From Dehalococcoidia bacterium (GTDB taxonomy: Bacteria; Chloroflexota; Dehalococcoidia; UBA2979): a stretch of DNA of 64,000 bases. The position numbers and the translations under genes are program-made. The notes beneath the pieces were generated by a model, which saw nothing but the letters and a program-made list of their open reading frames with translations, was not told the origin of the DNA and did no database searches. Positions 1 to 64,000 of this stretch are shown piece by piece. Every line of letters begins with the position of its first letter. Positions within the stretch are counted from its first letter, which is position 1. The stretch is from assembly GCA_029246995.1 (NCBI GenBank), contig JAQWMB010000012.1:28653-92652 (forward strand), read 5' to 3'.

Positions 1-395
1 CTTAAAGTGCCAATTATTTCAGATGCTTTTTTTGTGATACCATTAAGCCTAAAGTTTTTTGTTATCTTTCCTGAAGGTTCATTGTCATTTGCAATTGTCT
101 CTTTAATAGGTTTGCTGAACATCATATCAATTTCATGTATTTCATCTAAGGTATTAATATGAGCGGATATTTTTCCAATTGGCAAGGCGCTTTCTTGCAT
201 TATTTTCCATGAGATAAAATTTTTATCATTGCGATTTTGAATAGACTTCGTAGTTGCTAAATAATGCATTGATTCTAAAAGATTAGTTTTGCCGCTTGCA
301 TTATTACCTGTTATAAGATGTATACCATTTGTAAGATTCAATTCAATGTCTTCAAAAGTACGAATTTTTTTAAGTTGTATTTTTTTAATATGCAT
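1..395 (-). CDS. recF: DNA replication/repair protein RecF, N-terminal part (runs off window start; not in ORF track)
   Basis: Manual translation from ATG at 395: MHIKKIQLKKIRTFEDIELNLTNGIHLITGNNASGKTNLLESMHYLATTKS, matching the RecF Walker A context (GxNxxGKTNLLE..YLA..KS); abuts the sbcC stop. Confidence 0.88.
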   Translation of the reverse strand, partial: MHIKKIQLKKIRTFEDIELNLTNGIHLITGNNASGKTNLLESMHYLATTKSIQNRNDKNFISWKIMQESALPIGKISAHINTLDEIHEIDMMFSKPIKETIANDNEPSGKITKNFRLNGITKKASEIIGTL

Positions 396-3080
396 TTATA
401 AAATTTCTATCTTGTTAGTAGTTCCTGCTTTTACTTTTATGATACTTGGTATTCGTTTTTCGAGATCCTTAACATGTGATATAATTGCAACCATTCTATC
501 TTCTGCAACTTCTTCTAGGGCTTCAATCACAATATCTAAATTCTCTTCATCAAGACTACCAAAACCCTCATCAATAATGAGTGATTCCATACTCATGTGT
601 TGTTCATAATCTTGCAAATTGGATATGTATTCAGAAATACCTAAAATCATTGCAAGGCTACAAATAAATTTTTCTCCTCCTGAAAGTGTAACAACTTTCC
701 TCTCTTCTCCTTTGTCAGAGATCATTAATTGACCTGTTTCCCCTTGTGACATTGATTCTATTGATGGTGAAAGTATTTGTAGTTTTGCTGAACTTAGTAA
801 TAGAATATTTTCGATCACTTGATTTAGCACGTATTCTGGAAATGCAGATGGATTTAGAGATTCCTTAACTTCTTGAAATAACGTATAGTCTGATTCTAAT
901 TCAGCGCTTTCTTGCTTGATTTTTATAGCTGTTTCCGATGCGTCTAGTTTTGTTTCATTTTCCTTTTCGATCTCTTTGCGAGCTTCTAAAAGTTGATTAA
1001 CTTCATCAATTTTGTCATTCAGTATACCTGAGGTTACAGCTGCTGGATTTTTGATAGTTTTTAGCATTTTATCTACTTCATCATTTTTATTTGTAAAATC
1101 ACTATTAATTCTATTTAAAATAATTTCTATTTTTTCTTTATCTTTTTGTATTTGTTTTTCTTCGTCACTAAATTGTTTTTTTATTGCCTTTAGTTCGCCG
1201 CTTTTACTTTGAAATGTAAGCTGGTTTTCTTTCATAGTTTTTTCTAAGTCGGTGATTTTGTTCTGAATATTTTTATAAGTTTCTTCATTTTTATCTAAGT
1301 TGTTAATGATCTCTGCAATAGTAGATTTTTTTGGTTTTATTTTTTTGATTATCTCTTCGTATCGTCCTAATTCGATATCTTGTTTACTAATTTGCGATTG
1401 CAGATCATGATATTGATTGCTTAGTTTTATAAATTCTTGTAGTGCACTGTATCTGCTTGCTGCTTCATGAGCCATGATAGACATTTCATCTAGTTGCAAG
1501 CTCACATCTTCTTCTAATTGAACATTTAAAATGGAGATTTTGTTTGTTTCGCAGAAGTCTTTATACTGTTTCCCAATTGGAATTAATGATTCATATTGAT
1601 TTTTACTTTCTTGTATTTTTTTCACTAATCCTTCGTTACTTGCTTTGTGAATATTATCTATATGTTGCTTTAATTGTTCTTCTATACTGTATAATTTTTT
1701 GTTCAGCTCTTCTAATCGTTTTTTTTGTTCTGCATAGACATCTCTAGATATTTCTTGTTCTTTGGTATGAGCTTTTAGCGTTGTGATTTTATTTCCACAA
1801 ACTGGGCATAAATCTCCAACACTGAGCTTGGCTAATATTGATGCTATTTCATTATTAACGTTAGCTTTTTCTAATTCCTTGAGTTTTGATGACAGTGTAT
1901 GAATTTCTTGTTTGATGGATAGATAATTTTGTAGTTGTTCCTCAATGTAAGTGTGTGTATTGACTTGAACTGCTATATAATTCACGATTTGAGATAAAGT
2001 TACAATCTTGTTTTCAATTTCTGTGTCTGCTTGTAAGATATATTTATTTAATTCACTAATTAATTTTATTTCATTAGTTACAATAAGTTGTTTTTCAATT
2101 ACTGCCTTATTTTGCTCGAGGTCGTGTTTATTTTGCCAATGGTTGAGCGCCTCTTTACTATTTGGAACATATTGTATTTTTTCTAATTCTTTTTTGTGAA
2201 GTTGGTACTTTTTTGTATCTTGCGTTTCTTTTCCAGTGAGCGTTTTAATATCTGATTCCAAGGATCCAATATTTGTTTTTAACTGTTTGATATTTGTTTC
2301 TCGTTGCTGCTTCTGCATGAGTCCAGTATTGAGCTCTATCATCCCATTTTTTGTATCTTCTAATAATTGAATTTCTTCTTGTAGGATTTTTTTATCTTTT
2401 TCGTTTTGTTTTTTTATTTTTTGTAATTCTTTGATAGGTATATCTATTTGGGATGTTATTTCTAAATTTTCACCTTTTAATATTTGAGCGATGTATACGT
2501 TAAGCGCACCTTGCATTGTATTTAATTGATCTTCTAATTCTTTTTCTTTGCTATATGCTATATCTCGCATTTTTTCAAAAATATTTCCGCTAATCAGCCC
2601 TGAGAAAGTTGCACGTCTACTTTTTGCATCTTGAGCAATTAAACCATCAAATTTATTTTGTGGAATTAATATCGTTTTATTGAAAAGGTTGAGATTTAAT
2701 CCAATAGTTGATTCAACTGCTTTAGTTACCTCATCTTCTAATCTTTCAGCCAAGATCTCCCATTCGTTATCAACATTGAGTTTTCTGAAATAGCTTTGAT
2801 TAGGTTTTGCTGATCTAAAAATTTCGTAACTGTTTCCTCGATGTTCAAATTTTAATCGTATTGATGCATCTGGTAATGATTTTAAATCGTTTAATCCAGT
2901 ATCTTTTCCTGATTTAGCTCGGCCGCCAAATAATGCATGCGTCATTGCATCAAAGATTGATGATTTACCACTACCATTTGTGCCAACAACTGCAAATAAG
3001 TTACCAAGTTGTGCAAAGTCAATGACCTCTTTTTCTTGAAAACTTGTAATGCCTTTAATTTCTATGCTAGTTGGTTTCAT
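396..3080 (-). CDS. sbcC: SbcC/Rad50 SMC-like ATPase
   Basis: Walker A GTNGSGKSS, long coiled coil, zinc hook CPVCG, signature LSGGE, Walker B IIDEGFGSLD, IISH. Confidence 0.95.
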   Translation of the reverse strand: MKPTSIEIKGITSFQEKEVIDFAQLGNLFAVVGTNGSGKSSIFDAMTHALFGGRAKSGKDTGLNDLKSLPDASIRLKFEHRGNSYEIFRSAKPNQSYFRKLNVDNEWEILAERLEDEVTKAVESTIGLNLNLFNKTILIPQNKFDGLIAQDAKSRRATFSGLISGNIFEKMRDIAYSKEKELEDQLNTMQGALNVYIAQILKGENLEITSQIDIPIKELQKIKKQNEKDKKILQEEIQLLEDTKNGMIELNTGLMQKQQRETNIKQLKTNIGSLESDIKTLTGKETQDTKKYQLHKKELEKIQYVPNSKEALNHWQNKHDLEQNKAVIEKQLIVTNEIKLISELNKYILQADTEIENKIVTLSQIVNYIAVQVNTHTYIEEQLQNYLSIKQEIHTLSSKLKELEKANVNNEIASILAKLSVGDLCPVCGNKITTLKAHTKEQEISRDVYAEQKKRLEELNKKLYSIEEQLKQHIDNIHKASNEGLVKKIQESKNQYESLIPIGKQYKDFCETNKISILNVQLEEDVSLQLDEMSIMAHEAASRYSALQEFIKLSNQYHDLQSQISKQDIELGRYEEIIKKIKPKKSTIAEIINNLDKNEETYKNIQNKITDLEKTMKENQLTFQSKSGELKAIKKQFSDEEKQIQKDKEKIEIILNRINSDFTNKNDEVDKMLKTIKNPAAVTSGILNDKIDEVNQLLEARKEIEKENETKLDASETAIKIKQESAELESDYTLFQEVKESLNPSAFPEYVLNQVIENILLLSSAKLQILSPSIESMSQGETGQLMISDKGEERKVVTLSGGEKFICSLAMILGISEYISNLQDYEQHMSMESLIIDEGFGSLDEENLDIVIEALEEVAEDRMVAIISHVKDLEKRIPSIIKVKAGTTNKIEIL

Positions 3081-4263
3081 TAGACTTCACTTCTTCAAAT
3101 AATTGCTTGAATATTGCTAATTTTTTCTTTTCTAATTTTGTATCTGATCTTGTATCATGCAACCAGTTTTTATACAGTTCTAATTCTGAAAGTTGTTTAC
3201 GCACATCTTGTTCAATAACACGTTGTATGTTTTGATTACGAATTCTGATGTCAATGACGTTAGGAATTTGAGCTTCAAGCATAGTTCGGTAATTTTTTGG
3301 AGGCATTTCATCCGTAAGTGTAATTTTTAAATATTCAGATTTGTAATTGGATGCTTGTTCAAGGACATCATCATAAGTTCCAATGAGTTCTTTTAACATT
3401 TTGCCTTTGGTTAAGTTAACTGTTTTGACAGTGGTTTTTTCTCCTGCATGACAATCTGCAATATAAACAACTTTTTGTTGCTCAGCTTCTGCAAAGCTAA
3501 ATTGTAAAATTGAACCAGCATAATGGACTGGTGTATCATGCATGATTTCTTGTGGTTTATGGATGTGTCCTAGCGCAGTGTAATTAATTTGTTTTGGTAG
3601 TTGTGAACTTTTTACTCCATATGTCACCTTATCAAGGCTTAATCTTCGCTCAGATATATCATTTTCTTGGTCGGCATCTCGAACTATTGCTTCGTTAATT
3701 AAAACATGGCTGGTAAGAATTCGAATTGCATTAGAGTCGAGTTTGTTGACTAGTTCAGTGAATAATTCTTCTAATAATGCACCATACATTTGTCCTGTTT
3801 CTTGGCGAGATTGTTCTATAGCCTTGCTCGGATTTATTTTTGCAAGTGTGTTTTCGTTTAACCACGGCACTACTGCTATTTGTAGTGTTTCATTATTCTT
3901 TTCAATTGTTATGATGTTGTTTTCTAACTCATCAAAATTTGTTTCATGTACAACATGTATGCCAAACTCATTTAATGGGATTGACATTGCTTCAATTTTT
4001 TTTGGAGAGTCGTGATTGCCTGGGAAAAGAACAATGTCAATATTGTGACGATTGATTTCTGTCATAGTTTTATAAAATAATTTTTCTGCTTCAGTGCTCG
4101 GTGAGTAACTATCAAAAATATCACCTGCGATAATTATGCAGTCTACCTTTTCGTTAATTGCAATTTCGGTAATTTCATTAAGAACTTCCTGAAACTCTGA
4201 TATACGATCGATGCCCTTTAATTTTTTGCCGATATGCCAGTCACTAGTATGCAATATCTTCAT
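3067..4263 (-). CDS. sbcD: SbcD/Mre11 nuclease
   Basis: Metallophosphoesterase motifs LHTSDWHIG, AGDIFD, GNHD, ALGHIH, YAGS. Confidence 0.95.
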   Translation of the reverse strand: MKILHTSDWHIGKKLKGIDRISEFQEVLNEITEIAINEKVDCIIIAGDIFDSYSPSTEAEKLFYKTMTEINRHNIDIVLFPGNHDSPKKIEAMSIPLNEFGIHVVHETNFDELENNIITIEKNNETLQIAVVPWLNENTLAKINPSKAIEQSRQETGQMYGALLEELFTELVNKLDSNAIRILTSHVLINEAIVRDADQENDISERRLSLDKVTYGVKSSQLPKQINYTALGHIHKPQEIMHDTPVHYAGSILQFSFAEAEQQKVVYIADCHAGEKTTVKTVNLTKGKMLKELIGTYDDVLEQASNYKSEYLKITLTDEMPPKNYRTMLEAQIPNVIDIRIRNQNIQRVIEQDVRKQLSELELYKNWLHDTRSDTKLEKKKLAIFKQLFEEVKSNETN

Positions 4264-4274
4264 TGATCATTTCC

Positions 4275-6002
4275 TTAATCATCTGATGCATATTCATCTA
4301 GCATTTTTTTCGTCCCTTTATTTTTAATGTCACTTTTTTTTGTCGCCCATGCCGGGAAAGGAAATTGTAAAAGAATAGGAATCGGAACCTGTGGCTGTGT
4401 AACAACCATCGTGCCAGGTTGCAATAATTTTGTTCTTGTTTTAGCTGCTTGCGTGAGATAGCTATATTCGCTTTTTTCGGATTCCGCTGCATCTAAACGA
4501 CCAGTGACTCGAAATGCACTATTGGATACAATACGTGGTTCAATTTCAGATGCAGTTTGTTGTGCACCGATGAGAATGATATTCATTGAACGCCCTCGTT
4601 CTGCTATGTCAACAAGATATTCTTTAATTGAACTTGAGTTATCTTTAGGTGCATATTTATTTAATTCATCAAGAACAATAAAGACAGGACTATTTTCACC
4701 TCCAGCATCTGTTTTTTCTCTGTCGGCAATCAGTTCCTTTAAAATGACTCCAACAACAAATTTCTGTGCTCTCCCATGTAATTGATGGATATCTACAACA
4801 GTAATATTGGTTTGTTTATAATGAACGCCTGAACCTATTTCACTATCGTCACTAATCAGGTCATTAATGTATCTTGCAGAATTTCGTAATCGTCGCATAA
4901 ATGCAGACCATGTTGCCTCATTCATATTTGTCCCTTTGGACCATGGACCAGTTTTAACACCTTCTTCATTGTTTTTGAAATCTGAATCTATCGCTGGTTG
5001 CGTTAACTTTTCAATTTCATCTATTAATTCATAAATTGTTGAGCAAGTATCAATGCTGTTACCAACTTCTAAAAAATCATTATCTAGTTTATAAGCGACT
5101 AAGTTGACTAAGGATTCTATTTGCGTTGTGCGAAAATCATCTTCAGTGAATAGTAATCGAATGTATTGTTTTTTACAAAAATCTTCAATTGTCCAATGTA
5201 ATAATTTTACTTCTTCTCCATCTCGACTTGCTGGTAATTTTGAGTTTTGTCCATTTGGCTTACTATAGAATTGAATATTAGAAAATGGCTCTGGCTCAAT
5301 GCCCATTTTTTTATACATCTTTTGTGAAGTTTCATCCTCATTCATTTTTGAATTTGCTTTGTCTAACCACATCAAATCTTCGCCTTTAACATTAAAAATA
5401 ATTGCGTGCGTATTTGCTCGCTTGTTCTTTTCATGCTGTTTCAAAGAAGAAAATATGCTATGCAATAAAAAAGTTGCGTAACTTGTTTTTGTTGCTACGC
5501 CTGAAATTCCTGAGATATTAACATGTGCTCCACTTTCACCATCTAAGAAATCTAAATTGCCATGTATCACTTCTTCTTGCGCTAAACCAGTTCGTGTGTG
5601 CCCTAGCACAAAAGTGCGATCCATTACGTCTTCATACAATGCTTTTTTGAATTCATTATTTGTAGCTTTATATATAGCATGTCCAGGTGTTGGTGGATTG
5701 AAGATTTGGGGTTCTACTCTTAAGACAGAAACGTGTGCAATTTCTGCAAGCCTTGAAGGTAATTTATTGGGATATAGCTCTGCATCTGATGCAAAATCTG
5801 TTCCTTCCAAACTTTTTTTCATTTCATCAACAATTCCATAAATAAATCTTGGTTCATCTTGGTTTTCTTCAGTAATTTCTAAATAAACTATGTCATCTAG
5901 TTGAACATTGTTGTTATCTTGCACATACAGCCAAAAATCAAGCGGATTTGAAGCAAGTCGCTCAACTCCAATCACAATGCCAATTTCATTTGATTCACTC
6001 AT
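4275..6002 (-). CDS. herA: HerA-family ATPase/helicase
   Basis: N-terminal HAS-barrel-like region, variant P-loop HVNISGISGVATKTS, IFNVKGEDL, Walker B VLDELNKYAP, ERGRS..LIGAQQ. Confidence 0.88.
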   Translation of the reverse strand: MSESNEIGIVIGVERLASNPLDFWLYVQDNNNVQLDDIVYLEITEENQDEPRFIYGIVDEMKKSLEGTDFASDAELYPNKLPSRLAEIAHVSVLRVEPQIFNPPTPGHAIYKATNNEFKKALYEDVMDRTFVLGHTRTGLAQEEVIHGNLDFLDGESGAHVNISGISGVATKTSYATFLLHSIFSSLKQHEKNKRANTHAIIFNVKGEDLMWLDKANSKMNEDETSQKMYKKMGIEPEPFSNIQFYSKPNGQNSKLPASRDGEEVKLLHWTIEDFCKKQYIRLLFTEDDFRTTQIESLVNLVAYKLDNDFLEVGNSIDTCSTIYELIDEIEKLTQPAIDSDFKNNEEGVKTGPWSKGTNMNEATWSAFMRRLRNSARYINDLISDDSEIGSGVHYKQTNITVVDIHQLHGRAQKFVVGVILKELIADREKTDAGGENSPVFIVLDELNKYAPKDNSSSIKEYLVDIAERGRSMNIILIGAQQTASEIEPRIVSNSAFRVTGRLDAAESEKSEYSYLTQAAKTRTKLLQPGTMVVTQPQVPIPILLQFPFPAWATKKSDIKNKGTKKMLDEYASDD

Positions 6003-6004
6003 TA

Positions 6005-7021
6005 TTAGTTATCCTTATTTTCATAAATATACTTTTGAATCCCTCGTTGAATGATATGCTTGTCACCTATTAAATGTTTCATCCTCTTCTCTAGTTCACC
6101 AACAGGGATCGGATTTTGTGGAGCGCGAGAATCTTTAAAAGACTCTGGTGCAATACTTGGAAAAATTGCACATGTTGCATCAGCAAAATTGCTTGCTTGC
6201 TTAATGGATGCTTGTGCTTCACTCATTTCAAATCTCATTAATCCTGCCATATAATCGTATACATCATTATCAAATTGCTTAATGCATGTAAACCATGACA
6301 ATTTATTGCCATATGTTTCATTGGGTATGCGGAAGATTGGTGTACGTTGTCCTTCATTAAGTTCTTCTAAAATGATTAATTTATTAGAGGGTAAATATAA
6401 CTGTCGCATTCCTTTAATATAGCCAATGATATTACTTTCTGTATTTCTTGGTTGTGAAATAGGTCCGTCTAAAAAAATCATTTTATTAGAATTAGCTAAT
6501 GAATTAGCCAGTTTCAACTCCTCTTTGCTCATTAGACTTGTTAGATTATCCATGAGATTTCTTACGCTATTGAGATTGCCTGATTTTTTTGATTGACTCT
6601 GTTTAATTCCTTGAAATATTAACATACTATTACCAATATCCATATGGAGATCTTCTACTGGATCTTTTGCATTCTCTGGCGTGAATTGTATTTTATATCT
6701 ACGAACAATTGGCATAGTATCATTTTCAAGAATACTTGCTTGTTGTGGGGTTACTTCTACTGCACCTACAACAATAGAGCCAAGAATAACTTGACATTTC
6801 ACATTTTGAATATAAGTGGATAAATTTATGTGTGTTTTTTCAGTACCATCTACAATAGTATAAGAAAATTCTGTATCTGTGTACGGACTTATTGGCTTCC
6901 ACGATCCTGTTTCTATTTCACAATCTCCGTCGGCAATAGTGTGGATCTCAAAATTTTCATCATCGATTGATTGCGTATGATTTATATCCCAGGTACCAGA
7001 CAATTTGTATTTTTGTTGCAT
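6005..7021 (-). CDS. nurA: NurA-family nuclease
   Basis: IVDGTE, FLDGP, IIGYIK, RTP.F and C-terminal D.RAPQN..P...LE motifs; directly upstream of herA. Confidence 0.8.
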   Translation of the reverse strand: MQQKYKLSGTWDINHTQSIDDENFEIHTIADGDCEIETGSWKPISPYTDTEFSYTIVDGTEKTHINLSTYIQNVKCQVILGSIVVGAVEVTPQQASILENDTMPIVRRYKIQFTPENAKDPVEDLHMDIGNSMLIFQGIKQSQSKKSGNLNSVRNLMDNLTSLMSKEELKLANSLANSNKMIFLDGPISQPRNTESNIIGYIKGMRQLYLPSNKLIILEELNEGQRTPIFRIPNETYGNKLSWFTCIKQFDNDVYDYMAGLMRFEMSEAQASIKQASNFADATCAIFPSIAPESFKDSRAPQNPIPVGELEKRMKHLIGDKHIIQRGIQKYIYENKDN

Positions 7022-7094
7022 TTTTTTTATTTGTTTAACGTAGGCGTATTATACACTATTGCAATAGAAGAATGTGTATTATCAATGGCATGCT

Positions 7095-7829
7095 ATGTCC
7101 CAAAAAAATGAATTTGAAAATTTAGAAGATAAAAAAATAAAACACTCATATATACAAAATATGTTTAGTGATATTTCTCATACATATGACCTCATGAATA
7201 ATATTTTCACCTTCGGGCAACATAAAAAATGGCGCAAAAAGATTGTTAAACAAGAAATTACTCAAAACGATAGTGTCTTAGATATTGGATGTGGAACCGG
7301 TGATTTTGTGTTTGATTGTTTGCCGTATTCTAAAAATTCTATTGTGGGTATAGATTTTGCAAAATCAATGGTAGAAATTGCTTATAACAAATCTGATCAA
7401 TTCTCTCAGATGACGAATTTTTTAATTGGAGATGCATTGATACTTCCAATTCAATCGAATAGATTTGATATCTGTTCTATGTCATTTGTTTTGCGAAACA
7501 TTTCAGATGTTGATGTATTATTACGTGAGGTTCATAGAATTTTAAAACCAGGTGGAAAAATTATTATTATTGATGCATTTAAAAAAACAAATCGTTTCAG
7601 GATAATAAATTTCTTTTCTAAATTGTATAGTGCATTTCTCGTTCCTGTCATTGGAAGGCTGATATCAGGCCATCGCAATGCATATAAATATCTTAATTTT
7701 TCTATTGAGAATTTCTATACGATGGATGAGCTGGGAGAATTTATGGAAAATAATCAATTTGTTGTTAGAAATAAACAAACTTTTCTGTTTGGTTCAGTTG
7801 GTGCATTGGTTGTGCAGAAACTTGATTAG
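7095..7829 (+). CDS. menG: Demethylmenaquinone/ubiquinone C-methyltransferase (UbiE/MenG)
   Basis: YDLMN..F.FGQHKKWR, SAM motif LDIGCGTGD, RILKPGG, AYKYL..SI; ATG at 7095 preferred over GTG at 7074. Confidence 0.88.
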   Translation: MSQKNEFENLEDKKIKHSYIQNMFSDISHTYDLMNNIFTFGQHKKWRKKIVKQEITQNDSVLDIGCGTGDFVFDCLPYSKNSIVGIDFAKSMVEIAYNKSDQFSQMTNFLIGDALILPIQSNRFDICSMSFVLRNISDVDVLLREVHRILKPGGKIIIIDAFKKTNRFRIINFFSKLYSAFLVPVIGRLISGHRNAYKYLNFSIENFYTMDELGEFMENNQFVVRNKQTFLFGSVGALVVQKLD

Positions 7830-7868
7830 TGTTAAACGTGCACCATGTGATATATTAGAAAAATAATA

Positions 7869-8741
7869 ATGAGCAGGCAACTATCAACTGCAAAATTACT
7901 TATTACATGCCAAGATAAACCTGGCATCATTGCTGCTGTGACTAATTTTTTGGCTTTGAATAAAACCAATATTGTGCATGCAGATCAGCATAGTATGCAG
8001 GAAGAAAATGAAAGCTTGTTTTTTATGCGATTAGTTTTTGAATATGATCCTAAAAAAGTTGCAGTTGATCAAATTCAACAATCTTTTGAAAAAGAGGTTG
8101 CTTCGGATTATGGTATGCAGTGGCATATCTTTGAAGATGGAGATGTTAAGAAAATTGCTATTCTGGCTTCGAAAACTGATCATTGTTTACTAGAAATTTT
8201 ATGGCGATGGAGAAGCGGTGAAATTAATGCAGATATACCTATTATTATTTCAAATCATTCTTCATTAGAAAGCGAAGTGAAGTCATTTAATATCCCTTTT
8301 CATCATCTTCCAATTGTTAACAATCAAAAAGAAAAGCAAGAAGAACAAGTGATTGCATTATTGAAAAATAATGATATCGACTTAGTTATTCTTGCTCGTT
8401 ATATGCAGATACTTTCCAAAAGTTTTATAGATGAATATCAAAATAATATTATCAATATTCATCATTCTTTTTTACCCGCATTTGTTGGTGCTGATCCATA
8501 TGGACAAGCGATAGATAGAGGTGTTAAAGTTGTTGGAGCTACTGCGCATTACGCGACTGAAAATCTAGATCAAGGCCCAATTATCGAACAGGATGTTATT
8601 AGGCTAACGCATAGAGACGATAGAAGAAAAATTATTGAACTAGGCAAAGAAGTCGAAAGGTCTGTTTTAGCAAGAGCGGTAAAGTGGCATTTAGAAGATA
8701 AAGTTTTTATTGTTGGTAATAAGACTATAGTGTTTAATTAG
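7869..8741 (+). CDS. purU: Formyltetrahydrofolate deformylase
   Basis: ACT domain C.DKPGII, LARYMQILS, INIHHSFLPAFVGA, GVKVVGATAHY. Confidence 0.96.
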   Translation: MSRQLSTAKLLITCQDKPGIIAAVTNFLALNKTNIVHADQHSMQEENESLFFMRLVFEYDPKKVAVDQIQQSFEKEVASDYGMQWHIFEDGDVKKIAILASKTDHCLLEILWRWRSGEINADIPIIISNHSSLESEVKSFNIPFHHLPIVNNQKEKQEEQVIALLKNNDIDLVILARYMQILSKSFIDEYQNNIINIHHSFLPAFVGADPYGQAIDRGVKVVGATAHYATENLDQGPIIEQDVIRLTHRDDRRKIIELGKEVERSVLARAVKWHLEDKVFIVGNKTIVFN

Positions 8742-8749
8742 GAAGAAAT

Positions 8750-9187
8750 ATGTTTAACAAATTTAAAAAAACTGTGGCAAAAGTTTTATCTAAAGAAAAG
8801 AAAAATGTTAGTCCTCCTAATAGAAATCGTAGGCGCTATTCGAAGAGCTCATCTAGTAATCAACAGCATAGAAATCGAAGAAAAAATTATAATTCTGAAA
8901 ATCAAACACGAGTTCAAAGAACAATGAAGTCATCAACTAAAACACGTAGCAGTGTTAAAGAATCTGGTGAAGTGAATAAATCAATGCAATTTAGATCTTT
9001 AGCTAGCTATCGAAAGAGACGTGGCAAACTTGATCCTGCATTGCCAGAAGATGTTGCTTTTCGTTCTCCAGAAGATGGGGGTGATATTTCATTGAAAATT
9101 CATCATTCACATTCTTCATACTCTCAAAAAGATAAAGCAAGAATTATTTTTCATGATAAAAGTATTTTTGTGAAAGATTCTGAATAA
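8750..9187 (+). CDS. Hypothetical basic, largely disordered protein
   Basis: ORF with RBS-like AGGAAG upstream; R/K/S/N-rich; no family recognised. Confidence 0.6.
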   Translation: MFNKFKKTVAKVLSKEKKNVSPPNRNRRRYSKSSSSNQQHRNRRKNYNSENQTRVQRTMKSSTKTRSSVKESGEVNKSMQFRSLASYRKRRGKLDPALPEDVAFRSPEDGGDISLKIHHSHSSYSQKDKARIIFHDKSIFVKDSE

Positions 9188-9189
9188 AA

Positions 9190-10932
9190 TTAGATTTTAA
9201 TTTTTCTAGTAATTCCTAAAAATAATCTTTGAATTTTTCCTGAAAACCTATTATTTTTACCAAGATTTTCCCATTTATTATCTCGTGCGCGTATTCTTTT
9301 TTCCATATTTATTTTTTGTAAATTAATCAATGAATTTGTTAAAGCATTAAAGAGCAATCTGGCAGCTTCTTTATGATTATTACTTGCTTCATTCTTTGGT
9401 TCTGCAATAATCTCATCTACAAAACCAAGATTTTTATGATCAGTAGCTGTAATGCCTAATGCATCTGCAATATCTTCTGTATATTTTTTATCTCTATACA
9501 ATATTGATGCTGCGCCTTCTGGAGAAGTGATAGCTAAGAATGCATTTTCTTGCATCAGTACTTTGTCAGTACAACATAATGCAATTGCACCGCCAGAACC
9601 ACCTTCACCAATGATGACTGATACTGTTTCAACAGTTACTTGAGATAAACTAGCTATTGTGTCTGAAATAGATTTTGCAAGACCAATTTTTTCGTTTTCG
9701 ATACTATCATTTGCTCCTGGTGTATCAACAAAACAAATGATCGGTAGCCTCAATCTATTTGCAAGATTAATTAGTCTTGTTGCTTTACGATAGCCAGTAG
9801 CGCTTACGCGACCTCTGGTTATTTCTGATAATCCAGCATTTCTGTCTTGTGCTATAACCATTACATTTTTTAATGCTAATTTTGCAAATCCACCAATTAG
9901 AACGGTATCTTCTGCACCACTTCGATCGCCTTTTAATTCTATAAAATCTGAAAAGATATTATCTATATATTCTCTGGAACTTGGCCTATTAAGATCTCTA
10001 CTTTTTTGAACAGAGTCCCATCCCGTTTGTTTTTTTTCAAATTCAGCTGCTTGAGGAATCAATTGAGCTGCAGATATTTCAATTTGATTTGGAGAAATTA
10101 AGTTTAAAACTCTTTCTAAATAATCTTTCATATCTTGTCTGGGGAGTATTTTATCTACCAGACCATTTTCATAGATTTCTTCTGCAAGCAGTCTATCTTT
10201 TTCATCTGTGTTGACAGCACGAACTCGAGGGCCTGCAAAGCCTATTAAGGCTTCTTTTTCAGCTATTAATATGTCAGCTTGATTTGCAAAAGAAGCATAG
10301 ACCCCTCCAGTTGTAGGGTTAGCTAAAATACATATCATGGGAAGATTTACAGCATGTAATTTATTAATGGCATTAGTAGTTTTAATCATTTGTGCTAATG
10401 CAAGTGTTCCTTCTTGCATTCTGGCTCCACCTGAGCAAGTGACTACAACGAAAGGTAGTTTAGAGTTAATCGCTTTATCAATTGCAGAAGTAATTTTTTC
10501 TCCTACAGCATAACCCATGGATCCACCCATAAATTTAAAATCAAAAATCGCTGCAATAACTTTTATCCCTTTAATTTCTGTAAGGCCAGTCGATACAGCT
10601 GCTTGCTCGCCTGTAGATTCTTTTGCTATCTTGATTCTATCTTTGTAAGGTTTTTGGTCATTAAAATGCAGTGGATCTGGTGATTCGATATTTAAAAATT
10701 TCTCATCAAAGCTTTCTTGATCAAAAAGAATATTTACCCATTGTTTTGCAGATAAAGCATCTTTATGTCCACATGCGCTACAAATACCAAATGCAAGATA
10801 TCCGCTATCATCTATTAAATCTATTTTACAGTCTTTGCAGTTTAGACTTATCTTTTTTTTGGTTGAAGATTGCAAAGATATAAAGAAATTTTTTGATCGT
10901 ATAGCTGTAATGAGCTTTTTAATTTTATCCAT
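9190..10932 (-). CDS. accDA: Fused acetyl-CoA carboxylase carboxyltransferase beta+alpha (AccD-AccA)
   Basis: Zn ribbon CKDC..CSAC, FMGGSMG, SGGARMQEG, PTTGGV (beta); ELKGDR, FVDTPGA, GEGGSGGA, SPEGAASIL (alpha). Confidence 0.93.
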   Translation of the reverse strand: MDKIKKLITAIRSKNFFISLQSSTKKKISLNCKDCKIDLIDDSGYLAFGICSACGHKDALSAKQWVNILFDQESFDEKFLNIESPDPLHFNDQKPYKDRIKIAKESTGEQAAVSTGLTEIKGIKVIAAIFDFKFMGGSMGYAVGEKITSAIDKAINSKLPFVVVTCSGGARMQEGTLALAQMIKTTNAINKLHAVNLPMICILANPTTGGVYASFANQADILIAEKEALIGFAGPRVRAVNTDEKDRLLAEEIYENGLVDKILPRQDMKDYLERVLNLISPNQIEISAAQLIPQAAEFEKKQTGWDSVQKSRDLNRPSSREYIDNIFSDFIELKGDRSGAEDTVLIGGFAKLALKNVMVIAQDRNAGLSEITRGRVSATGYRKATRLINLANRLRLPIICFVDTPGANDSIENEKIGLAKSISDTIASLSQVTVETVSVIIGEGGSGGAIALCCTDKVLMQENAFLAITSPEGAASILYRDKKYTEDIADALGITATDHKNLGFVDEIIAEPKNEASNNHKEAARLLFNALTNSLINLQKINMEKRIRARDNKWENLGKNNRFSGKIQRLFLGITRKIKI

Positions 10933-11004
10933 ATTTGAAACCCTTATGAAGTTAGTCTATCATTAGAAATAGGTTGTTAAGTAGCTATCGAGAGGTAATT
11001 TGGT

Positions 11005-12615
11005 ATGTTCCCTGATTATATAACGAGCCTGCTTGCAAAAGATATGTATTCTCATGATGTCGATCAAGTTATATTGGAACAAACTCATCTTTCTTATGTT
11101 TTACTTGCTGGTAATTTTGTTTATAAGATAAAAAAATCAGTAGATTTCCCCTTCGTTCATCAATCTGAACTCAGCCAAAGATATAATTTTTGCGTACAAG
11201 AAGTTGAACAAAATAAAAGATTGGCAAAAGAAGTTTATATTAAAGTAGTAAAAATTATACGTAATGAGTCTGGTAAATATGAAATAGTTGAGGGTGAAGT
11301 TGATCCATGTAGTGAAATTATTGAATATGCAGTAAAAATGCGAAGATTAAAAGTTGATGATAATTTGGAGAATATAATCATGGATAATGCTCTTCCAGTA
11401 GATATTGCTGAACGAATAGTTAATTGTCTAATTCCTTTTCATCAAAATGCAGAAATATTTTCTGAAGGATTAGATGCAGGAGGCTTTCAGGCTGAACGCA
11501 AATGGTGTAATGAAGAATTAAGTCAGCAAGCTCAACATATTAACAAAACTTTAAAACCAAAATCTGCTCAAATTATTAATCAATACATGCAAGAATCTTT
11601 ATTGAAATTTGAAAAAATTTTTGATCTTAGATATTTGCAAAATAAGATTATCTTCGGCCATGGTGATTTACAAATCAAGCATTTTTACCTAGATGCTTTT
11701 TATGAGGAAACATTATTAATAATAGATTGCATTGAATTTTCTACAGATTTTCATTTTAAGTACGTTGATCAAGGTTATGATTTAGCATTCTTAACTATGG
11801 GATTAGATTTTCATAATCAAAGTATTCTTGCTGATGTAATATCCGGATTGTATATTGCATCAGCTGGTGATAAATATCTAAGCTTATTGCATAATTATCA
11901 CAAGTTTTTACGAGCTTTAATTAGAGGCAAGGTTGAAGGTCTTGCTGTTGGTTCAGAATCAATAAATGAACATACTAAGAAAAAAAATAAATTAAACTCT
12001 GAAATTTTTTTTAATCTCGCTGAAAAATATGCTTTAAAAAGTACTACTCCATTTATCTGTAGTATCGGCGGTCTGTCTGGTTCTGGAAAGTCTGTAATTG
12101 GAGGTGCAATTGCAAGTAGAATTGGTGCAGTATATTTATCTTCAGATGTAATTAGAAAAGAATTATTTAAAATTCCCTTACATGAACATTTAAAAGATAA
12201 TAGTGATATTACAATATATGATTATGAAGCAAATATTTCTGTTTATACTGAATTACGTAAGCAAGCAACTGAATATGTTAAACAAGGATTTTCAGTAGTC
12301 ATTGATGCTGCTCATCTCTTACGTGATGAGCGAGAAGAAACTATGATAATGATGGAATCTTTATCAATAAACTGTTGTTTCTTATGGATTGAATCAACTG
12401 CAGAACTCATAAAACAAAGAATTAATAAAAGAATGAATAGTGCATATTATATTTCTGATGCAGATTTTAATATTTATAAAAATCAGTTAGATTATGTTGA
12501 GGATATTCAGGACAATGAAAATATTATTAGTATTAGTAATACTGGTAGTATACAGAAAGTCATTGCTAATCTACCTAAAATTGCCAAAGTATTAAGAGAC
12601 AGATTTGAGTATTGA
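11005..12615 (+). CDS. Bifunctional aminoglycoside-phosphotransferase-like / AAA_33 kinase (Rv2004c-like)
   Basis: QTHLSYV, YKIKK.V.F, GHGDL, IIDCIEF N-terminal domain; C-terminal P-loop GLSGSGKS, SSDVIRK, SDAD. Confidence 0.85.
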   Translation: MFPDYITSLLAKDMYSHDVDQVILEQTHLSYVLLAGNFVYKIKKSVDFPFVHQSELSQRYNFCVQEVEQNKRLAKEVYIKVVKIIRNESGKYEIVEGEVDPCSEIIEYAVKMRRLKVDDNLENIIMDNALPVDIAERIVNCLIPFHQNAEIFSEGLDAGGFQAERKWCNEELSQQAQHINKTLKPKSAQIINQYMQESLLKFEKIFDLRYLQNKIIFGHGDLQIKHFYLDAFYEETLLIIDCIEFSTDFHFKYVDQGYDLAFLTMGLDFHNQSILADVISGLYIASAGDKYLSLLHNYHKFLRALIRGKVEGLAVGSESINEHTKKKNKLNSEIFFNLAEKYALKSTTPFICSIGGLSGSGKSVIGGAIASRIGAVYLSSDVIRKELFKIPLHEHLKDNSDITIYDYEANISVYTELRKQATEYVKQGFSVVIDAAHLLRDEREETMIMMESLSINCCFLWIESTAELIKQRINKRMNSAYYISDADFNIYKNQLDYVEDIQDNENIISISNTGSIQKVIANLPKIAKVLRDRFEY

Positions 12616-12633
12616 TGCTATAATTTTTTTGTT

Positions 12634-12712
12634 CCGCAAGGGGAGCATCTGCTGAGAGGAATTATTCCAACCCTTCGAACCTGAACATGCTAAATCATGC
12701 GTAGGAATGCGG
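12634..12712 (+). promoter_or_regulatory. TPP riboswitch aptamer
   Basis: GGGGAGC...GCTGAGA, ACCCTTCGAACCTGA, GCGTAGGA conserved segments; P1 CCGCA/TGCGG; upstream of the thiamine ABC transporter. Confidence 0.93.
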
Positions 12713-12771
12713 TTTTTTATTTATCACCTCTTTCACTATGCTTAACTGTTATTTATTTGAAAGGTGATGTA

Positions 12772-13791
12772 ATTACACGTTTTATATCTGTACTATTTTG
12801 TTCTTTAGTAATTGTTTTGCTCAGTTGTGGCAACAGCGATAATGTGGCTGGAACATTGAAAATTATTACGCATGATTCCTTTGATGTGAAACAGCAATTG
12901 ATAGATGATTTTTCTAAGATAAATGATATTCATGTTGAAGTCATAAAAGCAGGTGATGCTAATCAAATTCTAACCAGGAGCATTTTGAATGCTGGTAATC
13001 CTGAAGGAGATTTAATATTTGGAATTGATAATATTGCTTATAAAAGAATTAATAATTTTTCTGAATTATTAATTCCATACGTGTCACCAAATAGAAAGCA
13101 AATTCCAAAAGAAATTTTAAATGCTTTTGATGATATTCCATATTTTACTCCAATTGATTATGGTTATGTGAGTATTAACTACGACCAAAAATTCAATCAA
13201 CAAGACCCTCCTAAGAAGTTAGAAGAGCTATTATTACCTATTTGGAATAATCAATTTATTGTTCTAGATCCAGCTATTTCTTCTCCGGGTCTTCAGTTTC
13301 TTATTTCAACTATTGCTTATTTTGGTCCAGATTCTTGGTTAGATTTTTGGAAGGGATTAAAACAAAATAATGTCCTAGTAACTGATTCTTGGACGAGCGG
13401 CTATTATACGCATTTTTCTCAAAATGGAGGAGAAAGGCCATTAGTTGTTTCTTATACATCAAGTCCTGCCGCCGAGGCATTTTTTGGTGGACTAGATCGG
13501 CCACCAACACAAAATATTATTTTTGATAATTTATTTAGGCAAGTTGAGTCAGTCAGTATTTTGAAAGGTTCAGAAAATATTGTCAATGCAAAAAAATTCA
13601 TTGATTTTATGCTAACAGATCCTTTTCAACAACAAATTCCTGAAACCATGTTTGTTTATCCAGTAAAACAAGATTTAAAGCTTCCAGAATGGTGGAGCAT
13701 GAATCCCGAAATTACTGAAATACAAAATTTTAGGTTTAGCAATAAAGAACTACAAGTTTGGATTACAGAGTGGTCAAAAGCTATGCGTTAA
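12772..13791 (+). CDS. thiB: Thiamine ABC transporter substrate-binding lipoprotein
   Basis: THDSF, GDLIFGIDN, PIDYGYV, SSPGL.FL, VVSY.SSPAAE; lipobox LLSC. Track start 12697 lies inside the riboswitch; likely true start is ATT at 12772 after SD AAGGTGA. Confidence 0.9.
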   Translation: MTRFISVLFCSLVIVLLSCGNSDNVAGTLKIITHDSFDVKQQLIDDFSKINDIHVEVIKAGDANQILTRSILNAGNPEGDLIFGIDNIAYKRINNFSELLIPYVSPNRKQIPKEILNAFDDIPYFTPIDYGYVSINYDQKFNQQDPPKKLEELLLPIWNNQFIVLDPAISSPGLQFLISTIAYFGPDSWLDFWKGLKQNNVLVTDSWTSGYYTHFSQNGGERPLVVSYTSSPAAEAFFGGLDRPPTQNIIFDNLFRQVESVSILKGSENIVNAKKFIDFMLTDPFQQQIPETMFVYPVKQDLKLPEWWSMNPEITEIQNFRFSNKELQVWITEWSKAMR

Positions 13792-13802
13792 TTTCATATA
13801 TT

Positions 13803-15461
13803 ATGCAGAGATTCACAACTTTGCATTTTAATATTTTTTTTTCATTACTTGGTATAAGCTTGGTTATTTTCTTTATTCTATTACCAATTTTAAATCTTAC
13901 TAATTTAGTATTTGATTCAAATAATTTTGATAGTTTTTTTGATTCTTTATTGAGTGTATTTAATAGTTATTATCTAAAAATTGTTATAGTAACTTGTTAT
14001 CAGGCTCTTTTATCTACGGTTGTAGCTTTATTCATCGGTTTACCAGCAGCTTTTATTTTATATCAGATTAATTTTCCTGGTCGAAAGATATTATTAACAT
14101 TGTGTACAATTCCTTTTATTTTACCAGTTGTAGTAGTTGCTTTATCCTTTAGAGATCTATTTAGTAATACAGGTTTTGTAAGTCAAATATTATCAATTTC
14201 TGGCATGCAATTCAGTCAAAGTATTTGGATCATCATCATTGCTCATGCTTATTATAACATGTCAATTATCATACGGATTGTTGGACCTTACTGGGAAAAG
14301 ATTAGCATGCAATTTGAAGAAGCAAGCAATCTACTAGGTGCTAGAGATTTACAAAAAATGTTTTATGTATATTTACCATTATTAATGCCAGTTATTTTTG
14401 CAGCATCGATGCTTGTTTTTTTATTTTGTTTTACTTCTTTTGGCTTAATTTTAATTTTAGGTACATCTGGATTTGATACCTTAGAATTGGTAATTTATCG
14501 CTTAACAAATGGTCTTTATGGATTACAGGAAGCAGTAATTCTTTCATTTTTACAAATTATTTTCTGCGCAATTATTTTTATAGTTTATTTAAAAGCTATT
14601 CAGTATTCTAGCCTTAATTTTGTATCTCAAATATCGATCAATAAAAATTTTAGGGAATTAAGAATAATTGAAAAAATTGCATCATTAATATTTTTGTGTT
14701 TTATTGCCTTTTTTTCTATTGTACCAATTGCGGTACTATTTATTCGTGCTTTTACTTTTCCTGACATACAAAGCTTTACGTTGCAGAATTTTAATCAAAT
14801 ATTTATAAACACTGGTAACCTGTCATATATTAATCCATTAGATGCAATTATTAATAGTCTTACATTGGCCTCGGGAACTTCTTTTTTAGTGATGTTAATT
14901 GGTTTTTTTACTGCTTGCTTCATTGAAAGTCAAAAATTTTTTTTAAAACGAATAGTTGACATTTTATTTTTAATGCCAATTATAGTGCCTGTTATAACTT
15001 TATCTTTTGGCATAATAATCACATTTAACCGATCTTTCCTTGATTTAAGGCATTCTTTTATACTTATTTTTATTGTGCATATTTTGCTTGGTCTACCCTT
15101 TGCATATTATTTATCTTCTTTAGCAATAGCTTCAGTTTCAAAGCAAATTAAGGAGGCAAGCTTGCTGTTAGGATGCGCAAAAAAACTATTATGGCAAAAA
15201 ATTTATTTGCCTTTAGTGAGAAACTATTTATTGACTGGAATAATTTTTTCTTTTGCGATATCTTTAGGAGAGTTTGGTTCAGTATCAATGCTTCGTGGTA
15301 GTGATTTTTATACTATTCCTTTAGTCATTTACCAGTATTTAAATCGACCAAGTGGTTATTTTTTAGGGCATGGGTATGCATTATCAGTTATTTTAGTGAT
15401 TATCTCTTTTATTACTTTTTATTTAATAGAGAGATTGAATATTAATATATTGAAAAAATAG
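13803..15461 (+). CDS. thiP: Thiamine ABC transporter permease (two ABC-TM repeats)
   Basis: Hydrophobic; PFILPVVVVA, AHAYYN, EEAS.LLGA, FAISLGEFG; ATG at 13803 preferred. Confidence 0.9.
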   Translation: MQRFTTLHFNIFFSLLGISLVIFFILLPILNLTNLVFDSNNFDSFFDSLLSVFNSYYLKIVIVTCYQALLSTVVALFIGLPAAFILYQINFPGRKILLTLCTIPFILPVVVVALSFRDLFSNTGFVSQILSISGMQFSQSIWIIIIAHAYYNMSIIIRIVGPYWEKISMQFEEASNLLGARDLQKMFYVYLPLLMPVIFAASMLVFLFCFTSFGLILILGTSGFDTLELVIYRLTNGLYGLQEAVILSFLQIIFCAIIFIVYLKAIQYSSLNFVSQISINKNFRELRIIEKIASLIFLCFIAFFSIVPIAVLFIRAFTFPDIQSFTLQNFNQIFINTGNLSYINPLDAIINSLTLASGTSFLVMLIGFFTACFIESQKFFLKRIVDILFLMPIIVPVITLSFGIIITFNRSFLDLRHSFILIFIVHILLGLPFAYYLSSLAIASVSKQIKEASLLLGCAKKLLWQKIYLPLVRNYLLTGIIFSFAISLGEFGSVSMLRGSDFYTIPLVIYQYLNRPSGYFLGHGYALSVILVIISFITFYLIERLNINILKK

Positions 15462-15476
15462 AAAGCTTTTAGGTTT

Positions 15477-16520
15477 ATGGAATTATTAAATATTAGCAAT
15501 CTTTGTTATAACTATGGTGAAGATTTTTATCTTAAAGATATTGCATTTTCATTAGAGCATAATAAATCAGTAGGTCTATTTGGCCCCTCTGGGTCTGGTA
15601 AGTCAACTATTCTTAGATTGATTTCCGGACTTTCGAAACCACAATCTGGTGAAATTTTGTTAGATGGCCAATCAATAATTAATCAAGAATCTCATACGCG
15701 TTCAATTGGGATGATTTTTCAACATCACGCTCTTTTTCCACATTTAAATGTTTATGATAATATTGCTTTTGGTTTAAAGATGCAGCAACTTGATAGAGAT
15801 AACATTGATATCCAAGTGAACAGCTTATTAAATGTTTTTAAAATTAGTAAGCTAAAAAATCGTAAAATCAGTGAATTATCTGTTGGTGAGTCACAACGTG
15901 TGGCAATTGCAAGATCTCTAGCACCAAAACCAAAATTACTCTTAATGGACGAACCATTTAGTTCATTAGATTATGCTTTAAAAGTCCAGTTAAGATTAGA
16001 AATTTCTGAAATTTTACATGATATGAATATTGCATCAATTGTGGTTTCGCATGATATCCAAGATATTGTTCCATTTTCTGATCATATTTTATTATTGAAA
16101 GATGGAAAGATGCTTTTTGATAGCCATCTCCCAGAATTATATTCTGACCCTAAATTAAAAGATGTTGGATCGATGCTTGGTTTTTTTAGTCTTAAAGATT
16201 TTCTTGCTGGTATAAAAGATTTAAATACAATTGTCCCTGATAAACTGAAGGATGTTGACTATGATCATCTAGATTTTATTATTCACCCCGATAATCTTTT
16301 TGTTTACCAAAAACCTAATCCTGATATGTTTGCTGTTGAATGTAGAATAGAGAAAATTTTTTATTCAGGTCCAAATCCTCAAGTCATTTTACAAAGAGTA
16401 GCTAATGGGGATAGTGCTTTTATATCGGCTATTTGGAGAGAAAATATAAAACCAGATGAAGTCAATACTGTCTATCTCTGTTTTCAAAATGAAGATTTGA
16501 AATGCCTTAGACAAAATTAG
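15477..16520 (+). CDS. thiQ: ABC transporter ATP-binding subunit (thiamine)
   Basis: GPSGSGKS, signature variant LSVGE, LLMDEPF, SHD; third gene of the TPP operon. Confidence 0.85.
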   Translation: MELLNISNLCYNYGEDFYLKDIAFSLEHNKSVGLFGPSGSGKSTILRLISGLSKPQSGEILLDGQSIINQESHTRSIGMIFQHHALFPHLNVYDNIAFGLKMQQLDRDNIDIQVNSLLNVFKISKLKNRKISELSVGESQRVAIARSLAPKPKLLLMDEPFSSLDYALKVQLRLEISEILHDMNIASIVVSHDIQDIVPFSDHILLLKDGKMLFDSHLPELYSDPKLKDVGSMLGFFSLKDFLAGIKDLNTIVPDKLKDVDYDHLDFIIHPDNLFVYQKPNPDMFAVECRIEKIFYSGPNPQVILQRVANGDSAFISAIWRENIKPDEVNTVYLCFQNEDLKCLRQN

Positions 16521-16993
16521 GGCAGTAAAACTGAATCACCTATTTTAATGTTATGATTGCTAAACCATTTTTCTGGTGCTTCTATAGCATAATTAAAGCT
16601 AAATTTTGAGGTATAAATAGTTTGATTGTGAGCTTTCATTTCTTGAATATCAACGATGATTTTTTTAGAATCAATAAATGCTATAGATAAATTAATTTTT
16701 GTACTTTTCATTGAAAATCCTCTATATTTATTTTGACTCTCAAATTTGAAAAGCATACCATGATTTTTGAGTTCATCTTTATTTGATAAGCCTATGCCAT
16801 ATTCTTCTTGATGAGGTACTTCAACTAGTAAAGATACATATTGATTTGTATTAGGTTTAAAAAATTGTACCTCTTTTAATTCATTACTTTTTTTATCTAA
16901 CTCTAGATTAAACATATTAGTGATAGGAATTATAAAAAATGAAATTAATAATAAGAGAGATAAAAGAATTTTTTTGTTTTTGATTGAATCCAT
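16517..16993 (-). CDS. DUF192 family protein
   Basis: GL..., GMLF.F, F.MK.T..LSIAFID, YAIE..., I.IGD.V pattern; N-terminal TM. Confidence 0.8.
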   Translation of the reverse strand: MDSIKNKKILLSLLLLISFFIIPITNMFNLELDKKSNELKEVQFFKPNTNQYVSLLVEVPHQEEYGIGLSNKDELKNHGMLFKFESQNKYRGFSMKSTKINLSIAFIDSKKIIVDIQEMKAHNQTIYTSKFSFNYAIEAPEKWFSNHNIKIGDSVLLP

Positions 16994-17058
16994 CTAGTTG
17001 CCTTCAATAGATTGTATATAATGAAAATGAACTAATAAAGACTATAAAGAAAAGAACA

Positions 17059-17802
17059 ATGCAAAATACAGAATTAATTAATTCCATTCAAAATTCTTGG
17101 ATTCAAATAAGAGACAAAGGTGCTCTTGATAAGTTAGACATTTTAGATAATTTAATGGGTAGGATTGGTCTAGAAGGTGCTCCAGGATATGACTGTGGCA
17201 TTAGAGATACTTTCTCTATTTTTTCTATAGATGACGATGCTGTAATTTATTTACCCACTGGTGAAGTCACGCATTCTGATGAAGAAGCAAGATTTATAGC
17301 AAATATTTATGCAATTAGATTATTTCTTGCAGCTGGGCTTGGTTTTGAGGCAAAAATCATTAATGCTCTTGCTGCTACGTATGCAATGTCTTGGGCTAAA
17401 AAAAGTGGTAATAATTATGGTCATTCAGCTTTAACGCTTACTACCTCAATATGGCTGATTGCATTAGAGCCAAAACCTGAATCTGATGAGCCCTTCCCCA
17501 TTAATTGGGATCTTCCATGTTTTGATAATCCAGAAATTTGGAACTTTGAATTTAATTTACATTCTAGATATGATATTCGTGAGCGAGTACTTGATTGGTG
17601 TATTTTCATTGTTAATAATGTAGAGTTGATAAACGATGTTTCAATTTTTTCAATTCTAGAGCCAATTTTGTATATGAAAAATGATTCGCGTGCAAAATTA
17701 TTTCTGGATAAATTTAGCGAATTACAGGATCACCATCAAAGTTCTTCAGCAAGTGCTTTGATGGAGAAAAAACGCATTGTTGATGTAATAAATAATTCTT
17801 AG
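17059..17802 (+). CDS. Hypothetical protein
   Basis: 247-aa ORF, no family recognised. Confidence 0.7.
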   Translation: MQNTELINSIQNSWIQIRDKGALDKLDILDNLMGRIGLEGAPGYDCGIRDTFSIFSIDDDAVIYLPTGEVTHSDEEARFIANIYAIRLFLAAGLGFEAKIINALAATYAMSWAKKSGNNYGHSALTLTTSIWLIALEPKPESDEPFPINWDLPCFDNPEIWNFEFNLHSRYDIRERVLDWCIFIVNNVELINDVSIFSILEPILYMKNDSRAKLFLDKFSELQDHHQSSSASALMEKKRIVDVINNS

Positions 17803-17822
17803 ATAAAATGTTTTATATACTC

Positions 17823-18203
17823 TTAATTATCTTTTTTGATATTTTGAATATCTTCTAGAACCTTTATTAGTTCTTGATCATCTTCAGTAGCTATATCAGG
17901 AATATGATATCCTCCAAATACTTGCACAACTGATTCATGATCATCTATAACATAATCAACGCTTACATTTACGCCAAGTTTTGGCAGTCTTGCACGATGG
18001 TCATAAAGTGGTTTAATAAAATAATCTTTGACGTATTTATCTAAATCAACTTTTTCTATTTCTTTTTTCCTTATTCCTATGCCTGACCAGATATAAATTG
18101 TATGCCCGTCTTCTATAATTTTTTTAAAGACATCTTCAGCATTATTACGAAGCTTGCCATCCCACATAATAAGAGTGTTATCAACATCGAAAAAGATATT
18201 CAT
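17823..18203 (-). CDS. Minimal (cap-less) HAD-superfamily phosphatase
   Basis: FFDVDNTL motif I, IWS motif II, K motif III, VIDD motif IV. Confidence 0.8.
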   Translation of the reverse strand: MNIFFDVDNTLIMWDGKLRNNAEDVFKKIIEDGHTIYIWSGIGIRKKEIEKVDLDKYVKDYFIKPLYDHRARLPKLGVNVSVDYVIDDHESVVQVFGGYHIPDIATEDDQELIKVLEDIQNIKKDN

Positions 18204-18383
18204 TTTTTAGCCTAAGTTAATTTTTTTGAACTTTATCAATTATAATCAAGAAATAAATATGAACAAATACAATCGTCAATTCTTTTTAATACACATTTTT
18301 TATTGTCACTTTTAAATTTTTATTCAATATGTTTTTTTTTCTAATTAGTGCAATAATTATTTAATTAAATAAGAAAGCTTTCT

Positions 18384-19550
18384 ATGGATATAGAATTATT
18401 CACTGCAGGTATATTAAAGCAGATTGCCCCGCCTTCTAAGATGTCGAGTGCATTGTTTGACTTGAGCGTTGGAGCTCCAGATGAGGATTCATTGCCTAAT
18501 GAAGCTTTGTTGAATGCTTTGCAAGAAACTTTATACCATGATCCAGTTAACTCTCTCATATATGCAGGGACTAGTGGATATATTGATTTAAGATCTTGGA
18601 TTGCAACAACTCATGCAAGCACAGGTAATAATTTTAATTCTGATAATGTTTCCTTAGTTTCTGGCAGTGCACATGGCCTAGATAATATTGCAAGAACATT
18701 TTTAGAGCCAAATGATTTTGTTTTAATGAGTTCACCAACTTATCCAGGTGCTATTCGTACATTTCAATCATGTGGTGCAAAAATTGTTGATATTCCTTCT
18801 GATCAGTTCGGAATTGATTTAAATCACTTAGAAGATTTATTATCTGACTATAATCATAAAAATAAAAAGATTAAAATCCTTTATGTTGTTTCTAGTTATA
18901 ATAATCCCAGTGGGATGAGTATTAATAATAATCAAAAAAAATCTTTAGTAAAATTATGCGAGAAATATTCTGTTCTCATCGTTGATGATAGGGCATACAG
19001 CATGATTACCTTTGAGCGTAATCCTGATCCAAGCCTATCTACTATTTGCCCTAGTGAAAATATTATTGAAGTAGGAACATTCTCAAAAACGATTGCTACT
19101 GGTATTAGAGTCGCTTGGATAATGGCTAGTAAATCTATTATAAATAATCTGAATTTAATGAGGTTTGATAATGGCGGTTCTAGCTTGATGCAAAGAATGG
19201 TATTTAGTTTTGTTAATTCGTCGCATTATCCTAAGCATTTGGCTAGCGTCAATCAAATTTATAAACGTAAAAGAAATATTGTTTCTGATGCACTTACAAA
19301 ATATTGCTCTGATCATGTTGAATTTCATATTCCTCAAGGTGGGTTTTATCATTGGGTAAAAATTAAAAATGGTTTAAAAAATTCTAAATTAGCAGAAAAT
19401 GCGCTGAAGCAAGGTGTTGGTATTAATGTTGGTAATATTTATTTTGTTAATCGTGAGGATACTGAACATGTAAGAATTGTTTATTCAAAATTGAAGGAAA
19501 GTGATTTAGTAGATGCAGTTAAAATTTTATCTACTTGCTTCAAAAATTAG
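18384..19550 (+). CDS. PLP-dependent aminotransferase class I/II (LysN/ARO8-like)
   Basis: PTYPGA, NNPSG, DDRAY, GTFSKTIATGIRVAW, P.GGFY.W. Confidence 0.9.
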   Translation: MDIELFTAGILKQIAPPSKMSSALFDLSVGAPDEDSLPNEALLNALQETLYHDPVNSLIYAGTSGYIDLRSWIATTHASTGNNFNSDNVSLVSGSAHGLDNIARTFLEPNDFVLMSSPTYPGAIRTFQSCGAKIVDIPSDQFGIDLNHLEDLLSDYNHKNKKIKILYVVSSYNNPSGMSINNNQKKSLVKLCEKYSVLIVDDRAYSMITFERNPDPSLSTICPSENIIEVGTFSKTIATGIRVAWIMASKSIINNLNLMRFDNGGSSLMQRMVFSFVNSSHYPKHLASVNQIYKRKRNIVSDALTKYCSDHVEFHIPQGGFYHWVKIKNGLKNSKLAENALKQGVGINVGNIYFVNREDTEHVRIVYSKLKESDLVDAVKILSTCFKN

Positions 19551-19573
19551 TTAAAAATAGAGATTGGACCTTT

Positions 19574-20350
19574 ATGTATAACTCATTAAAAAATAACCAA
19601 GCATTGATTATTGGTGGGACTAAAGGTATTGGAAAAGCAATTGCTCTGCGACTTGCTTCCGAAGGAGTGAATTTATTAATAAATTATCATAGTTCTGATG
19701 ATTTAGCAGAACAAACAGCTGATGAATGCAAAAAATCTGGCGTCCAAGTTGAATTAATTAAAGCTGACATTAGTGCAACAAATGGTATTGATGTTATTAC
19801 TCAAAAGATTGATAGTATGAGTCGATTGGATATTCTTATTTTAAATGCTGCAAAAGGGCTAGAGAGGCCCAGGATGGCTATTGAACAAAAATCTGGTCAT
19901 ATTCAATCAACTTTGGATACGAATTTGATTGCTCCATGGGAAATTATTAAATCATCAAGTAAGATAATGAAAAAAAATAGCCAGGGCTCAATTGTAGGTC
20001 TTTTGACACCTGGTACAAAATTTTACATAGAAGGCTATTCTGCTGTCGCTATTTCTAAAGGAGCATTTGAAGCATTAATTAAATATACTGCTGTTGAATT
20101 AGCTGGTTACAATATTCAGGTCAATGGAGTTATGGCTGGCCTAGTTGAAGAAACAGTTGGAAGTAAGTCATTTGATAAAATTTTAAATAAAATTAAAAAT
20201 GTTATTCCAGCAGGCAGAAATGTTCACACTGAGGATGTTGCCAATTTAGTTATTTGGCTATGCTCCGATCAGTCAAATATGATTATTGGTCAGAACATTA
20301 ATGTTGATGGTGGTTTTTCATTAGCTTCGTGGAAAACACTTCAGGATTAA
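19574..20350 (+). CDS. SDR oxidoreductase, FabL-like enoyl-ACP reductase
   Basis: GGTKGIG, LNAA, Y(x6)[17 protein letters not shown]; ATG near 19574 preferred over TTG 19535. Confidence 0.8.
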
Positions 20351-22020
20351 CTTGTGACTGCACCTTTTGCGGCACTTGAAACATTCTTTGCATATTTTGC
20401 AAAAACTCCTCTTTCATAATTTGGTTTATTTTGTTCCCATTTTTTTCTTCTGCTTATAATTTCTTGATTGTCGATTCCAATATCTAATTTTCTATTTGGG
20501 ATATCGAGAATGATTTCATCTTTTTCTTCCACGAGAGCTATTGGGCCACCAACTGCTGCCTCCGGGGCTACATGGCCAGCCATTAATCCTCTAGTAGCAC
20601 CACTAAATCTTCCATCTGTTAATAATGCTACTGAATCATCAAGCCCTGCTCCAACAAGAGCAGCAGTTACACTAAGCATTTCACGCATACCAGGACCACC
20701 TTTAGGACCTTCATTTCGAATTACTAATACATCACCTTTATCAATCTGATTTTCTAATACGGCTTGCATCGCATCTTCTTCTTTTTCAAAGATTCTTGCT
20801 GGACCTTTATGGATTAATCTTTCGTGGCCAGCAACTTTTATGACACAACCTTCTGGTGCTAGATTGCCCTTTAGAATTACTAAGCCTCCAGTGGGCTTTA
20901 TTGCGTTCTGAATATCGAGAATGACTTTTTGACCTTTAGTTTCTTGTGCATCTGCAGATTCTTCAGCTAATGTTTTACCAGTAACTGTAGGAATGTCACC
21001 ATTTATTTTATTACCTGCTAGTAATTTTTGTGCCAATAATTTTGTCCCACCTGCATTATCCCAATCTAAGGCAACATACTTGCCTCCTGGTCTTAAATCT
21101 CCAATTAAAGGTGTTGCAGAGCTAATTTTATCAAAATCATCTATATCTAATCTGATACCTGCTTCATGCGCAATAGCTAAAAGATGCAATACAACATTTG
21201 TAGACCCTCCAGTTGCAGCTGCACAGGCAATCCCATTCTTAATTGATTCTTTGGTTATGATATCTCGCGGTAATATACCATTTGCGAGCACATCCATTAT
21301 TAATTTGCCAGATTCATATGCAACATCTTTTTTTCTTTTATCAGTGGCACCAACTGTTGAAGAACCCATAGGAGAAATGCCAATAAATTCTAATACTGTT
21401 GCCATTGTATTTGCAGTATATTGTGCACCGCATGAACCAGCTCCCGGGCATGCTGCATCTTCAAGCTCAGTTAATTCTTTTTCACTCAGATTACCAGCAG
21501 AATGTTGCCCAACTGCTTCAAAGACATCTTGTATCGTTACATCATGTCCTTTAAAGTTACCAGGAGCTATTGAGCCACTATAGACAATGATTGTTGGAAT
21601 GTTTAGTCTAGCTGCTACCATAGCACCTGCTGGGATAGTTTTATCACATCCAACGATAATAACTGCAGCATCAAATGAATATCCTACTGCAGATAGTTCT
21701 ATGGAATCTGCAATTAATTCACGGCTAACTAATGATGCCTTCATTCCTTCCGTGCCCATTGATATTCCATCACTAATAGAAATTGTATTGACTTCCATCG
21801 GTGTACCACCACTATTTGCTATGCCAGCCATTACATCTTGTGCTAATTCTCTATGGCTAAAATTACATGGCATTGTCCCAATCCAACTATGAGCAACCAT
21901 GACTAATGGTTTTTTTAAATCTGCTGAGTTGTAGCCAACAGACTTAAAGTAAGATCTGGCTGGTGCTCTTTCAGGTCCATCTACTAATTTTTTGCTTTTG
22001 TGTCTTGGATCAAATGACAT
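20347..22020 (-). CDS. ilvD: Dihydroxy-acid dehydratase
   Basis: [39 protein letters not shown]. Confidence 0.97.
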
Positions 22021-22058
22021 TTTCTCACCTTAAAAATACTTTACTTTCATATTTGTGT

Positions 22059-22586
22059 TTAAATTAATTTTGGTATATCTGCATCCTTTGAATGTCCATT
22101 TTTTTTTGGGCAAAAATTGCAGTTACCATTTTCATCTACTACTTCATGACATAAGGGGCACGTTGGTCTTCCTGAAGCTGATAATTCTCTTGTTTGATTA
22201 ATAAAATTATGTATTAACTTTCGTTCAATTTCTATTCTGAGTTTTGGGCTTTCTCCATTTTCAATAGATTCTTGATCATCAAATATAACAACAATTCTAT
22301 TAGATGCTGTTAGGTAATCAACTCCAATCCTTATCACATTCATTTCTAAATCAGGATTATCAGGTAATTCAATAGTATTATCGGCATGTTGTCCACTTTT
22401 TTCAATTTTATTTATATGATCAGATAATAATTTAGAGCAAGCACGACCTAATGAAATCAGTTGATCTTTTTCAATCCATAAAAGATAATCATCGCTTTTT
22501 TTACTTACTACAATATAGAATCTTCTATTGCCGGGTTCGCCAATATAGTCAGCATTAATACGATCAATTATTTTTTCATCATTCAT
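22059..22586 (-). CDS. DUF3090 family protein
   Basis: GEPG.R.FY, WIEK.Q, GRP.CPLC...CPK.NGH. Confidence 0.85.
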   Translation of the reverse strand: MNDEKIIDRINADYIGEPGNRRFYIVVSKKSDDYLLWIEKDQLISLGRACSKLLSDHINKIEKSGQHADNTIELPDNPDLEMNVIRIGVDYLTASNRIVVIFDDQESIENGESPKLRIEIERKLIHNFINQTRELSASGRPTCPLCHEVVDENGNCNFCPKKNGHSKDADIPKLI

Positions 22587-22669
22587 AGTTATTTTCCATT
22601 AATTAAGAATCTTAAAGATTCAATACTTATTTGTTAACAAAGGATGTTTAGATAAACTATCATAGCATT

Positions 22670-23617
22670 ATGAGTAAGTCAGATCATCCTAATTTGTCAT
22701 CACATTCACATATTATTCATGATGAATCAATGAAGAGTTATACCTATATGAATATTGGAGGTAAAGCTAAATTACTTTGTAAAATCGGTAGCATAGATGA
22801 TTTATGTAAATCTTTAGATTGGGCGCATTCACGATCTTTAGATATCAAAATTTTGGGTGGCTGTTCAAATGTACTTATTGATGATAATGGTTGGGATGGA
22901 ATGATTATTTTATTAAGAGACAACATGAATAATGTCGATATTAAAAATAATTTAGTCACTGCAGAATCTGGAGTAATGCTTCCAAAACTTTCAAAGATGG
23001 CTGCCCAGTCTCATCTAAGCGGCCTTGAGTTTGCAATAGGAATACCTGGCACACTTGGTGGCGCTTTGTACAGCAATGCTGGTATCAATGATGGTGGCAA
23101 TATTGGCTCAATTACAAAAAGTGTTACTGTTTTAAGGGAAAGCAATTTACATATTTTAGAATCCTCGCAATTACAATTTAGTTATCGGTCATCAAACTTA
23201 AAAGATAATAATGAAATAATTATTTCAGCGACGTTACTTTTGAATCATGAAGAACCAAGTGCAATTGCAAAGACGATGAGTTCTATAATTAATTATCGCA
23301 AATTAACGCAACCTGCATCTTCAAAAAATGCCGGATCAATTTTTAAAAATCCTCCTGATTCTACTGCTGGCGAACTTATTGAAAAAGCAGATTTGAAAGG
23401 ATACAGATATGGTGGCGCATCTGTTAGTGGAATCCATGCTAATTTTATTGTCAATGATGATAATGCGAGTGCACAAGATGTTGCTGCTTTAATGTTAGAA
23501 ATTCAGTCGAAGGTTTATATAAGTTCTGGGATTTTATTAGAACCTGAGGTAGAATGGATAAGTGATAAAGATATTCCTAAAATTTTTTATCAAAAATCTT
23601 CGAATAAAATTGTATAA
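22670..23617 (+). CDS. murB: UDP-N-acetylenolpyruvoylglucosamine reductase
   Basis: IGGKA, LGG.SNVL, GLEFA.GIPGTLGGA..NAG, FSYRSS, AGSIFKNP, HANFIVN, LEPEV. Confidence 0.95.
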   Translation: MSKSDHPNLSSHSHIIHDESMKSYTYMNIGGKAKLLCKIGSIDDLCKSLDWAHSRSLDIKILGGCSNVLIDDNGWDGMIILLRDNMNNVDIKNNLVTAESGVMLPKLSKMAAQSHLSGLEFAIGIPGTLGGALYSNAGINDGGNIGSITKSVTVLRESNLHILESSQLQFSYRSSNLKDNNEIIISATLLLNHEEPSAIAKTMSSIINYRKLTQPASSKNAGSIFKNPPDSTAGELIEKADLKGYRYGGASVSGIHANFIVNDDNASAQDVAALMLEIQSKVYISSGILLEPEVEWISDKDIPKIFYQKSSNKIV

Positions 23618-23633
23618 GGATTGGATCTATCTG

Positions 23634-24203
23634 ATGGGCAAAACATATGATTCTGAAAAAGAGGTTTCAAATGAAATCTCTGAACAATTAAAAAATGAAA
23701 TCTTTTTATTTATTAGAAATTGGAAAAAATCTAGAGCTTGGTTAATGACTCGTAGAAAAGATTCTCGAGAGATTATGCGACCCGTTGGTTCTTTTATCAA
23801 TCAAGATTGGTCAGTTGGGACTATTACTCAAGATTTACATCTTAAAACTAAGCATGTACAAAATGATTCGATAACTGGCTATCTTTGGATTGAAGTTGAT
23901 AAACCTAGATATGGTAGATTAGATTTTCCAAGAAATGTTTGGATGCAAGGTCAAGCTGAGGTACTTGAGGATGAGGATTCAGTCAATGAATTTTTTTCTA
24001 AACGATCTGCTGCTACTGGGAGAGGCGATGCACATCCTCAAGATAATACTTACAAGAGAATGTTAATAAATACTCAGCCGCAGTATTTACGAGCAGAAGG
24101 TTTTTTTAAGGATGAACCTATGCGGGCAGTTATTATAAGAGATTTTACTGAACCAATTTTATTATCTGAAGAGGATATTGCAAATCGTTTAAATCAAAAA
24201 TAA
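23634..24203 (+). CDS. Pyridoxamine 5'-phosphate oxidase-like split-barrel flavin/F420-binding protein (paralog 1)
   Basis: L.T.R.D...MRPV, K.KHVQN, VWMQG.AEV; ATG near 23634 (MGKTYD) preferred. Confidence 0.65.
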   Translation: MGKTYDSEKEVSNEISEQLKNEIFLFIRNWKKSRAWLMTRRKDSREIMRPVGSFINQDWSVGTITQDLHLKTKHVQNDSITGYLWIEVDKPRYGRLDFPRNVWMQGQAEVLEDEDSVNEFFSKRSAATGRGDAHPQDNTYKRMLINTQPQYLRAEGFFKDEPMRAVIIRDFTEPILLSEEDIANRLNQK

Positions 24204-24228
24204 TTAATATTATATAAGGAGGTATATT

Positions 24229-24738
24229 ATGGGAGAAGTTTGGGATAAAGAAAAGCAAATAGATCCTAATGATGCAGAGCAATTTCGTTCTGAGATACTT
24301 GATTTTATTTCTAAGTATCACTCTTCAACTCTTTCTTATTTATTAACAATTAGAAAGAATGGTCAGCCAGTAATGAGGCCAGTCTCTACTTTTGTTGAAG
24401 ATTGGACTATATATACAATTAGCCAGCATCATCAAATCAAAGTACAACATGTTAAGAATAATCCTAATGTTGGTTACTTATTCACTGATAATGGAGGACC
24501 AGCATATATGCCGCTTGGCTATACCAAAAATGTCTGGGTATCAGGATTATGTGAAATTTCAAATAATCAAGACGAAATAAGTGATTTTTTTAAGCGACGT
24601 GAGTCTGTAACTGGTCAGGGTGACGCACATCCTCATGATGATAGTTATACTAGGATATTATTTAAAACTAAGCTGAATTATTTACGTGCTGAAGGTTTTG
24701 CAGAGCATGCTAGGCCTATTGTATATAAGAGCTTTTAA
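24229..24738 (+). CDS. Pyridoxamine 5'-phosphate oxidase-like split-barrel protein (paralog 2)
   Basis: LLTIRKNGQPVMRPV, KVQHVKNNPNV, VWVSG.CEI; strong SD AAGGAGG. Confidence 0.75.
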   Translation: MGEVWDKEKQIDPNDAEQFRSEILDFISKYHSSTLSYLLTIRKNGQPVMRPVSTFVEDWTIYTISQHHQIKVQHVKNNPNVGYLFTDNGGPAYMPLGYTKNVWVSGLCEISNNQDEISDFFKRRESVTGQGDAHPHDDSYTRILFKTKLNYLRAEGFAEHARPIVYKSF

Positions 24739-24741
24739 GTT

Positions 24742-25101
24742 ATGGATGAAAAAAAAGAACTTGTTGGTGTAATTATTTGGACTCAAAACTTTGACATTAT
24801 GTCAAAATTTTATTTAAACACACTCATGCTAGAACCAAAAACAATTAGAAATGATTTTATTAATTTTAAGTGGGGTAAAATGAAGTTATCTCTTGCAGTT
24901 CATGAAGATATTCAAGGAAAATCTAAGGATAAAAATAGAATCATGTTAAACTTTGAAGTCAAAAACATTCAAAGAATTTATGAGCAATTACTAATTAAAA
25001 AAGTAGAATTTATCAGAAAACCTGAAGATGAGGGATGGGGTAAAGTTTCGAGTTTTCTCGATCCAGATGAGAATATTTTACAGCTTCTAGAGATATATTA
25101 A
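24742..25101 (+). CDS. VOC/glyoxalase family protein
   Basis: FY..TL.L, LNFEV, P.DEGWG..F.DPDEN.LQL.E. Confidence 0.85.
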   Translation: MDEKKELVGVIIWTQNFDIMSKFYLNTLMLEPKTIRNDFINFKWGKMKLSLAVHEDIQGKSKDKNRIMLNFEVKNIQRIYEQLLIKKVEFIRKPEDEGWGKVSSFLDPDENILQLLEIY

Positions 25102-25180
25102 AATTAATTTTTTATGAAGTTAGATTTTTCTTGTCTAGACAATTAAATTATTGAGAATAAAATTACTATAGGGGATATTA

Positions 25181-25438
25181 ATGGTACAAATATTTTTTTG
25201 GTTGTTGTCTTTTGCATTAATTTTTTTCATGGGCTTTCTAGGCTTTCGTTCATTTGTTGGAAATGCAAGTGCGGGTAAGCATACTATTTATGCTGGAAAT
25301 GCAAATCTTAAAAATTTATTAACTCAATTCACTCAACGTGATGTTTTAAATAAATTAGTTGTTTATGGTGGGGCATTAACTTTGCTGTTATTAAATTTAT
25401 TACTTATTTTAGGTATTATATTTTTCCCTTCACATTAA
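25181..25438 (+). CDS. Small two-TM membrane protein (SecG-like topology)
   Basis: Two hydrophobic helices separated by a small-residue loop; SD AGGGG; family not certain. Confidence 0.55.
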   Translation: MVQIFFWLLSFALIFFMGFLGFRSFVGNASAGKHTIYAGNANLKNLLTQFTQRDVLNKLVVYGGALTLLLLNLLLILGIIFFPSH

Positions 25439-25452
25439 TTTGAGAGATTATA

Positions 25453-26178
25453 TTGATTAACATTGCGCACAGAGGCCTATCTGCTAAAGCACCAGAAAAC
25501 ACTTTATTTTCATTTGATTGTGCTATTGAACAGGGCATGTTCCATTTAGAGTTCGATGTCCAGTTGACTTCAGATGACATTCCAGTTGTGATACATGATG
25601 AAACCGTGGACAGAACTACAGATTCTAATGGTTTAGTGAGTAGTTTTAGTTCTAACGAGATAGCAGGTTTAAATGCATTAAACAACTTTAAAAATATGGA
25701 TAGTATCGATCCTGATTTATTATGCATACCTAGATTGCAAGATGTTTTACTCAGATATCTTGGTCAAGCACACTATTATATCGAATTGAAATCATCTGAA
25801 TCTCATTTAGCTAGCATAGTAGCTGAAACTCTGAAAGAGTGTGATGCATTACAATATTCTTCTTTAGCTCCACAATCTGCGCCAGGTTTAACAATTATCT
25901 CTTTTTCTTTAGAACAGGTTATGCGCTCTCAAATGCTTTTACCTGAAGTACGTCATGGTTGGCTAAGATATGAGTTTAATGAGATCGATATTGATTTAGT
26001 CGTTAAGAATAATCTTCATGGCATTTATCCATATATGCAATTTATTCAAAAAGATCTTGTGCAGTATGCTATTAAGCAAGGTATAGGTGTGGGTGTATGG
26101 GGAATTGAAAAAGAATCTGAATACAGGTCTCTATTAGGAATGGGAGTTCATGGTGCAACAGTGAACTGGCTGCCTTGA
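25453..26178 (+). CDS. Glycerophosphodiester phosphodiesterase (GlpQ/UgpQ family)
   Basis: IAHRG...APENT, EFDVQLT.D..PVVIHD..VDRTT, IELK. Confidence 0.92.
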   Translation: MINIAHRGLSAKAPENTLFSFDCAIEQGMFHLEFDVQLTSDDIPVVIHDETVDRTTDSNGLVSSFSSNEIAGLNALNNFKNMDSIDPDLLCIPRLQDVLLRYLGQAHYYIELKSSESHLASIVAETLKECDALQYSSLAPQSAPGLTIISFSLEQVMRSQMLLPEVRHGWLRYEFNEIDIDLVVKNNLHGIYPYMQFIQKDLVQYAIKQGIGVGVWGIEKESEYRSLLGMGVHGATVNWLP

Positions 26179-26179
26179 A

Positions 26180-27829
26180 CTACTTTTCAGCCATTTTTCT
26201 ACCTTTTTCAATATTGACAAATTTTAGCAAAAAGATTCCAATTATCATTAATATTAATAGTGACAGGATAGCGATTTTACTATCCCATTTGGAAGCAAAT
26301 ATAGCATAGCTGAGGGGTCCAATAATTGTAGCCGTTCTACCAATTAAAGCAAAGAATCCAAAAAATTCTGCACTTTCTTGTTTCGGTACCATGTAAGCAA
26401 AGATACTTCTTGCTAATGCTTGACTGCCTCCCATAAAAATTCCTAAACAGCTACCTAAGATTAGCCATTGAATATCGATATTAATGCCAAAAGGAATCCA
26501 TACGTTATTTCGAATAAAGTTTGACCACCAGCTTAGTTTGTATCTGTCTATATTCGAAGGATGCAATTCTCCGATTCTTTTTTCATTTATTGAGCCTGAA
26601 ATTGCAATGCTAGCTTTATAATTGCTATTATTTATTTCGCGCAATAGGACATTAATATCTGATTTAGATAGTTCTAAGTTTATGATCATTTTTTTATTTA
26701 GTAATGATTCTAATTTTTTTTGTTCGGCATCTGAAATGTTTTCAAATTCTTGGAGAGTAAAAGTGCCTATATTTGATTCTGTAATCTGAATATCAAATTC
26801 ATTAAATTCTTGGGGAACCATTGGAGCAAACGATAATGCAAAAATAGTTAAAGCGATCCACCCCATTAAAGCAACAATAAGAGCTTTTTTTGCTGAAATT
26901 ATGTCTGCTAATTTAGAAAAAAGTAATGCACCTGGAGCAGCAATAAATTGGACAATTAAAATTGTTGCCATATTCGATAATAATGAAACACCTAATACGT
27001 CAGCACCAAATGCTCCTGCAACTGATAATACTGTAGCAATACCATCCGTAAAAAAGAAATATGCAATAAGATAAATGCCAAGCATTTTATAGCGGCTAAT
27101 ATTTTTAATAGTTTTTAAAACTTTTTTAAAAGATTCACTAATCATATTTTCATTGACTGTCTTATTGTTCTCACGAAATTCTGGTACTAATTTGAAGGTT
27201 AATATCGACCAACCGATCCACCAGAATCCAACAGATGCAATACAAGCACGAGTTATAAGATCGAGTGAATCAGAATTAGTGTATGTAACAACAATAGCGA
27301 GGTGAATTAGTAAGAGTAAGCCTCCTCCTATGTATCCATATGCAAATCCACGTGCACTGACTTTATCAAGAAATTGAGGCGCAACAACATGAGGGAGCAA
27401 TGCATTATAAAATGCCGTTCCTCCAATAAATCCTACATTTGCAGTCACAAAACAACCCAGAAACCATGCCCAAGGATTAGAAAAATATGGCGCAAAGAAC
27501 ATAAGCATCGTCGCTATAGAACCTATGGCAGTATAAATGACAAGCATTTTCTTCTTTGTAGATGTTTTATCTGCCAATGCACCTAATATAGGACCGGTAA
27601 GCATTATAATTGCTGCAGACAATGCAATAGCAAGGCTCCACATAGAGCTTCCTGATAAATTTAACCCAAGAAAATTTACTGTGTCGCCGAATTTATCTTG
27701 AAATAGTGCAATGAAATAAATTGGGACGATTGCAACAATCGTTGTTGCAAATCCAGAATTTGCCCAATCATACATACACCAGCCATGAATAATCTTTTTT
27801 CGTTCTTTTGATAAATTTTGAAATTCCAT
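26180..27829 (-). CDS. MFS transporter, UMF1/BtlA (ATG22-like) family with inserted loop domain
   Basis: WCMYDWANS, YNALLP, SARGFAYGYIGG, GSQALARS.F...P...AEFFGF. Confidence 0.88.
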   Translation of the reverse strand: MEFQNLSKERKKIIHGWCMYDWANSGFATTIVAIVPIYFIALFQDKFGDTVNFLGLNLSGSSMWSLAIALSAAIIMLTGPILGALADKTSTKKKMLVIYTAIGSIATMLMFFAPYFSNPWAWFLGCFVTANVGFIGGTAFYNALLPHVVAPQFLDKVSARGFAYGYIGGGLLLLIHLAIVVTYTNSDSLDLITRACIASVGFWWIGWSILTFKLVPEFRENNKTVNENMISESFKKVLKTIKNISRYKMLGIYLIAYFFFTDGIATVLSVAGAFGADVLGVSLLSNMATILIVQFIAAPGALLFSKLADIISAKKALIVALMGWIALTIFALSFAPMVPQEFNEFDIQITESNIGTFTLQEFENISDAEQKKLESLLNKKMIINLELSKSDINVLLREINNSNYKASIAISGSINEKRIGELHPSNIDRYKLSWWSNFIRNNVWIPFGINIDIQWLILGSCLGIFMGGSQALARSIFAYMVPKQESAEFFGFFALIGRTATIIGPLSYAIFASKWDSKIAILSLLILMIIGIFLLKFVNIEKGRKMAEK

Positions 27830-27874
27830 TTTTTTTCTTTCTAGGTTGATGCATTATTTGATACTATTTTTTTT

Positions 27875-28612
27875 ATGGAAATAGTTCTTATAGGTATCAT
27901 ATGTTTTTGCGGGGCATTTGTCCAAGCCTTAATTGGGTTTGGCTATGCAGTTTTTGTTACGCCATTAGTAGCAATTATTCTTGGACCTAAAATTGCAATT
28001 GCATTTTCTATTGTAACTAGCACGTTTGCATCGTATTTATTATTTTTTCAACGTGGGGCATATCATGAACTAAGAAATGTTAGTTTGCTAGCATTTACTG
28101 CAGTTATTGGGACACCAATCGGTATTTATTTCTTGTTGTACTTGAATGAAGATCTGATTAGATTTTTAATTTCAGTAGCAATCTTTATTAGTGCATTTGT
28201 TTCTTTAAGAAAAAAAAATAATGAACAACATGGTGAGAGTGTATTTTTTAAGACTATTGTCGGACTTTTATCGGGTATCATGAGGGGCACTGTCTCAATG
28301 GGTGGCCCACCTGTAGTTATTTATCAAAATTGGATTGGTGGTACTCCAGATATTATTAGAAACAGAATGTATGCATTTTTTGTATGGATAAGTCCTGTTG
28401 GGATTATATTGTTGTTGCCATCTGGATTAATTAATATTGATTTAGTTAAGTTGCTCCCTTTTTCCATACTATCTATTTTTTCGGGTATTTTTGTCGGTGC
28501 AAAATATCGTGTAAGAATTTCTACGAGCATCTTTCATTTTCTTTCCATGTCTTTATTATTTTTTATAAGTGTTATTGGCATAATTAATAGTATATTAATT
28601 TGGGTAAATTAA
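27875..28612 (+). CDS. TauE/SafE (TSUP) family exporter
   Basis: GFG.A, GTPIG, G..SG...G..SMGGPP motifs; multi-TM. Confidence 0.85.
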   Translation: MEIVLIGIICFCGAFVQALIGFGYAVFVTPLVAIILGPKIAIAFSIVTSTFASYLLFFQRGAYHELRNVSLLAFTAVIGTPIGIYFLLYLNEDLIRFLISVAIFISAFVSLRKKNNEQHGESVFFKTIVGLLSGIMRGTVSMGGPPVVIYQNWIGGTPDIIRNRMYAFFVWISPVGIILLLPSGLINIDLVKLLPFSILSIFSGIFVGAKYRVRISTSIFHFLSMSLLFFISVIGIINSILIWVN

Positions 28613-28630
28613 TTTTTATTGGAGGATTAA

Positions 28631-28915
28631 ATGCATGCCTTAACTATAGAACAAATTAATGAAGGATTAGAGCAGTTATCCGATTGGGTTTATGAAGATA
28701 ACAATATTGTCAAAAAAATTGAAACAATTGATTTTATTCAAGCTATTGGTGTAATAGTCAGAATTGCTTTAGAAGCAGAAAAAATGAATCATCATCCAAC
28801 TATAGAAAATACTTATAATAAAATTATCATAAGACTGTCTACTCATGACGCATCCGGTATTACTGAAAAAGATTTTGCTTTAGCAAAAAAAATTGATAAT
28901 TTAGTATCTGAATAA
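28631..28915 (+). CDS. phhB: Pterin-4-alpha-carbinolamine dehydratase
   Basis: AEKMNHHP, YNK..I.LSTHDA.GITEKDF.LA..ID. Confidence 0.93.
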   Translation: MHALTIEQINEGLEQLSDWVYEDNNIVKKIETIDFIQAIGVIVRIALEAEKMNHHPTIENTYNKIIIRLSTHDASGITEKDFALAKKIDNLVSE

Positions 28916-28939
28916 TTTATTAAAATTACTGGTAAGCTG

Positions 28940-30331
28940 ATGAGACAGTTAGATCTGAAAAAAAATTTAAATAATGTTGGTGATTGCATTATCTATATAA
29001 TGAGTCGTGATCAACGTATTAATGATAATCATGCTTTACTTTATGCACAAAAGCTTAGTCTTGAGAAAGCACTGCCTATTGTTATTTTATTTAATTTTAC
29101 ACCGAATGTTGGGGTGAGGGCACGTGAACATTATTCCTTTATGATAAATGGACTTAAAGAAATTGAAAAAAAATGTGAGCGTAAAAAGATTTCTTTTGTA
29201 CTTACAATTGGTGAACCCATTACGCAAATATCTTCAATGCTTAATAGATTAAATCCTCAAGAGGTAATTTTTGATTTTAGTCCATTAAAGAATATACAAA
29301 AAACACAAAAGAAAATCGTCAACACCAATGAATGCTCATTTACGATTATTGATACTCATAATATTATTCCAACATGGTTATTGTCTGACAAAGAAGAGTA
29401 TGCTGCGCATACAATTAGAAGAAAAGTTCATAAACAACTAGCAAATTGGTTAATAGAACCAGAAAAGATTATGACTAATCCTTATCAATTAAAATGTAAA
29501 ATACCAAAAAATAATTGGAGGAAAGTAGATATTTTAATCAATTCGATTAAATCAAATGGATCTAAAATCGAATATGTTGCTGGTGAACAAGCTGCTCAAT
29601 TAGGATTAAAAAATTTTATATTATATCGACTTGATGCTTATGCCACCCAGCGAAACTTACCTACAAATAATGGTCAGAGCAATTTAAGTCCTTATTTACA
29701 TTTTGGTCATCTTTCATCGCTTCGAATTACATTAAATATATTAAATTCAAGTCAAGAAAGCCCTTTGCTTTTTAAAGAAGGCAAATTACCTTCAATTGAT
29801 GGTGAGCCTTCTAGGCAAGATAGCATCAATATATTTCTTGAAGAATTAATTGTACGGAAAGAGTTGGCAGATAATTTTTGTTATTTCAATAATAGTTATG
29901 ATTCATTAATAGGTGCTAAAAATTGGGCCCAAGAATCTTTAAGTAGACATAATAATGATGTGCGTGATTATAACTACGAACTTAAAGATTGGATCAATGC
30001 AAGTACTCATGATTTAGCATGGAATGCATCACAACAAGAATTGATGCGTACTGGTAAAATGCATGGTTACATGCGTATGTATTGGGCAAAAAAAATTCTC
30101 GAATGGTCTGAGACGCCAGAATTAGCTATTCAAACGGCTATTTTTTTGAATGATCATTATTCAATAGATGGCGGGGATCCAAATGGATATACAGGAATAA
30201 TGTGGTCAATTGCTGGAGTACACGATCGACCGTGGTTTGAACGTAAAGTTTTTGGCAAAATTCGCTACATGAATTTAAATGGCCTTAAGCGTCGCTTTGA
30301 TGTAGAAAAATATATCAATCAATGGAAATAA
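28940..30331 (+). CDS. phrB: Class II CPD photolyase
   Basis: MSRDQR.NDN.AL, SNLSPYLHFG, EELIVRKELADNF, GKMHGYMRMYWAKKILEW, DG.DPNGY.GI.WSI.GVHDR, FGKIRYM. Confidence 0.95.
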   Translation: MRQLDLKKNLNNVGDCIIYIMSRDQRINDNHALLYAQKLSLEKALPIVILFNFTPNVGVRAREHYSFMINGLKEIEKKCERKKISFVLTIGEPITQISSMLNRLNPQEVIFDFSPLKNIQKTQKKIVNTNECSFTIIDTHNIIPTWLLSDKEEYAAHTIRRKVHKQLANWLIEPEKIMTNPYQLKCKIPKNNWRKVDILINSIKSNGSKIEYVAGEQAAQLGLKNFILYRLDAYATQRNLPTNNGQSNLSPYLHFGHLSSLRITLNILNSSQESPLLFKEGKLPSIDGEPSRQDSINIFLEELIVRKELADNFCYFNNSYDSLIGAKNWAQESLSRHNNDVRDYNYELKDWINASTHDLAWNASQQELMRTGKMHGYMRMYWAKKILEWSETPELAIQTAIFLNDHYSIDGGDPNGYTGIMWSIAGVHDRPWFERKVFGKIRYMNLNGLKRRFDVEKYINQWK

Positions 30332-30342
30332 GACTAGAATAA

Positions 30343-30417
30343 TGGTGAGCCCGGGGAGAATCGAACTCCCGACCGAATGCTTAAAAGGCATCTGCTCTAC
30401 CGCTGAGCTACGGGCCC
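30343..30417 (-). tRNA. tRNA-Lys(UUU)
   Basis: Reverse complement GGGCCCGTAGCTCAGCGGTAGAGCAGATGC-CTTTTAA-GCATTCGGTCGGGAGTTCGATTCTCCCCGGGCTCACCA; cloverleaf, encoded CCA. Confidence 0.97.
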
Positions 30418-30526
30418 AGATCTATGTTCCTGAAAAACAACAATACTGTCAACCGATAAATTTCTAATCTGTTAGCATTGTGAACTAGGGGAGTGTTTTT
30501 TCATTATTACTCTAGGAATTAATTGT
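30381..30526. repeat. att-like direct repeat copy 1 (tRNA-Lys 5' half plus 109 bp upstream)
   Basis: Matches 33357-33502; identical over the 37-bp tRNA part, 11 mismatches counted in the upstream part. Confidence 0.95.
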
Positions 30527-30550
30527 GTATACAGATAAATATTATGTAAT

Positions 30551-30572
30551 ACCCACCAATAAACCCACCAAA
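30551..30572. repeat. 22-bp tandem arm-like site ACCCACCAATAAACCCACCAAA (left)
   Basis: Identical to 33229-33250; 9-mer ACCCACCAA repeated with a 12-bp period. Confidence 0.9.
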
Positions 30573-30619
30573 CTATAGAATAACGTGTTTTTCAACTTAT
30601 ACTGAGTTCTATGTAAAAC

Positions 30620-30641
30620 CGTACGAATTAATACGAACTAA
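30620..30641 (-). repeat. Site A: TTAGTTCGTATTAATTCGTACG (inverted copy of the cassette-boundary motif)
   Basis: 21/22 match to the reverse complement of site D (33139-33160). Confidence 0.9.
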
Positions 30642-30725
30642 CTAAAGCAAAACACCATCACAGCCGATGCGAGTAAAAATCATTGCTGTAACAACTGCAA
30701 TTAATAATCTATGTTTTGCTTTCAT
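30642..30725 (-). pseudogene. 27-aa signal-peptide-like ORF ending at site A (probable truncated exported/lipoprotein gene)
   Basis: MKAKHRLLIAVVTAMIFTRIGCDGVLL*; start overlaps the end of the upstream 76-aa gene; stop abuts site A. Confidence 0.4.
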
Positions 30726-30939
30726 TTTTTATAACTTTTTCATACAAGGTTTTAATTCCGAATATAAACCAAACTACTACAAAACCCCACCATAAAGCAA
30801 AAAACCAATCGTTTTTTGCAGTTCCATTCCACTCTAACCATTCAAATACTATGCCTTCCATAAATAAATCAAAAGAAAGTAAAGCAAAGAATCCAAACAC
30901 CCAAATTAAAAAAAATGAAAATGTTTTAATTCTCTTCAT
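30709..30939 (-). CDS. Small two-TM hypothetical membrane protein
   Basis: 76 aa, aromatic-rich FEWLEWNGT.KNDWFF.LWW; abuts upstream gene stop. Confidence 0.7.
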   Translation of the reverse strand: MKRIKTFSFFLIWVFGFFALLSFDLFMEGIVFEWLEWNGTAKNDWFFALWWGFVVVWFIFGIKTLYEKVIKNESKT

Positions 30940-31362
30940 TTAAGTAGCTTCTTTGAAATAGTTGTCAACTTCAAGAGATCTTCTATCGAATTCAACCTCT
31001 GCAGCTCCTGCAACCTCTTCAAGTGGAGAACAAGCCATTTCTGTGCAACCAAGCATACCATTTGAGCAGAAACAATTATTACAGTAGTTATTGCCAGCTC
31101 CTTTTCCTCGCCAATCATCTTCAACGATCTCACCATTAGTCAGCGTGCAGCTTTTGCCTAGAGACTCTTGCTGATAAAGAAAAAAACTAACTCCGACCAC
31201 GGCTGCAATAACAACAATGCCAATTAATGTTGGTACTAATTTGCTTCTTTTTTTTGTTTGTTGTTCAGTAGCTGGGGTAAGTTGTGAGTCTTGCTTAGAG
31301 CCACACTTTGAACAAAATGTGCTTTTGCTATCAATAGGCGAGGAGCATTTTTTGCAATTCAT
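30940..31362 (-). CDS. Zinc-ribbon + TM + pacifastin/VWC-like Cys-rich domain protein
   Basis: CKKC..FCSKCG ribbon; TM helix; C...CNNCFCSNGMLGCTEMAC. Confidence 0.75.
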   Translation of the reverse strand: MNCKKCSSPIDSKSTFCSKCGSKQDSQLTPATEQQTKKRSKLVPTLIGIVVIAAVVGVSFFLYQQESLGKSCTLTNGEIVEDDWRGKGAGNNYCNNCFCSNGMLGCTEMACSPLEEVAGAAEVEFDRRSLEVDNYFKEAT

Positions 31363-31416
31363 AAATTATAGCCCTGAATTAATAATGTATTGTATACAAT
31401 GTGATTATAGCATTAA

Positions 31417-31474
31417 TTAATTCGTATTAATTCGTACGTATTAATTCGTACGATGTAAGTCAAAAAAGTCTACG
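31417..31474 (+). repeat. Site B: TTAATTCGTATTAATTCGTACG-TA-TTAATTCGTACG plus GATGTAAGTCAAAAAAGTCTACG extension
   Basis: Three units of the 10-mer; extension shared with site C; contains the stop codon of the 415-aa gene. Confidence 0.92.
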
Positions 31475-32688
31475 TAGTTAGTAAATGGCCCTGGTTGTGG
31501 CTGCCAACCAGGAGGTGGGTCATCTTCCGGATCACCTGAACGTAAGAATGCATTAAAATTATCATAAAACGTTTGAGTGTCCATGCCTGTGTGTTTTTCA
31601 ATTGCACCCCAGAACCCTAATTCAAGATTGTAAAAATCTCTTGGAATATCAATCCAAACTGTTTGCCAAGATGTCAACGATGCCAAATAAGGAGTAGCCA
31701 TCATAAACGCTGGGCATTTATCGGCATCAGGAGCACGTTCAGTTTCATATCGTTCTGTCCATGGACCCATAGTGAAATCGGGGGTACAATCCCTGCCCCT
31801 ACCCTCTGCAGGGCCTCCCATTATAGCTTGTCGTATTTCTTTGTAAAACCAGGGGTGAGTTACATTGGCAATAGAAATATTACCAAGACCATCTTCCCAG
31901 GTTTGTCCATCAAAAAAAGAGATATCTTGCCAGTGTTGTCGTAACCAGGCATTTTGAAATGCAATAGCAGCACCTTCTACCCACCATGGTGGTGCATATA
32001 TCGTTGTTTGTGGGTTATCTTGATCCCTTTGATAATCTAACCCTCTGTCCAATGAATGTGCTCGTTGATAATGATGAAAGTACTCATGGGCATAATGTAG
32101 TGCTAGTCTTGTTAGATTCTTCCATGGCTCATTTTGTAATTCCTCTTGGCTTGAATCACCATATTGATGCCCATACCAAGTCAGGTTTTTTAGGTCTTCC
32201 AAACAGATGCTAATTGGGTTTGTTGAAGCAGTACGACGTTGACCAGTATTGCTCCCTGTCAAGCAATTACGTTGATCGTGTACATCTGCTACTGTTTTCA
32301 ATCTACCATCTTTAAAATCCAAATCTTTCAATTTTTGAAATATCGGTTCATTGTCTTCATTTGAAAGGTCTTTGTTATAGACAACGTAAAAATAATTTGG
32401 ATAGCTTCCAACTACTTGATTAATGTTTGTATGAACCTCATTAAAAAATTGACGGTGTTCTTCAGGAAATCCTTTATGCGTAACCAGCTGTTGTTTAAAT
32501 TCTTTACTTGGCACATTAAAATCAATACTGATTAATTTATCTAGTGCAGGTCCTCCCCATTGATAAGAGTCACTGTCTTGTTTCTTATCGGAAGATTGCT
32601 TTTGATCAGAAGAAGATTGATTATTTATTGAATCACCACCACAGCCTATAATTACTATACAAAGAATTATAGAAATAACTTTTTTCAT
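31441..32688 (-). CDS. Lipoprotein with HExxH zinc-metallopeptidase motif (gluzincin-like)
   Basis: Signal/lipobox MKKVISIILCIVIIGC; AHEYFHHYQ followed by PWWVEGAA (candidate third ligand Glu). Confidence 0.75.
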   Translation of the reverse strand: MKKVISIILCIVIIGCGGDSINNQSSSDQKQSSDKKQDSDSYQWGGPALDKLISIDFNVPSKEFKQQLVTHKGFPEEHRQFFNEVHTNINQVVGSYPNYFYVVYNKDLSNEDNEPIFQKLKDLDFKDGRLKTVADVHDQRNCLTGSNTGQRRTASTNPISICLEDLKNLTWYGHQYGDSSQEELQNEPWKNLTRLALHYAHEYFHHYQRAHSLDRGLDYQRDQDNPQTTIYAPPWWVEGAAIAFQNAWLRQHWQDISFFDGQTWEDGLGNISIANVTHPWFYKEIRQAIMGGPAEGRGRDCTPDFTMGPWTERYETERAPDADKCPAFMMATPYLASLTSWQTVWIDIPRDFYNLELGFWGAIEKHTGMDTQTFYDNFNAFLRSGDPEDDPPPGWQPQPGPFTNYVDFFDLHRTN

Positions 32689-32700
32689 TGATGATTCCTA

Positions 32701-32721
32701 ACAATTACAATTACAATTACA
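32701..32721. repeat. (ACAATT)3.5 short tandem repeat upstream of the peptidase gene
   Basis: acaattacaattacaattaca seen directly. Confidence 0.7.
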
Positions 32722-32778
32722 TTATAACTATAAACACAACAACATATATCAACATAAGCAAGATATAGATAAAAACAA

Positions 32779-32822
32779 TTAATTCGTATTAATTCGTACA
32801 GATGTAAGTCAAAAAGTCTACG
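32779..32822 (+). repeat. Site C: TTAATTCGTATTAATTCGTAC-AGATGTAAGTCAAAAAGTCTACG
   Basis: Near-identical direct repeat of site B including the extension (two 1-nt indels). Confidence 0.92.
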
Positions 32823-32894
32823 AAGAATATTTAGCCAAGCACCGCAATAAGTGACCACAGCCTTAATTTAATAAAATATTATTGGGCAAATTCA

Positions 32895-33125
32895 TTATAT
32901 TTCAAATGAAAATTTAACTGCACCAGTAAAACTTATAGCAAATAGCACAAGAAGTAATACTAAAATAATTGTGCCAGTCTTGTTGTATGTGCGTCGTAAT
33001 TTAATTGAAGCGTAAATCATCAAAGAGAGCAAACTAAAAAAGATTAATTGGTTTATTAGCATAAAAAAACGCACCTGAAATAAGTGCGATGATCTATTAT
33101 AGCATGTTTTTAAAAGCATATTCAA
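32895..33125 (-). CDS. Small two-TM hypothetical protein (real start possibly ATG at 33062)
   Basis: Two hydrophobic helices separated by KLRR; lies between sites C and D. Confidence 0.55.
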   Translation of the reverse strand: MNMLLKTCYNRSSHLFQVRFFMLINQLIFFSLLSLMIYASIKLRRTYNKTGTIILVLLLVLFAISFTGAVKFSFEI

Positions 33126-33138
33126 TATACAGCACTAC

Positions 33139-33160
33139 TTAATTCGTATTAATTCGTACG
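33139..33160 (+). repeat. Site D: TTAATTCGTATTAATTCGTACG
   Basis: Exact tandem 10-mer; inverted relative to site A. Confidence 0.92.
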
Positions 33161-33185
33161 TTTCTGCATAAAAGCTGAAATAACC

Positions 33186-33205
33186 CTCCCAGCGTCTCCC
33201 AGCGT
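33186..33205. repeat. (CTCCCAGCGT)x2 tandem 10-mer
   Basis: Exact GC-rich tandem repeat in an AT-rich end region between site D and the arm-like repeat. Confidence 0.8.
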
Positions 33206-33228
33206 TAGGTATTTTATCCTCATGAAAA

Positions 33229-33250
33229 ACCCACCAATAAACCCACCAAA
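33229..33250. repeat. 22-bp tandem arm-like site (right)
   Basis: Identical to 30551-30572, same orientation. Confidence 0.9.
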
Positions 33251-33356
33251 GATCAATATCAGTACATATTAAGGCATTACATAGAATATTAATAATATAT
33301 CAATTAACAGATATAGAGAGTGTTATAAATTGTCTGGTATATTAGGTGGATTTGTA

Positions 33357-33502
33357 TTAAAAGGCATCTGCTCTACCGCTGAGCTACGGGCCCAGATCTA
33401 TGTTCCTGAAAAACACCAATACTGTCAACCGATATATTCCTAATCTGTTAGCATTGTGCACTAGATAAGAGTTTTTTCATTATTATCATAGGAATTAATT
33501 GT
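33357..33502. repeat. att-like direct repeat copy 2: tRNA-Lys 5' half fragment (33357-33393) plus upstream region
   Basis: Identity with the tRNA stops exactly at the 3' edge of the 7-nt anticodon loop; no T-arm or CCA follows. Confidence 0.95.
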
Positions 33503-33544
33503 TTTTTATCTGTATATATCGCTTACGAATAATATTATGTGTTT

Positions 33545-34927
33545 ATGAAAAAAAATTTCTATATCAGATCAAAAATTTCTATCATGCTTGTAGTCTTGTC
33601 TGCCTCACTTGCAGCTTGTTCAAATGGAAAATCTGATCAAAATACTGCTCTAACTAATCAATTGAATTCTTCGCAAGCTGAAAGTACTCAGCAACATAAA
33701 GAAAGTAAAGAAGTATTACAAAAAGAACAATCTCTTCCAAATATAACTTATTTTGCAAAAAATAAAAGTGATAGATTTTTTATTGACTTTGAAGATATTA
33801 TTGCAGGACATCCTTATGTTGGAACAAGAAGTCCTAGGCCTCATAATGATGCTCAAGTATATTTTTCAAACACAGATCAAAGGTGGATTGATGCGAAAAA
33901 ACCTTCTGATTACCCTCCTATCTATGCTGTAGCTGATGGTTATGTGGCTCTACCTCAATCATCATTCTATAATGTGGTTGACCACTCAAATGCAGATCCT
34001 CCTTGGTGGCATGTAGCGTACAATTTTACTTTAAGAATAGCCAAAGACGGCAATAGTTATATAGAATTCTTGTATCAAATGGAGCCTTATATGATACCTG
34101 ATATTACGGATAAACCAAAAGATTTCTATAAACAATTCATCTTAGTTACAGATGGTCAATATGTAAAGAAAGGAGATGTATTAGCGTATATGTATGTCCC
34201 GTCTTTTAGCGAAATGACTGGAAGTAAAGGAGCATCTTCCCATATTGCTTTCTCTTTAATTAAACAACCAAGAACGGTGTATGCACCTGCTATTTTTTCT
34301 GAAGAAGTAGTTGCAAAATTTGGTGAAATTTATAGACATCCTAAAGAAGGATGGGAGAGTAAAAGTTTCGGGTTTGATTGGAATAGAGGAAGAGGCCTTC
34401 CAAATGGGATGGGTTGGATGATTAGTGATGAAGAAAACCCATTTGGTGATAATCCTCTAGATGTATTATTATTTGATGGAATTAAAGATGCAGAATTAGA
34501 TCCTAAAGCAATGGCATATCCGAAAGACTTAGGATTTAAATCTTCAAATTTGTTATATAGCCAGTATGGATGGGGAGGCACAATTATAGAAAATATTAAA
34601 ATTGAAGAAGATTGGCAGTTGCTATTTGCTGGTATTGGTGGCCCAATGAAGGTTGTTTTCAAATTAGAAGAAAATGGTCAATACAGAGAAAGTAAAGTGC
34701 TTGAATTACGATCAGGACAAAATTTTAATCTGACTCATAAAAATAATTTTTTAGGAAATGCATCAAAATTTTCTATATTAATTACAGATCCAAATAATTG
34801 GGGATGGAGCTTGGCTTTTGCAAATAAAGAAGCTACATTCATTGCTCCTGGAAGCACAAAAGATATATCTCCTCAATGTCCACCCGGATGCCCACCTAGT
34901 CCAAATCCTTATAAACTTAATAGGTGA
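33545..34927 (+). CDS. Lipoprotein with degenerate M23/LytM-like domain
   Basis: Lipobox LAAC; PIYAVADGYV, GQYVKKGDVLAY, SSHIAF pattern; Zn ligands non-canonical. Confidence 0.6.
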   Translation: MKKNFYIRSKISIMLVVLSASLAACSNGKSDQNTALTNQLNSSQAESTQQHKESKEVLQKEQSLPNITYFAKNKSDRFFIDFEDIIAGHPYVGTRSPRPHNDAQVYFSNTDQRWIDAKKPSDYPPIYAVADGYVALPQSSFYNVVDHSNADPPWWHVAYNFTLRIAKDGNSYIEFLYQMEPYMIPDITDKPKDFYKQFILVTDGQYVKKGDVLAYMYVPSFSEMTGSKGASSHIAFSLIKQPRTVYAPAIFSEEVVAKFGEIYRHPKEGWESKSFGFDWNRGRGLPNGMGWMISDEENPFGDNPLDVLLFDGIKDAELDPKAMAYPKDLGFKSSNLLYSQYGWGGTIIENIKIEEDWQLLFAGIGGPMKVVFKLEENGQYRESKVLELRSGQNFNLTHKNNFLGNASKFSILITDPNNWGWSLAFANKEATFIAPGSTKDISPQCPPGCPPSPNPYKLNR

Positions 34928-34984
34928 TGGCCACAATAATTTAGTACAGCACAAAAAAATATATTTAGAGAGAGAAAAAAGAAA

Positions 34985-35131
34985 ATGGCAAACGTAAGAA
35001 ATGAAAATGGAAGTTGTAAATGCGGCAGATCTCCAACTGGTGATTGTATTGGCTGGCATAGTTTAACGCCTGCGGAATATGATGCGAAAACTGAAGCGGA
35101 AAAAGAAGCAACATTTGGTGACTCTAAATAA
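34985..35131 (+). CDS. 48-aa CDGSH-like Fe-S protein (not in ORF track)
   Basis: MANVRNENGSCKCGRSPTGDCIGWHSLTPAEYDAKTEAEKEATFGDSK*; CxCGxS..C.GxH ligand set; purine-rich upstream. Confidence 0.8.
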   Translation: MANVRNENGSCKCGRSPTGDCIGWHSLTPAEYDAKTEAEKEATFGDSK

Positions 35132-35298
35132 TAATGCTCAATCAGTTTGTTGAAGATTTTACAGCATCACTATTAACAGCAGATAAAACCTCTGAGCCTG
35201 CGTTGGTAAAACATACAGTCCTGGAATAAGACAGTACTATAAAACAGAAGCAGTCAGGCTGTTTATTGAGAAAGAAGTTGTAATTGTGGTATAAGACT

Positions 35299-35340
35299 AA
35301 GGGGGGGCCTACTTATGTCTGAGTGGCTCTCCCCTTTTTG
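35299..35340 (+). terminator. Intrinsic terminator-like hairpin
   Basis: AAGGGGGGGCC...GGCTCTCCCCTTTTT stem followed by a T tract. Confidence 0.7.
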
Positions 35341-35355
35341 TATGCGTTGTAAAAA

Positions 35356-35381
35356 TACGTATATTAATACGAATTAATTAG
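35356..35381 (-). repeat. Site E: degenerate inverted copy of the boundary motif (reverse complement CTAATTAATTCGTATTAATATACGTA)
   Basis: Same orientation and flanking TGTAAAA as site A; ~40 bp from the stop of the minus-strand M23 gene. Confidence 0.75.
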
Positions 35382-35419
35382 TTATATTATGCGAGGTAAG
35401 CTTAGTAACTTGAGTATTA

Positions 35420-36214
35420 TTAATAATTACAGAGCTTAGGTTTCTTAGATCCCTTATACAAACGATCTGCCCAGTTTTGTGACTTGCTCACTAAGTCCGA
35501 ACTTTTTACTGTTGTCATGAATTCAGCAGGACAGAGCCATTCTTCACTCCCACGATTATTTTTTTTCAATGACATGTGGACATGGGCCCATTCATCTTGA
35601 CCATATAGATAACCTATTAACTGACCTTGACGCACAGTATCTCCAGCTTTTATTGTCATCGATTGTAGCATTTTATTGGCAAGAGTTTTTTGTTCAGCAA
35701 TTTTTGTCGCGTTGGCAGGCCCAGCAGATGGCTCAAGGCTGTATACAATGATTTGGCCATTAGGAATTTGCCACGCCAGATTAATTTGAAATGCGCCATC
35801 GGGAGGTCTTTCAAATATTTGAACGAACATGACTTGGCCATCTGAAATTGCTTGAAGCGCAACTTCTTTTTGATTTGTAAAGTAATCAAGACCATTATGA
35901 AATTGAATGCCCAGCTGATTCTCTTGAACGGCAAAAGGCTGAACTCCCCAGTAATCGACAGGGTCCATAAAAGGAGAAACCAAGAGACTTAAAGGCTCAG
36001 ATGACGAAGTTAGAGTTTGTTTAGTAAGTCTTTGCTTTGTGGGGGTGGTTGTTTGATTCTGAACAGGAATGCTTGTTGTCTGTGCAGTTTTAGTTACATT
36101 ATTCACTCTGGGAGATGTCGGTTCCTCTGATGCACAACCAAGCACGACTATGCTGAAAAAGGATACTGCCACAATTATTTTTTTGAAACCCACTTGAAGC
36201 TCCATTTCGCCCAT
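35420..36214 (-). CDS. M23/LytM-family metallopeptidase lipoprotein
   Basis: Lipobox VLGC, Thr-rich linker, FHNGLDY (HxxxD), GDTVRQGQLIG, AHVH (HxH). Confidence 0.85.
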   Translation of the reverse strand: MGEMELQVGFKKIIVAVSFFSIVVLGCASEEPTSPRVNNVTKTAQTTSIPVQNQTTTPTKQRLTKQTLTSSSEPLSLLVSPFMDPVDYWGVQPFAVQENQLGIQFHNGLDYFTNQKEVALQAISDGQVMFVQIFERPPDGAFQINLAWQIPNGQIIVYSLEPSAGPANATKIAEQKTLANKMLQSMTIKAGDTVRQGQLIGYLYGQDEWAHVHMSLKKNNRGSEEWLCPAEFMTTVKSSDLVSKSQNWADRLYKGSKKPKLCNY

Positions 36215-36496
36215 CGATTATGAACTAGCATCTAGGCAAGATAGCATATTTTTCAAAAAATATTCAACAGATTCCATTAGTAAATTAGATATTGGCTTAA
36301 CTTTAATCATTACTGATAAAGATTTAACTACAAAAGAAGTGGGTATTTTATGATTCTCAGTCAAAAGGTTTTTTTAGAAAGACTTTACTTGGGAAACCAA
36401 TAATAAAGACACAGTTAATTTAAGTCAAGCATTGAATTCAAATATTCTAATATCCTTTATGGCTTCTTTATAAAAGCACATTCAATGCTTGTGTGG

Positions 36497-36548
36497 TATA
36501 AAAATAAATGGGGGACCAAACGTAGCTGGTCCCCCATTTATTTTTATA
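36497..36548. terminator. Bidirectional intrinsic terminator with a 22-bp perfect stem
   Basis: TATAAAAATAAATGGGGGACCA-aacgtagc-TGGTCCCCCATTTATTTTTATA just after the CDGSH/pyrE operon. Confidence 0.88.
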
Positions 36549-36559
36549 TTGAATAATGG

Positions 36560-36748
36560 CTAGGTTGTCCAATTGGAACAATCTACATTGATTTCCATTG
36601 TTGTTTCACTAGTAATTTTTACTGATTTATAATCTGTGCTATGTTTTTTATTGTATTCTCTATGTTTATTATCACAATACGGCAATGTTTTACTTAAACC
36701 ACATGAGCAAATACTATATTTTTCATTTTTTTGTAGGTTTATTTTCAT
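36560..36748 (-). CDS. CDGSH iron-sulfur domain protein
   Basis: YSICSCGLSKTLPYCDNKH. Confidence 0.88.
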   Translation of the reverse strand: MKINLQKNEKYSICSCGLSKTLPYCDNKHREYNKKHSTDYKSVKITSETTMEINVDCSNWTT

Positions 36749-36751
36749 TTA

Positions 36752-37315
36752 TTAGGTCACTTTTAAAGGAATATTATCATTGCAAAGCGGACATTCATTT
36801 GCTTCATAGTTTTGCAATGTAATTTTTACTAATGATTTTGATGGTAGATTAAAGTCAATTGGCTGCATTGATCTATCAGCAATAATTGCTACGCCCACTA
36901 CAGTTCCATTTGCATTTTTTACTGCATCAATTGTTTCAAAAATTGACTGTCCACTTGTAAGGATATCATCCACAACAAGTACTTTTTCATTAGGTTGAAT
37001 TAAGTAGTCTCTACCTATAGCTCGACCATTTTCTACTTTTTCAGCAATAATGCTTCGAACGCGATAGTTGCGTGCTACTTCATATGCAATGATAGCACCA
37101 CCAGTTGTTGGCCCAACAATTAAATCAGGCTGTAAATCCTTAGTCAGCTCATAGATATCTTTACAAATTAACTCTGTAAGATCTGGCCATTGCAATAAAT
37201 TAAATTTCTCTAAATATGTATCGGAATGGACACCTGAATTGAGTTTAAAATGCCCACTTTGAATGACTTTAGCATCAATTAGCAATGATCTAATTTCTTC
37301 TTGATTCTTTACCAT
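36752..37315 (-). CDS. pyrE: Orotate phosphoribosyltransferase
   Basis: GHF.L.SG.HS..Y, GP..GG, VLVVDDILTSG. Confidence 0.93.
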   Translation of the reverse strand: MVKNQEEIRSLLIDAKVIQSGHFKLNSGVHSDTYLEKFNLLQWPDLTELICKDIYELTKDLQPDLIVGPTTGGAIIAYEVARNYRVRSIIAEKVENGRAIGRDYLIQPNEKVLVVDDILTSGQSIFETIDAVKNANGTVVGVAIIADRSMQPIDFNLPSKSLVKITLQNYEANECPLCNDNIPLKVT

Positions 37316-37319
37316 AATT

Positions 37320-38162
37320 TTATTTTCCTAAATTATATTTTATACCATGTTCTAAGTTATTTATTCTATCTCGCGGCCAGTAAATTAATTGTGTCTTTCC
37401 TATAATGTCATGCATCTCTATGAACCCTAAGTATCTTGAGTCATTAGAAGCATATTTATTATCACCTAGGACAAATACTTTTCCTTCCGGTACAATTATT
37501 TTTTCTAAATATAATTTAGGCATTCTTAGGAGGGAAGGTGCTTGTGCGTCAAATTCTTGAATTGGAGTGCCATCTACAGTAATTATGCCATCTTGCATTT
37601 GTACAATTTGTCCTGGCATAGCTGCAATACGTTTTACTAAGTTTCTTTTGTATTCTCCACCCTGAGCGAATACAATAATATCTCCAATTTTAAGAGTATT
37701 TCTAATCTCCAAACTTTCTCTATCAAGAAATGGTATCCATGTAGTATTGATTGATTTGTATGTTAATTTATTCACAATCAGATAATCATTATTATAAAAT
37801 GTAGGCTCCATGGAAATACCACTTACAACATAGTTTTGAAATGCTTGTCTACTAAAGATAAATACTATGAATGCAATTATAAATATCTTAGAAATTTCTT
37901 TAATTGCAGATTGAATATTTTGCAGACTACTTGATTCTGCATCTAAAGCGATAGGTTGTGCTTCGGATACTAAAGTATATTCATAAATAACATCAGCAAT
38001 TTTTTGATTCAGCATAATTTTTCTATAAATATATTTTGAATTATCTGGAACCTCTAATGTACTATCAGGAAAATGACGTAGCCCAAGGTTTTTTGAGTCA
38101 ATATTTTTTGTATATCGCTCATCTGGTAATACGACTTGTTTATGAAAATTGATATGATGCAT
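37320..38162 (-). CDS. lepB: Signal peptidase I
   Basis: SGISMEPT, GDIIVF, LVKRI, FVLGDN..ASNDSR..G. Confidence 0.93.
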   Translation of the reverse strand: MHHINFHKQVVLPDERYTKNIDSKNLGLRHFPDSTLEVPDNSKYIYRKIMLNQKIADVIYEYTLVSEAQPIALDAESSSLQNIQSAIKEISKIFIIAFIVFIFSRQAFQNYVVSGISMEPTFYNNDYLIVNKLTYKSINTTWIPFLDRESLEIRNTLKIGDIIVFAQGGEYKRNLVKRIAAMPGQIVQMQDGIITVDGTPIQEFDAQAPSLLRMPKLYLEKIIVPEGKVFVLGDNKYASNDSRYLGFIEMHDIIGKTQLIYWPRDRINNLEHGIKYNLGK

Positions 38163-38178
38163 GCTTTGCCTTATTAAT

Positions 38179-39033
38179 TTAGTAACTAGTATACTGATTT
38201 TTGGAATTTAAGTCATTGCAAATTAGCTGTACGTATCTTGTCAATTCTTTTTTATTATTGCCTAAAGAAAAGTTTTCTGAATTATGATTCTTATAAAAAA
38301 TATTGTGGATAGCTGTTCCGAAGTTAATTTTTTTTACCCCATGTTGATTTAATTTAGAGAATGATTTTTTGTTAATTCCAGAACCACCATGAATCACTAA
38401 TGGCTTATTAACATTAATTTGTATTTTATTAAGTAAGTTATAATTAATTTTTCCAGCAATGCCATGCCTTGCACCAATGGCAATCGCTAGTGAGTCTACT
38501 TGTGTTTTTTCTACAAAATAGCTTGCTTCATCAGGATCGGTATACAAACTTTCTGTAAATGTTGCATCACCAATTAGTTCGGATTGCCCACCTATAACGC
38601 CGAGTTCTCCTTCAAGACCATTAGCACTTACATTAATGGTATTAATGATTACTTTGATTTTATTTATGTTTTCTTCTAGTGGAAGAGTTGAATAATCTAA
38701 CATGAATGATGAATAATGGTTACTCTTAGCTTCTTGGACTTCTTCTAAGGTATTTGCATGATCTAGGTGAAGTGCAACTGGAATGGGGTGTTTTTGTACT
38801 AGATCATTAATTGCCTTACCTGCTTTTTTGATGGTTAAAAAAGATTGAATGTTCTTTTGGTTTGTTTGTAAAAAAATTGGTGATTTAGCTAGTTTTGACC
38901 CGTCGAGTATTGCTTGAGCCATATCTACAGATGATACATTAAAGGCAGGTAAAATATAATTATTATGTGATGCATGATTGAGCAGTGAGATGCCAGATAC
39001 TCTTACCACTATTGCATCCTTCCTTGGTAGCAA
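38179..39033 (-). CDS. fba: Class II fructose-bisphosphate aldolase family
   Basis: PAFNV, VALHLDH, EGELG.IGG, YTDP, LAIAIG..HG, LVIHGGSG, KINFGT. Confidence 0.88.
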   Translation of the reverse strand: MLPRKDAIVVRVSGISLLNHASHNNYILPAFNVSSVDMAQAILDGSKLAKSPIFLQTNQKNIQSFLTIKKAGKAINDLVQKHPIPVALHLDHANTLEEVQEAKSNHYSSFMLDYSTLPLEENINKIKVIINTINVSANGLEGELGVIGGQSELIGDATFTESLYTDPDEASYFVEKTQVDSLAIAIGARHGIAGKINYNLLNKIQINVNKPLVIHGGSGINKKSFSKLNQHGVKKINFGTAIHNIFYKNHNSENFSLGNNKKELTRYVQLICNDLNSKNQYTSY

Positions 39034-39077
39034 TAAAAATTGTATAATTATTTACACATAAAAAGTTAGGAAGTTTC

Positions 39078-39890
39078 TTGAATATTTTGAATTATCGCTC
39101 TTTTGTGCTTGTTATGGTCATAGCTATTTTCTTTGGCAATTTAGTTCTTATACTTGATAGTAGGAATGGTCAAGATTCTATAATGCAAGATGCTGATAAT
39201 CAAATGAAAAATTCCTCTTCTCGTACTGCATCGAATAACACGATTATTGAAGCTACTAAACGGTCAATTCAGGTCACCGGATTGGGCAGTGTAAGCCTTG
39301 AACCCGATATAGCAACTTTTTCAATCAATGTTCTCACACAAAGAGAGAGTGCCTCCATAGCAAGAGAAGATTCTGCCCGTAAACTTAATCAAATATTTGC
39401 ATCACTCAAACGTTTTGGTATTGATCAAAAAGATATCAGAACAACGAATTATTCTCTCTATCCTGAATATGTGTATGAGAAAAATAAAATGAGAAGAATT
39501 GAAGCATTTAATGTGTCTAATAATTTAAATGTGAAAGTTCGACAACTAGAACAAGTTGGCTCCATTATTGATGGGATAATCAAATTGGATTCTGGCGATA
39601 TACGAATTAACAATATAGCTTTTGATATTGATGATTCAGGTTCTTATGAAGATCAAGCCAGGGAGTCTGCAATCAAGAATGCAATTGCGAAAGCATCAAA
39701 AATTGCAAAAAGTGCCAATGTGCAACTTGGTACTCCTTCAATTATCATAGATATAGAACCATTTTCTAATGGTAATCCTATTGGTGTGCAGCGTTCGATG
39801 ATGGCAGAGATGGAATCTACTCCTACAACTATTGCAACTGGACAAATTGTTATTGAATCAAAAGTACAAGTTACTTTTGCAATCAAATAA
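39078..39890 (+). CDS. SIMPL domain (DUF541) protein
   Basis: I.VTG.G.V...PD.A, GI..KDI.T, ARE.AI.NA..KA..IA, V.VTF. Confidence 0.9.
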   Translation: MNILNYRSFVLVMVIAIFFGNLVLILDSRNGQDSIMQDADNQMKNSSSRTASNNTIIEATKRSIQVTGLGSVSLEPDIATFSINVLTQRESASIAREDSARKLNQIFASLKRFGIDQKDIRTTNYSLYPEYVYEKNKMRRIEAFNVSNNLNVKVRQLEQVGSIIDGIIKLDSGDIRINNIAFDIDDSGSYEDQARESAIKNAIAKASKIAKSANVQLGTPSIIIDIEPFSNGNPIGVQRSMMAEMESTPTTIATGQIVIESKVQVTFAIK

Positions 39891-39979
39891 ATTTATTGTG
39901 TTTGAATCCTTATGATTATAATTATGCTGTGCTAAAATTGTGCTACTATTTAACATGATTAATTTTGATTGGAAATAAA

Positions 39980-40543
39980 GTGGTACTTAGTGATAGATCT
40001 ATTAAAGAAGCTTTAGATTCGGGTAGAATAATTGTTAGCCCTATAGGAGAAAATGCGATCCAACCAGCATCATTGGATATTAGATTGGATCGAGAATTTA
40101 GAGTTTTCAGAAATCATCGTGATTCTTTTATTGATATTCGTTCTCCGATGGAATCACTTACTGAAATAGAAACCATTGATGACGATCAAGCATTTGTGCT
40201 ACACCCCAATGAATTTGTTTTAGGTTCTACTATTGAACTTGTGGAGCTTCCTAACGATATCGTTGCTCGTGTTGAAGGAAAGTCATCTTTAGGTAGGCTA
40301 GGCTTATTAGTTCATGCCACTGCTGGTTATGTAGATCCTGGTTGGCAAGGAAAGCTCACGATGGAACTATCTAACGTTTCTAATTTACCAATTAAGTTAT
40401 ATTACAATATGAAAATTGGCCAACTTTCGTTCTTTGAATTATCAACACCTTCAGATAATCCATATGGGTCTGGTGCTATTAAATCAAAATATCAAAATCA
40501 GGAAGGTCCTACAGCAAGTAAGGGTTATTCAGACTATGAATAA
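39980..40543 (+). CDS. dcd: dCTP deaminase
   Basis: VLSDR, IQPASLDIRL, EGKSSLGRLGL.VHATAGYVDPGW.G.LTMEL; GTG at 39980 preferred. Confidence 0.95.
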   Translation: MVLSDRSIKEALDSGRIIVSPIGENAIQPASLDIRLDREFRVFRNHRDSFIDIRSPMESLTEIETIDDDQAFVLHPNEFVLGSTIELVELPNDIVARVEGKSSLGRLGLLVHATAGYVDPGWQGKLTMELSNVSNLPIKLYYNMKIGQLSFFELSTPSDNPYGSGAIKSKYQNQEGPTASKGYSDYE

Positions 40544-40560
40544 AATGCATTAAAAAAATC

Positions 40561-41673
40561 ATGAGCCACGAATCAATTTCTCATTTTATGTCAGAAGCAA
40601 TGAAGTTAGCAGAACAATCTATACCTTTTTCTTCACCTAATCCAGCTGTTGGGGCAGTCATTGTAAAAAATGGAAAAATAATTGGGAAGGGTAAAACGAG
40701 TCCTTTTGGAGGGCGACATGCTGAAGCGAACGCAATTAGAAGTGTCCATGATAAAAATTATTTAAAAGGAGCAACGCTTTATTGTACGCTGGAGCCATGT
40801 TCACATTCTGGTAAGACTCCACCATGTACTACGGCTATTATTGAATCAAAATTTAAAAATGTCATAATTGCTTTGAAAGACCCAGATAGTCAGGTTAATG
40901 GAAAAGGAATTAAGCAACTGAGAAAAGCGAATATCCAAGTTATAATTGGAGATGGAAGCAATGAGGTGAACAATCAATTAATGTCATATATATACCATCG
41001 TAAAACTGGTTTGCCATTTTTTTCTGCTAAGTTGGCATCTACGTTAGATGGTAAAATAGCAACGATGAAAAATGATTCAAAATGGATTTCAAATAATGCT
41101 AGTAGAAATAGAGTGCATAAATTTAGAAGCAAAGTCGATGCAATTTTAGTTGGTTCAAAGACAGTCATTATTGACAATCCTTTTTTAACTGCGAGGCGTA
41201 ATGGTAAGTTGCTTAAAAATCAACCATTAAGAATTGTTATTGATTCTAAGGGTCAACTATCAACGAACTATAATATATTTAATAATGATGCAGAAACTTT
41301 AGTTGTTACAACTGATGCTTCCTCAAAAAAATGGCGGAAACAAATAGAAAAAGCAGGCCATAGTTTCATTATTATTGACGACAAATTAAAACAGGTAGAT
41401 TTATTAAAATTTGCGCAATCAATGAGTGAATTAGGCATTATGCATATTCATGTCGAGGGTGGTGGGCAATTAATTGGAGCACTGATGCATCACCAACTTA
41501 TAATTAAATTATATTTATTTATCGCACCAAAAATTATTGGTAATCAGAAAGCTATTAACATGATTGATGGTTTAAATATAGAAAAGGTTTCTGAGGCATT
41601 AAAGTTAATTAATACTTCCTATGAATTCATTAAGCAGGATATACTTATTGCTGGAGAAGTTGACTATAAATAG
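40561..41673 (+). CDS. ribD: Bifunctional deaminase/reductase RibD
   Basis: PNP.VGAVIV, HAE, TLEPCSH.GKTPPC, TLDGKIA, VEGGG. Confidence 0.96.
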   Translation: MSHESISHFMSEAMKLAEQSIPFSSPNPAVGAVIVKNGKIIGKGKTSPFGGRHAEANAIRSVHDKNYLKGATLYCTLEPCSHSGKTPPCTTAIIESKFKNVIIALKDPDSQVNGKGIKQLRKANIQVIIGDGSNEVNNQLMSYIYHRKTGLPFFSAKLASTLDGKIATMKNDSKWISNNASRNRVHKFRSKVDAILVGSKTVIIDNPFLTARRNGKLLKNQPLRIVIDSKGQLSTNYNIFNNDAETLVVTTDASSKKWRKQIEKAGHSFIIIDDKLKQVDLLKFAQSMSELGIMHIHVEGGGQLIGALMHHQLIIKLYLFIAPKIIGNQKAINMIDGLNIEKVSEALKLINTSYEFIKQDILIAGEVDYK

Positions 41674-41688
41674 TTTTAAGGAAATTCT

Positions 41689-42267
41689 TTGTTTACTGGA
41701 ATTATTGAAGAAATCGGTTTGGTAACTAAAAATCAATCTGGCGAGCTAAAGGTTTCTTGCATGAAATTATTAAGCGATGCGCAATATGGTGATTCCATTG
41801 CAGTAAATGGTGTTGATTTAACGATAAGTGGAATTTATGATAATGAGCTAGGTTTCAATGTAATGCCTGAGACATTTAGGAAGTCTAATTTATTAGATGC
41901 TATTAAGGGAACTAAAGTCAATTTGGAACGTTCTTTAACATTACAAACTAAATTATCCGGTCATATTGTTCGCGGTGTTGTGGAGACAACCTGTCAGTTG
42001 ATTTCTTTAGAAGATGAAAATAATGCCATCATAGCTACATATGAAGTTGACCCAATATTTTTGAAGTATATTTTGATTAAAGGGCCCGTAACTTTGGATG
42101 GAGCCTCTTTAACTATAATTTCTAAAAATGAAAATTCCTTTGCAGTTTCTTTAGTTGAGTGGACGCAACAAAATACAAATTTAATTGAATCAAAAATTGG
42201 CAAACTAGTTAACTTAGAAACAGATATCTTTGCTCGTTATATTGATCAACTAATTGATCGTGAATAA
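41689..42267 (+). CDS. ribE: Riboflavin synthase
   Basis: MFTGIIEE, GDSIAVNGV.LT, VNLER, GHIV.G, VNLETD. Confidence 0.95.
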   Translation: MFTGIIEEIGLVTKNQSGELKVSCMKLLSDAQYGDSIAVNGVDLTISGIYDNELGFNVMPETFRKSNLLDAIKGTKVNLERSLTLQTKLSGHIVRGVVETTCQLISLEDENNAIIATYEVDPIFLKYILIKGPVTLDGASLTIISKNENSFAVSLVEWTQQNTNLIESKIGKLVNLETDIFARYIDQLIDRE

Positions 42268-42297
42268 TTTACTAGTATCATCATAGAAGGAGTTAAA

Positions 42298-43530
42298 ATG
42301 GAAAAATCAAAAAAATCTCTACATGTCGATGCTGAACAAGCAATTTTAATGTTTAAAGAAGGAAGTCCTTTAATTATCGTCGATGATGAGGATCGTGAAA
42401 ATGAAGGGGATGTAGCAATTCCTGCACAGTTTTGTACATCTGGGATGGTCAACTTTATGGCAAAAGAGGCCAGAGGCCTTATATGTACGCCATTAGATAC
42501 ACCTATAGCGGAAAAATTAAATTTAAATTTAATGACAGGTTCAGAAGGAGATACAATAGAAAGTACTGCTTTTACAGTAACAGTTGAAGCGGCAAATGGT
42601 ATAACCACAGGAATATCTGCTCAAGATAGAGCAAAAACAATTAGTGTTCTAGCAGATAAAAATAGCACTTCAAGAGATCTTGTTAAGCCAGGACATGTTT
42701 TTCCTCTTAAAGCACGAGAGGGAGGAGTTTTAGTTCGAGCAGGACAAACTGAAGCATCAGTAGATTTATGTAAAATGGCCGGTCTTTATCCAGTTGCAGT
42801 GATTTGTGAAATTATGAAAGATGATGGTGAAATGGCTCGCATGGGTGATCTTGAAGAGTTTGCACAGAAACACAAAATGAAAATAGTAACCGTGGAAGCA
42901 CTTATTAGTTATAGAATGTCTGAAGAAAGATTAATCACCAGAGTTACTGAAACCGCATTACCTACTGTTTATGGTGAATTTAAGGCTATAGCCTATCATA
43001 CAAAAATTGATAGCAAAGAACATGTTGCATTAGTCATGGGTGACGTAACTAAAGACGACGCATGTTTAGTCAGAGTACATGATCAGTGTTTAACTGGTGA
43101 TGTTTTTGGTTCTAAAAGATGTGATTGTGGCGAACAATTAGATGCTGCGATGAAAATAGTTGCTCAAAATGGTAACGGTGTTATTGTATATATGGATCAA
43201 GAGGGAAGAGGTATTGGTTTACACAACAAATTAAAGGCTTACAGTTTGCAAGATCAAGGATTGGATACTGTTGAAGCAAATGAAGCATTAGGTTTTTCTG
43301 CAGATAAAAGAGATTATGGAATAGGTTGCCAAATACTGGTTGATTTAGGTATTAAAAAATTACGATTAATTACTAATAATCCAATGAAAAGGTCAGGATT
43401 AGAGGGTTTTGGGTTGCGAGTTGTTGATAGAGTTCCAATTGAAGTTGAGCCAAATAAACATAATTTAAAATATCTTACAACCAAACGGGATAAAATGGGT
43501 CATTTGCTAAATTTGGATGAGGGCGCATGA
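42298..43530 (+). CDS. ribBA: DHBP synthase / GTP cyclohydrolase II
   Basis: DDEDRENEGD, PGHVFPL, RAGQTEA, VRVHDQCLTGDVFGSKRCDCG, QEGRGIGL. Confidence 0.97.
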   Translation: MEKSKKSLHVDAEQAILMFKEGSPLIIVDDEDRENEGDVAIPAQFCTSGMVNFMAKEARGLICTPLDTPIAEKLNLNLMTGSEGDTIESTAFTVTVEAANGITTGISAQDRAKTISVLADKNSTSRDLVKPGHVFPLKAREGGVLVRAGQTEASVDLCKMAGLYPVAVICEIMKDDGEMARMGDLEEFAQKHKMKIVTVEALISYRMSEERLITRVTETALPTVYGEFKAIAYHTKIDSKEHVALVMGDVTKDDACLVRVHDQCLTGDVFGSKRCDCGEQLDAAMKIVAQNGNGVIVYMDQEGRGIGLHNKLKAYSLQDQGLDTVEANEALGFSADKRDYGIGCQILVDLGIKKLRLITNNPMKRSGLEGFGLRVVDRVPIEVEPNKHNLKYLTTKRDKMGHLLNLDEGA

Positions 43531-43964
43531 GTAATACCAATGAGCATTTCGAAGATAATATCGCTGTAGTAATTTCAGAATTTAATAAAGATATTTCTAC
43601 GAAATTATTAGATATTTTTTTGACTCATGCTAATACTGTAAATTTTCCACAAAAAAACATAGAAATTCATCATGTTCCTGGTGCTTTTGAAATACCACTA
43701 ATTGCAAAACAATTGGCTATGATGGACAATATTGATGCAATAGTTTGTCTTGGATCTGTAATTAGAGGTGAGACAATCCACTTTGAATTAATTGCTCATC
43801 AACTTGCTCAAGGAATTCGAGAGATATCTCAAGAACATCTTACACCTATAATTTTTGGGGTTTTAACTGTCGAAAATTTAGAACAAGCTCATGCAAGATT
43901 ACATAAAGCATCAGAATTTCTTGATACAGCCTTAAGCATGATTGCTCGTAATCGTTCATTTTAA
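43527..43964 (+). CDS. ribH: 6,7-dimethyl-8-ribityllumazine synthase
   Basis: SEFN, VPGAFEIP, LGSVIRGETIHFE, PIIFGVLT..N.EQA..R. Confidence 0.94.
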   Translation: MSNTNEHFEDNIAVVISEFNKDISTKLLDIFLTHANTVNFPQKNIEIHHVPGAFEIPLIAKQLAMMDNIDAIVCLGSVIRGETIHFELIAHQLAQGIREISQEHLTPIIFGVLTVENLEQAHARLHKASEFLDTALSMIARNRSF

Positions 43965-43979
43965 GTCTTGGAGCTTGCA

Positions 43980-44270
43980 ATGAGTATTTGGTATAAAAAA
44001 AGTGATCCTTCTGGAGGTGAAGGGATTGATCCAAGCTCAATATCATCAATAAAAGTTGCTTATAAACTAATTAAGAAATTTCCCAATCTTCAGAAGAAAC
44101 ATAAAGTTGTAGCAGGCGGAATGGCAATTTCATCTGCTTTAATTATTCTAGCTAGTATTGCAATAGTAAAGCGTTTACAAAAAGGCCAATCTTTAAAAAA
44201 AGCACTTAATGAGATTTCTGAAGAAGAAATAGAAGCTATTCACATTAATAAAAAGCAAAAAAAACAATAA
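43980..44270 (+). CDS. Hypothetical small membrane protein
   Basis: One hydrophobic helix; ATG at 43980 after GGAG preferred. Confidence 0.6.
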   Translation: MSIWYKKSDPSGGEGIDPSSISSIKVAYKLIKKFPNLQKKHKVVAGGMAISSALIILASIAIVKRLQKGQSLKKALNEISEEEIEAIHINKKQKKQ

Positions 44271-44277
44271 TTGACAT

Positions 44278-44312
44278 AAAATTTCTAAAATTATTTTATT
44301 TTTAGAAATTTT
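44278..44312. terminator. 13-bp AT-rich inverted repeat (terminator or operator) after the rib operon
   Basis: AAAATTTCTAAAA-9nt-TTTTAGAAATTTT. Confidence 0.45.
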
Positions 44313-44321
44313 CCTTTCAAG

Positions 44322-44350
44322 TTGCCCGATAAGATTTGAACCCGTATACT
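44322..44350 (+). promoter_or_regulatory. Sigma70-type promoter of dnaN
   Basis: TTGCCC-17 nt-TATACT. Confidence 0.6.
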
Positions 44351-44406
44351 TTTGGTGCTAATGTGTTAACTCACTTTAGCAAATAAGTTGTTCATTTGAG
44401 GATATT

Positions 44407-45540
44407 ATGAAGTTTACTTGCGAGCAAGATAAATTACAAAAGGCACTTAGCGCTGTATCAAGGGCAATACCAAATCGTTCTTCTTTACCTATTACTAATC
44501 ATATACTTCTAGAATCTACTACAGACGCAATTGTTATTTCTGCTACAGACGCAGAAACTCTAGCCATCACATATACTGTTCCTGCAAATGTTGGCGAACA
44601 AGGTTCATTAGCATTACCGTCTAGGTTATTAACTGATTTTGTGACTTCTCTACCACCAGATATGATTGATTTTGGTCAAGAAGATGAATCATATAGAGCG
44701 CAATTAAAATGTGCAAAGAACAAGTCATCGATAGAGGGCCTTGATCCTGGTGAATTCCCACCGATTCCCAAAAATTCTGGATCTACTGAGTATAAATTAT
44801 CAGCTAAGGTATTTAAAAGTGCACTTGATAAGGTGGTTTTTTCTGCTGCTAGTGATGATTCTAGACCAATTTTAACGGGGGTTCAATTTGCGATTGCAGA
44901 TGGCCAAATCATCCTAGCTGCAGCTGATGGTTTTCGGTTATCAGTATGTAAAATTAATATTGATACAAAAGATAACGTGCCGTCATTTGTTGTGCCATCA
45001 AGGGCATTAGGTGAATTATCTAGACTACTAAACGAATTGGGAGATACTAATTTTAGTATGACTTTAAATGAGCAAAATACACAAGTTGAATTTGATCTTG
45101 GCTATTCAAGAATGGTTGCTCAGTTATTACAGGGCACGTTCCCTAATTATGATCAATTAATTCCTGATGAGTGGAAAACAAAAATTTCTATTTCTTCTAA
45201 AGAACTTATACGTGAAACAAAAATTGCATCGATTTTTGCCAGAGATGGCAGTGGGATTATTCGATTGAGTGCAAAATCTGCGCCAGATAAATCAGGCAAG
45301 TTAGTTATTACTGCGAAGGCCGATGAGCTAGGTACTAATGAGGGAGAAATCGATGCTACTATTGAAGGTGATGACTTACAAATTGCATTTAACAGTAGAT
45401 ATTTGATGGATATTTTACAAATTTTAGAAAATGAGGGTTTAATTATTGAGGGTTCTTCTTCTCAGAGCCCAGGTGTCATTAAATCATCTTCAGATGATAA
45501 TTTTATACATGTTGTAATGCCAATGTTTGTGCAGTGGTAA
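44407..45540 (+). CDS. dnaN: DNA polymerase III beta clamp
   Basis: SATD, EFP, DDSRPILTGV, ADGFRLS, GTFPNY..LIP, IAFNSRYL, VVMPM. Confidence 0.97.
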   Translation: MKFTCEQDKLQKALSAVSRAIPNRSSLPITNHILLESTTDAIVISATDAETLAITYTVPANVGEQGSLALPSRLLTDFVTSLPPDMIDFGQEDESYRAQLKCAKNKSSIEGLDPGEFPPIPKNSGSTEYKLSAKVFKSALDKVVFSAASDDSRPILTGVQFAIADGQIILAAADGFRLSVCKINIDTKDNVPSFVVPSRALGELSRLLNELGDTNFSMTLNEQNTQVEFDLGYSRMVAQLLQGTFPNYDQLIPDEWKTKISISSKELIRETKIASIFARDGSGIIRLSAKSAPDKSGKLVITAKADELGTNEGEIDATIEGDDLQIAFNSRYLMDILQILENEGLIIEGSSSQSPGVIKSSSDDNFIHVVMPMFVQW

Positions 45541-45585
45541 TTTAAAAGGCGGGCTAATTTTTTTTTAATAAATTAAGTTGCTCTT

Positions 45586-47034
45586 ATGGATAGAAGAAAT
45601 TTTTTAAAATCAGCATCGCTTACAAGCTTTGGGTTATTCCTTGACCCTAATGGTATATTTAGGAAATCAACTAATATAAAATTGCAGGATTCTTTTCAAA
45701 CTTTAATAAAGCATGAAGGTCCGCATGATCGTCCATCTATTACTAATCAGAAGAACTTAATTTGGGTATGGCAATTTAGCGAAGATGGTACTAAGTATGC
45801 TATTAGAGATCATCTTGCTAAATATAATCTTGGAGTTGTAATGAAAACGCATGATGGCACTGACTGGATGTCAGAATTTGATCCATCTGTCGATGCTATT
45901 GATGGTCCAGAAAAAATCCATGAACTTGCACAATTTTTTGAATCTAGTGGCGTCCCTTTTCACACCTGGTCTGTTCCCAATGGTATTAATCCATTAAAAG
46001 AAGCAGAAATGACTATATTAGCATATGAAGCAGGGCCGCGAAGTATTTTTCTAGATGTTGAGCATACAATAGGATTTTGGAGAGGCACAAATCAGGCTGC
46101 ATATGTTTTTGGAGAGAAGCTTAGGAATTTTTCTAGCGACATGAGCATTACGACAAGTATTGATGGACGACCTTGGAATATCGATGCAATTCCTATTGAT
46201 GCTTTTGCAGAGTTTAGCGATGTATTAGCACCTCAACTTTATTGGGATACATTTAGTACTTGGGGAAATAGGTATCATTATAATGACCATGGCTATTTCG
46301 TTCCAAATAGTGGAATTTCGCCAAGTTTTATTATACAAAGTGTATTTAAAAAATTAGCTAAGTATAAAATTCCAATCCAACCTGTTGGAGAAGGAAGTGT
46401 CAGTAATACAGCTGAGTGGAGTGAATTTATTCAGTCTGCATTGGCATATAATTCGAAAACTGTTTCTGCATGGCGATACGGTACTACAAGTACACGTATT
46501 ATGCATCTCATGTCAGATAGTGATTCTTTGCCTAAATTTTATACAGTTTTGTCTGGAGATTCCCTATATGCCTTGAGTAGCAAATGGGGCGTTAGCACAA
46601 ACACTATTCTTAATTGGAACCCTGATTTGAATAATCCTGATGTTTTATCTATTGGTCAAATACTTCGGATTCCAGATGGGGACTATCCAATGCAAAGAGA
46701 AATTAACCACACTATTCAAAATGGAGAAAATCTTTCAATTATTGCAGATAATTGGGGCGTAGATATGCAAAATATTATTGACTATAATCAAATTTTAAAT
46801 CCTAATCAAATATATGTTGGTGATAGTATTAAAATTCCAATTAATGATTATAAAAGCAGAAATGTCTCTTCCGTTCGGGCAGTTATTTCTAATCAGACAC
46901 ATAAGGTGGTTCCTGGTGATAATCTTTGGGATTTATCACAACGATGGAATGTTTCTATTCAGAAGATAATAGATTATAATGGATTATCGAATTCTAATTT
47001 AATTAGAATAGGGACAATATTAAAAAAGCCATAG
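45586..47034 (+). CDS. Tat-exported protein with putative glycoside-hydrolase-like domain and three LysM domains
   Basis: MDRRNFLKS Tat motif; three LysM repeats (YTV.SGDSL, HTIQNGENL, HKVVPGDNL). Confidence 0.8.
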   Translation: MDRRNFLKSASLTSFGLFLDPNGIFRKSTNIKLQDSFQTLIKHEGPHDRPSITNQKNLIWVWQFSEDGTKYAIRDHLAKYNLGVVMKTHDGTDWMSEFDPSVDAIDGPEKIHELAQFFESSGVPFHTWSVPNGINPLKEAEMTILAYEAGPRSIFLDVEHTIGFWRGTNQAAYVFGEKLRNFSSDMSITTSIDGRPWNIDAIPIDAFAEFSDVLAPQLYWDTFSTWGNRYHYNDHGYFVPNSGISPSFIIQSVFKKLAKYKIPIQPVGEGSVSNTAEWSEFIQSALAYNSKTVSAWRYGTTSTRIMHLMSDSDSLPKFYTVLSGDSLYALSSKWGVSTNTILNWNPDLNNPDVLSIGQILRIPDGDYPMQREINHTIQNGENLSIIADNWGVDMQNIIDYNQILNPNQIYVGDSIKIPINDYKSRNVSSVRAVISNQTHKVVPGDNLWDLSQRWNVSIQKIIDYNGLSNSNLIRIGTILKKP

Positions 47035-47062
47035 ATTCATTTTTATTCAATAGGAGAAAATT

Positions 47063-47827
47063 ATGTGTTTTGAATTAGATTCTTCACCCCCAATTTACAA
47101 GTTACAAGGCGCTTCTGTCAATTTTAAAGATGTCACGCTTACTTCATCTGATACTACAGAGTTTGCTGCATTTTATGCAGAGAGCGATAAACCTAAAGGA
47201 CCAGCGATTGTTATCTTACCGGATGTACGCGGCCTTTATAGATTTTATGAAGAATTAGCATTACGATTTGCAGAGCATGGCTATGATGCCATAGCAATAG
47301 ATTATTTTGGTAGAACCGCTGGCGTATCTAAAAGAGATGATGATTTTGAATTTATGCAACATGTTGAGCAAACAAAAGTCGAGCAAGTGACTAGTGATGT
47401 AAGTACAGCTATTAATTATTTAAAAAATCGAGATGATCATGAAAATCGTAGTATATTTACTCTTGGTTTTTGTTTTGGTGGCAGCTCGTCATGGTTGCAA
47501 GCTGCTGGTCAAGAATCACTCAGTGGTGCAATAGGATTTTATGGTCATCCTACTAGAGCAAATAGAGATCAAACACCAGGCCCTGTACATTTAGTCGAAA
47601 ATTTTAAATGTTCAATTTTGGCCTTAATGGGTGGAGCTGACCAGGGCATACCTATTGAAGAAATTAATAAATTTGAAAATGCATTAAATAATGCTAAGAT
47701 CAACAATGAAATTATTATTTATGATGGCGCTCCTCATTCATTTTTTGATAGAAAATTTAAAGAATTTCAAAATGAATCAGATGATTCTTGGAGTAGAGTC
47801 CTTGCTTTCATTGATAAGAATGCATAA
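47063..47827 (+). CDS. Dienelactone hydrolase family
   Basis: PDVRGL, GFCFGG nucleophile, GGADQ, YDGAPHSFFD. Confidence 0.92.
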   Translation: MCFELDSSPPIYKLQGASVNFKDVTLTSSDTTEFAAFYAESDKPKGPAIVILPDVRGLYRFYEELALRFAEHGYDAIAIDYFGRTAGVSKRDDDFEFMQHVEQTKVEQVTSDVSTAINYLKNRDDHENRSIFTLGFCFGGSSSWLQAAGQESLSGAIGFYGHPTRANRDQTPGPVHLVENFKCSILALMGGADQGIPIEEINKFENALNNAKINNEIIIYDGAPHSFFDRKFKEFQNESDDSWSRVLAFIDKNA

Positions 47828-47849
47828 TTGTTAAATTAGAATTGAGTCT

Positions 47850-48752
47850 ATGATGTTATTTAGTGCATGGCCTGCATCGGGAAATTGGTCAACCATGGTT
47901 AAAGAATGGGAGCATCTTGCTAGTCAAGGTTGGTCTGGACTTTGGTCAATGGATCATTTCATGACGACAACTGATTCACACAATCACCCTGTTACTGAAT
48001 CTATGACAGCTCTAGCTGCGTTAGGTGCTATGGTTCCAGATTTAAAAATTGGCACAATGGTAGCTGGCAATACATATCGTCATCCAGCAATTTTGGCAAA
48101 AATGGCTATTAATATTGACCTTATTACTAAAGGTAGATTTATTTTAGGTATTGGATGTGGGTGGCAAGAAATTGAACATCGTAGTTTTGGTATCAATTTT
48201 CCAAATGTTTCTGAGCGAGTAAGAATGCTGGATGAATCTGCTAGCATTTTAAGCAAACTATTAAAAGGTGAAGTAGTGAATTTTTCTGGGAAATATTATG
48301 AAATTGATAATGTTAAACTTAATCCTGGCTCAATTCAAAATCCAATACCGTTACTAATTGGTGGTGGAGGAGAGCAAGTAACTCTTAAAACTGTAGCTAA
48401 ATATGCAGATGCATGGAATATTTGGGCTAATCCAAAGTTATTTGAAAAAAAATCTAAAGTTTTGGAAAATTATTGTGATGCTGTAGGACGGGACAGTGCA
48501 AAAATTCATAAAACTGTTGCAATCAATATATTATTTTCTGATGATAAGAATTTTGTTAATCAAGAATCTAAAAATTCATGGTCTTTAATAGGCGGGAATG
48601 AAGATGAGATAACTCAAAAAATTGGAGATTTTCAAGATTTAGGAGTAGATGAAATTATTGTTGCTTCTTATGATAAATCTACTTACCAAAGCATAGGCAT
48701 GGAAGAAATGAATCATTTTTCCGAAAGTATTATTAAATTTTTTAATGGTTAG
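47850..48752 (+). CDS. LLM-class (probably F420-dependent) oxidoreductase
   Basis: W.MDHF, GTMV.GNTYRHPAILAK, GRFILGIG.GW, IGGGGE..TL..VAKYAD.WN. Confidence 0.9.
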   Translation: MMLFSAWPASGNWSTMVKEWEHLASQGWSGLWSMDHFMTTTDSHNHPVTESMTALAALGAMVPDLKIGTMVAGNTYRHPAILAKMAINIDLITKGRFILGIGCGWQEIEHRSFGINFPNVSERVRMLDESASILSKLLKGEVVNFSGKYYEIDNVKLNPGSIQNPIPLLIGGGGEQVTLKTVAKYADAWNIWANPKLFEKKSKVLENYCDAVGRDSAKIHKTVAINILFSDDKNFVNQESKNSWSLIGGNEDEITQKIGDFQDLGVDEIIVASYDKSTYQSIGMEEMNHFSESIIKFFNG

Positions 48753-50023
48753 TTCTTTTTTGAACATAATTTTTCTGTAATTTTGTACATTATTTTACAT
48801 CCATTAATAAAATTTTCTTTTGTGATATATTCATCATGATTATGGAATCCAGATCTTTCTTCCAATGAAAAAATAGATGGTATGAAACCATAGGCATTAA
48901 TCCCAATATTACGTAAAAAGCGGTTATCAGTGCCATAAGCTGAAGTTAAAGGGATAGTGATATTATTGGGATAGTCATTGTTAAGCACTTCTTTAATAAC
49001 ATGAATCAACTCAGTGTCCCATTCACATTCCAATATAAGATTATCTTCATTCGTTGAAAGATTTTCAAATAAAATTGCATCATCATTTACTAAATTCTTT
49101 ATAGTGTGTATAAATTCATTGCTGTCAATATAATTCGGTAACCTGCAATCTAATATTGCTTCTGCTTTAGCAGGAATTACATTATGCTTATTGCCCGCAT
49201 TTAGTCTTGTGATATTTAAAGTCGATTGATTCATTGCCACTAGTTCAGGATCGATCACTTCATTCATTATATTATTTAAGTCATCATCTTTACTTTGAAA
49301 ATTTTCATTATAGTTTTCTTGATGCCATGCGATTATTTTATTTAAAGCGTTTGTGATTTTGGCTGTAGCATTTGTTCCATGTGGCTGACTACCATGTCCA
49401 GGTATACCAAATGCAGTTATTTTTATCCAACAAATTTTTTTCTCTCTATATCCAATTCCAAATAAAGGCTGATTATTTATTCTAATATCACTAAAACCAT
49501 AACCGCCCTCATTTAATGAATATTCAATATCCAGTAATTCAGGATGATTGTCTACTAACCAAGACATACCATACTTTGAACCAATTTCTTCATCAGGCAC
49601 AATACAAAAAATTAAGTCTCTGTTTAATCTAACTTTATGCCTCTTAATGAGTATGAATGCAATGAATTGCATAATAGTACAACTTTTCATATCTATTGCA
49701 CCTCTGCCATAAATTTTATCCTTGATCATTTCTCCACCAAAAGGATTTTTGGTCCATTTTTCTTTTTCAACTGGCACAACATCTGAATGACTGCACAACA
49801 TAAGACCTTTATTTGAATCATTGCCTGTGATTTTTGCATAGAGTATATTTCTATTGGGCGCAGTAGTGAATGTCTGAAATTCTATTTTTTCTTTAAGTAA
49901 TAAATTTATAAAAAAATCAGTAGCAAGTTTTTCATTACCTGGTGGATTTGAAGTATCAATCGCAAGATATTCTTGAAATATGCTTATAGCTTCTCGATTA
50001 ATGTTATTCCAGTTTATGACCAT
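48749..50023 (-). CDS. M20/M25/M40 metallo-hydrolase (ArgE/DapE/ACY1-like)
   Basis: SHSDVVP, YGRGAIDMK, PDEEIG, NEGG, GHGS.P, GTD.RF, H..DE. Confidence 0.92.
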   Translation of the reverse strand: MVINWNNINREAISIFQEYLAIDTSNPPGNEKLATDFFINLLLKEKIEFQTFTTAPNRNILYAKITGNDSNKGLMLCSHSDVVPVEKEKWTKNPFGGEMIKDKIYGRGAIDMKSCTIMQFIAFILIKRHKVRLNRDLIFCIVPDEEIGSKYGMSWLVDNHPELLDIEYSLNEGGYGFSDIRINNQPLFGIGYREKKICWIKITAFGIPGHGSQPHGTNATAKITNALNKIIAWHQENYNENFQSKDDDLNNIMNEVIDPELVAMNQSTLNITRLNAGNKHNVIPAKAEAILDCRLPNYIDSNEFIHTIKNLVNDDAILFENLSTNEDNLILECEWDTELIHVIKEVLNNDYPNNITIPLTSAYGTDNRFLRNIGINAYGFIPSIFSLEERSGFHNHDEYITKENFINGCKIMYKITEKLCSKKN

Positions 50024-50090
50024 AAATTAATTATACAATAAATCCTTCAAGGATGTTTCATGTAAGGATTATCGATGCGAATATGAACAA

Positions 50091-50477
50091 ATGATTATTG
50101 CAAATATTAAAAAAATTTGCTGGATTGGACTTGGAGTAATATGCGTTGCTCTCGGTGCTGTAGGAATTTTTGTTCCTGGTCTCCCTACGACTGTCTTCAT
50201 TTTAATTGCATTATGGTCATTTGCTAAATCTTCACCTAGGCTATATAACTGGCTCATTAATAATAAATACGTAGCTGCTGGAGCAAAAAAATATCTTGAA
50301 ACAGGTAAAATGACTAAAAAAACAAAATACATAATTATTTCTTGTATTACTTTTTTTACCTCGATTGCTGTTTTTATATTTTTATCAGGATTAATGCTGT
50401 TTATAAGAGGCATCATTTTAATTTTAGGCATTATTGGAATTATATATATTCTACATATACCAGTTTTAAGAAAATAA
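50091..50477 (+). CDS. YbaN/DUF454 membrane protein
   Basis: LG.VGIFVPGLPTTVF.L.A...FAKSSPRL..WL. Confidence 0.92.
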   Translation: MIIANIKKICWIGLGVICVALGAVGIFVPGLPTTVFILIALWSFAKSSPRLYNWLINNKYVAAGAKKYLETGKMTKKTKYIIISCITFFTSIAVFIFLSGLMLFIRGIILILGIIGIIYILHIPVLRK

Positions 50478-50504
50478 TATATTTTGATATAGCATATAGG
50501 AAAA

Positions 50505-50580
50505 TGGTACGCTCGGAAGGATTCGAACCTTCGACCTGCGGATTAGAAGTCCGCTGCTCTATCCACTGAGCTACGAGCGC
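50505..50580 (-). tRNA. tRNA-Arg(UCU)
   Basis: Reverse complement GCGCTCGTAGCTCAGTGGATAGAGCAGCGGA-CTTCTAA-TCCGCAGGTCGAAGGTTCGAATCCTTCCGAGCGTACCA. Confidence 0.97.
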
Positions 50581-50745
50581 ATGTCTATATTCATAATTAA
50601 TAAGCTATATGAATATATAATAATTTAACTTTTTTTATGCTTTGCGTCACTGCAATGTTACAAAATCATTAAAGTTTCAACATAGAGTATTTTTTATTGC
50701 TATGGTACATTATTTGAAATAGTAATTAAATTATAGGAAAATTCA

Positions 50746-52281
50746 GTGAACCCAAATAAACCTTTACGCGTTGCAGTTAAAACTACACCAACAATTTTTG
50801 ATGTTGAACAACCAGGAGGCTTTGGAGATGATCTAGGTTCTGATTTATTTGGTAGTTTCTATGACCAACTTGTTGGTCCAAAAACATTTTTTGATGTAAA
50901 AAATTATTCACGATACGATTGGCATAATTTAAATAATATTTTATCCGATAAATGGTGGTTTTCTGAGGATAAATTATCATGTTATTTCCAGATTAGGAAA
51001 AATGTTTTTAGCAAAGATGGCAATGAATTAACCGCCGAGTCAGTATTGTGGGGATGGGAAAGAGCTTTTGGTCTAAGAGATGTAGGTAAATGGGTTGCAA
51101 GACTTGGTTCAGTTCAGGAATTTGAAAATATAGAAATAGTAGATAAGTATTTAATAAAATTTAACCTTACGCATCCTAATCCAGCATTACCACGTTTAAT
51201 GTGTCAAAATGCACCTTCTGTTTATGATATTGAAGCACTTAAAGGTAAGCTGAATGATGATGATCCATGGGGCACATCAATCATTGGAGCTGAATCATTT
51301 GGCTTTGGCCCCTATGTATTAAATGGAGTATCTGAAGATTCAGTTTCAATTAAAGCTCATGAAAATTATTGGAAACATGATGTTAATATAAAAAATATTG
51401 AAATGACTCGCATCGATAATCATGATGATGCAATTGATGCATTAATTAATGGTAAATTTGATATTATGCCTGGTGTTTTAGATAGTGATTTAAAGAAAAT
51501 TTCAACCAATAATAATTTGACTGTCAACATGAATGCTATGCATGCTGGTATGTTTCTGCACCTTGATCCAGAGTTTGCTCCCTTGGATGATATTAAGGTT
51601 CGGCAAGCATTAGCACATGCAATTCCAGTTAATGAAATAATTAATGAAATTTATAATAATCAAGTTGAGCGCTGGCATAGTTTTGTAAAACTAGAGAGCC
51701 CTGGTTATGATCATTCAACTTGGCCATATGAATATAATATCGATAAAGCAATTAAGTTATTAAGTGAATCCTCTGCACCTGATGGATTTGAATCAGATTT
51801 CTATGTATTTCCAGGAGATGGTTTTGTTGAATCAGCAGGCATTATCGTTGATGCACTAAGTAAAATTGGCATTAAGTTAAATATTTTAGCTAGCGATGAT
51901 GTTACAGATAGAAATAGACAAATGAGAGAAAATGGTCACGTTGCCCCTATTATGATGCGTGGTAGCACTGATGGCAGAGGCATGAGAGTTGCTGAACCAA
52001 TGTATGCATTTTATCATGATTTTGGTCCTGGTAGGATGCGGTTATTTCCTTTCAGATATAATAATGAGGAATTTTTTACTGAATTAAAAAAATTACCTGC
52101 GGTAGGCCATGGTAAAAATTGGGAAAATCATGTCAAGAAATTACAAATTATTCATAACAATGATGCTGTCATGATTCCGATTTGTAATCAAATTTATAAA
52201 ATTGCCCATGTGATTGATTTAGAAGGATGTCGACATCTTCCAGACAATAGATTGCCTTTTGGAGATATGCATTGGAGATAA
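50746..52281 (+). CDS. SBP family 5 (peptide/nickel-binding fold) protein without signal peptide
   Basis: W..S.D...F.IR.NV...DG.ELTA.V, GFGPY.L, DD.KVRQALAHAI, YEYNIDKA..LL. Confidence 0.85.
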   Translation: MNPNKPLRVAVKTTPTIFDVEQPGGFGDDLGSDLFGSFYDQLVGPKTFFDVKNYSRYDWHNLNNILSDKWWFSEDKLSCYFQIRKNVFSKDGNELTAESVLWGWERAFGLRDVGKWVARLGSVQEFENIEIVDKYLIKFNLTHPNPALPRLMCQNAPSVYDIEALKGKLNDDDPWGTSIIGAESFGFGPYVLNGVSEDSVSIKAHENYWKHDVNIKNIEMTRIDNHDDAIDALINGKFDIMPGVLDSDLKKISTNNNLTVNMNAMHAGMFLHLDPEFAPLDDIKVRQALAHAIPVNEIINEIYNNQVERWHSFVKLESPGYDHSTWPYEYNIDKAIKLLSESSAPDGFESDFYVFPGDGFVESAGIIVDALSKIGIKLNILASDDVTDRNRQMRENGHVAPIMMRGSTDGRGMRVAEPMYAFYHDFGPGRMRLFPFRYNNEEFFTELKKLPAVGHGKNWENHVKKLQIIHNNDAVMIPICNQIYKIAHVIDLEGCRHLPDNRLPFGDMHWR

Positions 52282-52288
52282 GCATGTT

Positions 52289-53083
52289 CTATCCCTCTTT
52301 GATTTCCAATTCATGTCGATAAATTTTAGTCCAATATGGTTCAACAAATTTTTCTACAAATAGCTTATGAGCAGAGCTATTTCTATATTTATCAAGTGCT
52401 TGTCTGTTTTTAAATTCAACAATGAGTCCAAAGCGAGGAGCATCGCTAATTTTTTCATAAGGTAATGGACCAGTCCCTCTAGGTACATATTTATCTTTGT
52501 GAACAATTGACTCGCCACCATCTGTGCCTAGGAATTTTCTACCAAATGATAAATATCCAATATCTGGCATATTAGATTTAAATTTCTTTAATGATCTAAA
52601 CATGCTGTCTACTTCTTTTTCAGGTACTTTTTCATCCATATCCCATAAAACCATATGTAAAATAGATCCAGCTCCAAAAGCACTATTTTTAGTAAATTGG
52701 AATGCCGACTCATGTAAAAAATCAGTTGCTAAATACTTTGACCACATTGTTGCACAAACTTGCCAAGCAAATCCAGGTTTTGGATGTGTTGCTTGCGGGT
52801 TGTCATGCGCTTCAGAAGTTACATAACTACGATAAGCATCCTCATCTTCAAAATCCATTATAAAAAATGATTGGTAAGGTGCAGCAATTTTTTCAAAGCC
52901 GTTATTTTTTTTAAGGAATGTGCCACTTTGTGATTCTTGTTTATTTTCTTCAGCTAATAAATATCCATATGATAATTTTTTCATATGTTGTAAATTTTCT
53001 TTTTGCATTCTTTTCATGCCTAATTCAATAAATATTCGATCCGCATCTTCTGTTTCATTCCAAAGCAAGATATGAAAAAACAT
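52289..53083 (-). CDS. Tandem Dabb (dimeric alpha-beta barrel) protein
   Basis: Two repeats of H..LW...F.D/N.....Y..S.AH. Confidence 0.7.
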   Translation of the reverse strand: MFFHILLWNETEDADRIFIELGMKRMQKENLQHMKKLSYGYLLAEENKQESQSGTFLKKNNGFEKIAAPYQSFFIMDFEDEDAYRSYVTSEAHDNPQATHPKPGFAWQVCATMWSKYLATDFLHESAFQFTKNSAFGAGSILHMVLWDMDEKVPEKEVDSMFRSLKKFKSNMPDIGYLSFGRKFLGTDGGESIVHKDKYVPRGTGPLPYEKISDAPRFGLIVEFKNRQALDKYRNSSAHKLFVEKFVEPYWTKIYRHELEIKEG

Positions 53084-53097
53084 AACTTATCCCTTCG

Positions 53098-53460
53098 CTA
53101 AACTTTTCTTCCAGGAGGCACGTATTCTTCCAAAAATTGCCCGGTAAAATCATCGATATCTAATTTGCTAAGACTGTTTAATTCGAATAGCTGCACGTTA
53201 ATAGAATTGATCATGCTATATGCTTCCTCTTTAAGTTGATTTTTCCATTCATCACTTTCGAAAAATGCTTTATATTGTAATGCTTGTTCCTTTTTATCTT
53301 GAAAAATCCTGATCCAAATGAAATCATTATTTTCAAATTTGTGATCTATTATATGCATATTAAGTTGTTTCATTATTGGCATTGATTTCTCTTCAAACCA
53401 TTTTAAAAAATTATCTTTTTCATTCTCCTTTATATTGTAAGTTCTGAATTCAATTAACAT
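53098..53460 (-). CDS. NIPSNAP family protein
   Basis: EFRTY.I, FIWIR.F, AFFESDEWK. Confidence 0.8.
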   Translation of the reverse strand: MLIEFRTYNIKENEKDNFLKWFEEKSMPIMKQLNMHIIDHKFENNDFIWIRIFQDKKEQALQYKAFFESDEWKNQLKEEAYSMINSINVQLFELNSLSKLDIDDFTGQFLEEYVPPGRKV

Positions 53461-53481
53461 TTTTTTAACTCCTAAAATAAT

Positions 53482-54312
53482 TTATGAAATAAATTCTACT
53501 ATTGATTCCATCCAGTTTTTAGGATCTTGATCAGTTGTGAACATTCCTTGTGCTCTTTGCTTATTTGTCGAAAGCGTTATTAGTTTACTTGATGGTAATG
53601 ATGAATGGATTGCTTCACCAATATTTAGTAATTTACTTTGGGTACCATATATGAGTAAGGTTGGAATAGTAATTTTTGCACTATTTTTAATTGAATCGTA
53701 ATAACATAGTGCATAAGGACCAGCACCTTCCCATCCCATATTGCCATAAACCTCACAATTTTCTGCTGAGTTTACTAATAATGTATCAATAAATTTTTGA
53801 GTAACCATTTTGATGTTTGCATTTTTAGTATTGCCACCGGATTTATTCCATAGTTTTAAGAGGTGGCTGCCATCTGATTGGCTTGGATAATAACTATGTA
53901 TACGTTGTTGTAATTGGATTCCAGCATCGTTTGCATAATTACCAACTTCATCTAAGATAAGATGCTTAATGCGATCCTGATTTTGTAAGGCAACTTCAAT
54001 AGAAATAATACCTCCAGTATGAGTTCCAAAAAGATCAAAGGTTTCTAATTCTAAACCATCAATAAACCATTGAACTGATTGTGCAAATTCTTTAACAGAT
54101 GTATATGGTTTTTTTGGTTTTGAAGATTCACCATAACCCATAGTAGTCATAGCAATTAGGCGATAACCGGATGGGAAAAAACGAAAATATTCTGCGTAGT
54201 ATGCTGAGGACACCGGAGTAGCATGCATAAATAGGAGAGGCTTGCCTTCCCCAGCTTCCCTATATTCAATTTGACCATCAGGAGTATTAACAAATCCTCT
54301 TTTAACCTGCAT
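53482..54312 (-). CDS. Alpha/beta-hydrolase-fold protein (non-Ser elbow)
   Basis: GQI.YRE.G.G.PLLFMH, GYGES, FGTHTGG, I.IPTLLIYG. Confidence 0.8.
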   Translation of the reverse strand: MQVKRGFVNTPDGQIEYREAGEGKPLLFMHATPVSSAYYAEYFRFFPSGYRLIAMTTMGYGESSKPKKPYTSVKEFAQSVQWFIDGLELETFDLFGTHTGGIISIEVALQNQDRIKHLILDEVGNYANDAGIQLQQRIHSYYPSQSDGSHLLKLWNKSGGNTKNANIKMVTQKFIDTLLVNSAENCEVYGNMGWEGAGPYALCYYDSIKNSAKITIPTLLIYGTQSKLLNIGEAIHSSLPSSKLITLSTNKQRAQGMFTTDQDPKNWMESIVEFIS

Positions 54313-54337
54313 ATCACTTCTTTCTATATAATATTCA

Positions 54338-55513
54338 TTATATCAGAAATTTATTGTCAGGATGTTGTAATGCATGCTCTGCAATAGTTTCTAATGCTCT
54401 CGCTTCAATTGGTGGATTAATAAGGCCAGAACGTGCATCACGAAAAAAACGCTCGAATTGATTTTCTTTTTCTAAGCCAATTCCACCAACTAATCTCATT
54501 ACCGAATCTGTTATATAAACAGCTGCTTCTGTCGATTCTCTCTTAGCAGCTATAACATATGGTATTAACTCATCTTTATCATTATTTGAATCCCATGCTT
54601 CAGATACACTAACTAAAAAATTCATACTTATCATTATTCTAGAGTCAATTCTTCCTAATTCATGCTTAATAAACGGAATTGTTGATACTGGCTTTTTGTA
54701 GCCAGTTGGTTGTCGACTATTCAAATATTTAATTAGCTGGTCCCTAGCTTCGATTGCAATGCCGAGACTAGTTGCACCGATAATTAATGGGAACCAAGCA
54801 TTAAATGGTAATTTTGCATGTCTTTTGGATTGTCCGTGTTCATAAAGTATATCTGATTTTTTAATTGGAACATTATTAAAAATGATTTCATGAGATTCGG
54901 TAGAACGCATTCCAAGTCCATTCCATTGTTTATTAATTTGTATTTTTTCATTATGCTTATTAACTAGCACCCTACAAAGTCGACGTGATTCATTATTATA
55001 GGCATATACGATCAGATGATCGAGACCCGTTGAAATTGTAGCCCAATTCTTTTTCCCTTTTAACCTTAGTAGTTTATTTTTATCTCTAAAAATTTTTGTT
55101 TGCGGTATTCCTCCACTTTTAGGAGATCCTAATTCTGCTTCGGAGGCTATATTATTAATAAGTGTAGTATTAGAGATAATATCTTTGAATATGGATTCTC
55201 TCTTTTGTTTGGGCCATAAATGATTTTCTGATTCAAATCCACAAACTATCGTGTGCATGCCAATTCCTAGTGCAGTTGATGCGTCACCTTGAGCAATTTT
55301 GATCTGTGATTTTATAATTGAAGGCAAGCTAATTTCTAGGCCTCCCATAATTTTTGGGATTGCAATTTTTAAGTAATTATTCTCTTTTATTAAATCAAAA
55401 TTTTTTGTTTGGAATTGTGGATTTTCATCATAGTACATTACTCGCTTTTTCAAATCAGTTGAAATGAGTTCAGCAATTTTTTCTATGTTGAAACTGTTAG
55501 TATTTTTTTTCAA
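54338..55513 (-). CDS. Acyl-CoA dehydrogenase-fold flavoprotein (YdbM/DszC-like)
   Basis: IP..MGG, DASTALGIGMH, G.K.WAT, W.GLGMRSTESH, ERFFRDARSG. Confidence 0.85.
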   Translation of the reverse strand: MKKNTNSFNIEKIAELISTDLKKRVMYYDENPQFQTKNFDLIKENNYLKIAIPKIMGGLEISLPSIIKSQIKIAQGDASTALGIGMHTIVCGFESENHLWPKQKRESIFKDIISNTTLINNIASEAELGSPKSGGIPQTKIFRDKNKLLRLKGKKNWATISTGLDHLIVYAYNNESRRLCRVLVNKHNEKIQINKQWNGLGMRSTESHEIIFNNVPIKKSDILYEHGQSKRHAKLPFNAWFPLIIGATSLGIAIEARDQLIKYLNSRQPTGYKKPVSTIPFIKHELGRIDSRIMISMNFLVSVSEAWDSNNDKDELIPYVIAAKRESTEAAVYITDSVMRLVGGIGLEKENQFERFFRDARSGLINPPIEARALETIAEHALQHPDNKFLI

Positions 55514-55639
55514 AGTTTTTATTTTCCTTTAAGATATCTTATTTATTTGCTAAATCGATTATGACATAATTCATAGTATGCTGATAATAAACTGATAATA
55601 AATTAGTTTGAATATATTAAAGGAAAATGGAAATAATTC

Positions 55640-57460
55640 ATGGAACATTCAATTTTTATTGCAATCATTGTTATTGGTTTCTCTTTAGCATTAGTTGATG
55701 TTTTTTTGAAAAAAACAGGTTTGCCTGTAATTATTTTTTATCTTGCAATTGGTTTGTTTGTTGGTGTATCTGGAATAAATATTCTTAATTCAGAAGAATT
55801 AGGAGAAATATATTATTTACTTGTTGAACTCCTAGTTGCATTAATTGTTTTTGAAGGTGCTTTTGCGATTGATATTCCTTCATTAAAAAGAGTCGGTAGA
55901 GTTATTAGAAATCTAATTTCTATAGGCTTATTGCTTACTTTTATATTTTCATTTTCAATAGTATATTTTATGGATATATTAGAATGGCAGTCAGCTTTAG
56001 TTTTTGGTTCGCTGGTAACAGTTTCTGGTCCTACAGTAATTGGCCCATTAATTCGCAGAGCATCATTAAACGATAAAATCAAGACAGTTTTACTTGGCGA
56101 GTCTATATTAATTGATCCAGTCGGTGCAATTTTTGCAATTTTTGTCCTTGAATTTGTTCTTTCAGGACTGAGCCCTGATCCAGTTTTTTCAATGTTTTCT
56201 AGAATTATAATTGGAGGATTGATTGGTGTTTGCGCAAGTTTTATTTTATGGTGTTGTCTTAAAATTAGTAAAAATTTTTCAAAAGATGAAGTTTTATTGT
56301 TATTCATTGGATCGGCCATTGCTACATTTTCACTAGCTGAAGTGCTCAGTGATGGTGCTGGGCTAATGAGCGTTGCTTTCTTGGGAGTATCTCTAGCTGG
56401 AATGGAAGTACCAACTCGAGATGCAGTAAAAAACACTCAGGATTTATTTGTAAGGATTGCCATTGCTAGCGTTTTTATATTAGCAAGTGCAGTTGTTGAT
56501 TTACAAGTTGTTACTGATTTATGGCCGAGTGGCTTTATAGCAATTGCTTTAATTATTTTTCTTATTCGCCCAGTTGTAGTATTTATATCTACGTATAGTT
56601 CAAGTTTATCAATCAGAGAAAAATTATTTATTTCTTTTGTTTCACCAAGGGGCGTTGTTGCTGCTGCATTAGCTGCATTTGCAGGTGAAAAATTAGGTGG
56701 GGATGATGGTACAATTGTTGTTGCTCTGGTATTCTTAGTCATTGTTATTACTGTTGTATTGCAATTTGCTTATGCAAGTTTACTAGCAAGATTGTTAGGA
56801 GTCGAATCTATGAAGGCTTTAATTTCTGGTCAAGGACCAATTGCTAAAAAAATATCTGATCAACTATCTTCAAATGGATATGTTGTAAGTGTGATTTTAT
56901 CAAATGAAGACAAAGATTATTTTCCCCATGATACTGAAAAAGTTAAAACTATTATTGGTTCTCCTACTGATGAAAAATTGATCCAGTCTATAAATTTACG
57001 TGATATGGAGATTGTAGCTGGCATAACAAATAATGATGAAAGTAATTTATTATTTATACAGCTAGTTAAATCAATAAAGTCTGATATTCAGAGTTATGCA
57101 CTTGTTAATCATTTAGATTCTATTAAGGCATTTGAATCATCTGGTATTAAAGCTATTAGAAATGTTGATGCAACTGCAGGTGCATTATTAGAGTTAATGG
57201 GTAACCCAACACTACATACCGCAGTTTCTGGAGGAGAAAATCGTTTGGTTTTAGAAGTCCAAATTGGTTCTGTAATGAATGGTAAAAAAGTTAAAGACTT
57301 ATCTTTACCCAGTGGCACTTTAGTTATTTTAATATACAGAAAAGACGATGAAGTTGTTCCAAGAGGAGATACAGTATTACAAAATGGAGATCGTTTATTG
57401 CTCTTTGGTCGTTCATCAAATGTTAATCTTGCAAGAGATATGTTATTACAATTAAATTAG
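55640..57460 (+). CDS. CPA1 cation:proton antiporter with TrkA-N and TrkA-C (RCK) domains
   Basis: VSGPTVIGPL, GESILIDPVGA, PRGVVAAA; C-terminal RCK VVPRGDTVLQ.GD. Confidence 0.9.
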   Translation: MEHSIFIAIIVIGFSLALVDVFLKKTGLPVIIFYLAIGLFVGVSGINILNSEELGEIYYLLVELLVALIVFEGAFAIDIPSLKRVGRVIRNLISIGLLLTFIFSFSIVYFMDILEWQSALVFGSLVTVSGPTVIGPLIRRASLNDKIKTVLLGESILIDPVGAIFAIFVLEFVLSGLSPDPVFSMFSRIIIGGLIGVCASFILWCCLKISKNFSKDEVLLLFIGSAIATFSLAEVLSDGAGLMSVAFLGVSLAGMEVPTRDAVKNTQDLFVRIAIASVFILASAVVDLQVVTDLWPSGFIAIALIIFLIRPVVVFISTYSSSLSIREKLFISFVSPRGVVAAALAAFAGEKLGGDDGTIVVALVFLVIVITVVLQFAYASLLARLLGVESMKALISGQGPIAKKISDQLSSNGYVVSVILSNEDKDYFPHDTEKVKTIIGSPTDEKLIQSINLRDMEIVAGITNNDESNLLFIQLVKSIKSDIQSYALVNHLDSIKAFESSGIKAIRNVDATAGALLELMGNPTLHTAVSGGENRLVLEVQIGSVMNGKKVKDLSLPSGTLVILIYRKDDEVVPRGDTVLQNGDRLLLFGRSSNVNLARDMLLQLN

Positions 57461-57461
57461 G

Positions 57462-58202
57462 GTGAGGGTAATGGATCCTAGTTATGTCGATATTAATTTT
57501 ATAAATAAAAATTCTTCTCGCCCTTATCTTATATCCAATATGATTATTTCTTCTGATGGTAATACTTTATTTACAGATGGTGAAAGCTCAGGTTTAGGCT
57601 CTGAAATTGATAAAAGATTGATGGGTGAATTACGATATCATGCAGATGTTGTATTGAATGGCGCAGAAACTCTTAGAATATGTGGCTCATCTTCATTAAT
57701 TCGTTCTGAATCATTAGTTACTAAGAGAGTATCAAATGGTAAAACTGCACATCCTATTGCTAGCGTTTTAACAAATAGCGGTAAATTACCTCTTGATAAT
57801 CGTTTTTTTACTTCAAATGAGTTTGATTCAATTGTTTTTCTTGATCATGAAGCTGATTCTGCAAAGTTTCAAAATTTAAAAAAATATTGTAAAGATGTTG
57901 TCCCTGTTCCAAAACACGATCGTGCAGTTTATATTTTAGAATATTTAAAAAAAACATATGATGCTAGTGTAGTCTTATTAGAAGGAGGACCATCTATTAA
58001 TGGTATTTTTTTTGAGGGTGGCTTAATAGATGAATATTTTATTACAATAAGTCCTCAAATTTTTATTCCAGAATTTTCTTTCACTTCTATTAAACCAAAT
58101 AAATTTGAAGGTATTTTACATCAGAAATTAGATTTGATTGCAGTGCAATCCTCAAAGGAATCAGGCGAAATATTTTTACGATATAAAAATAGAAATAATT
58201 AA
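57462..58202 (+). CDS. RibD C-terminal (DHFR-like) reductase domain protein
   Basis: RPY...NM..S.DG, LR..ADVVL.GA.T.R, LLEGGPSIN, LIDEYFITISP. Confidence 0.88.
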   Translation: MRVMDPSYVDINFINKNSSRPYLISNMIISSDGNTLFTDGESSGLGSEIDKRLMGELRYHADVVLNGAETLRICGSSSLIRSESLVTKRVSNGKTAHPIASVLTNSGKLPLDNRFFTSNEFDSIVFLDHEADSAKFQNLKKYCKDVVPVPKHDRAVYILEYLKKTYDASVVLLEGGPSINGIFFEGGLIDEYFITISPQIFIPEFSFTSIKPNKFEGILHQKLDLIAVQSSKESGEIFLRYKNRNN

Positions 58203-58218
58203 TTAATTTTTATCAGTA

Positions 58219-59634
58219 TTGGAGCTTAAAATGACCACTCAATCTCAGTTAACAAACAATGCTATCTCTTTTTTTGAGAGTTGTTCATATAGTAATTTTG
58301 ATAATAGCTTAGTTGAAATGTCTAAAAGATGTTTTATGGATGGCTTAGCAGTTATTATCGCTGGTACTGAGCAACCAGCTTTGCAGATAATGGAACAAGT
58401 ATTTACAAGAATTCCTTATCCAAATGAGTCAAGACTACTTGGTAAAGGTTCTATTAGTATGCCAGTAGAACTCACTGCAAGATGGAATGGTTTAGCAGGT
58501 CATGCTATGGATTGGGATGATACTCAATTATCTAAAGGTTCTGATAGATTGTATGGATTGCTTACTCATCCTACTATACCTCCTTTGGCAGCTGGACTTG
58601 CAATTGCTGACAAGTTGGGTAATGTATCAGGTAAGCAGTTTATTGAATCATTTGTTGCAGGGGTTGAAGTTGAATGCAAGCTTAATGAAGTGATTAATCC
58701 AGATCACTACGTAAAAGGTTTTCATAGTAGCGGTACTTTTGGTACATTTGGTGCTGTTACTACAGCTTCTAAACTTTTTAATCTTAATGCAAAGCAATAT
58801 GCAAATGCGCTTGGTATTGCAGCATCCTTAGCAGCAGGGATTAGGGTTAACTTTGGAACTATGACAAAGCCATTACATGTGGGTAGAGCTGCTGAAAATG
58901 GTGTTACAGCTGCAATATTAGCTCAATCAGGATTTACAGCAAACGAACAAGCTTTTGACGGACCTTGGGGATATATAAGTGTTGCTGGCCAGACTGGGCA
59001 GCCAGATTTTTCACTTGCTACTTTTGCTCAACCTTTTAGCTTAATCGATCCTGGCGTGAGCATTAAACCTTATCCATCTGGGGTCCTAACGCATCCAAGC
59101 ATGGATGCTATGAAGAAAATTATGATTGATCATAATATTCAATCTAATCAAATTAAAAATGTTCGCTTGTTTGCTGGCAATAATATATTAGGACCTATTA
59201 GATATAAAATTGCAAAAACTGAACTCGAAGGCAAATTTTCGATGGCCTTTTTATTATCTGCTATTATTATTTCTGGAAGAGCAGGAAAAAAGGAATTTAC
59301 TGATAACTATGTTCAATCTGAAGAAGTGCAAGCAATGCAGAAAAAAATATCTACGCATTATGATCAATCTATAGAAGCATTAGGGGTAGATAAAATTCGT
59401 TCTCGCATTGAAATTGAGCTTGATGATGGCCAAAATTTTACTATTGATGCAGATGAAAACTACCGTGGTGGACCAGATAATCCTTTAACTAATTTAGATA
59501 TTGAGAATAAATTTGATGTCTGTGCTGAAAATTTGTTTAATGAGGATCAATTAGTTGCAGTAAAATCATTCATATGGAATTTAGAGAATGAAGAGCATGT
59601 AAGTAAAATTGTTGATCTAGTAAATTATTCATAA
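58219..59634 (+). CDS. MmgE/PrpD family protein
   Basis: GHAMDWDD, THP, GFH.SG, GTMTKPLHVG.AA..G, IKPYPS, G.P.NPL. Confidence 0.92.
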   Translation: MELKMTTQSQLTNNAISFFESCSYSNFDNSLVEMSKRCFMDGLAVIIAGTEQPALQIMEQVFTRIPYPNESRLLGKGSISMPVELTARWNGLAGHAMDWDDTQLSKGSDRLYGLLTHPTIPPLAAGLAIADKLGNVSGKQFIESFVAGVEVECKLNEVINPDHYVKGFHSSGTFGTFGAVTTASKLFNLNAKQYANALGIAASLAAGIRVNFGTMTKPLHVGRAAENGVTAAILAQSGFTANEQAFDGPWGYISVAGQTGQPDFSLATFAQPFSLIDPGVSIKPYPSGVLTHPSMDAMKKIMIDHNIQSNQIKNVRLFAGNNILGPIRYKIAKTELEGKFSMAFLLSAIIISGRAGKKEFTDNYVQSEEVQAMQKKISTHYDQSIEALGVDKIRSRIEIELDDGQNFTIDADENYRGGPDNPLTNLDIENKFDVCAENLFNEDQLVAVKSFIWNLENEEHVSKIVDLVNYS

Positions 59635-59645
59635 TAATAGTTATC

Positions 59646-60449
59646 TTAGCTTAATTTCTTCTTCATCAGTTTCTTTAATTTTTTTGGTGGAGTTGCATTC
59701 CAAAAGCCATCCTTTGGTGTTTCTGTTTTTGATAAAATTTTTAATTTTATTGCATCAATGGTTGTCTTCATTGCATCAATCACTTCAATTCCTTTTGCAT
59801 TATATATTTGGTTTTTCCATAATAATTCTGCAAGTACCATTTGGCCAGGAATGATTATATCTACTCCATTATTTTTGGCTTCTTTCATTTTGCTCATGAA
59901 CGTACTAATGAGTTTATTTGGGTTTTGAAAAGCATCAATAATGTCATTGTATTCTAGTGGAAGAGATATTGATGGTATTGCATTATTTTGAAAGCTAGAG
60001 GCTTTAATTTGATAGTCTATAAGTTCTAATAAATTAGGATTAAATGCTAAAACTGCAAATTTCTTACCTGACTTACTGGCTTTTAACATAGCAGATTCGC
60101 CGTAACCAACCACTGGTATATCTACCAAGCTTCTTGTTTCAATCAATCCTAAATTTTGAATGGTTCCAAGGGCAAAGCCATTATATCCTTGTTCTTCTGC
60201 TTTTAAAGCATTCAATAATATTTGATTGCTGAACACCATACTACTAGATGCATATTTAGTCACTTCTGCTGGGCTTGTATCTAGAAAAAAATCTTTTGGC
60301 ATTCCATGAATATTAATTGAAACTCCTTTATTTTGTATTGCTTTAATATGCTCTGTGAGTAGTGCTTGGTATTCAGGAAAGGAATTAACTTCTAGGTATC
60401 CTTGATACCAAATCGATATTTTTTGTGATTTTTCTATTTTAAGAGCCAC
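59646..60449 (-). CDS. Asp/Glu/hydantoin racemase-family protein lacking Cys
   Basis: AEEQGY..F, GL.E.RSLVDIPVVGYGESAM, G.DIIIPG, VID. Confidence 0.75.
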   Translation of the reverse strand: MALKIEKSQKISIWYQGYLEVNSFPEYQALLTEHIKAIQNKGVSINIHGMPKDFFLDTSPAEVTKYASSSMVFSNQILLNALKAEEQGYNGFALGTIQNLGLIETRSLVDIPVVGYGESAMLKASKSGKKFAVLAFNPNLLELIDYQIKASSFQNNAIPSISLPLEYNDIIDAFQNPNKLISTFMSKMKEAKNNGVDIIIPGQMVLAELLWKNQIYNAKGIEVIDAMKTTIDAIKLKILSKTETPKDGFWNATPPKKLKKLMKKKLS

Positions 60450-62865
60450 GAATAGATCCCTTACTAACTAATTTATTGATTGTAGCTTTACTATAGCCTA
60501 GTTCTAAAAGTATTTTCTTTGTATGCTGTCCAAGACTCATCGGCGGGTTTGCGTATGTTTTAGAATGTGAAAAATTGATGACTGGGGAATGTCGATTAAT
60601 TTTACCCCATTTTGTTTTTGTTTCATGTGTTAAATGGTTATCTTTTGAATGTTGATTGTTCATGAGAAAGCTCCCAAAATTTTCATTATCAGCAACAGTG
60701 CAGTTAATTTTATTTTTGATAAAATATTTTTCTAGATTATTTGCTGTAAATTTTAAGAAGAAACTTTCTAAGTAGCAGTTTGCTAATTTTTTATTTTTAA
60801 AATGTTTATTTTCTACAGGGTTTTTTGGGTCTTTTTGCTGAATTAAACTACATAATTTTTTCCATTCTTGAAAATTTTGGATTATTAATAATATCCATTG
60901 ATTGTTATTATTTTTTTTAGTTTTGTATAAACGATTAAATGGTGATATTCCCAATAAATTATTATCAAGCTGTTCCGGTGATTTTCTATTCTTATAGTTG
61001 TAAAATTCATGGAATTGAGTATATGAATTAGCACCAAGCATATTCACTTCAATATGCTGACCTTGTTTTGCTTTTACTTGTGCATATAATCCAAATATCA
61101 TTGATGTTGCTGCTACTACTGAAGTATTTGGATCTGGGCTTGGCTCATTTGCTGCATGGATTTTTCTAGCAAGATCAGTGATCTCAGCTGTACTTAATTT
61201 ATTATAAGCTATTTTATTATTATGAATTTTGATACCAGCTTGTCTAAGAGCACCACCCAAAACAGCTCCAGCTATTGGGTGTGCTCCAGGTCTGTTAGCG
61301 CTTGGACCTAGCGATCCATATGCATTGACCCAAACATAGACTATTTCTTTATTACATTTTTTGACTGACTTATAATCAAAATTTAGTCGTTCTGCGACAC
61401 CTGGTCTATTATTGTGAATAATCAGATTAGATTTTAAAATAAGTTTTTGTAAAATAGAATTTCCAGACTTACTTTTTAGATCAATTGCTATACTTTCTTT
61501 TCCAGCATTCACTTTTGTTATTGGTATTTCATCCCTGTATGATCTAAATGGATCACCAGTAATCGGTTCAATTTTTATCACTCTTGCACCAAGGTCTGCG
61601 AGCATTGAACTTGCTAATGGTGCAGCTATTACAGAAGCAATTTCAAGGATAGTTATTCCTTTTAATGGTGCATCTTTTGAGTTATTTGTTTTTTTTGTTA
61701 GTGTAGAATGCATCTTAAATTTTTTTAAAGTTAATTCTGAATGTTCATTTATTAATGGTGCTGGTTTTTTTATTTTTGGTTTTAATTTAGAAAAATTTCC
61801 TATAAAGCCTGCTTGTAAAATTTCTCCATAGTGTGGATCTTTGCTTAGAATTATATTTTTATTTATTTTGATATCTTTTTGCTTTAATGAATTCTGAGTT
61901 GAAAGATATACTTCAGCAGCTATATTACCATTGTCTCTAAATTTCTTCATCCAAAATGATGCTGGCTTATTTCTGCCAGATTCTATTATCGTTTTTCTTA
62001 ATTCTTCTTTAATTTTTAAAAAATCTGGATGATGAAAAGATTGATTACTTTTTGTTATCATCTCTTTATCAAGTTTCATTTCATTTGCAAATGCTAAAAA
62101 TAATCTTTCAACTAAATTACCTGTTTGGATCCATTTATTATCTTTAGTTAAAAATGGTTGATATGATAAAGCAGGATTTTTATCAATAGTTCCAAATTCA
62201 CTTTTTGGGCCATAAAGTTGAGTATTTTTCTTTTCTAATTGATTTAAAAATAATTCATGAAAATCGTATAGCATCAGAGATTTTAATAAGCTAATTTCTA
62301 TTAGTTGTCCGACATTGTTATTTTGTTTTTCAATCAATGCAGCAACAATACCACTTAATGCATTGAAAACTGTTGCATGGCTAGCAACCGGTATGATGCT
62401 GTAAGAAGGCCCTTCTCTTTTGGATATAGATGCTAAAGTCTGCATTCTTCCAGATACTGCCGAGATGGTTGCGTCATATCCGGGATAATTTGCAAACTTA
62501 CCTTTTCTACCAAATCCAGTTATTGAGCAGTAGATTAAATTTTTATTATATATTTTTAGATCTTGGTATTCGATAGATAATGCATGTTGTTGTTGAGGGC
62601 TTCTTGCGCAAATCACAATATCTGCATTATTTAGTAGTTCATGCAGCTGGGCTTTATCTTTTTTTGTTTTTAAATTCAATACCAAGCTTTCTTTACCACG
62701 CATCCATATAGGAGACGAACCCATTGTACGGAATTTATCACCTCCAGGTTTTTCTATTGATAAAACTGTTGCTCCAAAATCAGCTAACACCATTGAAGTT
62801 AGACCTGCCACAGGACCAACTCCTAAGTCAATTACGTTTAGTCCATGAAAAATAGATGATTTCAT
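60439..62865 (-). CDS. Fused double-domain CoA-transferase family III (CaiB/BaiF)
   Basis: Two repeats: LADFGA.V..IE.PGGD..R / LADLGARVIKIEP..GD..R, K.S..L.LK, RPG...RL. Confidence 0.9.
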   Translation of the reverse strand: MKSSIFHGLNVIDLGVGPVAGLTSMVLADFGATVLSIEKPGGDKFRTMGSSPIWMRGKESLVLNLKTKKDKAQLHELLNNADIVICARSPQQQHALSIEYQDLKIYNKNLIYCSITGFGRKGKFANYPGYDATISAVSGRMQTLASISKREGPSYSIIPVASHATVFNALSGIVAALIEKQNNNVGQLIEISLLKSLMLYDFHELFLNQLEKKNTQLYGPKSEFGTIDKNPALSYQPFLTKDNKWIQTGNLVERLFLAFANEMKLDKEMITKSNQSFHHPDFLKIKEELRKTIIESGRNKPASFWMKKFRDNGNIAAEVYLSTQNSLKQKDIKINKNIILSKDPHYGEILQAGFIGNFSKLKPKIKKPAPLINEHSELTLKKFKMHSTLTKKTNNSKDAPLKGITILEIASVIAAPLASSMLADLGARVIKIEPITGDPFRSYRDEIPITKVNAGKESIAIDLKSKSGNSILQKLILKSNLIIHNNRPGVAERLNFDYKSVKKCNKEIVYVWVNAYGSLGPSANRPGAHPIAGAVLGGALRQAGIKIHNNKIAYNKLSTAEITDLARKIHAANEPSPDPNTSVVAATSMIFGLYAQVKAKQGQHIEVNMLGANSYTQFHEFYNYKNRKSPEQLDNNLLGISPFNRLYKTKKNNNNQWILLIIQNFQEWKKLCSLIQQKDPKNPVENKHFKNKKLANCYLESFFLKFTANNLEKYFIKNKINCTVADNENFGSFLMNNQHSKDNHLTHETKTKWGKINRHSPVINFSHSKTYANPPMSLGQHTKKILLELGYSKATINKLVSKGSIRGS

Positions 62866-62996
62866 TTCTGCCTCAAAATTACGAAAATCAGTTGTGATTT
62901 AAATACATTTACATAATTATTATTGTTAATATTTATGATACTGTTTTGATTGAAAAATTTCAGCAATAAAATACTACTTAGGAATGGGAGATAAAA

Positions 62997-63806
62997 ATGT
63001 CACTAAAGTGGGATCATGAAAAAATTCTATATGAGAAAGATAGTCATGTAGCGATAATTACTAAGAATAGACCTGATAAATTAAATGCTATGGATCAAGA
63101 AATGATGAATGCTTATTATGAAGCGATTGAAGATGCTGAAAACGACGACGACATAAGAGTTATTGTCATTACAGGTGTAGGTAAAGGGTGGCATCCAGGA
63201 GCTGATCCAGAGATGTTCCGAAAAGGCACAGCATCTATGAAAAAAGGGAATTTACCAGCTTGGACAAGGCCTCCAGCAAGTAATCCTCAGTTAAATACAC
63301 TTCGAAATTCTGGAAAAATATTTATAGCAGCAATTAATGGATATGCTTATGGTGCTGGTTTTGGTGATGCGCTTTGGTGTGATTTGAGAATTATTGCACA
63401 AAGTGCAAAGCTTGGTCCAGTATGGGCAAAATTCGCTGCTCCATTAGAAAATGCGACAAGTGCCACTTTAACAAGCCTTGTTGGTCCAGCTAAAGCACTG
63501 GAACTTTATTTGTTACGAGAACCCATTGAAGCAGACTATGCATTAAAACTTGGTTTGGCAAATTGGGTAGTACCTGATGATGAATTGAAGGACTTTACTA
63601 TAGATATGGCTAAAAGAATTGCTAAGAATTCGCCTTATGCAACTGCATTGTCTAAGTGGATGATATATAAGCAGGCCTCACCAAATGTTAGTGAGCATGT
63701 AGAATTGTATAGAATTGCTGAAAGCATAACTAGTATAACTGATGATTCTAAAGAAGGTGGTACTGCATTTCGAGAAAGAAGAGAGCCAGATTTTAAAGGA
63801 AGCTAA
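62997..63806 (+). CDS. Enoyl-CoA hydratase/isomerase (crotonase) family
   Basis: NRPDKLNAM, VIVITG.G, IAAINGYAYGAG, CDLRI, D.KEG..AF.ERR.P.FKG. Confidence 0.92.
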   Translation: MSLKWDHEKILYEKDSHVAIITKNRPDKLNAMDQEMMNAYYEAIEDAENDDDIRVIVITGVGKGWHPGADPEMFRKGTASMKKGNLPAWTRPPASNPQLNTLRNSGKIFIAAINGYAYGAGFGDALWCDLRIIAQSAKLGPVWAKFAAPLENATSATLTSLVGPAKALELYLLREPIEADYALKLGLANWVVPDDELKDFTIDMAKRIAKNSPYATALSKWMIYKQASPNVSEHVELYRIAESITSITDDSKEGGTAFRERREPDFKGS

Positions 63807-63807
63807 A

Positions 63808-64000
63808 TTGGTAGATGAGTTTTATTTGAAAACTGTAGATAGCTATAATGACTTAGAGCTATCTAATGAGATTAGAAAAATAGTTTTTGTAAATGAACAG
63901 GGCGTATTGCCTCAATTAGAAGATGATGGCTTAGACGGGATTGAAAATATTTATTCTAAAACTGCCATTGTAGTTGTAGGTTATTTAAATGAAGAACCAA
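63808..64000 (+). CDS. GNAT acetyltransferase (ElaA/YjcF-like), N-terminal part, runs off window
   Basis: Manual translation ...EIRKIVFVNEQGVLPQLEDDGLD... matches the IR..VFV.EQ.V...E.D..D motif. Confidence 0.8.
   Translation, partial: MVDEFYLKTVDSYNDLELSNEIRKIVFVNEQGVLPQLEDDGLDGIENIYSKTAIVVVGYLNEEP

Follow-up and report, generated by a model that had tools for sequence, protein, structure and literature searches.

Gene content and repeats at the tRNA-Lys locus

Within the window, a stretch of 64,000 nucleotides from a Dehalococcoidia genome, we examined an intact tRNA-Lys(UUU) gene flanked on its 3' side by a photolyase gene and on its 5' side by a hypervariable island (Table 1). The tRNA-proximal end of this island is an insert of 2,976 bp, itself flanked by a partial tRNA. 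A repeat search identified a single family of direct repeats here, with two copies of 146 nt (92% identity, spacing of 2976), referred to below as L (next to the intact tRNA) and R. Read on the plus strand, each copy opens on the first base of the 7-nt anticodon loop, covers the 5' half of the tRNA and continues for 109 bp upstream. Counted base by base, 11 of the 146 positions differ, all of them among the 109 upstream positions and none among the 37 of the tRNA part; the earliest mismatch is at 30440, after 59 nt of full identity. A previous sequence-only reading of the window had reported these repeats, with the same coordinates, mismatch count, loop-edge start and perfect tRNA half, and all were reproduced, as was the TTGACA that it described as retained (TGTCAA on the plus strand, 30447-30452), which is present in both copies.

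Table 1. Positions of the features at the tRNA-Lys(UUU) locus, in window coordinates.
Feature	Position	Strand	Remarks
Photolyase gene	28940-30331	+	Flank on the 3' side of the tRNA
tRNA-Lys(UUU), intact	30343-30417	-	CCA encoded; ARAGORN; Rfam RF00005, 71.1 bits
tRNA-Lys 3' half	30343-30380	-	Resident
tRNA-Lys 5' half	30381-30417	-	Within the left repeat
Left (L) repeat	30381-30526		Anticodon loop, tRNA 5' half and 109 bp upstream; read as insert-supplied, attL-like
2,976-bp unit	30381-33356 or equivalent		Absent from the X5 empty-site contig and from G001
Insert-specific DNA	30527-33356		
Hypervariable island, ca. 6 kb	30527-36540		5' side of tRNA-Lys
Module M	30527-30606		Conserved "head" adjoining the upstream block
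38-nt module, left cargo end	30607-30644	-	Inverted copy; 10-bp doublet TTAATTCGTA x2 plus tail
ORF, 76 aa	30709-30939	-	Predicted membrane protein, no family
ORF, 140 aa	30940-31362	-	N-terminal zinc ribbon, TM segment, Cys-rich pacifastin-like domain
Internal module copy	31406-31453	+	10-mer triplet, between the 415-aa and 140-aa genes
ORF, 415 aa	31441-32688	-	Lipoprotein-type signal, HExxH...E motif
Internal module copy	32768-32801	+	Upstream of the 415-aa gene
ORF, 76 aa	32895-33125	-	Predicted membrane protein
38-nt module, right cargo end	33136-33173	+	Inverted relative to the left-end copy
Terminator-like hairpin	33174-33193	-	After the right-end module copy
Right (R) repeat	33357-33502		Read as displaced resident tRNA 5' half and upstream block, attR-like
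462-aa lipoprotein gene	33539-34927	+	Weak barrel-sandwich (Biotin_lipoyl_2) match

The repeat pair is far beyond chance. The whole 1.185-Mb assembly holds exactly two copies of the block (E = 8e-57 for the second), and tRNA-Lys(UUU) was the only one of 33 tRNA genes called by ARAGORN to have a flanking repeat (at least 85% identity, at a distance of at most 100 kb). The Rfam tRNA model made no call at 33357, and the R repeat is not a tRNA gene. When read by eye, the flank to the left of the R copy contained nothing inversely symmetrical to the anticodon stem. The L copy may be the active tRNA-Lys promoter; its -35 is perfect, but its best -10 matches at only 3/6 positions, and a consensus scan made no call.

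All four open reading frames of the insert are on the minus strand. The 140-aa product matched PF05375 (29.7 bits) as well as PF13240; by eye, a similar C-terminal domain is seen in 708-aa and 92-aa ORFs of genome G003. The 415-aa protein, with 52 homologues and no match to any Pfam or NCBIfam family, keeps H201, E202, H205 and E238 invariant across 17 sequences and belongs to an uncharacterised gluzincin-like family.

A 38-nt module is present in five copies in the insert, a number of matches reached in 0 of 100 shuffles of the window, and a 16-mer of it has no exact copy elsewhere in the 1.185 Mb; in the source genome, module copies are all in the tRNA-Lys island. The insert is therefore foreign DNA. 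The two copies at the cargo ends form terminal inverted repeats (84% identity over 38 nt), and in G003 (contig C13) cargo lies between two inverted copies of a similar kind. A transposon or MITE would have such ends, but we found neither a clear target-site duplication nor dispersed copies. By our own reading, the module often lies 7 to 110 nt upstream of ORF starts, beside TATAAT-like hexamers, and it may be a promoter or operator travelling with each gene. Module M is also found at loci L032, L033 and L034, each time with different cargo behind it.

Filled and empty sites

The empty site was found in a contig (record 25, 1,772 nt) from metagenome run X5, with a joint (30380->33357) that skips exactly 2,976 bp. 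This contig has no differences from the source genome over the 881 bp of the photolyase flank (29500-30380) and six differences over 33357-33758, while 59 bases at the joint fit either side. Run X5 had a depth of 0 in the L-specific bin 30476-30719, which makes an assembly path through the repeat an unlikely origin of the contig. In the sister species G001, the tRNA, the upstream block and the 462-aa gene are likewise contiguous, without the 2,976-bp unit. The unit is a genuine polymorphism, present in some strains and lacking in others with which they are otherwise identical, and it is therefore a real and recent insertion, of a general kind already known. These two relatives define the empty site, as the sequence-only reading had proposed to do, and its placement of the insertion on the promoter side holds, the unit lying upstream of the tRNA. 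In both empty-site forms, it is the R version of the upstream block that is joined to the intact tRNA, and therefore the L copy now found there arrived with the insert, which bears out the earlier idea of an element-supplied upstream copy. Along similar lines, the L block is identical at 146 of 146 positions to metagenome locus L034, where identity falls directly beyond the block (ca. 80 to 92% in the neighbouring sequence); because the full match is to a strain with diverged surroundings, L is not a duplicate of R that arose on the spot. Among the contig pieces listed, all from assembled contigs, in which rare forms are dropped, there was no circular (attP) junction.

The earlier reading lacked the wider context, which is that of a mosaic flexible island next to the tRNA, with the insert as one of its layers. 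Island content differs among G000 (the source genome), G001, G003, L032 and L034, and synteny resumes at a phosphoribosyltransferase-like gene (36752-37315). On the other side, the photolyase gene is absent at the tRNA-Lys locus of G001. Breakpoints in other strains fall at module copies (joints 31408<->35386 and 32796<->36254); these contig joints were seen in two runs, with short sides of 30 to 32 nt in three of the four run-by-joint observations. A further strain breakpoint (33241->34933) is at CCAC(C)AATAA.

Comparable structures were found at other tRNA genes. At tRNA-Arg(CCT), G001 carries a second integrase-less mini-insert of 1,069 bp, consisting of a rhomboid gene and the same 38-nt module, with repeats (68 nt, 87%) that begin exactly at the anticodon loop. 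The rhomboid cassette (757 bp) is 96.2% identical at two tRNA loci, and the homology starts at the outer end of the module. A distant member of the family from another genus (G081) has a 66-kb tRNA-Lys island with the same 5' geometry and with an integrase, the only integrase-bearing island of this type found: a repeat of nt 1-44 of tRNA-Lys lies 65.8 kb before the complete gene on its upstream side, and a PF00589 ORF (E = 1e-31) lies 4.4 kb inside. The repeat in G081 ends at the anticodon stem, and its extent differs from that at the 2,976-bp insert.

Pfam searches of the four ORFs found no recombinase in the insert, in line with the previous statement that its 3 kb hold no integrase, which can now be extended to the genus, where only Xer-type enzymes were detected. 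The source genome (88.9% complete) has two PF00589 matches, both Xer-type and on other contigs, one beside topA and the other between uvrC and eno, and no resolvase was found in it at this completeness. Each of the remaining three genomes in the genus has at most two PF00589 matches, all of Xer length; all four genomes searched are incomplete (52 to 89%). No related integrase-bearing element using the same site was present in these four genomes or in viral contigs. A search of viral contigs, along the lines suggested earlier, yielded no helper, with 0 matches to the 146-bp block, to the module and to the cargo protein.

Mode of insertion

We consider that the insert probably arose by a site-specific, Campbell-type insertion and is now a cargo islet resembling a CIME or a tycheposon remnant. 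The 146-bp repeats would be the scars left at the junctions when a small circular or circularisable cargo segment entered the 5' half of tRNA-Lys(UUU). That segment would have brought its own anticodon loop and tRNA 5' half along with ca. 109 bp of upstream (promoter) sequence, the crossover having taken place within the initial 59-nt stretch of identity, which reaches from the anticodon loop to position -22. The resident 3' half would thereby have been fused to the 5' half and upstream block of the insert (L), and the resident 5' half with its block (R) shifted by 2,976 bp, still abutting the 462-aa gene as in the empty site. Homology breaks off sharply where the anticodon loop begins, the signature of a tyrosine-integrase-type event, and we infer that a site-specific recombinase made the junction. 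Since the insert has no recombinase of its own, it would be either a decayed or cargo-only remnant with both att-like ends or a minimal element served in trans.

An alternative without any site-specific step is that homologous or homology-facilitated illegitimate recombination shuffles the island, with the conserved tRNA and upstream block and the short island modules acting as portable homology and the break in the loop being a chance joint. Several observations are in its favor: tRNA-Lys and ca. 64 nt upstream are nearly invariant (seven sequences from three species) and would make an ideal anchor; the R block and 462-aa gene (33357-34941) are 95.8% identical to G001, against only 70 to 76% for the flanking genes; the identity shared with L034 is lost right past the block; the other joints (31408, 32796, 35386 and 33241->34933) fall at modules or short repeats; and no integrase was found in the four incomplete genomes of the genus. 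Moreover, L032 has at tRNA-Lys the same module M head and a rhomboid cassette with no duplicate of the tRNA half, only ca. 24 to 27 nt of the block tail being repeated, and therefore the att-type signature does not accompany every insertion here. However, two independent inserts of the genus, at tRNA-Lys and tRNA-Arg, have repeats ending exactly at the edge of the 7-nt loop, a coincidence expected by chance in a few per cent per case (a rough estimate), and the third case in the family, ending at the anticodon stem, comes with an integrase. The restoration of a complete tRNA together with a complete promoter copy is also not expected of illegitimate joints, and we regard this explanation as unlikely.

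Still less probable is that the mobile units are gene cassettes bounded by the 38-nt module and moved by module-specific recombination, with the duplicated tRNA half as a by-product. The inverted module copies around the cargo in both G000 and G003, the rhomboid cassette shared by two tRNA loci, the contig joints at module copies in two runs and the confinement of the module to such islands would all fit; against this, flanks read by eye contain no target-site duplication, neither a transposase nor an extra recombinase was found, the position of the module ahead of ORF starts might simply be that of a promoter or operator, and the sides of the joints are mostly short. An assembly artefact, in which two strain variants (tRNA with L block and cargo, tRNA with R block and 462-aa gene) had been stitched via the shared repeat, is very improbable. 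The genome assembly is fragmented, both tRNA-proximal variants occur in nature, the two repeats agree fully over their first 59 nt, and the right junction (33356/33357) has no assembly-independent bridge among the contig pieces listed. A stitch via the repeat, however, cannot make this junction of non-tRNA sequence to the loop, which some genome must have; each of the 30 bins, 33160-33403 among them, has depth in run X1, and the G001 tRNA-Arg structure is analogous in an independent assembly.

A broader possibility, which we put forward only as a long shot, is that this streamlined marine genus runs a cassette system free of recombinase genes, with small gene cassettes marked by the island-specific 38-nt module. 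Docked cassettes would be flanked by a tRNA half, plus the promoter when on the 5' side, and would move between the anticodon loops of different tRNA genes, the 5' side of Lys and the 3' side of Arg having a rhomboid cassette in common. As the two Xer-type housekeeping enzymes are the only tyrosine recombinases of the genus, integration at tRNA sites would on this view be catalyzed by host Xer proteins or an unrecognised enzyme. Such an "integron without an integrase" might be shared with other Chloroflexota.

Returning to the tRNA-Lys insertion, strains that are otherwise identical but have the site filled or empty provide a clean example at the population level of the way in which flexible genes reach a very small marine genome that itself has no integrase, transposase or prophage. 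In the rarer 5'-side geometry, the incoming DNA must bring a working tRNA promoter. The cargo of these islands (secreted HExxH lipoproteins, rhomboid and M23-like proteins) suggests that the trait being swapped is cell-surface or extracellular proteolysis. The recombinase might be a host Xer enzyme or belong to an unsampled helper, and in either case it would help to explain the turnover of islands in streamlined ocean bacteria other than Prochlorococcus.

Comparison with known systems

The primary papers on CIMEs are reportedly those of Pavlovic 2004 and Bellanger 2011. In the excerpted account that we used (PMC5704250), the term covers ICEs or IMEs of Firmicutes that have decayed and are mobilised when a related ICE integrates next to them. 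As in that account, the tRNA-Lys insert has attL- and attR-like ends and no integration or transfer genes, and lies at a site of tandem accretion; both repeats, with no mismatch in the tRNA part, may be functional att sites. A difference from the CIMEs described there is that no related integrase-bearing element was found for it in the four genomes of the genus or in viral contigs, and there are no conjugation genes.

Integrons share with this island the small, mostly single-gene units, the recurring short module between them and the reshuffling from strain to strain beside a fixed anchor, as do mobile gene-cassette arrays in general. In contrast to integrons, there is no intI or attI, and the anchor is a tRNA gene; NCBIfam integron models scored far below their cut-off for the two Xer-type proteins.

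Tycheposon islands, in the portion of the preprint considered here (Hackl et al., bioRxiv 10.1101/2020.12.28.424599), gather partial tRNAs and degenerate elements. The sequence-only reading had called the insert tycheposon-like, and membership proper is not borne out: it has no tycheposon-type tRNA-specific tyrosine recombinase, the Pfam search of its ORFs detected no replication module (helicase/primase), and the host is not a cyanobacterium. The likeness to the Prochlorococcus islands, as far as that portion describes them, is in the streamlined marine genome, the flexible island growing at its tRNA-proximal end, the partial tRNA copies and degenerate elements, and the exchange of cargo across lineages.

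The Islander survey (Hudson, Lau & Williams 2015, PMC4383910), in the sections drawn on here, reports a 5' tDNA fragment in 159 of 3,919 islands and anticodon-centred sites in 2,083. An integrase is obligatory for the islands in those sections, whereas the tRNA-Lys insert is without a non-Xer tyrosine integrase; it is also only 3 kb in size, and the part that it restores includes 109 bp of homologous upstream sequence. As in the islands of the survey, an intact tDNA and a cognate fragment lie in direct orientation on the same replicon and the gene is restored by the island, with the 5' fragment upstream of the tDNA, a minority geometry there, and the boundary at the anticodon loop, which like the T-loop junction is a canonical sublocation. 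The insert adds one more case to a kind of element that is already known.

Filled and empty forms of the tRNA-Lys site

The repeat search returned one family of 146-nt direct repeats, L (left copy) and R (right copy), with 92% identity and a spacing of 2,976 bp, which is the length of the insert (the unit from the start of L to the start of R). A base-by-base count gave 11 mismatches between the two copies, none of which lies in the 37 nt at the start; the earliest is at 30440, so that the initial 59 nt are identical. On the plus strand, the identity opens with the seven anticodon-loop bases of tRNA-Lys, runs to the 5' end of the tRNA, and continues for 109 bp upstream, with a TTGACA kept in both copies; the description of the repeat in the sequence-only reading was exact. 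ARAGORN and Rfam found a single tRNA-Lys(UUU) and called no tRNA at the R copy. The 146-bp block occurs exactly twice in the assembly of the genome under study (G000; 1.185 Mb, 88.9% complete), where only 1 of 33 tRNA genes, that of tRNA-Lys, has a flanking repeat of this kind. With the Rfam tRNA model, which is blind to fragments, four genomes of the genus gave full tRNAs and one 16.8-bit match.

Positions of the features at the tRNA-Lys island and of related island genes (window coordinates unless a locus is named)
Feature	Position	Strand	Remark
Photolyase gene	28940-30331		
Photolyase 3' end, compared segment	30305-30333		
tRNA-Lys(UUU)	30343-30417	minus	
Repeat L	30381-30526		
TTGACA	30447-30452	minus	
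Hypervariable island	30527 to ~36540		
Module M	30527-30606		conserved 80-bp head of the insert
12-nt segment	30528-30539, 33505-33516		opposite orientations
38-nt inverted pair	30607-30644, 33136-33173		84%
Two predicted 76-aa membrane proteins		minus	
140-aa zinc-ribbon/TM/Cys-rich protein		minus	pacifastin-like, 29.7 bits
415-aa lipoprotein	31441-32688	minus	HExxH; no Pfam or NCBIfam family
Terminator-like hairpin	33193-33174		
Segment left of displaced 5' half	33291-33319		
Repeat R	33357-33502		
R block and 462-aa lipoprotein gene	33357-34941		
264-aa gene	35420-36214		M23-like
HExxH lipoprotein, G001	L028 9753-10712		
HExxH lipoprotein, G003	L046 7638-9764		708 aa

Just outside both repeats lies the same 12-nt segment (TATACAGATAAA and its reverse complement). 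The sequence immediately to the left of the displaced 5' half shows a weak similarity to the photolyase 3' end at almost the same offset (score, 26; reached by 8 of 1,000 shuffles), which gives a slight hint of a decayed copy of that 3' end and of the 3' half, or 3' flank, of the tRNA.

Public assembled contigs, which drop rare forms, were compared with the window over 29500-36800; stretches that no contig covered were given no weight. One contig of 1,772 nt from metagenome run X5 had 0 differences over 29500-30380 and then continued with 33357-33758 (6 differences); exactly 2,976 bp are skipped at the joint, where 59 bases fit either side. Since depth in X5 was absent from the L-specific bin (30476-30719), this contig is unlikely to be a path through the repeat. 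In the empty-site strain, an intact tRNA-Lys adjoins the R-type upstream block, which is followed directly by the 462-aa gene; the same three elements are likewise contiguous in the sister species G001 (locus L028). Because both carry this gene order, we conclude that L arrived with the insert and that R is the displaced resident, in agreement with the sequence-only reading, whose suggested comparison with relatives lacking the insert thus yielded an empty site in the X5 contig and in G001. The L block was identical (146/146) to that of the metagenome locus L034, where the sequence adjoining the block was just ~80 to 92% identical to G000. A local duplication of R does not account for L, and an in situ tandem duplication is out, given the 11 differing positions and the identity of the empty-site strain to G000 over the 881-bp flank. 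The insertion polymorphism is real and well bounded; it belongs to a known general kind, takes the less common 5' geometry, and occurs in an unusual host.

Cargo, modules, and the hypervariable island

The insert contains four minus-strand ORFs. The 415-aa protein had 52 homologues (marine metagenomes and MAGs), and one cargo-protein homologue was named SAR202. H201, E202, H205, and E238 did not vary among 17 aligned sequences, one of them a 319-aa protein of the G001 island, and from this motif we infer an uncharacterised family of putative gluzincin-like secreted metallopeptidases. HExxH lipoproteins are part of the island cargo of three species; by alignment, the G000 and L028 products belong to one family, while the motif in the protein of G003, another genome of the genus, was recognized by eye only.

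The intergenic regions of the insert hold five copies of a 10-bp doublet that forms the core of a recurrent 38-nt module, and two of these copies make up an inverted pair near the insert ends; five module matches were reached by 0 of 100 window shuffles. The 16-mer module core had no exact copy elsewhere in the G000 genome, and the remaining short modules of the insert were likewise restricted to the tRNA-Lys island. A genome-contig scan with a 21-nt module gave 1 match, in an unrelated Gelria MAG, which we took as chance. Contigs of runs X1 and X12 have joints at copies of the 38-nt module (31408, 32796, 35386, 36254, and 30591-30641), some of them with the opposite strand, indicating that the cassette of the 415-aa gene is placed or oriented differently in other strains. 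The idea that the displaced resident promoter might drive the four cargo ORFs is weakened by the terminator-like hairpin, a kind of site that was no more frequent than in shuffles.

Within a hypervariable island of ca. 6 kb, the insert makes up the layer closest to the tRNA. A different 1.9 kb separates the tRNA from a phosphoribosyltransferase-like gene in G003, other genes follow the 462-aa gene in G001, a rhomboid cassette is found in two G001-like strains (L032 and L033), and the island of L034 holds repeated modules alone and no genes. The metagenome scan gave 3 loci, all of which were taken into the comparison. At L034, two tandem gene-free units of ~210 bp (302-700) replace all island genes; each contains paired promoter-like hexamers, a GC hairpin and T run, one copy of the module, and a tail similar to module M. 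These units may represent a cassette scaffold that is empty, or else a gene for a small RNA; Rfam had no family in the homologous region of the window.

The layer with the R block and the 462-aa gene differed from G001 at 67 of 1,585 positions (95.8% identity), with L032 about as close, whereas the flanking core genes of G000 and G001 were just 70 to 76% identical. This difference indicates that this layer has also been exchanged between species and points to a probably recent event. Alignment of the blocks rules out that the L type accompanies module M from species to species; in their conserved part, those of L032 and L033 differ from L and from R by 2 mismatches each, and their distal 45 nt are of a third type. 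Contigs of X1 and X5 share a joint (33241->34933) that skips 1,691 bp with the R block and the 462-aa gene; its ends share CCAC(C)AATAA, and similarity to G001 ends at the same point. In G001, the photolyase gene is missing from this locus, and a copy with 66% identity lies on a different contig. The genes of the module-bracketed G003 region (L046, on G003:C13) have homologues on six different G000 contigs, in several cases no more than a few kb from a tRNA gene, and tRNA-adjacent flexible islets may be general in the genus.

Related junctions at other tRNA genes

In G001 (locus L047, G001:C10:30000-41000), a tRNA-Arg(cct) gene at 4457-4531 is followed by a 1,069-bp unit flanked by 68-nt direct repeats (4488-4555 and 5557-5624; 87%), and the whole structure, tRNA gene included, occupies 4457-5624. 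These repeats open exactly at the first anticodon-loop base and extend over the 3' half and 24 nt beyond it on the downstream side; the displaced copy has CCG at the anticodon position. The unit has a rhomboid gene and the 38-nt module only, with no integrase. Its 757-bp rhomboid cassette (4699-5455) is 96.2% identical to that of L032 (3676-4432), where it lies on the 5' side of tRNA-Lys; two strains of a single species carry this cassette, each at a different tRNA locus, with the homology starting right at the outer end of the 38-nt module.

A scan of 99 family genomes with the 75-nt tRNA found one other genome with a match to the 5' part only, the high-GC G081, a distant family member of a different genus. 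Here, a 44-nt repeat of tRNA-Lys nt 1-44 lies 65.8 kb upstream of the full gene (G081:C6:310478-376348; L048/L049), and the first 5 kb at the fragment end of the interval include a tyrosine recombinase ORF (PF00589; E = 1e-31) and a Shedu SduA_C ORF. The left flank of the island had no match in three genomes of the genus of G081, and no empty form of that site was seen. This island has the same 5' geometry as the G000 insert but carries a recombinase, which the insert lacks.

Origin of the junction and comparison with known systems

The sequence-only reading had noted no integrase in the 3 kb, and there is no recombinase gene among the ORFs of the insert. The G000 genome as a whole had two PF00589 hits (307 to 317 aa; best models, XerC and XerD), one encoded next to topA, the other flanked by uvrC and eno, neither with a tRNA in its vicinity, and no resolvase hit. 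The other three genomes of the genus (52 to 83% complete) had one or two PF00589 hits each, of the same size; all four genomes are incomplete. The homology ends at the loop edge in tRNA-Lys and tRNA-Arg and at the anticodon stem in the recombinase-bearing island of G081, a pattern that points to a tyrosine-integrase-type enzyme as the probable maker of the original junction. A circular DNA with the loop, the 5' half, and the upstream block would have met the resident tRNA-Lys gene, with a crossover somewhere within the first 59 shared bases, and tRNA-Lys would have been rebuilt, its 3' half being the resident one and its 5' half and promoter region those brought in. We hold this Campbell-type insertion, with moderate confidence, to be the most economical reading; the enzyme, any mobilisation in trans, and the use of the promoter we infer.

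A purely homologous or illegitimate recombination origin, via portable homology, would agree with the many strain-to-strain breakpoints that coincide with conserved segments or modules. Also contrary to a site-specific event, L032 has the same head, with a cassette, at tRNA-Lys but no duplicated tRNA half, no helper was found in viral contigs or in the four genomes of the genus, and the circle joint (33356->30381) was absent among the contig pieces listed, all from assembled contigs. Scans of viral contigs gave 0 confirmed loci for a 45-nt tRNA/upstream pattern, a 22-nt module, and the 415-aa family; the block beside an integrase, which the earlier reading had hoped for in virome and vesicle data, did not appear at any locus in the viral contigs, nor did a helper or vesicle-borne form. 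Given the homology edges at the three tRNA genes, we consider a purely homologous or illegitimate origin unlikely. Still more doubtful is a module-based cassette system, together with the overlapping idea that host Xer-type or unrecognised enzymes carry cassettes from one tRNA anticodon loop to another in a genus that lacks integrase genes, to which we give the same low probability. An assembly chimera is very improbable: the junction 33356|33357 was not independently bridged among the contig pieces listed, but stitching through the repeat cannot make this novel junction.

The Islander paper gives anticodon-centred sites as the commonest class and 5' fragments as a known minority (159 of 3,919 islands; PMC4383910). 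Because it has no integrase, the insert falls short of the defining features of both an Islander island and a tycheposon, and the label "tycheposon-like" does not hold in that respect. It fits the CIME concept, elements with att-like ends retained and integration genes lost (PMC5704250), in having att-like ends without a recombinase of its own. A further fit is with the degenerate material, flanked by partial tRNAs, that builds up beside the tRNA in tycheposon islands (bioRxiv 10.1101/2020.12.28.424599).

Follow-up and report, generated by a model that had tools for sequence, protein, structure and literature searches.

A tandem 10-mer box at the cargo joints of an integrase-less islet in a tRNA-Lys gene of a Dehalococcoidia bacterium

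Results

Layout of the tRNA-Lys locus

The locus was analysed in a stretch of 64,000 nucleotides from a Dehalococcoidia bacterium (GCA_029246995.1, JAQWMB010000012.1:28653-92652), referred to here as the window, and all positions are counted from its first letter. An islet of 2,976 bp (30381-33356) is inserted in the anticodon loop of a tRNA-Lys(UUU) gene and is flanked by two 146-nt direct repeats of 92% identity, which begin in the anticodon loop and contain the 5' half of the tRNA gene (Table 1). These repeats, which frame the sites A to D described below, are absent from the first-pass annotation that had drawn attention to the locus. Since the insertion, the 5' half and the promoter of tRNA-Lys come from the islet's copy of the repeat. 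This copy 1 departs, past the repeat end, from the empty-site sequence of the sister genome G001 in the alignment, while copy 2 runs on into sequence that is 96% identical to it. In G001 the tRNA-Lys gene directly adjoins the gene for a 462-aa lipoprotein, and this empty site is 96% identical to positions 33357-34941 of the window. An empty form also occurs in the sea, as a 1,772-nt seawater contig joins position 30380 exactly to 33357 and thus skips 2,976 bases. Two features by which a tRNA-integrated island is recognised were accordingly found at this locus, namely partial-tRNA direct repeats at both ends and an unoccupied site, here in a relative and in the wild population. Other islets are known from the sister genomes, where a 68-nt direct repeat lies at tRNA-Arg in G001 and neighbouring islets stand in tandem in G003. 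Because no integrase gene was found within the islet by inspection of its ORFs and by Pfam, and the assembly holds only Xer-like genes, the islet was classed as an integrase-less remnant.

Table 1. Features of the islet and its surroundings, with positions in the window.
Feature	Position	Strand	Remarks
tRNA-Lys(UUU), intact	30343..30417	-	ARAGORN; Rfam tRNA 71 bits; alignment
Direct repeat copy 1, element-borne	30381..30526	.	anticodon loop to 5' half, plus 109 nt upstream
9-mer tandem pair, period ~11-12	30544..30572	.	arm box near the left repeat; direct copy at 33222-33250, 93%; TRF on the second copy
Site A	30596..30641	-	two units at 30622-30641 with 1 mismatch, plus outward 'R2'-type extension; inverted pair with D
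76-aa membrane protein, cargo	30709..30939	-	no Pfam family
140-aa protein, cargo	30940..31362	-	zinc ribbon, TM anchor, pacifastin-like Cys-rich domain; Pfam PF05375, 5e-7
Site B	31417..31452	+	three units starting at 31417, 31427 and 31441; span 31417-31450
HExxH lipoprotein, 415 aa, cargo	31441..32688	-	no Pfam family
Site C	32779..32860	+	two units at 32779-32798, then 'C-ext'
Small TM ORF	32895..33062	-	55 aa from ATG, 76 aa from an upstream TTG
Promoter-like site	33070..33125	-	TTGAAT, 18 nt, TG-TATAAT; then 7-bp hairpin and T7 run just before the ATG
Site D	33139..33221	+	two units at 33139-33158, then 'R1' arm extension including a tandem pair at 33186-33205 (TRF, alignment)
Rest of right arm	33222..33356	.	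second copy of the 9-mer tandem pair; homologous to the L040 arm
Direct repeat copy 2	33357..33502	.	native displaced tRNA-Lys 5' half plus upstream region
462-aa lipoprotein	33539..34927	+	native tRNA-Lys neighbour in G001
48-aa Cys-rich peptide gene	34985..35131	+	L075 homologue ends directly at a box copy
Site E	35356..35381	-	exact unit at 35368-35377 plus degenerate neighbour; 38 nt past the stop of the M23 gene
M23 peptidase lipoprotein	35420..36214	-	Pfam PF01551

Several genes of the region recur elsewhere in other company. The N-terminal 70 aa of the 140-aa protein are 90% identical to those of a 254-aa protein of locus L059 that has another C-terminus, the HExxH lipoprotein has a copy of 91% amino acid identity in a different neighbourhood in L071, and a rhomboid gene has an 82% identical copy outside its own neighbourhood. 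Promoter-like modules follow sites B and D, and the promoter-like site with its hairpin near D is kept in L071 and in G003. Some wild variants lack the 462-aa lipoprotein gene (joint 33241 to 34933). The content between the sites differs among relatives, as the proposal of exchangeable cargo requires.

A tandem 10-mer box marks the module boundaries

The box, (TTAATTCGTA), is repeated two to three times at sites A to D and is present as one exact unit at site E. All five sites lie where the first-pass annotation had placed them, and the layout of the locus bears out its statements that the box stands at module boundaries and on which strands the genes lie. The box reads as a direct repeat of period 10 (sequence reading, TRF) and, by eye, as a near-palindrome without spacer that matches at 12 of 16 positions; the number of units ranges from one to at least three. 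Sites A and D form an inverted pair of 38 nt (84% complementary in the repeat search) and B and C share an extension, both as annotated. The stop codon of the HExxH gene falls within the last unit of site B. On the minus strand, a TGnTATAAT-like -10 lies 7 nt beyond site B, and the 140-aa gene starts 55 nt after this -10, which was read by eye and is absent from the list of the promoter scan. No attC-like hairpin was found in A, B, C and D with their extensions, whose single-stranded DNA folds gave z-scores of -1.24 to +0.66 against shuffles, in agreement with the annotated dissimilarity to integron sites.

Within the window, the 20-mer has five matches at up to three mismatches, against 0.06 expected (mean of 100 dinucleotide-preserving shuffles, none of which attained five). 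When the whole assembly was searched (1,185,071 bases, or 1.19 Mb, in 31 contigs; 88.9% complete), all matches with no or one mismatch were confined to this locus, which shows that the box is not a genome-wide operator. Exact single units occur 18 times in the genome, half of them (9/18) inside the ~4.8 kb of this locus, while a control pattern, the unit read backwards, occurs 16 times. The first-pass annotation had noticed the box nowhere else in the window; an additional exact copy of the single unit lies at 39601-39610. This extra copy is located within an ORF and resembles a chance occurrence.

The box copies recur with the same flanks in independent metagenome contigs and in contigs from four seawater runs; they are not assembly artefacts. 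Boxes of this kind enclose islet cargo in three genomes belonging to one genus, and about a dozen metagenome contigs show the same. On the variable side of the sites lies the 5' end of an outward-pointing gene in about 10 cases and the 3' end of an inward-reading gene in about 7. No single geometry therefore holds for the box, and across related loci genes stand in both orientations relative to it.

The islet ends match a putatively replicative integrative element

Sites A and D lie in arms beside the tRNA-derived repeats, in the manner of protein-binding sites in att arms. Site A is 94 nt from repeat copy 1 and site D 197 nt from copy 2, the two being mutually inverted, and the layout in G001 is alike, with a left site so degenerate that it is visible by alignment only. 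As the 10-mer box is inverted just inside both arms, the cargo is bracketed by it, and such inverted pairs bracket the cargo in G000 and in G003. The two ends of an islet share one variant of the box, CGTA in G000 and CGCA in G003. The right arm holds three tandem pairs (TRF), and the arms of related elements carry three kinds of tandem-repeat box. Two of these kinds vary between elements, both copies altering in step, while the 10-mer box is near-constant in all of them.

The right end of the islet matches the end of L040, a metagenomic element with a DUF3987 helicase-like gene and a Com-like gene. The minus strand of L040 carries a gene for a 479-aa protein, two small genes and the Com-like gene (PF10122, 7e-9). 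This gene is followed by C-ext, about 30 nt, the motif in two units and the R1 extension with its tandem pair, and beyond R1 by an arm homologous to positions 33222-33356 of the window and by the 5' half of a tRNA-Lys gene, the upstream region of which is also similar. Of the three tandem pairs of the right arm, the second is present in L040 as a variant. The C-ext sequence corresponds in L040 to the 3' end and downstream region of the Com-like Zn-ribbon gene. For the 479-aa protein, similarity was found to DUF3987 and Prim-Pol clusters (feature score 0.98, TM 0.72); as it has no Pfam hit, its assignment as DUF3987-like is based on atlas features and structure. The islet of the window is devoid of such a replication gene. 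In L050, which stands at tRNA-Arg(CCT), a gene of the HTH_17 family (1.6e-10; PHROG 'excisionase and transcriptional regulator') lies between a C-type and a D-type site, in the place that the small TM ORF occupies in the window.

Judged by these sequence matches, the islet is a member of a family of small tRNA-integrating elements. The array is the inside of a tRNA islet whose ends match a putatively replicative integrative element, and not a free-standing capture platform. No related element was detected in a viral collection or in 99 genomes of the bacterial family.

Wild variants rearrange at the box

In metagenome contigs, the left and right flanks of the motif reassort at its edge. The left flank of D is combined with the right flank of C in L071, the left flank of B with the R2 extension in L059, and the left flank of B with site E in one wild contig. 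Polarity was kept in the sites examined: the conserved extensions always flank the same side, and the cargo on the opposite side varies. Among nine joints found in the population, derived from contigs placed at 90% likeness or more and of a kind that can stem from other organisms or repeats, three fall on box copies, which make up less than 2% of the 6,601 bases compared. These joints lead from B to C (23 shared letters), from B to E in inverted orientation, and from C to the region upstream of M23, also inverted, so that the M23 module adjoins motif C directly in one wild contig. Another of the nine joints is the islet's own repeat, and one joint has a shorter side of 32 letters.

The number of box units at D changes among wild variants. 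At one wild junction, the motif breaks off after its first 18 bases, and the sequence joined to it lacks the motif in the window. This within-motif junction is not what is expected of precise site-specific exchange. Unit-number variation and the within-motif junction are as compatible with short-homology recombination as with site-specific exchange. No circular cassette and no empty single-site form was seen among the variants. Of the gene-capture system suggested in the first-pass annotation, the switching of flanks at the motif edge and the wild joints B-C, B-E and C-M23 were thus recovered, while a dedicated recombinase, circles and a fixed crossover were not.

Recombinase genes in the assembly and in related loci

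The assembly (89% complete) contains only two PF00589 genes, both Xer-like, each coding for ~310 aa, and both outside the window; one lies among topA/aroQ-like genes and the other among uvrC/enolase-like genes. No serine recombinase, rve transposase or other transposase gene was found in the assembly. The sister genomes searched (G001 and G003) have only one or two tyrosine recombinases. No integrase was found in any box-carrying contig, that of L040 ending at 2.8 kb, and none of the ORFs of the listed related loci was recognised as a recombinase, Pfam having been applied to L040, L050 and two L009 ORFs. Since there is no recombinase nearby, nor any in the assembly beyond the two Xer-like genes, any enzyme acting at the box would have to do so in trans. 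The annotated view of a recombinase encoded elsewhere therefore agrees with the lack of one in the vicinity, while the rest of the assembly holds only the two Xer-like genes.

Discussion

A putative binding array and recombination joint

On balance, we consider it somewhat probable that the box is a putative binding array for an element-encoded protein, which is also a recombination joint, in an integrase-less tRNA islet. The islet brought its own copy of the tRNA 5' half and promoter region. The box would be bound by a conserved element-encoded DNA-binding protein, the candidates being a protein of the excisionase or regulator type and the portion of the integrase that contacts the arms. Additional box copies (B, C and E) sit at the joints between cargo modules; against this reading, no tRNA-derived core adjoins them, so that they cannot simply be remnants of complete att sites. 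Exchange from copy to copy may swap, delete and invert cargo modules, either through the machinery of an active element, where one is present, or through short-homology recombination. In this genome, the array would be a relic without its cognate enzyme, acted on only in trans or by the general recombination of the host.

Alternative readings of the box

It is rather unlikely that the box is a plain transcriptional operator, in which the 16-bp near-palindrome and tandem repeat bind a regulator of island promoters and take part in rearrangement as a repeat only. Such a role would suit the sites B, C and D, the G001 site, L054b, L059 and L071, which lie 30-165 nt upstream of outward gene starts and are followed within 7-37 nt by -10-like hexamers (from the scan for D, by eye for the others), as well as the single box between divergent genes in L059 and in one wild contig and the D-type unit upstream of the excisionase-like gene in L050. 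However, about 7 of the ~17 sites (A, E, A' of G001, L075a, L023, L040 and the first site of L050) follow gene 3' ends, where there is nothing to drive. The spacing to the promoters varies, promoter-like sites in the region are not enriched (23 against a shuffle mean of 26.8), and G003 keeps the promoter and hairpin to the left of D although the adjacent box has decayed. The box is missing from the rest of the genome, so that a regulator would serve island genes only, which also speaks against this role.

Dedicated cassette exchange, in which the box is the crossover site of a recombinase encoded elsewhere, is unlikely. Such a system would be integron-like, double-stranded and hairpin-free, and its recombinase would capture, excise and invert promoter-bearing gene modules. 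The exact reassortment of flanks at the motif edges, the kept polarity, the deletion and inversion variants joined on the motif and the identical motif variant at both islet ends are as it predicts, and the C-type junction lies, by eye, at a unit-like stretch in the 3' end of the Com-like gene that resembles a secondary site. Against this stand the lack of a known candidate enzyme, given that the two Xer-like tyrosine recombinases of the assembly lie in core contexts and the two sister genomes searched have only one or two, the variable unit number, the junction inside the motif with sequence that lacks the motif in the window, and the lack of circular or empty single-site forms among the variants. 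Moreover, 20 to 23 bases of identity, as shared here, may permit rare homologous exchange over evolutionary time. The same low probability is given to the proposal that small elements which integrate at tRNA genes of streamlined marine bacteria swap their cargo through a system not yet described, with the tandem 10-mer as its exchange site. There, the recombinase of an active element would cut and join at (TTAATTCGTA)n inside both arms while the integration arms stay put, and promoter-bearing modules would be captured, lost or inverted, leaving integrase-less islets behind.

We regard it as very improbable that the box is an array of replication iterons, namely an origin repeat to which the DUF3987-type replication protein would bind once the element has been excised. 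Two inverted box sets would then flank the att core of the circle, A and D being ~440 nt apart around the 146-nt core, and both the tandem repeat of 10-bp period in two to three copies (TRF) and the position of the box close behind the replication module of L040 would be in keeping with an origin. Yet neither the copies at joints within the cargo nor the lone units that precede cargo genes suit an origin, iteron arrays usually exceed two or three units, and no AT-rich unwinding region was singled out. That A and D, at ~38 nt each, are the ends of a MITE-like non-autonomous transposon carrying the cargo is hardly credible: their complementarity and the inverted pairs in G003 and, weakly, in G001 would fit such ends, but no target-site duplication was seen at the outer ends on reading the sequence, the presence or absence of the islet tracks the 146-nt tRNA repeats and not the inverted repeats, conserved arm sequence extends 60-200 nt outside the latter, and a transposase gene was not found in the assembly.

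Comparison with known systems

The putative binding array resembles arm-type sites. In lambda-like attP, the arm-type sites of integrase and excisionase, and in P2-like phages the 'cox boxes', consist of two to three direct repeats of near helical period; each arm carries them at 100-200 bp from the crossover, in opposite orientation to those of the other arm and beside element-specific repeats, and some of them double as operators of an excisionase or regulator gene. The short repeats described here likewise stand in both arms, inverted and within about 200 bp of the core. Box copies also lie deep in the cargo at module joints, a position not known from the phage sites, and the box is nearly the same whichever tRNA an element targets, although arm sites tend to change with the integrase.

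Integron cassettes recombine between attC and attI through IntI, with a repeated site at each boundary, genes in one direction and strain-variable content. One-directional genes, boundary sites, variable content and a gene end that runs into the site are shared with our locus. Unlike attC, the box forms no single-strand hairpin; IntI and an attI-Pc platform are absent, each site occurs in either orientation, promoter-like regions are part of the modules themselves and the array stands within a tRNA islet. CIMEs are integrase-less, att-flanked elements that depend on an integrase in trans, and elements can accrete at one att site; the islet resembles them in its att-like flanking repeats, its lack of an integrase and the tandem neighbouring islets of G003, but its inner joints have the 10-mer box in place of att cores. 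In pdif modules (Xer-dependent, on Acinetobacter plasmids) and in shufflons, modules bounded by a short repeat are shuffled without an internal recombinase gene. The islet shares with these systems that its modules are discrete and that the short repeat at their bounds alternates in orientation or is inverted. The box is, however, a tandem direct repeat and not a pair of ~11-bp inverted arms around a spacer of 6-8 bp as in pdif, and an adjacent recombinase gene such as rci of shufflons is absent.

Among small mobile elements, tycheposons, as described in the main text of the preprint, integrate at tRNA genes of marine streamlined bacteria and leave partial tRNA copies, combine a replication module (helicase or primase) with cargo, decay to remnant islands and are present in some members of wild populations and absent from others (bioRxiv 10.1101/2020.12.28.424599). 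These traits recur in the family described here, the replication module as the gene of L040 that is DUF3987-like by atlas features and structure. The differences are that no integrase was found in the window or in any box-carrying contig and that, compared with the account in that text, what is displaced here is the tRNA 5' half together with its promoter region. Among the matches listed in the main text of the same preprint (10.1101/2020.12.28.424599), none shows a conserved box inside the element where cargo genes join. In Methylophilaceae, additive flexible genomic islands stand beside tRNA-Lys with a repeat that comprises the last 20 bases of tRNA-Lys(CTT) (PMC10872708). The features given for these islands in that source, namely variable size and content, partial-tRNA direct repeats and mostly genes of unknown function beside tRNA-Lys, are shared. 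Going by the same description, the locus differs from them in its 146-nt repeat with the 5' half of tRNA-Lys(TTT) and in a second, unrelated tandem box that marks inner joints.

Significance

The box described here also lies at points where wild variants differ. In streamlined marine bacteria, most strain-to-strain gene differences are found in small islands beside tRNA genes, and to our knowledge the entry and exit of single genes in such islands are poorly understood. Should an element protein bind the box, this would provide a handle for tracing degraded elements of this kind and the active ones from which they derive. As a true exchange site, if it is one, the box would represent a new way of moving single genes. 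The cargo consists of secreted or membrane proteins, including HExxH and M23 peptidase-like lipoproteins, a protein with a pacifastin-like domain and a rhomboid, and its shuffling therefore acts on the cell surface.

A tRNA-borne islet and its empty site

Sites A to D of the tandem 10-mer (the box, each 10-mer being one unit) are enclosed by a direct repeat of 146 nt with 92% identity (30381-30526 and 33357-33502), which starts in the anticodon loop of tRNA-Lys(UUU), takes in the 5' half of this gene and extends 109 nt upstream of it. The first-pass annotation had described an array of box sites; the sites are real, but the enclosing tRNA repeat had been overlooked. In G001, a sister genome of the same genus, the tRNA-Lys gene directly adjoins a 462-aa lipoprotein gene, and this sequence is 96% identical to window positions 33357-34941. 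Since the G001 sequence follows on from the second repeat copy in this alignment, while the first copy diverges, 30381-33356 is a 2,976-bp insertion carrying its own tRNA 5' half and promoter region. In one seawater run, a contig of 1,772 nt with near-identical flanks passes straight from 30380 to 33357; some wild cells therefore have the islet and others lack it. At the same tRNA, the sister genome G003 has different and shorter content, in which a D-like site has decayed next to a conserved module of promoter and hairpin, so that comparing the cargo across relatives, a check proposed in the first-pass annotation, yields an empty site in one genome and different content in the other. A search against Rfam returned the tRNA alone above threshold.

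The photolyase gene located between the pterin dehydratase gene and tRNA-Lys (28940-30331) is missing at this place in G001, where a copy with 66% identity was found on another contig; the other side of the tRNA thus also varies.

Box sites, tRNA gene and right-arm tandem pairs (window coordinates)
Feature	Position	Strand	Remark
tRNA-Lys(UUU)	30343-30417	-	
Site A	30622-30641	-	1 mismatch
Site B	31417-31450		three units
Site C	32779-32798		
Site D	33139-33158		
Site E	35368-35377	-	one exact unit and an adjoining degenerate unit
Right-arm pair 1	33139-33158		the 10-mer box; TRF
Right-arm pair 2	33186-33205		TRF
Right-arm pair 3	33227-33249		TRF; direct copy at 30544-30572 near the other repeat

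The box is confined to one locus

All five sites, including E outside the islet, lie where they had originally been placed. With up to three mismatches to the 20-mer allowed, the window contains five matches, while 0.06 were expected and none of 100 shuffles reached five. The whole-genome motif scan that had been suggested shows all good matches in the assembly (1.19 Mb, 31 contigs, 88.9% complete) to be confined to this locus. Exact single units occur 18 times genome-wide, nine of them inside ~4.8 kb at this locus, and the control pattern, read backwards, has 16 genome-wide matches. Because of the match counts relative to shuffles and the confinement to one locus, the box is neither a chance occurrence nor a genome-wide operator, the latter being ruled out by the absence of further copies from the assembly. 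A match with three mismatches on contig 9 has flanks unlike those of the box sites and looks like chance. With each species represented by one genome, a search for the exact 20-mer returned eight single matches in unrelated phyla, all with unrelated flanks, which is about chance level, and just unrelated barcode and primer sequences were among the 10 of 38 matches listed for the 10-mer in literature full text.

The box in the arms of the islet

The right arm of the islet contains three tandem pairs, the first of which is the box itself. Pairs 2 and 3 vary among elements, with both copies altered in the same way, and the 10-mer box is the same in tRNA-Lys and tRNA-Arg elements. In every case, the conserved extension flanks the box on the side facing outward, towards the tRNA repeat, and the variable cargo lies on the opposite side. 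The view of the outer sites A and D as an inverted pair proved correct, and the same bracketing by inverted boxes just inside both arms is found in three genomes (the window's own assembly G000, G003, and G001 with a degenerate left site). In G003 a variant box with CGCA instead of CGTA is present at both ends of an inverted pair whose members are 4.1 kb apart and enclose two lipoprotein genes. The D-type unit of a neighbouring islet faces the left CGCA site across ~80 nt; the islets therefore stand in tandem.

Contig 13 of G003 terminates within a CGCA box copy (L130, 4388-4407, the end of this contig), and the box is probably a point at which assemblies of such islands from short reads are interrupted.

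Modules are joined at box copies

Aligned contexts of related loci, mostly from metagenome contigs, revealed that what lies left of the box assorts independently of what lies right of it. In L071 the D left flank meets the C right flank; in L059 the B left flank meets the outward-pointing extension also present at the degenerate left site of the G001 islet and at L075a; and L075a, L075b, and L051 have a common left flank and three different right flanks. The switch point is at the motif edge in each of these comparisons. The HExxH lipoprotein is found at 91% identity between other genes in L071, the rhomboid at 82% identity beside a two-component system in L054, and in L075 the gene of a 48-aa Cys-rich peptide has its 3' end directly at the box.

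Seawater contigs (four runs, four studies) were placed on 29800-36400 at a likeness of at least 90%. They contain nine joints, which rest on contigs rather than reads; for one of them the shorter side amounts to just 32 letters. Three of the nine fall on box copies and five elsewhere, and the remaining one is the repeat of the islet itself. As box copies cover less than 2% of 29800-36400, the joints are enriched on them. The joint from 31414 to 32777 connects B to C over 23 shared letters, with loss of the HExxH gene; 31408 and 35386 are joined on opposite strands, B to E, and 32796 and 36254, also on opposite strands, bring C beside the M23 gene. Joints below 95% likeness may derive from other organisms or repeats; differently ordered relatives are still informative here. 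A change in the number of units at D was also seen in these contigs. The box does lie at module boundaries, as the first-pass annotation had held.

The islet belongs with small tRNA-integrating elements

A metagenome scan for the box yielded 61 loci, about 12 of which (L023, L035, L040, L044, L050, L051, L054, L059, L069, L071, L075, and L078) are true relatives by aligned 110-nt contexts sharing the window's flanks; the remaining ~49 were set aside as unrelated tandem repeats or chance. On the minus strand of L040, a 479-aa gene, two small genes and a Com-like Zn-ribbon gene (PF10122) are followed by a sequence equal to the window's C extension, which consists of the 3' end of the Com-like gene and what lies downstream, then by ~30 nt, two box units and a D-type extension with a tandem pair, and finally by an arm homologous to 33222-33356, the tRNA-Lys 5' half and a similar upstream region. 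The 479-aa protein has no Pfam match. Its likeness to DUF3987 and Prim-Pol clusters in language-model features (0.98) and predicted structure (TM 0.72) would provide a lead towards a replication helicase, short of proof. Only distant homologues (28-34% identity) were found in the family genomes, in 3 of 99, and outside the genus the tRNA half alone of the L040 DNA matches in these genomes. The viral collection gave no match to the protein, three loci for the motif, all with unrelated flanks, eight for the C extension pattern, none with a box unit, and six for the motif combined with R1, the conserved extension beside D, none of them alike.

L050 is a tRNA-Arg(CCT) locus of a G001-like organism and carries a C-type site with the same extension as the window's C. 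A 74-aa HTH_17 gene (PF12728, 1.6e-10; PHROG 'excisionase and transcriptional regulator') stands in the position of the window's small TM ORF; next come a D-type unit, an arm resembling R1 and the tRNA 3' end. The tRNA-Arg(CCT) islet of G001 itself comprises 1,069 bp with flanking 68-nt repeats (87% identity) and one rhomboid gene, which has a box 30 nt upstream and a degenerate inverted box behind it. The comparisons with L040, L050 and the G001 tRNA-Arg islet thus show the window's islet to be related to a family of small tRNA-integrating elements, though itself devoid of integrase and replication genes.

Three viral contigs (L081-L083) and one metagenome contig (L058) have a common but different context around a look-alike 20-mer, TTAGTTCGTATTATTTCGTA, with flanks unrelated to the window's sites.

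The arm layout of the islet resembles lambda-type attP and P2 cox boxes. Judging from the accessible parts of the two accounts, tycheposons (bioRxiv 10.1101/2020.12.28.424599) and the additive islands of Methylophilaceae with recurring tRNA-Lys end repeats (PMC10872708) are among the closest described systems. In contrast to both, the cargo here is bracketed by a conserved box that is found again at inner joints, a feature not found described in those parts of the accounts.

Possible readers of the box

On balance, we lean towards the box being a putative binding array for a conserved element-encoded protein, with box copies doubling as module-exchange joints. The array would be bound by a conserved DNA-binding protein of the element, and an excisionase-type or regulator protein would fit best, because the box does not change between elements that target different tRNAs, is located upstream of the excisionase-like gene of L050 and has as its neighbours element-specific tandem pairs, which would suit the integrase. 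Alternatively, the box may be read by the arm-binding domain of an integrase. Modules would be exchanged at box copies via the element machinery or short-homology recombination.

Two further leads were dropped: an OmpR-type response regulator beside the island in L054 and L035, whose best match in G000 is just 29% identical, and an HTH_17 protein, encoded by a 71-100-aa gene in each genome of the genus, which has a metabolic context and by eye is unlike the L050 protein.

It is rather unlikely that the box is a plain operator. Read by eye, about ten related sites are located upstream of genes pointing away and about seven behind gene ends, with 7-37 nt between the box and -10-like hexamers; a promoter and terminator scan of the region found no enrichment over shuffles, and an activator site of fixed geometry is ruled out by the mixed gene orientation and the variable promoter spacing. 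A dedicated cassette recombinase site, as originally proposed from the recurrence of the box between cargo genes, comes next and is likewise doubtful: the 88.9%-complete assembly contains just two Xer-like tyrosine recombinases, in core contexts, and no serine recombinase or rve transposase. That the sites are not attC had already been stated and agrees with their single-strand folds, which are no better than those of shuffles (z -1.24 to +0.66); these scores, and the lack of an IntI in the assembly, rule out attC identity. A dif-like site is ruled out as the box is a direct repeat of period 10. Replication iterons, which the helicase lead of L040 might recall, are very improbable, and transposon ends, for all the inversion of the outer pair, are hardly credible.

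Cargo genes and small features

Copies with 82-94% DNA identity to the pacifastin-like Cys-rich domain of a 140-aa protein (31025-31173) are found elsewhere in the same genome, on another contig (G000:C23:41797-41951), in sister genomes (G003:C5:74033-74174) and in L071 (5500-5700, 6555-6833). The domain also occurs at the C-terminus of a 708-aa lipoprotein and as a 92-aa lipoprotein, and looks like a shuffled domain module. The products of 30940-31362 and L059 205-969 share N-terminal 70 residues (zinc ribbon and TM anchor) that are 90% identical, and have unrelated C-terminal domains; mosaicism is therefore found inside genes too, beyond the box.

Three contexts (33070-33125, L071 9725-9790, and L086 4480-4560) have in common a promoter-like site whose -10 is extended and which leads into a 7-bp hairpin, then a T7 run and an immediate ATG. 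In G003, a terminator-like hairpin lies ~170 nt downstream of this arrangement, which might be an attenuator or small RNA module. Between the M23 region and a CDGSH zinc-finger gene, a perfect inverted repeat of 22 nt around a loop of 8 nt (36497-36548) has weak sRNA-like Rfam matches below threshold and is probably a bidirectional terminator.

The 48-aa Cys-rich peptide encoded at 34985-35131, which starts with MANVRN, recurs in other islands (L075 7251-7400), and an 86-aa protein of L040 (555-815) has the same first five residues. Similarly, the first ~35 residues of the M23 protein (35420-36214), comprising the lipoprotein signal and start, are nearly identical to those of a 437-aa HExxH-like lipoprotein (L078 129-1442), and the remainder differs.
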